IMG/VR virus record: IMGVR_UViG_3300034130_000002
Location: 1 to 28,948 of that record
Origin: a virus
Lineage: Duplodnaviria > Caudoviricetes
Direction: 5' to 3' (one strand)
Length of the DNA: 28,948 bases
Shown here: positions 1 to 28,948 of the stretch, piece by piece
How positions within the stretch are numbered: the first letter of the stretch is position 1
Layout: every line of letters begins with the position of its first letter
Program-made: the position numbers and the translations under genes
The notes under the pieces: model-generated
What the model was told of the DNA's origin: nothing
What the model saw: the letters and a program-made list of their open reading frames with translations, nothing else
Database searches by the model: none

Positions 1-537
1 GGTCGTGAGCTAGACCGCTACGATACCAAGCGCATGAACTTCGGCATCCTCTACGGCATGGGTGCTAAGGGCCTTTCACACAGGCTAGGCATTGAGAAGC
101 CCAAGGCGCGCGACCTGATCAAGACGTGGAATGCCGTCATGCCAGGGGTTTCAGACTTGGTGGAAAGCATCAAGGACGAAGTGCACGAAGGCGGAGAGAT
201 CTGCACTTGGGGTGGGCGGCTCTACGGTATGCCGCCGCCGTTCTTTGATGGCGTGGAGATGCGCAACCGCGATTACGTGCTCCTGAACTACTTGATCCAG
301 GGCTCCGGCGGCGACTTACTCAAACGCATCATCATCGAGTTTGACAAGCGGCGCAAGGAATCACGGATGATGTTAACGGTTCACGATGAATTGCCCTTCT
401 CCGCTCCGAAGGGCGCAATGCGCCAGGAACAGAACATCCTCAAGAAGATCATCGCGGACTTGGCGTTTGATGTGCCGATGCGAAGCGATGGAAAGTCAGG
501 CCCCAATTTCGGGACACTCACCAAGTGGAAGGACTAG
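1..537 (+). CDS. polA: Phage DNA polymerase family A, C-terminal part (5' partial)
   Basis: Frame 1 is open from base 1: GRELDRYDTKRMNFGILYGMG matches motif B (RxxxKxxxFGxxYG). Also NYLIQGSGGD and motif C TVHDEL. Stop TAG at 535-537. Confidence 0.93.
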   Translation, partial: GRELDRYDTKRMNFGILYGMGAKGLSHRLGIEKPKARDLIKTWNAVMPGVSDLVESIKDEVHEGGEICTWGGRLYGMPPPFFDGVEMRNRDYVLLNYLIQGSGGDLLKRIIIEFDKRRKESRMMLTVHDELPFSAPKGAMRQEQNILKKIIADLAFDVPMRSDGKSGPNFGTLTKWKD

Positions 538-539
538 CC

Positions 540-704
540 ATGACCTACAATCCCAGCGTTCTCGATCGTGAAGAAAATGGTTCGCTCAAGCTTCACCTGA
601 AGAAGAGCACCGCGCCCAAGCTCCCGAGGTCCAAGAACAAGATGCAGGAGAATGCTCGGAGGGCCCGGCAAGCGCAGCACATCAACGACAAAAAGCGAGG
701 CTGA
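540..704 (+). CDS. Small basic hypothetical protein (54 aa, MTYNPSVLDRE...NDKKRG)
   Basis: Not in the ORF track (<60 aa); translated by hand. ATG lies 2 nt after the pol stop, with GAAGGA upstream, and the ORF fills the gap to the next ATG at 706. Confidence 0.6.
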   Translation: MTYNPSVLDREENGSLKLHLKKSTAPKLPRSKNKMQENARRARQAQHINDKKRG

Positions 705-705
705 T

Positions 706-1089
706 ATGGCGTGGGATCTCATAATCGCAAGCACGGCAGCAACGTGGAAGTGTGTTCTCACGTTCTCCGGTGGTGGATGGCCGGAAAACCACTGCGTTGT
801 GTTCAACAAACGCAAAGACCGCGAGAAGATAGCTCTGTTGGCTATGCTTGATGGGACTAAGAATCCATCCGAGATTGGGCTATCTCTCAATGCCGTGATG
901 TCACTACGAAAACGTAGGCTTATAAAATGCCTGCCACTTGGCAGCGTTCCTATCTACCGAACGTGGGACAACAATGTGCGTGAGGTATCTGAAGCTATCA
1001 TGGCAAGTAAACTCGCGCTTACCAGCATTGGCGCAAGAATCATTCCGGCGCTAGTGGAGCAGATAGCGAAGGAGGAGGCTACGACATGA
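706..1089 (+). CDS. Hypothetical protein
   Basis: ATG at 706 with GAGG upstream; the stop overlaps the next start (ATGA). No recognisable motif. Confidence 0.55.
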   Translation: MAWDLIIASTAATWKCVLTFSGGGWPENHCVVFNKRKDREKIALLAMLDGTKNPSEIGLSLNAVMSLRKRRLIKCLPLGSVPIYRTWDNNVREVSEAIMASKLALTSIGARIIPALVEQIAKEEATT

Positions 1090-1793
1090 AGACAAAAGCT
1101 TCCTCTGGTCCGCCACGTATGCCGAACCACTGGTCTTTTTCCAGGTGGCAGACCTACACCCAATGCCCGCGCAAGGCCAAGTTACAATATATCGACGGCC
1201 TGTTTGTGGACGAGGAGGATGAGAAGAACAAGGCGGCTCGGCGTGGGACGGTCATCCACAAGACAGCCGAAGACCTGATCATGGCAAAGAAGCTCATGCC
1301 CACTCCACCGATCTTCACGTTCTTCAAGCAGGAGTTGAAGGAACTTCACCGGCTCAAGGCCGTGGCGGAAGTCAAGCTCGGCATCACGCGAGACTGGGAG
1401 CCGTGCGAGTTCGACGCCAAAGACTATTGGTGGCACGGAGCGCTTGATGCTGTGGCCATGACGAACAAAACGTCGGCGTGGGTGGTGGACTGGAAGAGCG
1501 GGAGAATCTACCCACAACACAAACAGCAGCTTGAGGTCTACGCGCTTGTGACGTTCCTCCACGACGAGTGGATCGAGCGCGTGACATGCGAGGATATGTA
1601 TGTGGACCAGAAGAAGAAAGCTACGGAGGTATATGAGAGATCGCAGGTTCCTCGCCTGATCACGCTATGGGAGCGGCGCACGCTCGCCATGTTCAACGAC
1701 ACGACATTTGCACCGTGCCCGTCAAATTTGTGCGGCTGGTGCCCATACCGCAAGGAGCTTGGCACGGGGCTTTGTGAATACGGAGGAAAGTGA
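1086..1793 (+). CDS. PD-(D/E)XK exonuclease, Cas4/RecB-like
   Basis: WSFSRW..Y.QCP, GTVIH, E-x-LD..VVDWKSG, QLEVYA and C-terminal CxxCPY...C cluster; RBS GGAGG. Confidence 0.88.
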   Translation: MKTKASSGPPRMPNHWSFSRWQTYTQCPRKAKLQYIDGLFVDEEDEKNKAARRGTVIHKTAEDLIMAKKLMPTPPIFTFFKQELKELHRLKAVAEVKLGITRDWEPCEFDAKDYWWHGALDAVAMTNKTSAWVVDWKSGRIYPQHKQQLEVYALVTFLHDEWIERVTCEDMYVDQKKKATEVYERSQVPRLITLWERRTLAMFNDTTFAPCPSNLCGWCPYRKELGTGLCEYGGK

Positions 1794-2098
1794 TGCGTGA
1801 AACGTCGCCGCTCGAAAAAAGTGAAGAGAACGCCGTCACCCGCTGGGCCAAGGACAACGGCATCCAGCACCGAAAGATGAATGGGGTGGGGAATCGGGAC
1901 TGGCCCGACCAGTTTTTCTATTCCAGGCGCTTTCGTGAAGGCGTCAAGGGCGTGTGGATCGAGATGAAGCGGCGCGGACATGTGCCAACAGAGAACCAGG
2001 AAGAGAAGATGTACGAACTTCGTGAAGTAGGCTTCGACGTTGCGTGGTTCGATGACCGCAAAAACGCCATCGCCTATCTGAAATCTTTCATCAAGTAA
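1793..2098 (+). CDS. VRR-NUC domain nuclease (Holliday junction resolvase-like)
   Basis: EKSEE...G.RDWPD...WIEMKRRGHVPTENQ...LREVGFDV pattern; usual context next to PolA/SNF2. Confidence 0.85.
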   Translation: MRETSPLEKSEENAVTRWAKDNGIQHRKMNGVGNRDWPDQFFYSRRFREGVKGVWIEMKRRGHVPTENQEEKMYELREVGFDVAWFDDRKNAIAYLKSFIK

Positions 2099-2124
2099 TA
2101 GGCAAAGAAAGCGAGGAAGTCGAA

Positions 2125-2406
2125 ATGAAAAAGACCGTCGCACCGCCAACCGTGCTCGAAGAAGCGCTCCAGGCCGTGAGCGTTGATCGCATGGAAAAGT
2201 ATGGCCCACCCAAGGTGAACTTCGCTCGGTGGCGGGACATGTGCAATGCTACCGGACGGCCCGCGCTCGCCGAGATCACGGCGGAGGATCTGGCCGTGGT
2301 GATGATTCTCGGCAAGCTGAGTCGTGACACCAACCTTCCGCAGCGGGACAATGCCGTGGACATCGCCGGGTTCGCCTCTATTCTCAACGACGTGCGAGGG
2401 CTGTGA
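2125..2406 (+). CDS. DUF6378-like protein (all-alpha nucleotide pyrophosphohydrolase-like)
   Basis: DR..KYGPP..NF.R...ITAEDLA..MIL.KLSR....RDN.VDIAGFA pattern typical of the family. Confidence 0.75.
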   Translation: MKKTVAPPTVLEEALQAVSVDRMEKYGPPKVNFARWRDMCNATGRPALAEITAEDLAVVMILGKLSRDTNLPQRDNAVDIAGFASILNDVRGL

Positions 2407-2585
2407 TGATCCCGGCGTCGGGGCAGATATGGATACGCAAGGACTCCGGACATGAGTGCGTCGTCCTTGCGTATTTCCCGGCTGCGCACAGTGTGCTGTA
2501 TGCGGCGAGGTTTTGCGCTCAGGCGATGGTGATGGATGACGCGCTATGGGAACGCACGTATGAGTTCTACCGTGAAACTCTCTAA
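2406..2585 (+). CDS. Small hypothetical protein
   Basis: Start overlaps the upstream stop (TGATG); 59 aa; GQIWIRK N-terminus of the kind seen in small phage beta-barrel proteins. Confidence 0.6.
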   Translation: MIPASGQIWIRKDSGHECVVLAYFPAAHSVLYAARFCAQAMVMDDALWERTYEFYRETL

Positions 2586-2593
2586 GAGGTGAG

Positions 2594-3178
2594 ATGATGA
2601 AAGCGTTGACGTGGGAAGAACGCATTCAAGCATTGACGAAGGCTACGGGCTTCCCACGCGCGCTTTTCCAGTCAGATGATGGGCGCGTGGTTGGCACGTG
2701 GATCATGGGCAATGATTACAGAGTGAGGAGCGGCTACTATGGTGGGTACCCGGCTGGCTATCTCAAGAGGATCAAGGCGCTATTCCCTGACAAGAAGAAA
2801 GTTCTTCATGTCTTTTCTGGTGCAGTGGATCTATCGGCTTTCCCAGGCGACACCGTCGATAGCAATGCGACATGTTTACCGACGTTTGTGGACGACGCGC
2901 ATCGGCTCACGAAGGTACCAGTTGGACGTTATGATCTGGTACTTGCAGACCCGCCGTATAGCGTAGAAGACTGCGATCACTACCAGACCACAATGGTTAA
3001 GCGCAATGTAGTTATGAAAGCGCTAGGGGCTCGGCTCAAGAAGGGTGCGCACGTGGTTTGGCTGGACCAAGTTCTTCCCATGTACCGCAAAGATCAGTTC
3101 GTGCTAGAAGCGGTTATCGGAATGGTGAAATCCACGAACCACCGATTCCGCGTGATCACTATTTTCCGGAAGAGGTGA
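2594..3178 (+). CDS. Small SAM-dependent amino-methyltransferase-like protein
   Basis: Motif I-like VLHVFSG followed by motif IV YDLVLADPPY; only 194 aa; RBS GAGGTG. Confidence 0.7.
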   Translation: MMKALTWEERIQALTKATGFPRALFQSDDGRVVGTWIMGNDYRVRSGYYGGYPAGYLKRIKALFPDKKKVLHVFSGAVDLSAFPGDTVDSNATCLPTFVDDAHRLTKVPVGRYDLVLADPPYSVEDCDHYQTTMVKRNVVMKALGARLKKGAHVVWLDQVLPMYRKDQFVLEAVIGMVKSTNHRFRVITIFRKR

Positions 3179-3935
3179 AATGATGCTTAGACTGATGTGC
3201 GGCGATTGTCTCAAGATGATGCGGAGAATCGAGGACGGAAGCGTGGATCTTATCTTGTGCGACCTTCCGTACGGCATCACACAGAACAAGTGGGATTCAG
3301 TGATTCCGCTACCTGAATTGTGGCAAGAGTATCGTCGCGTGCTGCGGCCTTTCGGGGCGGTGGTGTTGACGGCAAGCCAACCATTCACCTCCGCCCTAGT
3401 AACGAGCAACTTGAAGTGGTTCAGGCATGAGTGGATATGGCTTAAAAATCGCGGAAGCAACTTCGTCAGTACAGGGCGCGAACCATTCAAAGAGCATGAA
3501 TCCGTGCTTGTTTTCAGTGAAGGGAAGTGGACCTACAACAAACAGATGCAGCCGCGTACAGGTGGAGGACTCGCACTCATCGGTACGACAAAGACGAGTC
3601 GCTCCGTAGCATCCACTAACTACAACTTTAGCAAACTCGCGCCAATACACAAAGAACTAGCAGAGCTTCGCGTGCCTTCGAGTTGGCAAAAGTTCAACAC
3701 AGACACGTCACGCCTTCACCCAACAATAAAGCCAGTGCCGCTCATGGAATACATGGTGAAAACCTACTCCAACGAAGGAGACACGGTGCTAGATAACTGC
3801 ATGGGCTCCGGCACTACGGGTGTGGCGTGCAAGCGACTCGGCAGGAATTTTATAGGCATTGAGAAGGACGCAGAGTATTTCGAGATCGCAAAGAAACGCA
3901 TCCACGAAACGAAGAAGGTGAAATGATGCTTAGAC
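3173..3935 (+). repeat. 20-bp perfect direct repeat AGGTGAAATGATGCTTAGAC flanking the methyltransferase (3173-3192 and 3916-3935)
   Basis: Read directly. A 15/16 variant, AAGAGGTGAGATGATG, is at 2584-2599. Confidence 0.9.
3180..3926 (+). CDS. DNA N4-cytosine/N6-adenine methyltransferase (beta class)
   Basis: GDCL...SVDLILCDLPYG, HPTIKPV.LMEY, GDTVLDNCMGSGTTGVAC, FIGIEKDAEYFEIAKKRI; catalytic motif precedes the SAM-binding motif. Confidence 0.93.
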   Translation: MMLRLMCGDCLKMMRRIEDGSVDLILCDLPYGITQNKWDSVIPLPELWQEYRRVLRPFGAVVLTASQPFTSALVTSNLKWFRHEWIWLKNRGSNFVSTGREPFKEHESVLVFSEGKWTYNKQMQPRTGGGLALIGTTKTSRSVASTNYNFSKLAPIHKELAELRVPSSWQKFNTDTSRLHPTIKPVPLMEYMVKTYSNEGDTVLDNCMGSGTTGVACKRLGRNFIGIEKDAEYFEIAKKRIHETKKVK

Positions 3936-4072
3936 GCGTTGCCAAGCCCTGGGTTCCTCACGCCTACCAGAAGAAGGCGATCAAGTTCCTTCTCTCCCAC
4001 GGTGCCGCCGGTTTGTGGCTGGACCCGGAGTACGTCAGGATCGCCAAAGACAGGATTAGAAGGAGTAAGTGA
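3923..4072 (+). pseudogene. Truncated duplicate of the helicase 5' end fused to a methyltransferase-like C-terminal tail (49 aa)
   Basis: Translates MMLRRVAKPWVPHAYQKKAIKFLLSHGAAGLWLDP-EYVRIAKDRIRRSK*. The first 35 aa match the helicase start at 4518; the tail resembles DAEYFEIAKKRI. Confidence 0.85.
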
Positions 4073-4518
4073 TGAATGCAGGATTCCAGCCACCGTATCC
4101 TGGCACACTAGGCATATGTGCTTGGTGCGGCGAAGTATTTGAGCTTACGCCATACCAACGGAGCGATATTCGGCGCGGAATCCTGAGAAAACAATTTTGC
4201 CGCTACCAGTGTCAGAATGCTTGGCATCGAGCCACATTCAACGCAGGAATAGCTCGTGATCATGCAAGTGACATAAGCGCTACGAGACTGGCCCTGTTCG
4301 CTGACAGAACCAGCTATAGAAAAGTCATGGGCAGACACGAACACCGCACAGTTGCCGAGATAATGCTAGGTAGAAAATTAGAGCGCGGGGAAGTAGTTCA
4401 CCACAAGGATGACAATAGGCGCAACAACGCGCCAAGCAACTTACAAGTATTGCCATCTCAGGCAGCACACGCCAGATTGCACATGCTTGCGTATTGGGCA
4501 AAGAAGCGGAGGAAGTGA
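4072..4518 (+). CDS. HNH homing endonuclease (HNH_3 type) with N-terminal Cys zinc motif
   Basis: CAWC...FCRYQC, then EHRTVAE..LGRKL..GEVVHHKDDNRRNNAPSNLQVL...HARLH. Confidence 0.9.
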   Translation: MNAGFQPPYPGTLGICAWCGEVFELTPYQRSDIRRGILRKQFCRYQCQNAWHRATFNAGIARDHASDISATRLALFADRTSYRKVMGRHEHRTVAEIMLGRKLERGEVVHHKDDNRRNNAPSNLQVLPSQAAHARLHMLAYWAKKRRK

Positions 4519-5927
4519 TGTTGCGCAGAGTGGCAAAGGATTGCGTGTTTCACACCTATCAGAAGAAGGCGATCAAATTCCTTCTCTCCCACGGTGCCGC
4601 CGGTCTGTGGTTGGACCCCGGATTAGGTAAGAGCGTTGTAACTCTCTACGCCTTCGCGCAACTCCAGAAGGCTCGCACGGCGCGGCGCATGTTGGTGATT
4701 GCGCCGCTTCGTGTGTGCTGGGCTGTGTGGCCTGACGAAGCGAAGAAGTGGACGCAGACCAAGCACCTGAAAGTGGTTGTGCTCCACGGGCCCAAGAAGG
4801 AACAGTTGCTCAACGAAGACGCCGATGTTTTTTGCATCAACTACGAAGGGCTTCCGTGGCTTCTCCAGAAGGGGCGGCTCGCCAAACTCGATTGCGATCT
4901 TCTCTCCATGGACGAGATCCACAAGCTCAAGCACAGCGATACCACGCGCTTCAAGATGCTGAAGCCTTTTCTTGGGCGCTTCACTCGCCGATGGGGGCTC
5001 ACCGGCACTCCGGCACCGAACGGACTCATGGACATCTTCGGGCAGATCTATTGCCTGGATCTTGGCGATGCGCTCGGGCCGTTTATCACCGCATTCCGTA
5101 ACAAGTATTTCGACGCGACCGGCTTCGGTGACTACGAGTGGGTGCTGAAGCCAGATGAAAAGGGAGATACGAAGAAGACCGAGGAGAAGATCTACAAAAA
5201 AATCCGCCCGCTCATTCTGCGCATTGGCAACGACGTGCTCGGTGACGCCCTTCCTAAGCTGGTGTTCAACGACATCAAGATCGACATGCCCAAGGAAGCC
5301 ATGCGCGTCTATATGGAGATGGAGCACAAGCTGATCACCATGTTGAAGGACGGCACCAAGATCAACGCCGTGAATACCGCCGTGGCCGCAGGAAAGTGCC
5401 TCCAAATTTGTAGCGGCAGTGTCTATCACCAGAATGACGAGACATGGAAACGTGAATCCAAGCTTGTGCACAAGGCAAAGCTTGAAGCCCTTGTGGATCT
5501 TGTGGAGGAAATCGGCGGAAAACCGACGCTCCTCCTGTATTCGTACGACCACGACCGCGCGCTGATCCGCAAGGCGTTCCCCAAAGCTCCACAAGTAGCC
5601 GACTACTCCGGCAAGAAGTCACGGGAGCTTTTCGACAAGTGGAACCGTGGCGAAATCCCGCTCATGGTTGCCCAGCCGCAGAGCATCGGGCACGGACTGA
5701 ACCTCCAGGGTGGCGGTCAGCACATTATCTGGTTCGGCGTGCCGTGGGATCTTACCATCTGGCTCCAGGCCATCGATCGGCTCCGGCGTCAAGGCAGCCC
5801 GTTCGACCACATTTTCGTGCATTGCCTGTTGATGTACCGAACCATCGATATGAAAGTGCGCGGCGTGTTGAAAGGCAAGGATAGGACCCAAGGGGCGCTA
5901 TTGCGGGCCATGCTTGCGCCCTATTGA
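4518..5927 (+). CDS. SNF2-like superfamily 2 helicase
   Basis: Q motif HTYQ, Walker A LDPGLGKS, DEIH, LTGTPAPN, GHGLNLQ, QAIDRLRRQG. ATG at 4518 with GGAGG, overlapping the HNH stop. Confidence 0.93.
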   Translation: MLRRVAKDCVFHTYQKKAIKFLLSHGAAGLWLDPGLGKSVVTLYAFAQLQKARTARRMLVIAPLRVCWAVWPDEAKKWTQTKHLKVVVLHGPKKEQLLNEDADVFCINYEGLPWLLQKGRLAKLDCDLLSMDEIHKLKHSDTTRFKMLKPFLGRFTRRWGLTGTPAPNGLMDIFGQIYCLDLGDALGPFITAFRNKYFDATGFGDYEWVLKPDEKGDTKKTEEKIYKKIRPLILRIGNDVLGDALPKLVFNDIKIDMPKEAMRVYMEMEHKLITMLKDGTKINAVNTAVAAGKCLQICSGSVYHQNDETWKRESKLVHKAKLEALVDLVEEIGGKPTLLLYSYDHDRALIRKAFPKAPQVADYSGKKSRELFDKWNRGEIPLMVAQPQSIGHGLNLQGGGQHIIWFGVPWDLTIWLQAIDRLRRQGSPFDHIFVHCLLMYRTIDMKVRGVLKGKDRTQGALLRAMLAPY

Positions 5928-5980
5928 TTTAAAAATCTAAGAATCTACGTAAGTTGAACGTTATCAACGAAAGAAAATTA

Positions 5981-6009
5981 TTTAACTTTCTACAAAGCTA
6001 TGCTATACT
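5981..6009 (+). promoter_or_regulatory. Sigma70-like promoter for the early-type gene block
   Basis: TTTAAC-17 nt-TATACT with extended -10 TG at 6001-6002, in an AT-rich intergenic stretch (5928-6010). Confidence 0.65.
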
Positions 6010-6060
6010 AGGGTTTCACCGGCGCGGCGATCCGCGCGGCAAGCCAAAGAGGAGCGCACC

Positions 6061-6438
6061 ATGAAACTCTCACCTAAGCACGGCGTCAACGCCACCATCC
6101 CAGTGTGTTTCTGGTGTGGCAAGCCCAAGAACGAAATCGCCCTCATGGGCCAGCTCAAAGACGATGCGGAAGCACCGCGCAACGCCGTGTTCGACTACGA
6201 ACCTTGCGATGCGTGCAAGTCGGAGCGCGCGCTGGGCATTGCGTTGGTAGAAGTCACGGAGGACGCCCCTTCGCCGTCGTGCCGGCCCACAGGCAATTGG
6301 TGTGTGATCAAAGAGGAGGGTCTGCGGCGCATTCTCACCGGAGAAGACAATGCCGAGTTGCGCGCTTCGGTGCTGAAAACGCGCATCGCCAACGTGCCCG
6401 TCGATGCCTACAAGATGCTGATGGGGCCGGCGAAATGA
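6061..6438 (+). CDS. Hypothetical Cys-rich (CxxC...CxxC) phage protein
   Basis: CFWC and CDAC pairs; RBS AGAGGAG. Confidence 0.8.
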   Translation: MKLSPKHGVNATIPVCFWCGKPKNEIALMGQLKDDAEAPRNAVFDYEPCDACKSERALGIALVEVTEDAPSPSCRPTGNWCVIKEEGLRRILTGEDNAELRASVLKTRIANVPVDAYKMLMGPAK

Positions 6439-6797
6439 AGAGCGAGAAGATCACCATCACAACCACCAGGAGCTTCGAGCGTGTGATCGACCACGAAGAG
6501 CTTGTGGCTTTGATCCTCACACAATTCTCCAAAGGCATTCGTCCGCACCTAGAGCTTGTTTTCCAGATGGACCACGGAACAGGGGAAATCACCGCCACGG
6601 CGAAGTACAGCGAGGTGACAGCTACGCAGCAAGATCTTCCTTTCGCTGAAAAGAGCCCCGACGAACCGAAGCCCAAGCGCGCCTACACGAAGCGCCAGAA
6701 GCCGGAGACGGCAGTATCGCCAGCGGTGCAGAAGGCGCGCGGTGGTTTCCGGCCGCGCTACATATCTCCCGACAAGAGGGAAGGGGGTGAGAAGTGA
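6435..6797 (+). CDS. Hypothetical protein with basic C-terminal tail
   Basis: ATGA overlap with the upstream gene; likely start is MKSEKIT rather than the track start at 6105. Confidence 0.7.
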   Translation: MKSEKITITTTRSFERVIDHEELVALILTQFSKGIRPHLELVFQMDHGTGEITATAKYSEVTATQQDLPFAEKSPDEPKPKRAYTKRQKPETAVSPAVQKARGGFRPRYISPDKREGGEK

Positions 6798-7081
6798 ACA
6801 GGAAGCCAGTGGAGGGTATGGAACATCTCCGGCCCATGACGCTTGACGACCTGAAGACCGCCAACGGTGACACCTACTTTGTCTTCATTGGCCAGCGCAA
6901 CTCAGCGGGGCGGTTCGTTCGGGTCCGGGTCAACGGCAAGCCCAAGACGTGGAAGCGCAGGCCGTTCAACGTGGAGGTGCCGTGGAAATATGGGCTCTAT
7001 GAATACGGCCACCTCACGCAAACGGACGTTGCCACCGGACAGTGGTTCGTGGAGATGAAGAACGAGGAGAAGGCCAAATAG
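6794..7081 (+). CDS. Hypothetical phage protein
   Basis: GTGA overlap; RVNGKPKTWKRRP...VPWKYGLYEYG segment looks like a conserved phage hypothetical. Confidence 0.75.
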   Translation: MNRKPVEGMEHLRPMTLDDLKTANGDTYFVFIGQRNSAGRFVRVRVNGKPKTWKRRPFNVEVPWKYGLYEYGHLTQTDVATGQWFVEMKNEEKAK

Positions 7082-7142
7082 GTTTTTGAGTTCTTCGCCA
7101 ATGCGCTAGGGCTCACCACGGAAAGTCAGCAGGAGGTGGGAA

Positions 7143-7652
7143 GTGAGGATCGCTAGGATAGTCCACGACGAGTATTGCGCATCGCCACGCGAGAACGACA
7201 ACCTGGGAACACTCTGCCTTTTCCATCGAAGCTACACGCTCCCCAACGAAAGTGCGCACTCCATCGAGTGGGTCCAGGAGCACGTTACCGGCGGCTTCGA
7301 TGGCGTAATGCTCCCGGTGTGGGCCTATGACCACGGCTCGGTGCGCTACAAAGCCGGAGATCGCACGGGGTGCTTCGCTGATCCATGGGACTCCGGACAG
7401 GCTGGAGTGATCTACGTTGATCGTGCGAAGATCATCGCGGAGTTCGGTGTTACCAAGGACCGCGCGGAGATTGCCAGCTACCTTGAAGCCGAGGTAGCGG
7501 AGTTCGACGCGTGGAGCAACGGCGAGTGCTATGGCTACATTCTCGCCGACGATGAACAGGGAGAAGAGATAGAGTCGTGCTGGGGCTTCGATGGCCGCGA
7601 AACAGCCATCGAAGCCGCCAAGGAAGCAGGGGCACAAGAGATAGTCGAATAA
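7143..7652 (+). CDS. Acidic hypothetical protein of a family common in phage/ICE early regions
   Basis: SPRE.DNLGT, YDHG, DPWDSGQAGVIYV, ECYGY, ESCWGF; RBS AGGAGGT before GTG. Confidence 0.8.
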   Translation: MRIARIVHDEYCASPRENDNLGTLCLFHRSYTLPNESAHSIEWVQEHVTGGFDGVMLPVWAYDHGSVRYKAGDRTGCFADPWDSGQAGVIYVDRAKIIAEFGVTKDRAEIASYLEAEVAEFDAWSNGECYGYILADDEQGEEIESCWGFDGRETAIEAAKEAGAQEIVE

Positions 7653-7703
7653 CAACCGCGCTCGGCGGTTCCGAGCATCACAGCACCAAAGAGGAGAAGC
7701 AAC

Positions 7704-8123
7704 ATGTCTCAGAACGATGAAGAGCGCGCCGCGCGCATCAACGAACTTCGCAGCAAGAACACCGATCTCAACCGTGCCGCCATCGCTCACAATGCCGAGC
7801 CGCTCGGCGAGAAGATCGACAACCTGATCCACGTGCTCCAGGAAAACAAGGGCCATATCGGCGCGATCGGGATTGTCGTGCTCCCCACGGAGGGAGACTC
7901 CCTTGTGGACATGGATGCAGGTAGGGCGTGTGATGGTATCGCGTGCATCATGGCAGAGAACGAGCCCGGGTATGTCGTGTTGGAGCACCACTGGAAGAGC
8001 GCAGTCAAGCAGCAGCACGACCGCGCTACTCAGCGCAGCAGCGGCGTGCCGGCCAGTCTCGCGGCGCTTTTAGGTGGGCTCAGCATGGGGCGCGAAGAGC
8101 CCAGTGACGGCGACGACGAGTAG
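7704..8123 (+). CDS. Hypothetical protein
   Basis: RBS AGAGGAG, ATG start, operon fit. Confidence 0.75.
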   Translation: MSQNDEERAARINELRSKNTDLNRAAIAHNAEPLGEKIDNLIHVLQENKGHIGAIGIVVLPTEGDSLVDMDAGRACDGIACIMAENEPGYVVLEHHWKSAVKQQHDRATQRSSGVPASLAALLGGLSMGREEPSDGDDE

Positions 8124-8185
8124 ATAGCTAGCAACGAACAACGGGGAGCGCGATCGTAGCGCTCCCCATTTCCGGAGGTAGAGGA

Positions 8186-8920
8186 ATGCGAACTTACGAA
8201 TACACAGGGCTCAAGGCATTGTGCGAGAGCTTGGAGCGGTGTGGGGAGATCCACGCCTACCGAGACATGAAATACACCAGCGGTGCAGACGCAGACCATC
8301 GGTGGGAGACGCTGACGACGCCGGGGGAGGGCATTCGCGTCATCGGCTACGGAGACTTGCAGCGCGGTACGGGCGGCTTAGGCACCGTCACGTGGGAGTG
8401 GATGTTCGAGCCGAAGTACATGACCTATTCCGATTACAGCGGCTCCACGGTGGAGCGCGCAAATTGCACAGAGTTCCTGGAGAGGTTCAAGGACGTGGAA
8501 GGCGTCTACGAGACGACGGGCGGGTACGGCACCAAGGGCGTGGCCATTTCGCTCTCCGCTATCACCGGCGAGATGATTGACCTGTTCGATGAATTGGACG
8601 GCTATCCGGTGATCGACGACGAGGCGCTTTCCGAGGTGGAAATGGAATTGGAGAGCGAGGACTGGGATTCGTGGATCAGCTACTATTTCAGGAAAGCGCT
8701 ACTGAAGAAGTTTATCCAGGACGAGGACGTTCCAGCCGACGTGCGTGAGGATCGGATCGACGCGATTACCGAGGACCAGCTTTACACGCTTTACCGCGAA
8801 CGATGCGACAAGACCGGCACCTATTGGGCCCCTGAGAGCGCGGTCGGCGGGCACGTGGACATTGACCGATTGGTGGAAGGCATGACCGTGGAAGATCTCC
8901 CCGAAGCGGAGGCGAAGTGA
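8186..8920 (+). CDS. Highly acidic hypothetical protein
   Basis: SDYSGSTVERAN and LDGYPVIDDEALSEVEME; RBS GGAGGT. Confidence 0.8.
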   Translation: MRTYEYTGLKALCESLERCGEIHAYRDMKYTSGADADHRWETLTTPGEGIRVIGYGDLQRGTGGLGTVTWEWMFEPKYMTYSDYSGSTVERANCTEFLERFKDVEGVYETTGGYGTKGVAISLSAITGEMIDLFDELDGYPVIDDEALSEVEMELESEDWDSWISYYFRKALLKKFIQDEDVPADVREDRIDAITEDQLYTLYRERCDKTGTYWAPESAVGGHVDIDRLVEGMTVEDLPEAEAK

Positions 8921-9294
8921 TGGCTTACGCGGCGATTCACCCCTTCTCACCAGTCACCAATGAGATGCGCAAGCTATTTGTGCGGCTTGTGCTGAAAACG
9001 GAGCCTGAGAGCACGCGCATCTGGACGATCTCCGGCACGGAACAGGCCAGGATTCGCAGAGATGGCAAGTTCTACCGCGAAGGGCGCTATGTGCTGAAAG
9101 CGGTAGCGAAGAAGTGGGCGCACGGCTTCCTAGCGGCGGGCATGTCATCGGCGAAAGATTCAGCACCGGAAGAGCGGTTTTATGTGAAAACGCCCGAGAT
9201 GATAGCACTCTCCACGAACCGCGCCACGCTTGCGGAGCTTTTCCCGGATGCGGAGGTCATGACCTGGCATTACGATAGTGGGGTGCCGGAATGA
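8920..9294 (+). CDS. Hypothetical protein
   Basis: TGATG overlap with the upstream stop; GGAGG upstream. Confidence 0.65.
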   Translation: MAYAAIHPFSPVTNEMRKLFVRLVLKTEPESTRIWTISGTEQARIRRDGKFYREGRYVLKAVAKKWAHGFLAAGMSSAKDSAPEERFYVKTPEMIALSTNRATLAELFPDAEVMTWHYDSGVPE

Positions 9295-9716
9295 CCGTGT
9301 TGATCGACTCTAACATGCGGTTTTACTTCATGGTATCCAACCGAAACGGCGTCATGCGTGTGATCGAGCGCGGATCGGCCGGCGGGGAGTACGTGCATAG
9401 CGTAGGGGACAAAAAATCCGCCACGTGTCTTATCCGGCGCAAGGCGGGCGAGGATGAGCTAATAGGCATCCGGCACCTCCATAGCGAAGATGCGGAAAAG
9501 CTCTTTTCCATAGCGGAGAACGTGAGCGGCGGGGATCTTTTGAAGTGTTGGACACGTGACCACGTGTGGAGAGTATCGGCGGAAGCGCAAGAGGTGATCA
9601 ACCGCGTGGTATGGATCGAAGACACGGTTGAGTATCTACGGGACCGCGCCGCGCAACGTCAAGCGCAAGCGCCAAAGTGGATCGAGCTTGCCAAGAGAAG
9701 GCGGGCGAAAAAATAA
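9291..9716 (+). CDS. Hypothetical protein, last gene of the + arm
   Basis: ATGA overlap; stop TAA at 9714-9716. Confidence 0.65.
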   Translation: MTVLIDSNMRFYFMVSNRNGVMRVIERGSAGGEYVHSVGDKKSATCLIRRKAGEDELIGIRHLHSEDAEKLFSIAENVSGGDLLKCWTRDHVWRVSAEAQEVINRVVWIEDTVEYLRDRAAQRQAQAPKWIELAKRRRAKK

Positions 9717-9735
9717 TTCTAGTGATCCGGTACGG

Positions 9736-9752
9736 GGGCCCCTTCGGGGCCC
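9736..9752 (+). terminator. GC-rich hairpin after the + arm (possible terminator or processing site)
   Basis: GGGCCCC-TTC-GGGGCCC; lacks a strong U tract. Confidence 0.4.
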
Positions 9753-9885
9753 TTGCCATGTACGTACCCATGGGGCGCGCGCCGGGAGTGCTACCCGGCC
9801 CATTCCATGTACCCATGGGAGCTAGGCCGGAGTTGAGATTTCGTCTCAATGGCCGGCGCTTCGGGCACCCTAGCGCTAGGTCAAT

Positions 9886-10115
9886 TTGCCCGATTGCCGG
9901 GGCGCTAGGGCATCGCCACGGCGTCAAAAGCCTAGCTTGGTAGATCCATAGCGGCGTAGTGACCTAGCGCCTTAGACGTTGAGAATGTGTCTCAATTAGC
10001 GCATGTTGCGACACGTTCTCATTATCTACGCTACTAGCTTGGTAGGGTGCTAGGGATCTACCAAGCTAGGACTATCGCGCCTTGGAGTACCCTTGGAGCC
10101 CCGGCAATCGGGCAA
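9886..10115. repeat. 230-bp gapless degenerate palindrome centred at 10000/10001
   Basis: Arm pairs 9886-9903/10098-10115 (18/18), 9931-9947/10054-10070 (17/17) and 9980-9995/10006-10021 (14/16) all share centre 10000.5. Confidence 0.93.
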
Positions 10116-10149
10116 TAAAAAGCCCGGCCCCGAGTGACCGGGGCCGGGC
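10116..10149 (-). terminator. Rho-independent terminator of the minus-strand block
   Basis: 11-bp stem GCCCGGCCCCG/CGGGGCCGGGC, 6-nt loop, then TTTTTA on the minus strand, 17 nt after the stop at 10167. Confidence 0.85.
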
Positions 10150-10166
10150 GGGTGGAGCGGGGCGAG

Positions 10167-10385
10167 TTAGGCGCGATAGTAGACGTTCAGACCCATGATC
10201 AAGGGCTCACCTTCGAGTTCGGCCCCGGTATCGATGTTCCCATGGGTGGACACGACGACCATGGTTTTTCCGCTCGCCGATGCGCGGGGCGTTTCGAGCG
10301 GGGCATTGATGATCAGACGGCCATTCTCCACGACGACGGAGAGGGGGGCGGACTTGGTTGCGGGCTTGGCGGGCTTGGTGGACAT
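10167..10385 (-). CDS. Small conserved hypothetical protein
   Basis: SASGKTMVVVSTHGN...GLNVY resembles a widespread uncharacterised small-protein family; RBS GAGGT. Confidence 0.8.
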   Translation of the reverse strand: MSTKPAKPATKSAPLSVVVENGRLIINAPLETPRASASGKTMVVVSTHGNIDTGAELEGEPLIMGLNVYYRA

Positions 10386-10461
10386 GGCGGAACCTCATGG
10401 GGAAGGATGGAAGCGTGGGACCGGCCCGCCCGATGACGGGCCGGGTATGGCGGGAACGGTA

Positions 10462-11280
10462 CTAGCGGCGAGCGCGGCGAGGTGCGGGTGCCGGGGCGGG
10501 CTTGGACTTGCGGCGAGGTGCCGGTTCGTCGTCGTCGTCGTCGTCGTCGCCTTCGTCCTCCACGGGGGCGGGCTTGGACTTGCGAGCGGGCTTGGCGGGC
10601 GCTTCTTCCTTCGGGTTGAGCGTGAAGCCAAGCTCACGGAGGAGCGCGGTAAAGCTCCGAAGCGTGGTCATTTCGGCGCATTCTTCGTACCGGGCCGGGA
10701 TAGACTCCCAAAGGATGGAAATATCCACGATCTCGTCCGCATCTTCGGCAATCTTGGCATCGATGTACCGGTAAAGCTTTGCCTTAGTGGCGCGATCCAT
10801 GACGGGCTTGGTAGCGGGGGCCGGGGCGAGCTTGCGCGCCTTGGCCTTGTCTTCGGCCTTCCGGGCGATGATGTCCGCTTGAACCTCGGCGAGTCTCCGG
10901 GCTTCCTTGGCGCTCGGCGCGGAAGCCGGAGTGGTGGGGCCATCGCGGAGTAATTCGGCGGCCTTGGCGGCCTTGGCGCGCGCCTTCGCCTTGCCGAGCG
11001 CGATTTCCGCGACCTTCACGGCTTCGCGGGCGGCGCCCGAGCGCGGGTGTTTCGTGGATTCGGCGGAGGCGGCATTGAACGCGACCACGGCGGCGGCTAG
11101 TCCGGACCCGGCCTTGATGGCGCGGAGATGTTCCGGGGACTCCACGGGTGCGGGGGCGGGCTTGGAGCGCTTGACCGGAGCCACGGGGGCCGGAGCGGGC
11201 TTGGAGCGCTTGACCGGAGCCACGGGAGCGGGAGCGGGGGCGGGGGCGGAGGACTTGCGGGGGGTTTGGACGGTTTTCAT
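10462..11280 (-). CDS. Ala/Pro/Lys-rich low-complexity protein with an acidic tract
   Basis: RBS AAAGGA; four SKPAP repeats; EDEGDDDDDDDE near the C-terminus. Confidence 0.75.
   Translation of the reverse strand: MKTVQTPRKSSAPAPAPAPVAPVKRSKPAPAPVAPVKRSKPAPAPVESPEHLRAIKAGSGLAAAVVAFNAASAESTKHPRSGAAREAVKVAEIALGKAKARAKAAKAAELLRDGPTTPASAPSAKEARRLAEVQADIIARKAEDKAKARKLAPAPATKPVMDRATKAKLYRYIDAKIAEDADEIVDISILWESIPARYEECAEMTTLRSFTALLRELGFTLNPKEEAPAKPARKSKPAPVEDEGDDDDDDDEPAPRRKSKPAPAPAPRRARR
11156..11226. repeat. Intragenic tandem repeat, 39-bp period (PVAPVKRSKPAPA x2)
   Basis: GCGGGCTTGGAGCGCTTGACCGGAGCCACGGG at 11156-11187 and 11195-11226. Confidence 0.9.
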
Positions 11281-11341
11281 GGCGTTCCTTTGTGCGCCCC
11301 ATTGGTGCGGGCGATAGTCCGGCGCACGGGCCGGAATGGCG

Positions 11342-11704
11342 TTAGAAATTCAAACGGATACCAAGACGGTAGTTTCGTTCCACGGTGCCTAACTCGATGC
11401 CGATCCACGCACATTGCCACGCGGTACGGAGCTTGCCCGCCGGGAGTATGTCGGTCACTACCGCATGGAGCGCGGCGGACGTGAAGAAGTACTCGTTGAT
11501 CGAGGCTTGGGTCGGGAACCGGCCAAGGATGGAATTTTCCTCATGCCACGGGCCGGCGTGGATGTTGGACGTTTGGCGGTAGTCAAGCACTAGCGCGGCG
11601 ATGAAAGCGCCTTCGATGACTTTGTCTTGGGCGCTCCATGGGTCACTCGCTATTGCGGGAGCGGCGAGGATGGCGGCGGCGAGGATGGCGGCGAGCTTGG
11701 ACAT
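11342..11704 (-). CDS. Secreted/envelope protein with signal peptide
   Basis: MSKLAAILAAAILAAPAIA|SDPW gives an AxA cleavage site; protein ends GIRLNF. Confidence 0.75.
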   Translation of the reverse strand: MSKLAAILAAAILAAPAIASDPWSAQDKVIEGAFIAALVLDYRQTSNIHAGPWHEENSILGRFPTQASINEYFFTSAALHAVVTDILPAGKLRTAWQCAWIGIELGTVERNYRLGIRLNF

Positions 11705-11714
11705 GGCGCGTGAC

Positions 11715-12065
11715 CTAGTGCGAAGTGTAGGCGGGACGGGTGCCGGTGAGATTGAAAAGCACCGAGCAAACGGTATCGATGGACGAAAGCACGGAGCCAT
11801 AGAGCGGGGAGTCTATACCGGGCCGCTCCTCCTCAAGCTCCGGACGGGAGAGGATGGACCGGGCCGCGCGGGAGGCTTCCCATGCCATGATGGCGTCGTC
11901 TTCGGCGGCGGTACCGGCCGCGTGAAGCGCGAGAACGCGAAGCGCTTCGGCAAGATCCACGGCGATTGCGCGGGCCGGGACGGGGCCACGGAGTAGCGCG
12001 GAATCAAGGTCAAAGGCGAGTGAAAGCGCTTTGGTTGCGGGGGGTGTGATTGACGACCTTATCAT
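11715..12065 (-). CDS. Hypothetical protein
   Basis: ATG at 12065 preceded by AAGGAGA. Confidence 0.65.
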   Translation of the reverse strand: MIRSSITPPATKALSLAFDLDSALLRGPVPARAIAVDLAEALRVLALHAAGTAAEDDAIMAWEASRAARSILSRPELEEERPGIDSPLYGSVLSSIDTVCSVLFNLTGTRPAYTSH

Positions 12066-12099
12066 GCCGGTCTCCTTCCACCCATGAGGGGTGAGCCAT

Positions 12100-12215
12100 A
12101 ATGAAAACATACTTATATTACTAAGTCAACAACTTTCTACAAATATTTATAGTAACTTAGCTAGTTATATAGTGTAATAGCTTTGTAGTTTATTAGAATA
12201 GTAGCCGTTTATAGA
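12100..12215. promoter_or_regulatory. AT-rich control region (promoter(s) for the minus block and/or unwinding element)
   Basis: Sharp AT island in GC-rich surroundings; TTGACT on the minus strand at 12129-12124; shares motifs with the 5981-6009 promoter. The exact -10 is not resolved. Confidence 0.55.
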
Positions 12216-12237
12216 GCGCGACCTTCTATATGTGCCA

Positions 12238-12318
12238 TGGGAGGTAGACATGGGGTGGGAGGTAGACATGGGGTGGGAGGTAGACATGGGGTGGGAGGTA
12301 GACATGAGGTGGGAGGTA
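12238..12318 (+). repeat. 18-bp tandem repeat TGGGAGGTAGACATGGGG x4.5
   Basis: Units start at 12238, 12256, 12274, 12292 (one G>A) and 12310 (partial). Confidence 0.95.
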
Positions 12319-12324
12319 CAAGCA

Positions 12325-12354
12325 CCGGCCCCGCGCATGGTGCCACGGGGCCGG
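12325..12354 (-). terminator. GC-rich hairpin downstream of the late operon
   Basis: CCGGCCCCG...CGGGGCCGG 9-bp stem, 19 nt beyond the stop at 12374; weak U tract. Confidence 0.45.
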
Positions 12355-12373
12355 GTATTCTAGTGATCGGTGA

Positions 12374-12814
12374 TCAGAGCTTCACTTCTTTGCCCTGAAG
12401 GAGCCACAACATGCCAGGGGAGATACGAAACACGGCATCACGGCGGAAAAGTGGTGATCCGCCCTTGTCCCACGCCATGGCAGCAAGCTCTGAGCAAAAC
12501 CAGCGCTTCGGGCTTGCCCAGTCTCGATGCACGATGAACGAGAGCAGCGCCATCCAATCGTACGGCTTGCCGACCTGCTGCTCAAGCCATGCGATCGCCA
12601 CGTCAGGCCGCGCGAGGTGAAAATCCACGGCCTGGATGGTGGTTTCGCACTTCTTCAGCGCGGCGAGCGTGGTTTTGTGCACGCGTGGTGACGTGGCCTC
12701 GTACACAGTCTCGTTATCCGGCGCGAGAATGGCCACGTGGCCCCATTTCGACCATGTGAGAGTGCGGATCGCCCACGAAAGAGGGGTGTTTGAGCTACAG
12801 AACAGGATTCTCAT
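12374..12814 (-). CDS. Permuted papain-like NlpC/P60 protein (YiiX/YebB-like)
   Basis: His before Cys: WSKWGHVAI...YEAT...VGKPYD...WFCSEL. Confidence 0.85.
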   Translation of the reverse strand: MRILFCSSNTPLSWAIRTLTWSKWGHVAILAPDNETVYEATSPRVHKTTLAALKKCETTIQAVDFHLARPDVAIAWLEQQVGKPYDWMALLSFIVHRDWASPKRWFCSELAAMAWDKGGSPLFRRDAVFRISPGMLWLLQGKEVKL

Positions 12815-13095
12815 TTGCCCTCCGCGTGGAAGATGTCCTTGACGATCAGGCCCCAGTAGAGAAGCGTCCCGGTGGTCAGCGTCTTGAACAGATCGAGATT
12901 TTCAGCCGGGATCGTCTTCGAGAAGAGGAACACCGCTTCCAAGATCAGAAGCACCGTCGCCCCAATCGCAATGTACACCGAGGCTTTGTTCATCGGATTC
13001 CGGTAAGGCGCACCAATGGGGCTCGGCGTAGGGATCTGGCCAGTAGGGGTCGGAGGGGTCGCCATTTCCACGACCGGGAAATCGTCTCTGTCCAT
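12811..13095 (-). CDS. Small two-TM membrane protein, holin candidate
   Basis: Hydrophobic ASVYIAIGATVLLILEAVFLF and LTTGTLLYWGLIV segments; lies near the endolysin; RBS AAGGAGGT. Confidence 0.55.
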   Translation of the reverse strand: MDRDDFPVVEMATPPTPTGQIPTPSPIGAPYRNPMNKASVYIAIGATVLLILEAVFLFSKTIPAENLDLFKTLTTGTLLYWGLIVKDIFHAEGK

Positions 13096-13106
13096 CGCAC
13101 ACCTCC

Positions 13107-13487
13107 TTAGTGCTTTCCCTCAATGGCAGACACCTCTGCGGTGACGGCGGCGGTGAGGGTGCTGCCGGCCGTCTTGATGTCGTTCTGAATCGCGGTGACG
13201 ATGGTGGCGATGAGGGTAGCGGCCTGGGTGCCGGTGAGCGAGACGGTGCTCGCCACAGCCGCGTCCAGGCTGGTGGCTATGGGCTTGAGGTCGGTTTCCA
13301 CCAGGGTAATGACCGGCAGAACGGCGTTCAGCGCCACTTCAGCGCTGGCCTGCACCACGCCAGTAGGGAGCGAGTCCACGACGATCAACGCTTCGTTGAT
13401 CCATGCGGAAGCCTTGGGGAGATCGGTGACGCCCTTGTCAGCGAGCTTGTCGAGCAGGGTAATAACGGAAGTCCACGAAAGAGACAT
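13107..13487 (-). CDS. Hypothetical amphipathic helical protein in the lysis region
   Basis: RBS AAGGAGG; Ala/Thr/Val/Leu-rich sequence. Confidence 0.7.
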   Translation of the reverse strand: MSLSWTSVITLLDKLADKGVTDLPKASAWINEALIVVDSLPTGVVQASAEVALNAVLPVITLVETDLKPIATSLDAAVASTVSLTGTQAATLIATIVTAIQNDIKTAGSTLTAAVTAEVSAIEGKH

Positions 13488-13531
13488 GATGCCCTCCTTG
13501 GGCGATGCTCCGTCACGTGACGGAGGATGTT

Positions 13532-14041
13532 CTAGGCAAAGTTAGTGTCCAGCGCACGCCTAAGCCAGCCGGTAAGGAACTTGGCTTGCGAAGGGTCGCG
13601 GTCCACGATGGCGCGGTAGTGTCCCTCTGCCGCCATGCAGAGAAGGTTGATGAGGTGCGCGGGCTCCGTGGCGTTGATGGCGCGTTCCGTGGCTGGGCCG
13701 TAGCGCCCGTCAATGGCTGCTCCGAGTATTCCCTGCACCATTTTGACCTCCGTGCCATCGCCAAAATTAACGCCGAGATCGAAGATCTTTGTAGCTGCGT
13801 TCTGATCAACGACGCCATCATAGCACCAAAAGCCAGCGTTGGCGTAGAATGTCGTCGTATTTTCGAGCGAAAGATCCGCCACATCTGCCGGAAGGCCAAG
13901 CTCAGGGTGCCGCAAGTTGAGGGATTCCAGACTCTTTTGCGTGATGCCGCGGTTGGTTTTTCCGCCTCTATCACCAGCAACGTTGCACAGCCCGCCTTCG
14001 TGGCGGAGAAGGAACGGCATCGCGGCTTCGATTGTAGCCAT
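13532..14041 (-). CDS. Endolysin, glycoside hydrolase family 108 with C-terminal peptidoglycan-binding domain
   Basis: HEGG...DRGGKTNRGIT, FDLGVNFG, DGRYGPAT, KFLTGWLRR; start MATIE at 14041 with GGAG. Confidence 0.9.
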   Translation of the reverse strand: MATIEAAMPFLLRHEGGLCNVAGDRGGKTNRGITQKSLESLNLRHPELGLPADVADLSLENTTTFYANAGFWCYDGVVDQNAATKIFDLGVNFGDGTEVKMVQGILGAAIDGRYGPATERAINATEPAHLINLLCMAAEGHYRAIVDRDPSQAKFLTGWLRRALDTNFA

Positions 14042-14042
14042 T

Positions 14043-16940
14043 TCACATCTCCATTGCTGAGGCAGTAACACCAGTAATCGAAGCGGTACCGCCGGTTACG
14101 GCCATGACTGAAACGTCGAACCAGTAAGCCGTGCCCACGGTGAGCCCGGCTACTGGTGCCGCCACACAGAATCCGGACTTCTGCAAGGCGCTGATGCTGG
14201 TGCTTGTCTGCGCGATACCAACCAGAGTTCCGCTCACAGCGGCCCCGTTGATCGGCGCAGTGCCGGTTCCGTAGCGAATGTCGATGGTGACGCCATCGCC
14301 AGCCGTGGAGTTGGCCATTTGCCCGCTAACGCTGACCCAGATCCGGGTGCTCAGGACTGGGGTGATTGCGCCGCCCACAGACATCATCACAGCGGTCGTA
14401 GAAGTTGTCCCGGTAGGTGCGGCCAGGGTGTGCACAGTGGGTGTCGTGCCCGTGGTCAAAATGACCCCGTCGGCATTGTCTGCGGCTGACTTGGCATGTA
14501 CCTGTCCGGTGGTGTCCGTGTAGATCTGCCCGAGAGATCCCTGGTTACTGGGGGCGGAAGATTCAGCCATCTGCATGACGCCGTTGCCGGTAAAGATCAC
14601 TTTGTTGACTGCGTTTGTACCTATGACAAAGCCGTTCCCGGTAGTAATGCCGGACCCGTAGATGGCGTTTAGCCAGCCATTGGTGTGGTCTGGAGCTTGA
14701 AGATTCAGCCCAGCGTTACCTGGGGAGTTGGAATAAACTACCGGGTACCCCGCGCCAGTGGTCTGATTCACCATGGAGAATCCTGTCGATGGCAGCGTAA
14801 ACGTCCCATTGGTGGCCGTGATGTTCTTGAATATCTGCGCCGTCATGGTGCCTGCTGCGGACGGAGTGTACAGGCTATAAGGCGACGTGTAGTAGAAGCT
14901 TGTTGCGCTGATCCAGGTTATTGTGGCTGCGAAAGTGTTGATGCCCTGCGTCGTAGACCCAGCCACCACAACAAGATCCCCAGTAACGCCGTTGTGTGCG
15001 CTGCTGGTAACAATGGTGACTAGCGTTCCAGCACTGACTGGGCTGGTTATCACATTGCCCTGCACCGCAGAAGTAACCGTGGCCGGGACAGAGGACAGTG
15101 GTTGAATGATGTTGTAGCTTTGTCCTGCGTCTGTTTGCTGAATGACGTTGTTTCCGTTGAATGGAAATGCGGTGCCAGAACCTGACGCACAGTACAACTT
15201 CTCCCTGTACGTTGAACCTAAGTCCTTGATGCCGCTTTCACCGAACGAAATTCCAGGGGACTGTGTGAAGTTGGAGCCTATACCTGGGGTTTCAAGTGAC
15301 TGCACAACGTCGCCGTAACCAACGTCAAGGGAAGTTATTGCGTTAGTGGCATTGGTGTCGAGCGTAACGACGGAGCCCGAAACACTCAGGACCGTAGCAA
15401 TGAGCGGGGCGCTTGATAACCCCGCAGTTGGGATATGCACCTGTCGCCCAGCGACTATGCCAGTGGTAGAAGCCACGGTCAGCGAAGCCGACCCTGCTGC
15501 GATGGTGCCAGTAGTGTGCCCAGCTATTACCATCATAGAATTAGCACAATAGAACTGGCCAGTTATGGGGGTGAGGTTTGACCATGCAGCATGTGTGCGG
15601 TAATCCGCACCGACATCCAGAGTAACGCCGACGGTGGGGAACCCAAGCGGAGGGTTCGACATGGAGTCGATGGTGACGTGGTCCAGGTCAGGTCCGTGGG
15701 TGGTAGCACCCTCTACCAGCACACCCCACCCAGAATATCCGCACTGAAGGTAGCCGTGTGCCAAGGTGTTCCCGCCACCGCCATTGATGGTAAGTTGGTA
15801 GCCATGAACGACGGCGGAAGAGAAGTTGTCAACTACACACTCAGTCACCCAGCCGTAGGCACCGCCCAAGTCGTAGTAGTAGATCCCGTAGGCACCAACT
15901 GCGTTGGTTGTTATGTGCACGTGCGTAACGTGGTTGAAGCTGGTTGGGTTAACATTGGTGTTGGTAAACTCCAAGCCGGCCTTCTGGAAATTAATGATCT
16001 GGAGATTGTCAGAATCACATTTGTACGCCCCGTCTGCGTACACCAGACCATACTGCATACTGCTAGTCGGGTCGGAGATGCATAAATCTCTGACGGAGCA
16101 CCCAGAGGTTACGGTGGCTCCGTCAGATATTTGCACTGCCGGCAGAGCAGAGTTGTAAGCGCACAGATAGTTGTTGGACGGCGTATGGTCGATCTGCGAT
16201 GTTCCTGCGCCTTTGATCGTAACGCCGTAGCCTTTGAGCACTACGTTGGCGTAGATATACCCTGGTGGGATAAGCAGGGTGCCGCCCCCAGCCGTGTTTA
16301 GGTAAGCAATAGCTGCCGTAAACGCGGGGGTCTGGTCTGCCGTGGTGTTCATCACCGCGCCAAAGGATCGGATGTCCACCGAGCGCGCGTCGAGGCTTTG
16401 CTGTAAGGTCAGCGGGGTAGAACTTCCCGTGGCGGTGTAGTTGATGGACCCTGGGGAGCCACCGGAAGGCGTGTTCCAGGAGCCGTCCCCACGAAGGTAG
16501 GTGGAGGAAGAGGCGGTTCCGGTGGCGCTGAGGTTGGCGATAGGCACCGGGTTGGGGGCGGAGTTACTGACGATGTCCCTAAGAGTCTGGGCCACCGGGC
16601 GAAGCTGCACCAGCGTTCCAGCCGGCCACGTCTGCGCGGTGGTGCCGTCCATGCCGCGCGCGCAGATGAAAGAGTTGCCGGAGGTGCTGGTAACGTAGAT
16701 GATCTCCCACATGGTGTTGGTGGAGTTGCTAAGTGTGGCGTAGAAGTATTGCCCGGCACTAGGGGACGGGAAGCCGGAATTGCTAGCGACGGCAAACGAA
16801 GTCTGCGCCGAAGTAATTGCGTTGGCGAGAGTGGTCCCGGCGTTGTTGGCGAAAAGCTGGGTGCTCTGCGCGCGTAGGACACACAATGGCAACGCCATGA
16901 GCGCCAACGCAATGATGAAGCGTTTGAAAAGTGTGTGCAT
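14043..16940 (-). CDS. Tailspike-like protein (beta-helix/pectate-lyase-like) with N-terminal signal peptide
   Basis: LFANNAGTTL...WEII.VT...ARGMDGTTAQTWPAG virion-anchor-type domain; SVDIRSFGA...DQTPAF.AAI...GGGTLLIPPGY beta-helix cap; RBS AGGAGA. Confidence 0.8.
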   Translation of the reverse strand: MHTLFKRFIIALALMALPLCVLRAQSTQLFANNAGTTLANAITSAQTSFAVASNSGFPSPSAGQYFYATLSNSTNTMWEIIYVTSTSGNSFICARGMDGTTAQTWPAGTLVQLRPVAQTLRDIVSNSAPNPVPIANLSATGTASSSTYLRGDGSWNTPSGGSPGSINYTATGSSTPLTLQQSLDARSVDIRSFGAVMNTTADQTPAFTAAIAYLNTAGGGTLLIPPGYIYANVVLKGYGVTIKGAGTSQIDHTPSNNYLCAYNSALPAVQISDGATVTSGCSVRDLCISDPTSSMQYGLVYADGAYKCDSDNLQIINFQKAGLEFTNTNVNPTSFNHVTHVHITTNAVGAYGIYYYDLGGAYGWVTECVVDNFSSAVVHGYQLTINGGGGNTLAHGYLQCGYSGWGVLVEGATTHGPDLDHVTIDSMSNPPLGFPTVGVTLDVGADYRTHAAWSNLTPITGQFYCANSMMVIAGHTTGTIAAGSASLTVASTTGIVAGRQVHIPTAGLSSAPLIATVLSVSGSVVTLDTNATNAITSLDVGYGDVVQSLETPGIGSNFTQSPGISFGESGIKDLGSTYREKLYCASGSGTAFPFNGNNVIQQTDAGQSYNIIQPLSSVPATVTSAVQGNVITSPVSAGTLVTIVTSSAHNGVTGDLVVVAGSTTQGINTFAATITWISATSFYYTSPYSLYTPSAAGTMTAQIFKNITATNGTFTLPSTGFSMVNQTTGAGYPVVYSNSPGNAGLNLQAPDHTNGWLNAIYGSGITTGNGFVIGTNAVNKVIFTGNGVMQMAESSAPSNQGSLGQIYTDTTGQVHAKSAADNADGVILTTGTTPTVHTLAAPTGTTSTTAVMMSVGGAITPVLSTRIWVSVSGQMANSTAGDGVTIDIRYGTGTAPINGAAVSGTLVGIAQTSTSISALQKSGFCVAAPVAGLTVGTAYWFDVSVMAVTGGTASITGVTASAMEM

Positions 16941-16954
16941 CGGTGTCTCCTGAT

Positions 16955-17254
16955 TCAGTGCGCTGCGGGCGCACGACGTTGCGGGGGCTTTGGGGGAGTA
17001 GCGCGGTAGACCGGAGCAGGCTGCTCCTGCTGGCCAGATGGTGAGAGCCCTGCCACGGTTTCCAGCCGCGTCATGCGCTGCTCCATCTGCACTTGCCAGC
17101 GCTGAAAATCACCGCGAAGACCGCTCGTAGCTTCAGACTGATTCTGTACAGCCTGGATAATGACCTCGCCGCCAATTGCGACGAGCCCTGCGATAAAGGC
17201 TAGTAAAGCAGGGGTCAGCCACTCTTTCACTTGCTGTTTGTTTGGCGGGGCCAT
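16955..17254 (-). CDS. Single-TM protein with coiled coil
   Basis: LTPALLAFIAGLVAIGG hydrophobic segment, then MEQRMTRLET and a Pro-rich tail; RBS AAAGGAGG. Confidence 0.7.
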   Translation of the reverse strand: MAPPNKQQVKEWLTPALLAFIAGLVAIGGEVIIQAVQNQSEATSGLRGDFQRWQVQMEQRMTRLETVAGLSPSGQQEQPAPVYRATPPKPPQRRAPAAH

Positions 17255-17287
17255 AATAGTGCCTCCTTTCCACAGAAGATTTTCTTA

Positions 17288-18583
17288 CTACGCAATAACT
17301 GACATGAGCCCGTTGTAAACGGTAATCATATCATAGCCAGAAGCGCAGGACGCTCTTATGTCAAGAACGGCGGGCGCATTCGTGTAGAATACAGTGCTGA
17401 TAGCGCTATAAACGCCAAGGCCAGCACCACTGCTGTCTTGTGTGTTCCACATCGAAACGTTGCACGTAGCCGTTCCAGCCGCCCCAACCGCTGTGCAGGT
17501 TATTATGCAATCAAGCCTAGCCATTATCGTAGTTTCGCCAGGGTAGCCGTCCGGGCAATTGGTTCCTGGCAACTGTGTGCCACCGTAATACAGGCTGAAC
17601 ACAGCGGCAACTCCAATTGGGCAATTAATCGTTAGCCACATCTCTATTTTTATGCTCTTACCGACAACCCAGAAATTAGCGGGGAGGACGTTAGTTCCTA
17701 CGAAGTTAGATGATGGGAAAATGCTGCTAGGAACTGCGCCTACAGTATTATTCCCGTAAGTTGCGCTAAGCGAAGCCAGAACGCCAAGGCCGTACACAGA
17801 CACCGGAGTAGCTGACGCGCCTTCGTTGAACACCGGGCACTTTTGCGCGGAACTTACGGAGCTTGCGGGGACGGCGTCCACTACAATCCAGTAGGTTCCG
17901 TTGTAAAGGCACTGCGAAATCAGCCCAGAGTAGATGTTGGCCGGAATCAGGTTTCCGCCCTGGTCATACTGCATCAAGCTTTTTGCCCCTGTTCCAGACA
18001 CGCTCAGCGTGTTGGACCCAGTGGTTCCGGCAGAGGTGAACAACACCACGTAGCTAGCACCAAGTGCCAAGGAGGACAGTGCAGCCGTGGGGGTGAGCAC
18101 ATAAGCCGGTGCGGTTCCGGTGGCGGTAAAGGTGGTGGCGTTGTTGAACGATGGCCCAGACCACCCAGCCCAGCCGGTCATGGCTGAGTTGGGGTCCTGC
18201 GTGTTGTTGGTCACCGTACTGACCACCGAGCCAAGCCCCGTGTTGAGTTGTAGCACCGTGCCGACCGGGTAGCCACCTATCGCCGCTGCCAGAGTGGCGT
18301 TGAACTTGAACTGCCCGCCAGCGTTTACCCACGCCTGGAATGCCGTGAGATAGTTGAAGATACCGTTCACGTCGCCGCCATTAGGACCGGTGCCGCCAGC
18401 ATTGGGGTTTGTCATCTCGATGATCGGGAAACCATCCGCAAGTGACGCGCCGGTGGGAGAGTTGGACGGTGATGCGAGCACGCCACCACTTATCGTGCCG
18501 AGGGCGTTCACCGTTCCCTGTGCCGTGCCACCACCAGAGGCCCAAGCCTGGTAGATCAAGGTAGGATAGCTGAGTGCAACCAT
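17288..18583 (-). CDS. Tail fibre protein
   Basis: ASLADGFP...AGG.GP.GGDVNGIF...AIGGYPVGTVL...NNTQDPN N-terminus typical of fibres that follow DUF2612 genes. Confidence 0.82.
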   Translation of the reverse strand: MVALSYPTLIYQAWASGGGTAQGTVNALGTISGGVLASPSNSPTGASLADGFPIIEMTNPNAGGTGPNGGDVNGIFNYLTAFQAWVNAGGQFKFNATLAAAIGGYPVGTVLQLNTGLGSVVSTVTNNTQDPNSAMTGWAGWSGPSFNNATTFTATGTAPAYVLTPTAALSSLALGASYVVLFTSAGTTGSNTLSVSGTGAKSLMQYDQGGNLIPANIYSGLISQCLYNGTYWIVVDAVPASSVSSAQKCPVFNEGASATPVSVYGLGVLASLSATYGNNTVGAVPSSIFPSSNFVGTNVLPANFWVVGKSIKIEMWLTINCPIGVAAVFSLYYGGTQLPGTNCPDGYPGETTIMARLDCIITCTAVGAAGTATCNVSMWNTQDSSGAGLGVYSAISTVFYTNAPAVLDIRASCASGYDMITVYNGLMSVIA

Positions 18584-18592
18584 GTTGTCTCC

Positions 18593-19696
18593 TTATACAG
18601 TGATGGCGGCGTAATTGCCGTTTACAAAAGGTGTGGCGGAAACGTACGCACCACCATTACCAAACGGCGTGCCGAACCCTGATTCAGCAAATGAGAAAAC
18701 CGCGCCCTTGGCGTAGCTTCGGTAGCAGTAAATCAGCACTCCGGCTGGGCGCGACAGCACTCCGGCGTTGATGATCAGGTAGTAGTCAAACACGCTGATG
18801 TTGGTGAACGTTAGCTGCATGGCCATGTTGCCGAGTTCACTGGTGTAGCACGAATACGCCCCGAAGAGGTTGCACACAAGCTGGTTATATGCTTGTGCGG
18901 AGCAATTGGAGATGTTGGCGAGCGCCTTCACAAGGATCAGTGAACGGTAGACATCGTCGCTAAGACGATAGACGGTGTTCACTGCGGCACCGCCATAGAA
19001 TGGTGCAGACCCACCAGGAGCGAAGGGTGTATTGACGCCGGTTTCTGCAAAGTAAAAAATGCTCTGCGTTACGATTGCAGAAAGCGGCATGTTGACGTTG
19101 CGCTTGACACCCACAATGCGGCCCCAGATGTCCAGTCCGTAGCCAGTGGCAGAGTTGATGTTCCATATCTGGTTGTAGAAGTTGAAAAGATTTGCCGACG
19201 CATCAACGTACGCGTTCATGTTGTTGATCAGCGTAAGCAGGATGGGTGAGTTTGCGTACTGGCTGATGATTGTTTCTTCACAATTCAACGTCCACGGCGC
19301 GGCGAGCATATTCTCAGACGCTACTGAAATGCTCCCGGAAAGCGAAGATACTACGCCGTTCACACACCGAACGAGCGCGTACGCTCCTACGCCACCTATC
19401 ACCGAGCCAGACAATTGCGTTGACACAAAAACGTTTGCGGGGACATCAGCACCGCCAAGCATGGACCCAAGCTGCGTCATGGATGGCGTAAGGGATAGCA
19501 CTTCGACAGAACCGCCTGCGCCAAACTCCGAGGACCCAAATGCCGAAGATCCCAGCGTGCCAATAGCCATGCTGGTTTCCACGGAAAGATACGGCGAAGT
19601 ATTTAGCAAGCCGCCACTAATGGATGTGACAATCAGCGTGCCGCCGCTAATGGAGGCTACGAGCGAAATGTATGGGTAGCTGTCGTTGACTATCAT
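18593..19696 (-). CDS. DUF2612-type baseplate wedge protein with N-terminal extension
   Basis: TIISQYANSPIL...IWNINSATGYGLDIWGRIVGV.R...LSDDVYRSLILVKALANI...RPAGV. Confidence 0.85.
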   Translation of the reverse strand: MIVNDSYPYISLVASISGGTLIVTSISGGLLNTSPYLSVETSMAIGTLGSSAFGSSEFGAGGSVEVLSLTPSMTQLGSMLGGADVPANVFVSTQLSGSVIGGVGAYALVRCVNGVVSSLSGSISVASENMLAAPWTLNCEETIISQYANSPILLTLINNMNAYVDASANLFNFYNQIWNINSATGYGLDIWGRIVGVKRNVNMPLSAIVTQSIFYFAETGVNTPFAPGGSAPFYGGAAVNTVYRLSDDVYRSLILVKALANISNCSAQAYNQLVCNLFGAYSCYTSELGNMAMQLTFTNISVFDYYLIINAGVLSRPAGVLIYCYRSYAKGAVFSFAESGFGTPFGNGGAYVSATPFVNGNYAAITV

Positions 19697-21291
19697 GCGA
19701 GCACCAAAGTTATTGTGCCGAGACTTGGGATCTGGTTGATATTCGTCGCTACCTGCGTAGCCGACGGCGTGCCAGTACCGATAAGCACGCTAATGATGGA
19801 TGCGCCAGGAATCACCTGTGCAACGGTGGTGTAGAAGCGTGATGCGTACACCGTGGCCCCTATTTGCGCTACCGGCGATCCACCATCGGCGCCCGTGAAC
19901 GCTAGCGCCAGACCAGACGACGCTTGCAATAGCGCCAGAGAGTTGCTCGGTGGATTCGAGGCTGCGGCAAGCGTAACCTGGACGTTTATCGGCACCGTTA
20001 CTGGCTGTGTGTAGCTCACGTAGTACGTTGGCTGCGGAGAAGGGAATGTCGTGTCGTAGGTCGTTACCGTCGTGGCCGACCACATGGTGATCCCGCTGAG
20101 CGTGCCCGGCGTAGCGCTGAGGGTCCAGGAAGTGCCAGCCCCGCCGATGATGGTGACCGGAGCACCGGCGTTGAAGTATGGCAAACTAGATGGAGCGGAA
20201 AGGAGCGTCTGGCCGATGGCGAGCGCTCCAGAGGATACGGACGACACGGTAAGCGTCACACCGGAAACGCTTCCTACGAAAATAGCACTTGGCGCGTAGG
20301 AACAGCCGAGAGATTTTTTGATCCAGATAGCCTGGGAAATGAGCGTAGCGCTGCCGCCGTACGCCGAGACGTAGACCGAGTTGCCGGGAACAGTGATGCC
20401 GCCCTGCGTGACGGCGACGTTGCTGGAGTTGTCAAAGACGTACACCGAAGAAGGCGGGTTTGTCACACCATAAAGTGATGCGGACCCCGTTCCGGAACCT
20501 GGCCCGGTAGCGGTGAAAAGTGTCCCCACGGCGGCGCTCGAAGCCCCGATGTCGCTCCAGACCGTAGTGCCGAGCGACACGATCTGGTACTGGTTGCCTG
20601 CCACAAAACTTCCAGCAGGAACAATGTACTGGCCCTGCAAAATGGCGCCGCGAATAGCTTGTGCCGTGTTCGTGGAGTTTGATGCCACGGATGCCGCGCG
20701 GCGAAGCTCGAATTGTTGCGCGTTCTCAGTGTTGCTCCCTAGCGTGGCCTGCACGGGACTCGCTATGGCATCCCACCCAGGAGTGACTTGGTAGATCGTC
20801 ATCGGCCCAACGTAAGCGGTAGGCCCAGGAGCCATGTTTACAAGAAGGAGCGGCGTAGACCCAGACGTGAGCGTGACGGCAGAAAGAAGTTGATACAGAC
20901 TTCCGGCCGCGTCCACTGCCACCGCGATACCGCTACCTATCACAGTGCCGACGATGCCCGTGGCGTAGCCAGTTACCGTAGTTCCAGTTGCCGCAAGCCT
21001 CTGCATGTACCAGATGTTGCCAATGGCGTCCTGCATCAAACCTTGCGCGTACTGTGGGTCCACTTGGGAGCAGACATTGAGCACGGCCGAGTAGCAGTCG
21101 GCTATGCAAGCTGCCATGGATGTGGCCAATTGCCCTTGCGGGGTCGATAGCGACGACGTGTTGTTGAGGGAAAGATTGAGAGTGCCGCCAAAAGCTGCCT
21201 GGAGGTCCATGATCACGCCGGCAAGAATATCTTGCTCGGTGGGCATAGTGTACCCTGTGGCGGTGAGCGTTGGTGTCGGGACGTTGGTCAT
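19693..21291 (-). CDS. Baseplate J-like (gp47-like) protein with inserted domains
   Basis: PTEQDILAGV...STPQGQLA...VDPQYAQGLMQDAIG...ENAQQFELRR..SVA; synteny. Confidence 0.87.
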   Translation of the reverse strand: MTNVPTPTLTATGYTMPTEQDILAGVIMDLQAAFGGTLNLSLNNTSSLSTPQGQLATSMAACIADCYSAVLNVCSQVDPQYAQGLMQDAIGNIWYMQRLAATGTTVTGYATGIVGTVIGSGIAVAVDAAGSLYQLLSAVTLTSGSTPLLLVNMAPGPTAYVGPMTIYQVTPGWDAIASPVQATLGSNTENAQQFELRRAASVASNSTNTAQAIRGAILQGQYIVPAGSFVAGNQYQIVSLGTTVWSDIGASSAAVGTLFTATGPGSGTGSASLYGVTNPPSSVYVFDNSSNVAVTQGGITVPGNSVYVSAYGGSATLISQAIWIKKSLGCSYAPSAIFVGSVSGVTLTVSSVSSGALAIGQTLLSAPSSLPYFNAGAPVTIIGGAGTSWTLSATPGTLSGITMWSATTVTTYDTTFPSPQPTYYVSYTQPVTVPINVQVTLAAASNPPSNSLALLQASSGLALAFTGADGGSPVAQIGATVYASRFYTTVAQVIPGASIISVLIGTGTPSATQVATNINQIPSLGTITLVLA

Positions 21292-21710
21292 AGCGTTACT
21301 CCAGAGGCTTCTCCGTTGACATCCAAAATTTTCACCGTGCCCGTGATGTCCCGCGACGGGTTGCCATTCGCATCCAAGTTAGACACAGATGCCACAGCTT
21401 CAACAACGTTAGGCACTGTGAGCGCGGCTTGCTGCATCAAGGAGTTGATGATTGCGGCATTGTACTGCTGTGCGAACACTTGCCCAAAGTATGGAACGCC
21501 GAGCGTCGTGTCGTAGTACAGCTCTCCCTGAAACAACTTGATAGCGGACGCCACATCCTGCGCAACGGCCAACCCCTGGGTGTTCAAGGCGATGTCCTGA
21601 TTCTGCAAAGTTGGCTGGAGCACGGAAAGGGACGCCGCCGTGGGGGCGGTGGTAAGATCCCATCCGTCGGAGTCTGGCGATAGCGCGAGCGTGGAAATGT
21701 AGGTTGTCAT
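21288..21710 (-). CDS. Baseplate wedge / sheath initiator (gp25/gp46-like)
   Basis: WDL...AVAQDVASAIKLFQGELYYDTTLGVPYF; synteny. Confidence 0.8.
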   Translation of the reverse strand: MTTYISTLALSPDSDGWDLTTAPTAASLSVLQPTLQNQDIALNTQGLAVAQDVASAIKLFQGELYYDTTLGVPYFGQVFAQQYNAAIINSLMQQAALTVPNVVEAVASVSNLDANGNPSRDITGTVKILDVNGEASGVTL

Positions 21711-21714
21711 ATCA

Positions 21715-22494
21715 TCACCCCGTAGGACCGGTAGACGTGACCGTGCTGCCGCCAGTCTGAATGCCAGGAACTTGGTGCGTATGGTTGTCGAGTGTATGGC
21801 CGTTGGAGGTTATCTGCGCGGTAGACACGATGGGCGTACTGACGGTGATCTGCCCGCTACTTCCGCCAGTTACCGCGCCCTCAAGCTCGGTACCACCAAC
21901 CACGACCAAGTTCTCGTCCACCTGTGAGTTTCCGGTGACGGTGGAGTTGCCGTTCACTACCAAGTTGGTGTTGACGGTGAACGCGGAAGGCGTGAGCACG
22001 GCCGACACGCCGCCCAGAACTATGCTGATGGCTGCTGGCGTTACCTGGATGTAGTTAGTCGGCGCGGTTCCGAGATTCCACCCACCAAAATAGAGCGCAT
22101 CGGCGAAATTGAACCTGCGCGCCGACGCCGGAGCGCCGGCGGCACCAGTGGACTTGATGGAAGAGATGTCACGATCCGCGAAGAGCGCGAACCCAATATC
22201 GTTCACCACTGGATCGATGATCAGCGCATTGGCGCCGCCTTGGACACGAAGATACGGCACCCCGAAAATCGTAGTGGCGGGCCACACGGCCCCAGAACCA
22301 TCAACCTGCCCAAGGAGCGGAAGCACGTCCACCGTACCCACGGCCGAAGTACCGCCGCCGTATACAGCCACTACCTGCACCAGCGTTGCGACATTGAGCT
22401 TGGCGAGTGCGCGCTTGACCGCGAAGTCAAGCTGGTTCTTGCTAGTGTTGCCACTCGCAAGTTCCTGCTGGGGAATAACCGGGCGATCCGCCAT
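21715..22494 (-). CDS. Baseplate central spike (gp138/gpV-like)
   Basis: N-terminal OB-fold-type segment (VDVLPL...VPY.R.QGG...DP...DIG...FADRDIS), beta-repeat region and C-terminal HTLDNHTH His motif. Confidence 0.87.
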   Translation of the reverse strand: MADRPVIPQQELASGNTSKNQLDFAVKRALAKLNVATLVQVVAVYGGGTSAVGTVDVLPLLGQVDGSGAVWPATTIFGVPYLRVQGGANALIIDPVVNDIGFALFADRDISSIKSTGAAGAPASARRFNFADALYFGGWNLGTAPTNYIQVTPAAISIVLGGVSAVLTPSAFTVNTNLVVNGNSTVTGNSQVDENLVVVGGTELEGAVTGGSSGQITVSTPIVSTAQITSNGHTLDNHTHQVPGIQTGGSTVTSTGPTG

Positions 22495-23357
22495 CACGCA
22501 CCTACCCAGCTAGCGCTGAATTTCGTTTCCCACTTACCATTTTGCCTCTCGCACTCAAGTTCGTGCTCAAGCCCATGCACGCGCCACTTTCCACACGCTG
22601 CCTGGATGGAACTCTGCACAATTACCAGTCCTCCGAGCTTGATGGACGGATTGTACAGGCACTCCACCTTGATACCCTTCTTGTCGAAAGTAGGGTAGCT
22701 CTTCATTCCAGTCTTAGCTGAGATCACCGGAACGCCTCCCGATCTAGCCGCGCCGCGAGGAGCTATGAACATGACGCCGTTATCTACGCCAAACTCAAGA
22801 TCCGCCGCGTCGGCGAGGTCTGCCGCTTGGTCGTACGCGCTTCCTTGGAGGTATGGGCTGTGGACGCTCGCGGTGACGCCGTTGTTTTCAAATGTGTAGC
22901 CCATCTGCCCAGACAAGTTCTGCATGAGCGTGGCCACAGACTGTCCACCCTTGGAACTCTGCGGAGCGGCGGGGGCTACTCCGTGGTAGAACCCCTCCAT
23001 GCTCTTGATCTCGAACATCAGTTCCGGTGCGCTCTTGTAGTCCGCGCAGGCTTCTGTTATCTCGCCCTGAAACGCCAAACTTGTTCCGTTGGTGTCCCCG
23101 GCAAAAATCTGTAGCTGGTTCTTGGAAACTTGCAGGGCCTTGAACGAAAGCATGGTGAGCTTGTTCATGTCCGCGCCGAGCATTCCATAGACCTTGGCCG
23201 TGGCCTCGTTCTTGGACGGGTGCCCGCCCTTTTTGATGGTGACAGCGATCCGTAGCCCACTCAGCACCTTGACGTTATTTTTTCCGTCGAAAGTACCGCT
23301 GGCAAGCTTGATCGTTGCCTGGATTACTTTTTTGGTGTAGGACAGTGGAGAGGCCAT
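22494..23357 (-). CDS. Baseplate hub protein
   Basis: Size and synteny between the Dit-like and spike genes; ISAKTGMKSYP...CLYNPSIKLGG...GKW. Confidence 0.78.
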   Translation of the reverse strand: MASPLSYTKKVIQATIKLASGTFDGKNNVKVLSGLRIAVTIKKGGHPSKNEATAKVYGMLGADMNKLTMLSFKALQVSKNQLQIFAGDTNGTSLAFQGEITEACADYKSAPELMFEIKSMEGFYHGVAPAAPQSSKGGQSVATLMQNLSGQMGYTFENNGVTASVHSPYLQGSAYDQAADLADAADLEFGVDNGVMFIAPRGAARSGGVPVISAKTGMKSYPTFDKKGIKVECLYNPSIKLGGLVIVQSSIQAACGKWRVHGLEHELECERQNGKWETKFSASWVGA

Positions 23358-23360
23358 GGG

Positions 23361-23660
23361 TCACTTCGTGTAAATGGAAATGTCGCAATTCTGTGTCCCG
23401 AGCGTGACGCTCAACTGCTGTGAGGGGATGTCCTGGAGAGGAATGATCACGTTGGCGTTGCCGGAAGAAACGTAGATCAGCACGTAGCGAGAGTCCAGGC
23501 CAGGACAAATGGGGTCTGTGTTGCCCTGCGTATCCACAAAGCCAATCTGCCCCACGAACCCAAGATAAGGGTAGTTGCCGATTGGTTTGTTGTTCAAACA
23601 CACCATGCCGGTGTATAGCACAGTGCCATTTACGGTGAGGTCACAATAGATCATTGTCAT
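23361..23660 (-). CDS. Small baseplate protein
   Basis: YLGFVGQIGFVDTQG.TDP...GLDSRYVLIY; synteny. Confidence 0.7.
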   Translation of the reverse strand: MTMIYCDLTVNGTVLYTGMVCLNNKPIGNYPYLGFVGQIGFVDTQGNTDPICPGLDSRYVLIYVSSGNANVIIPLQDIPSQQLSVTLGTQNCDISIYTK

Positions 23661-24256
23661 ATGCCACGCACCGAGTTAGAAGAGTTGCCGTAAGCTTGCG
23701 TGCCGTTGAGTTTCTGCTGTGTGGTCTGTGAACTGTACGCTTGCTTCGCGCCCACGTTCTCATTGCCACTAGCGCTGGTAAGCACCAGTCCAGTGGCGAA
23801 AGGCGTAGAGCTTTTTTTCTTTTTTGGCGAAGATATTTTCTTGTACGAGGGGGACACTTGCCGAATCTGGACGAACTCCAGATCCACTACGAGCATGTTA
23901 GCTCCCTTGGACTGCTCACGTGGGTAGCTGAATTTTTCGAGCGTCATGCTTGTGTAGATTGCTTCCGGCGTGTAGATGCTATATAGGTTTGCCGCCGCCA
24001 CTTCGGTTTCAAGCACGACGATGAGCGCGGCCATGCCTGACTGCCCGCCCACCGCAAGACGAATCTTGGCTTTGGACGGCTCAAGAACTTTGTTGTAGCT
24101 TGTGAACGCCCCAAGTTCCACAGGAAAATCGCTGACCTTGGAATCGTGGTTGTACTTCAGGTCAAGAAAAGTGTCAACTGCGAACACTGCGTTACCGGAC
24201 GCAGTGTAGACGCCCCACGTATTTACCGGAGAAGTGAAAGAAGTAGCGGCGGCCAT
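23657..24256 (-). CDS. Dit-like tail tube initiator / baseplate protein
   Basis: VSDFPVELGAFTSYNKV..P...LYSIYTPEAIY; immediately follows the tape measure gene. Confidence 0.78.
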   Translation of the reverse strand: MAAATSFTSPVNTWGVYTASGNAVFAVDTFLDLKYNHDSKVSDFPVELGAFTSYNKVLEPSKAKIRLAVGGQSGMAALIVVLETEVAAANLYSIYTPEAIYTSMTLEKFSYPREQSKGANMLVVDLEFVQIRQVSPSYKKISSPKKKKSSTPFATGLVLTSASGNENVGAKQAYSSQTTQQKLNGTQAYGNSSNSVRGI

Positions 24257-25896
24257 TAGAATGCTCCATCACTCTGGTTCACAACATTTTCAAGTGCCCC
24301 GCCCACCCCGTTAGCGACACCGTGTGCGTCGGTGGCCTGTGTCTCCACGGTCAGCTTTTCAATGTTGATGTGCTTGGAGTTATCCGAGTGGTGGCTAGAG
24401 GACATGATGCTGCTCCGCGTGGCCGGGGATATGGCCGCACCGGCTCTGGGGGCGGGCGTGCTGTGCGCACTCGGTGCCTGGAACATTCCGCCAACACCAG
24501 CGTAGGCGGGCTGAGGACTCCCAGTGTGTGCTACCGTGGAATTGACCGTAGCGGAGAGTGTGCCGCCGAGAATTTTGTTGAACGCCGATACGACCGTGGA
24601 GATCACCTTTCCTACCGTGGCCAGCTTGCCCTCTATCCAATTCAGCGCAGCGGCGGCGGCATTCTTGATCAATCCCCATGCGGCCTCGAAAACGTGAAAC
24701 TTCACACCAAGTGCCACGATGATGCCGATCACCGCTGCTATTCCGGCAATGATCCACGCGATAGGCCCGAGCCCCATGATCCATGCCGCAGCCATCTGAA
24801 TGCCGGCCCATGTTGCGGCTGCTCCGGTAGCAATCCACCCACCAACCACAACAGCGGCGCTAGCCACGGCCTGCGCAGCGTGGGCGATCCACCCAAAGAT
24901 CATCTTGCCAGCGGCAGCGGCAGATTTGGCGGCGGCGCTTTCCGCGTGCGTCTCCACGCCAAAGAATGCCAGAATGATCTGCGCGCTATGCGCCATGGCC
25001 ATGATGGAGTGCGCAGCCCACGCGGCGATGGACAGGGCTGCGCTGTGGATGGTGGCGATAGCCATGAACCCAGCCACGGCAGCGATGCCGATCAGTACGT
25101 CCTTGACTACCTGCCCATGATCTACAGCCCAATCACTGAAGTTCAGGAGCGCATCGCCTAGCTTCTGCATGGCCGGGAGCACCCACTGGGCAATAGTCTC
25201 TGTCACCTTGTCCATGGAGAATTTCAAATTCTTCATCATCTCCTCGGTGGCCGCTGACCGCGCCAGGTCTGCGTCCGAAGCGACGTACTTCTTGTTCTCA
25301 TCGATCAGTTCGTGCATCTTCTCCTTGCCCTGGATAAGAAGACGAACCTGCGCATCACTCATGCCTAGTCTGGAAAGCGCGGCCTTGGCCCGGAAGAAGT
25401 CCATGCCCTGCATTTTCTCGGAAAGGATGTCCATGGCTTCGATGGGGCCCTTGCCCTTGAACAACTTCTCTCCCAGCTTTTCAGCGGACTTGCCCACGCC
25501 GCCCATAACGATACCGAGCGCGGTAGCCGCCATCTTCGCACGCGGCAAGGCGGTGCCAATTGCGGCTAGCTTGGTTCCAAGCTGCTCCACCGCCTGCATG
25601 GTGCCTTCCATGGAGCCGCCCTCTTTCTCAGAAGCCATGCCGAGAGCTTCGATCTCCTGGGACGCCGTGTGCGTCTCCTTGGCGAGGCGACCAAGGGCAA
25701 CTTGCGATTGGATCATGTGTTCCGTGAACGCCGCGAGCGCGCCCACACTGGCCATAACGCCGAAGAATTCCAGCGCGTGCTCCTTCAATCCCTCGAAAAA
25801 CTCCTTGCCCTTTTCTGCCTGCTTTTCCATGCCCTGCTCGAACTTGGTTGCGTCAAGTCCGAGCGAGACAAGGAGTTCTTCGAGTTGACTGGCCAT
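24256..25896 (-). CDS. Tape measure protein
   Basis: EELLVSLGLD start, Ala-rich helical body with hydrophobic stretches; lies after the chaperone genes. Confidence 0.85.
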   Translation of the reverse strand: MASQLEELLVSLGLDATKFEQGMEKQAEKGKEFFEGLKEHALEFFGVMASVGALAAFTEHMIQSQVALGRLAKETHTASQEIEALGMASEKEGGSMEGTMQAVEQLGTKLAAIGTALPRAKMAATALGIVMGGVGKSAEKLGEKLFKGKGPIEAMDILSEKMQGMDFFRAKAALSRLGMSDAQVRLLIQGKEKMHELIDENKKYVASDADLARSAATEEMMKNLKFSMDKVTETIAQWVLPAMQKLGDALLNFSDWAVDHGQVVKDVLIGIAAVAGFMAIATIHSAALSIAAWAAHSIMAMAHSAQIILAFFGVETHAESAAAKSAAAAGKMIFGWIAHAAQAVASAAVVVGGWIATGAAATWAGIQMAAAWIMGLGPIAWIIAGIAAVIGIIVALGVKFHVFEAAWGLIKNAAAAALNWIEGKLATVGKVISTVVSAFNKILGGTLSATVNSTVAHTGSPQPAYAGVGGMFQAPSAHSTPAPRAGAAISPATRSSIMSSSHHSDNSKHINIEKLTVETQATDAHGVANGVGGALENVVNQSDGAF

Positions 25897-25897
25897 G

Positions 25898-26125
25898 TTA
25901 ATCCGCCTTCACCATCAAGTTCTGGTTGTAGTTGTTCACCGAAATTACTTCGTAGAGATTGTACATATCTTCGGTGCCGTAGACGGTCTGTAGTTCGTGG
26001 AGCGTGGCGTACTTGCTGCTGATTACCACGCCGGAGATAGCGCTGACATTCTCGTAATCTACGAACTTGTACTTGGGGCTGCTCTGGAAACCCAAGTCCG
26101 GATTTTTTCGGCCAGAGAAAAACCC
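25898..26125 (-). CDS. Tail assembly chaperone extension (gpGT-like, expressed via -1 frameshift)
   Basis: ATLHELQTVYGTEDMYNLYEVI; no good independent start; the -1 frame is open from the slippery site G GGT TTT at 26125-26119. Confidence 0.75.
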   Translation of the reverse strand, partial: GFFSGRKNPDLGFQSSPKYKFVDYENVSAISGVVISSKYATLHELQTVYGTEDMYNLYEVISVNNYNQNLMVKAD

Positions 26126-26496
26126 ATGTGCAATTTCAGCACCTCCTTGCGCAGAAAAATGACCGTGTCGATTTCCTCAAGGTCGAAGTCGTTCAAGGAG
26201 CGAGTCAGCAACGGCTCCTTGATCTGGACGCACTTCATCATCTCGTCCAATAGCGGCTCCACAGCATCCCAGTTTGCGCCGGAAAGCATTCCCACGCCCA
26301 TCGCGGCGAGGGTAGCCATGCTCGCGCCGGCCGCACTCTGGGGCATGGCGATCTTGCCGTTGCCGACGATGGCGAGAACGGCGCGGTACGCCCACTTCTC
26401 AGCGGGAATAGCAGCCATCTCGGTGATGTGAAAAACCTTGCCCTTGTCGCGTCCTTCAGTGTTGATGATGATGTCGATCTCTTTTCGGCTCCCCAT
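26059..26496 (-). CDS. Tail assembly chaperone (gpG-like)
   Basis: GRDKGKVFHITEM.A..AEKWA.R...PLLDEMMKCVQ...LRKEVLKLH; lies between the tube and tape measure genes. Confidence 0.82.
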   Translation of the reverse strand: MGSRKEIDIIINTEGRDKGKVFHITEMAAIPAEKWAYRAVLAIVGNGKIAMPQSAAGASMATLAAMGVGMLSGANWDAVEPLLDEMMKCVQIKEPLLTRSLNDFDLEEIDTVIFLRKEVLKLHMGFSLAEKIRTWVSRAAPSTSS

Positions 26497-26498
26497 GG

Positions 26499-26930
26499 CT
26501 ACATGTTCGCTTTCTGGACGCTCTCGAAGCTGATCTCGAATTCCTGCGCTTCGAGCATCTTCTTGGCGTCCGGAATGGGCTTGTAGTTGACGAGCCCGCC
26601 GTTGGTGCAGTTGTACTTGGCCCCGTTGCCCGGCATGGTGATCACCATGCCTCCGGCGATGGCGTCCTGATTCTGCACCTGGGCGTAGTACCACTGATCG
26701 AAGTAGGCGATGGAATAGGAGTCCGCCGCGAACTTGAACTTGATCTTGACCGGGTGCGGAAGCCAGCCGAGACTCTGGTGGCCGTCCACGCCCATGACGA
26801 CTTCGGTAGCGGCAACGGAGTCGGAGGTGAACATATCGTCAGCGGCCCACTGTCCGAGTGCCACACCGGAAGAAAGCACGCCGGGCACCGTGAGAATGAT
26901 GGTCGCATTTGCGGAAGTGATCGTGCCCAT
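26499..26930 (-). CDS. Tail tube protein
   Basis: TITSANA...WAADDMF...MGVDG...P.AKKMLE; follows the sheath gene. Confidence 0.82.
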   Translation of the reverse strand: MGTITSANATIILTVPGVLSSGVALGQWAADDMFTSDSVAATEVVMGVDGHQSLGWLPHPVKIKFKFAADSYSIAYFDQWYYAQVQNQDAIAGGMVITMPGNGAKYNCTNGGLVNYKPIPDAKKMLEAQEFEISFESVQKANM

Positions 26931-26940
26931 GGAGCGCTCC

Positions 26941-28692
26941 TTATTGGATGTTGACCGACGCGATGGTCATCTGATTGACGGACCCGCCATCCATGTACCA
27001 CAGCGTGGTTACTGGGGAGGTGCGGTTGGCGCGCATGGTGGGCGTGGCGTTCTGAACCTGGAAGTACCAGCCACGCTGGTTGAGCGTGGGGTCGATGACG
27101 ATCCCGGCAGCGGCATCCACGGCGGAGATCTGCGCTGAAGAAAGCGTAACGCCGGGATTGATCACGCCGTTCTTGAGCGCCATCTGCACGGGCGACCCGA
27201 CGCCGGTAGTGACCGCGCTATCGATCATCGCGTAGCCAGCTTGGTTGTACGGGATGTACTGCTGGAGGAGCATGTTGTTCACTTCGGCGAGCTGAATGGC
27301 GGCATTGAGCCAGATAGCGCCCACGTACGAATCAAGCCACCCATAGGAGCCGCTGATCCAGCCATTGGTGAAAACGTTGAACGCGTAGTTGGCGGTAGCG
27401 AACGCTCCGTAGAAGTTGGTGAAATTAGCGATGGCGTTGGCGTAGGATGTGGGGTCGGAGATCGTGGCCGCGATGCCCGTGCCTTGCTTGGCCTGGATTG
27501 CCGCGCGCCCATTCTTGGCATTCCAGTTAATGCTTGCGATGAACCCGAGTGCGAAAGCCGCCGCATCAGGACCGCCGTTTGCATTGGCGTATACCGGGAA
27601 GCATCCTGCATAGCTGTTCGTGCGTACCCAGTAGGAAATGCACGTAGTGGACGCATTGCTGGAGGTGATCGTGGCGTCGGAATCGTAAGGCGCGTAGACG
27701 AACTGTCCGCCAGTGGAGGAGGTCCACGAAGCAAACGCCATCTTGTCGGCGATGATCGGCTCGAAGGCCGTAGTGAACCCGGCCCAGTTCTGGGTATAAA
27801 GATCCAGCGCAGCCATTGCGACGGCCGGAGTCATCGCGGCGGCGGTGCCGAGCGAGATGGTGCCGCCCGCTCCAAGCCCCATCGCAGCAACGGCGGCAGA
27901 GGTTCCGCCACAGATCGTGACCGCACCGGCGCCGGTAGTTCCGGAAGTGATGGTGAACGCGTTGAAAAGCGAGTTGTAGGTGCAGGTAGTTCCGGCAGGA
28001 GCGCCGCCAGTGATCAACTGCGCGGCGAGCACGACGCCGGCATTCGAGATGGAGGTCGCGGTGGAGAGGTTGACGGTAGTGACGGACACGGCCGCACCAT
28101 TGAGCGTCATGGTCAGCGTGCCAGTGGTAATAGCCTGTAGCGCGGCCAGGGTAGTAGTAGCCGGAAGCGACACTCCGCGCATAAACCCGCCGAGAGCCAC
28201 CTGGGAGTATCGCGAGAACCAGAGCGCCGTGGGCTTGAGCGTGCCGAGCGTGTAACCGTTGAAGTAGATCTGCGCCATGTTGTATTCCAGCGAGTTGCTG
28301 GTGACACTCTGCGCAGTGGCCTGGGTCCACGTGGTGTTGATGGTGACGGTGCCCACGCCGGTTCCGGACGTGTAGGTGCCTAGCGCAGTGATGTACGTTC
28401 CGGGGGGGCACCCAGTAGCGAGCAAGCCCTGAATGGCCTGGCCCACTGCGAGCGTGCCGCTGGTGGTGGACACGATGGTTAGCGTGCTGCCCGTGCACGT
28501 AGCGGTCCCGGACCACGCGTAGCTTCCGAAGTAGGCGAGCACCTGCGCGGCGCTCGCAAAGCTGATCGGCGCGCCGACCGGGAGGTTGGGGGAGTTGGTC
28601 AAAATCATTCCATTGAGAGCAAGCGGATTCCCGCCCGCGCTCAGTACGCTAGGAACGACGCTGACAATGTTGGAGGCAGGAATCGTGTTCAT
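26941..28692 (-). CDS. Tail sheath protein (DUF3383 type)
   Basis: IPASNIVSVVPSVLSAGG, EYNMAQIYFNGY, QNWAGFTT, WLDSYV..IWLN, IPYNQAGY, RANRTSP...WYMDGGSV. Confidence 0.9.
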   Translation of the reverse strand: MNTIPASNIVSVVPSVLSAGGNPLALNGMILTNSPNLPVGAPISFASAAQVLAYFGSYAWSGTATCTGSTLTIVSTTSGTLAVGQAIQGLLATGCPPGTYITALGTYTSGTGVGTVTINTTWTQATAQSVTSNSLEYNMAQIYFNGYTLGTLKPTALWFSRYSQVALGGFMRGVSLPATTTLAALQAITTGTLTMTLNGAAVSVTTVNLSTATSISNAGVVLAAQLITGGAPAGTTCTYNSLFNAFTITSGTTGAGAVTICGGTSAAVAAMGLGAGGTISLGTAAAMTPAVAMAALDLYTQNWAGFTTAFEPIIADKMAFASWTSSTGGQFVYAPYDSDATITSSNASTTCISYWVRTNSYAGCFPVYANANGGPDAAAFALGFIASINWNAKNGRAAIQAKQGTGIAATISDPTSYANAIANFTNFYGAFATANYAFNVFTNGWISGSYGWLDSYVGAIWLNAAIQLAEVNNMLLQQYIPYNQAGYAMIDSAVTTGVGSPVQMALKNGVINPGVTLSSAQISAVDAAAGIVIDPTLNQRGWYFQVQNATPTMRANRTSPVTTLWYMDGGSVNQMTIASVNIQ

Positions 28693-28702
28693 GCTGTGTC
28701 CT

Positions 28703-28948
28703 CTATAGGTGGTATGCCCTCGGCACGTTGATGATGTCTACCGTGGGAGCGGTTGTCAGGAATTGCTGCGGCGTGGCTATGGAGAAGATGACATTGACAT
28801 GCACCTTCACCGTCCACCTCTGCTCATATTGACTCTCCTCATTGACGATGGCTGTGTAACGGCCTTCCTCCGCAAAAAGCGGCTCGATGGTGATGCTGTT
28901 CGCTGCGCCAAAAGCCTCGAAGAACGTTGTAGCTATTTCGGTTTTGAA
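28703..28948 (-). CDS. Neck/tail terminator-like protein, C-terminal part (5' partial)
   Basis: Hand translation: ...IEPLFAEEG...VNEESQYEQRWTVKVHVN...PQQF...YHL*; directly upstream of the sheath gene. Confidence 0.7.
   Translation of the reverse strand, partial: FKTEIATTFFEAFGAANSITIEPLFAEEGRYTAIVNEESQYEQRWTVKVHVNVIFSIATPQQFLTTAPTVDIINVPRAYHL

Follow-up and report, generated by a model that had tools for sequence, protein, structure and literature searches.

A 230-bp imperfect palindrome with 8-bp TAG units at the convergence point of transcription in a phage genome

Why would a phage carry a long non-coding palindrome exactly where its two transcription blocks converge? The cis sites of lytic phages beyond promoters, terminators and packaging sites are poorly known, and the preliminary description of this locus offered four options: a cos/pac-type site or junction of genome ends, a recombination or telomere-resolution site, a cruciform origin, and a rod-like noncoding RNA. 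We refer to the whole stretch of DNA analyzed as the window; it is a virus record of 28,948 nt, 56% complete according to CheckV. That the palindrome is a conserved non-coding cis feature at the point of convergence is upheld by the analysis below, and the question becomes what it is for.

The palindrome and its surroundings

Plus-strand genes reach position 9716 and encode DNA polymerase A, an exonuclease, two methylases, an HNH endonuclease, an SNF2 helicase and small unknown proteins, the last of this replication block being a 141-aa gene (9291..9716, +). Minus-strand genes specify a contractile tail whose baseplate is of the E217 type, and four small genes of this strand lie nearest to the palindrome; among the tail genes, the ORF of a tail assembly chaperone (26059-26694, −) overlaps the frame of the upstream tube gene. 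The head genes are located more than 19 kb from the palindrome, past the end of the window. Identity of the tail sheath to named phages does not exceed 40%, and the primase and polymerase of a close relative (G001) are 35-39% identical to those of Stenotrophomonas phage AXL3, Pseudoxanthomonas phage PW916 and MW202621. The window phage is thus an unclassified myovirus that is apparently lytic. Compared with the window, G001 carries insertions or replacements of 519 and 658 nt at 5399-5421 and 5749-5929, inside and at the end of the helicase gene, which are possibly an intein or intron plus an HNH gene.

The palindrome spans 9886..10115, with its center at 10000/10001. Among the 115 in-register pairs, 82 are Watson-Crick, 10 are G-T, 3 are A-C and 20 are other mismatches, and this recount agrees exactly with the earlier count by hand. 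When pairing was scored over all centers of the window at equal arm length, the next best center reached 51 and the mean was 29.3 (sd 5.0). The symmetry ends at 9886/10115, and only 25 of the next 85 outward pairs match. The three arm pairs reported about a single center were likewise recovered, at 18/18 (9886-9903/10098-10115), 17/17 (9931-9947/10054-10070) and 14/16 (9980-9995/10006-10021).

From the outside inward, each arm consists of an 18-bp perfect end, a 27-bp weak zone, six 8-bp units and a TGAGA-N5-TCTCA box, after which comes the core. The outer inverted repeats (9886..9903, + and 10098..10115, −) retain 16 perfect base pairs in the relative. In the weakly paired zone of the left arm (9904..9930, +), 14 of 27 pairs are Watson-Crick and 26 of 27 nucleotides are identical in the relative; opposite to it, the right arm has 11-bp units with CCTTGGAG (10071..10097, +; units at 10080 and 10091), of which the relative has three copies. 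The central 10-bp spacer noted previously is the asymmetric core TTAGCGCATG (9996..10005), which has two of five pairs Watson-Crick and is identical in the relative. To the left, a conserved extension (9834..9885, 49/52 identical in the relative) contains a third TGAGA-N5-TCTCA box (9834-9848), small hairpins and the 12-bp palindrome CCTAGCGCTAGG (9869-9880). Farther out is a strain-variable segment (9729..9833), replaced by 52 unrelated nucleotides in the relative; it includes the hairpin near 9736 described before, which is present in the fold. To the right, a conserved intrinsic terminator-like hairpin with a T run (10116..10149, −) ends the minus-strand operon, and the flanking terminator proposed earlier was indeed called there, at 10122-10149.

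An assembly artifact can be excluded, as a 6,280-nt contig from the probable source metagenome run spans the element with 0 differences and a diverged copy occurs in other contigs, namely two IMG/VR contigs and contigs of runs X2, X3, X5 and X6. The six metagenome runs examined for the site are peat metagenomes, represented by contigs only; run X7 holds a third variant. The relative is ~89% identical to the window at the element, and its arms are 115 and 127 nt long. The gapless register reported for the palindrome therefore holds in the window and fails in the relative, hence it is specific to the strain.

A more distant phage, G002, is a CheckV-complete siphovirus of 63 kb in which the genes flanking the element occur in identical order. 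It shares the replication block and the small operon with the window, whereas the tails differ (lambda-like siphovirus vs. E217-type contractile), which is a swap of the morphogenesis module. The terminase of G002 carries an intein.

TAG units, boxes and their divergence between strains

The internal anatomy given in the preliminary description lacked three elements, the 8-bp TAG units, the three 5-5-5 boxes and a further TAG array outside the palindrome. The left array (9931..9978, +) has six 8-bp units with TAG at 9933, 9941, 9949, 9957, 9965 and 9973, and the right array (10023..10070, −) has six units with TAG in five and TAC in one. The third array (12160..12207, +; TAG at 12162-12202), also of six units, is located 2.1 kb from the palindrome in an AT-rich region upstream of the minus-strand small-gene operon, the same operon whose end terminator adjoins the palindrome. 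Across the 18 octamers of the window, phases 3-5 are T in 18/18, A in 18/18 and G in 17/18, whereas the most frequent letter at each of the other five phases occurs at most 9 times in 18. As the octamers were framed on the TAG runs themselves, what is informative is how widely the remaining five positions vary: plain decay of a minisatellite would erode every position to a similar extent. In units 3-6, pairing extends to only 7 of the 20 positions outside TAG, and the symmetry of these units is for the most part one of TAG phase.

The three TAG arrays are the only runs of any 3-mer in the window at ≥5/7 slots (eight periods tested), and such a run was produced by 0/200 block shuffles and by 0/1000 dinucleotide shuffles of each non-coding stretch. 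Period-8 arrays are nonetheless common in viral contigs, and a GAT control was no rarer (~230 vs. ~150 stretches), thus raw counts do not set TAG arrays apart among viruses. Among the 119 TAG loci of the viral scan, 19 have diverged spacers and 12 have a following CTA run, mostly in simple CTAG tandem repeats.

Tandem repeats of other kinds were also seen beside the promoter array. In the window, five 18-bp tandem units with TGGGAGG lie just to its right (12238-12327), the G001 contig begins inside this repeat, and a 13-bp tandem occupies the corresponding place in G002. All three phages thus have repeats flanking the small operon at either end.

The box left of the core (9980..9994) differs from the relative only in N5, and the inverted box right of the core (10007..10021), which has one mismatch, is identical in the relative; across the boxes, all changes are confined to N5. 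Three TGAGA-N5-TCTCA boxes were found in the window against 0.59 expected, all within 9834-10021. One may ask whether the paired boxes bind a Fur-family metal regulator of the host, as a sensor or decoy. A paired-box pattern designed from the element found six GTDB loci, all just upstream of a gene, two of which precede feoAB (one Pfam-annotated, the other its close homolog), and published Fur boxes contain TGAGAAT (PMC3055841). Of the other four loci, however, two lie before a DUF6662 protein, one before an outer-membrane-like protein and one before a sigma factor. The boxes show a likeness to Fur half-sites, but against the 19-bp Fur consensus the centered boxes score 6-7/19 and 12/19 at the best offset; 10 window sites score ≥12/19, so the boxes are not above background. 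We regard Fur binding as very improbable.

Conservation relative to G001 is uneven along the locus. The segment 9834-9929 is identical at 92/96 positions and the promoter array at 48/48, compared with 179/220 four-fold sites of three genes (binomial p ~3e-5 and ~5e-5, respectively), although mosaic exchange could inflate local identity to the relative. The arm arrays are identical at 41/48 and 36/48 (p = 0.31 and 0.90), which is not above neutral, the divergence of the right arm is at or above the neutral rate, and the relative lacks TAG in 2 of the 12 arm units. The neutral identity of the arm arrays counts against strong selection on every unit. A four-TAG run is also found near 28,460 in the divergent non-coding region of G001.

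If the palindrome acts as RNA, its pairing should survive substitution. The main rival to a DNA site is that transcripts of the plus-strand replication block end, or are processed, at a long periodic hairpin. Folding is strong in both variants (for the window, z −11.9 with the plus strand and −12.6 with the minus strand; −7.2 in the relative), the outer 16-18-bp stem is conserved, and from 9716 to the element terminator calling found none for the plus strand. Convergent paired heptamer arrays are also documented in bacteria, with 70 and 75 cases in two Xanthomonas genomes (PMC4692102), and the hairpin would resemble these paired arrays of short repeats as well as the REP-type palindromes that lie at the ends of bacterial genes. 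The substitutions, however, count against this reading. Of the inner 68 pairs, 20 are changed in the relative: none is compensatory, 11 went from Watson-Crick to mismatch and 1 to G-T, 5 are gains and 3 are other changes. This comparison involves two sequences only, yet in the same pair the adjoining terminator, our control for covariation, preserves its stem by compensation, a C-G pair having become T-A, while the inner 68 pairs of the rod show none. The 12-nt arm asymmetry of the relative also argues against a maintained hairpin, and the palindrome has no Rfam family at threshold, its four weak hits falling far below the gathering score. The excess of G-T over A-C mismatches had been taken as a hint of selection for folding of the plus strand; at 10:3 (p = 0.09), and at 5:5 in the inner 68 pairs of the relative, this bias is not significant. 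A promoter-like site upstream of the element at 9688-9717 (plus strand) was not called in the relative, and the proposal of a rod-like RNA is not borne out by these data. A strong fold would be expected of any mirrored array, that of the relative included, and a rod that is predicted to be very stable (z ~−12) can arise as a side effect of repeats being mirrored and of copying between arms. As the RNA reading also leaves the unpaired TAG array at 12160-12207 unexplained, we consider it somewhat unlikely.

In another account, the palindrome is a nearly neutral repeat hotspot generated by slippage and template switching in an inter-operon spacer. Copying of units is visible in both strains: the window has a 12-bp word in both direct and inverted copies and the relative has 15-bp and 23-bp direct repeats, and we infer that the changes of units between strains come from template switching and slippage. 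The 17/17 patch (units 1-2) is only 11/16 in the relative, and the perfect patches of the palindrome likely arise from arm-to-arm copying. The neutral divergence of the right arm, and the different array at the corresponding place in G002, fit such a hotspot as well. Neutrality is opposed, however, by the conservation of 9834-9929 and of the promoter array, by the retention of TAG while spacers scatter, and by three boxes that vary only in N5. We rate a nearly neutral hotspot as quite improbable. If this or the RNA-end reading were true, the element would be only a phage instance of known periodic palindromes.

Replication, genome ends and more distant phages

Replication could start at the palindrome, as the origin proper or as an additional origin element, if the phage primase-helicase recognizes inverted iterons or a stem-loop extruded there. 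A DUF3854+DUF5906 primase-helicase is present in the relative, its helicase portion matching structures of NrS-1, and six units per arm would fit a hexamer. In phage P4, octamer repeats (ori1/crr) occur at two separate sites. Comparable to the P4 and pRN1 systems, the phage here combines a primase fused to an SF3-type helicase, a long imperfect inverted repeat and octamers at two places. In pRN1, a related helicase needs a 100-nt stem-loop for replication, although pRN1 keeps structure while sequence varies, the opposite of the palindrome (PMC4234260). Unlike in both systems, the site is far from the primase gene, lies head-on to transcription and is missing in kin with a common primase.

The direction of transcription weighs against an origin, since forks leaving the site would meet both gene blocks head-on, and GC skew is positive throughout the site with no switch. 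A 1.5-kb AT-rich divergent region is, by eye, a better candidate. In that region, a pyrimidine run followed by a purine run was noted by eye at G001:C1 28,850-28,950, G002:C1 35,120-35,200 and AXL3 47,430-47,520, and this tract is a candidate replication origin for the phage group. Neither the palindrome nor TAG-8 arrays were found in three phages related through primase (35%) and polymerase, two of them cultured, namely AXL3, PW916 and MW202621 (its first 50 kb), which have no such element at their convergence points, nor does G002 have the palindrome. The site is thus not needed by the replication module in general. The orientation and the skew weigh on the cruciform origin suggested at first, and we give an origin at this site a low probability.

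What occupies the corresponding place in G002 is of a different kind. Both termini of its contig fall within a long direct array of 30-bp (12+18) units that have CATG/CCGG cores (G002:C1 62,750-63,115 and 1-295; L007, L200), which is followed by a hairpin and a homolog of the 72-aa gene discussed below. We infer that the contig ends join, such that the direct array occupies the site homologous to the palindrome. BLAST of the palindrome against G002 gave no match. The words CCCATGGG and GGCCGGAG of the G002 array are present also in the strain-variable part of the window (9767-9832). Upstream of the corresponding operon of G002, TAG at 1869/77/85 is mirrored by CTA at 1915/23/31/39 (25/40 pairs).

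Because the G002 contig starts and stops in this array, and because a 10-bp asymmetric core stands between symmetric arms, the palindrome might be taken for a cos/pac site or a junction of genome ends, with the core as the cohesive end and the arrays as sites for the terminase small subunit. PB1-like phages are reported to have one fixed end ~7.5 kb from the usual first nucleotide (PMC4482731); for Pbunavirus the reports conflict, and a recent study favors headful packaging (PMC4482731, PMC12390725). The AXL3 paper is silent on genome termini. Contigs of the six runs cross the site without a loose end or a strand-change joint, a weak test with contigs rather than virion reads. Furthermore, the head genes are more than 19 kb away, the phage's own terminase gene falls outside the window, and the break of the G002 contig is explained by the repeat. 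The terminase and portal of G002 fall in phrog_38 and phrog_146, which we take to be Mu-type rather than cos-type families. A long terminal repeat over the small operon is unsupported as well, the contig depth there being 9.0, 14.9, 119 and 9.8, against 8.8-9.3, 11-15, 106-110 and 12-16 beside the operon in matching order, again a weak test made on contigs. We rate the earlier suggestion of a packaging site or end junction as improbable.

Nested inverted repeats about one center and a GCGC core might also suggest telomere resolution or site-specific recombination. The arrangement resembles that of N15 telRL/tos, where TelN is needed to cut telRL (PMC2847241). Unlike in N15, no protelomerase was found, and the core is imperfect. 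Specifically, a PF16684 protelomerase was found in 0/5 records (three at least 90% complete, the window's own record 56%) and a PF00589 tyrosine recombinase in 0/3 records (one a CheckV-complete relative), with the controls working in both searches; no serine recombinase appeared in the PHROG and Pfam scans. Two of five core pairs match and the neighbors are unknown small genes, and we rate this option from the preliminary description as extremely improbable.

Searches for homologs of the element found few. BLAST of the region returned two short hits by chance among phage records and four hits among plasmids, all at the terminator end. Scanning viral contigs with a 17-mer gave four loci, of which two are true (one relative) and two are chance matches in coding DNA. 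Scans with two other flanking proteins found only the known relative and one short weak hit, and the literature, within limited coverage, yielded no description of such an element.

A proposed protein-coated site and its analogs

The constant TAG, the scattering spacers, the recurrence of the array at the promoter and the missing compensatory pairing together point to reading on double-stranded DNA. With slightly less than an even chance of being right, and by analogy, we tentatively favor the palindrome as a dsDNA site that a protein would coat cooperatively, likely acting where transcription converges as a loop anchor or as a roadblock in both directions. The 8-bp TAG word would be read on dsDNA at a fixed step, at promoter regions and, mirrored, at the point of convergence, perhaps with one protomer per 8-bp unit. 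Cooperative coating of the mirrored arrays, probably by a phage-encoded protein, would give a symmetric complex, and a second, dimeric protein may sit on the TGAGA-N5-TCTCA boxes. Such a complex could block or anchor polymerases arriving from either side, and possibly also meeting replication forks. Looping between the palindrome and the promoter array would be possible, and a shared regulator may link the promoter arrays to the palindrome. Arm-to-arm copying or slippage would be the putative source of the perfect 17-bp patch and of the gains of units.

Three genes of the small operon are regarded as candidate binders only. The first gene of the operon, directly downstream of the third array, encodes a 116-aa protein of no family (11715..12065, −). 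A 272-aa Lys/Ala/Pro-rich gene (10462..11280, −), histone-like by composition, has a weak counterpart at the corresponding place in G002. The last gene encodes a 72-aa protein (10167..10385, −) of a widespread phage family, predicted to be all-beta: ~1,700 metagenome stretches match its pattern, with the motif S-x-S-G-K-T-x-V-V-x-S-T-x-G-N. The model of the 72-aa protein (pLDDT 89) has no fold match in Foldseek or VIA and none in the PDB, 122 members of its family yielded no Pfam family, and atlas searches with the proteins returned unnamed viral clusters or nothing. An intertwined oligomer is a possible fold for the 72-aa protein.

When the 72-aa alignment was used to scan metagenomes and viruses, mostly relatives of 36-65% identity were found. 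Among 199 loci of this family, only copies of one relative match the element, with a gapless palindrome score of 49 compared with 21 at best for any other locus. In the 195 loci L005-L199, outside the G001 copies, two carry a TAG/CTA period-8 run (L165, L176), which is too few to tie the family to the arrays. In L176, and in no other of the 195 loci, six period-8 CTA units (7764-7810) immediately precede, on the upstream side, a promoter-like site that stands ahead of a further family member.

A bolder version of the protein-coated site, which we consider unlikely, is that the lytic phage encodes, within the small operon that the TAG arrays bracket, its own coating protein of unrecognized fold (e.g., the 72-aa protein) that polymerizes on the TAG arrays of the early promoters and on the mirrored arrays of the palindrome, loops the genome and forms a two-way stop for polymerases or forks. 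If true, a centromere- or Ter-like system of chromosome organization would exist in a virulent phage. The sequence code itself, TAG every 8 bp at three places plus a 5-5-5 box, is precise and testable, and it offers a handle for assigning a DNA-binding role to an unannotated small protein, the 72-aa family included.

How does a coated palindrome compare with known systems? In the Tus/Ter and RTP/Ter fork traps, inverted protein-bound sites lie where replication forks converge, and tandem MetJ and TrpR operators are bound cooperatively at an 8-bp period. Unlike in these systems, no such protein was found in the phage.

Mirrored arrays of short repeats are already known in bacteria (PMC4692102). 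Like the GGGAATC heptamer arrays of Xanthomonas and Nostoc, the palindrome consists of tandem short words mirrored in intergenic DNA, with a unit number that changes. The GGGAATC arrays are dispersed in bacterial chromosomes with near-identical G-rich units (PMC4692102), and many dispersed near-identical copies were not seen in the 29 kb and 31 kb examined here: each sequence has one mirrored copy, and the spacer identity of the TAG units is 0.23. Unlike the heptamer arrays, the phage element also has units that share only TAG, added boxes, terminal arms and an unpaired copy at a promoter.

A close analog is the partition system of TP228, whose OF operator and parH centromere alike carry tetramer boxes, set apart by 4-bp spacers, that become coated by ParG (PMC3130281). 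TP228 and the phage element share a short degenerate word at an 8-bp period, with variable spacers and direct as well as inverted repeats, and both have one type of array at a promoter and at a second site (PMC3130281). They differ in that the phage word is TAG rather than a tetramer box, the arm spacers are GC-rich and two long mirrored arrays flank central boxes. In addition, neither ParA/ParF nor an RHH protein turned up in the phage, which looks lytic, and 2.1 kb separates its sites. Families of the HTH, RHH, ParA and ParR types were absent from the 40 window proteins and 25 listed G001 proteins scanned, and no linked ParA-type ATPase and RHH binder was seen in the scanned window, G001 and G002 proteins, where the window genome is partial and a small RHH protein is easily missed. 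As no partition or HTH/RHH protein was found, we do not class the site as a centromere, although it would work in a ParG-like manner. What is novel is that one phage combines arrays in mirrored form, boxes at their center and, at a promoter, a further copy that is unpaired and highly conserved.
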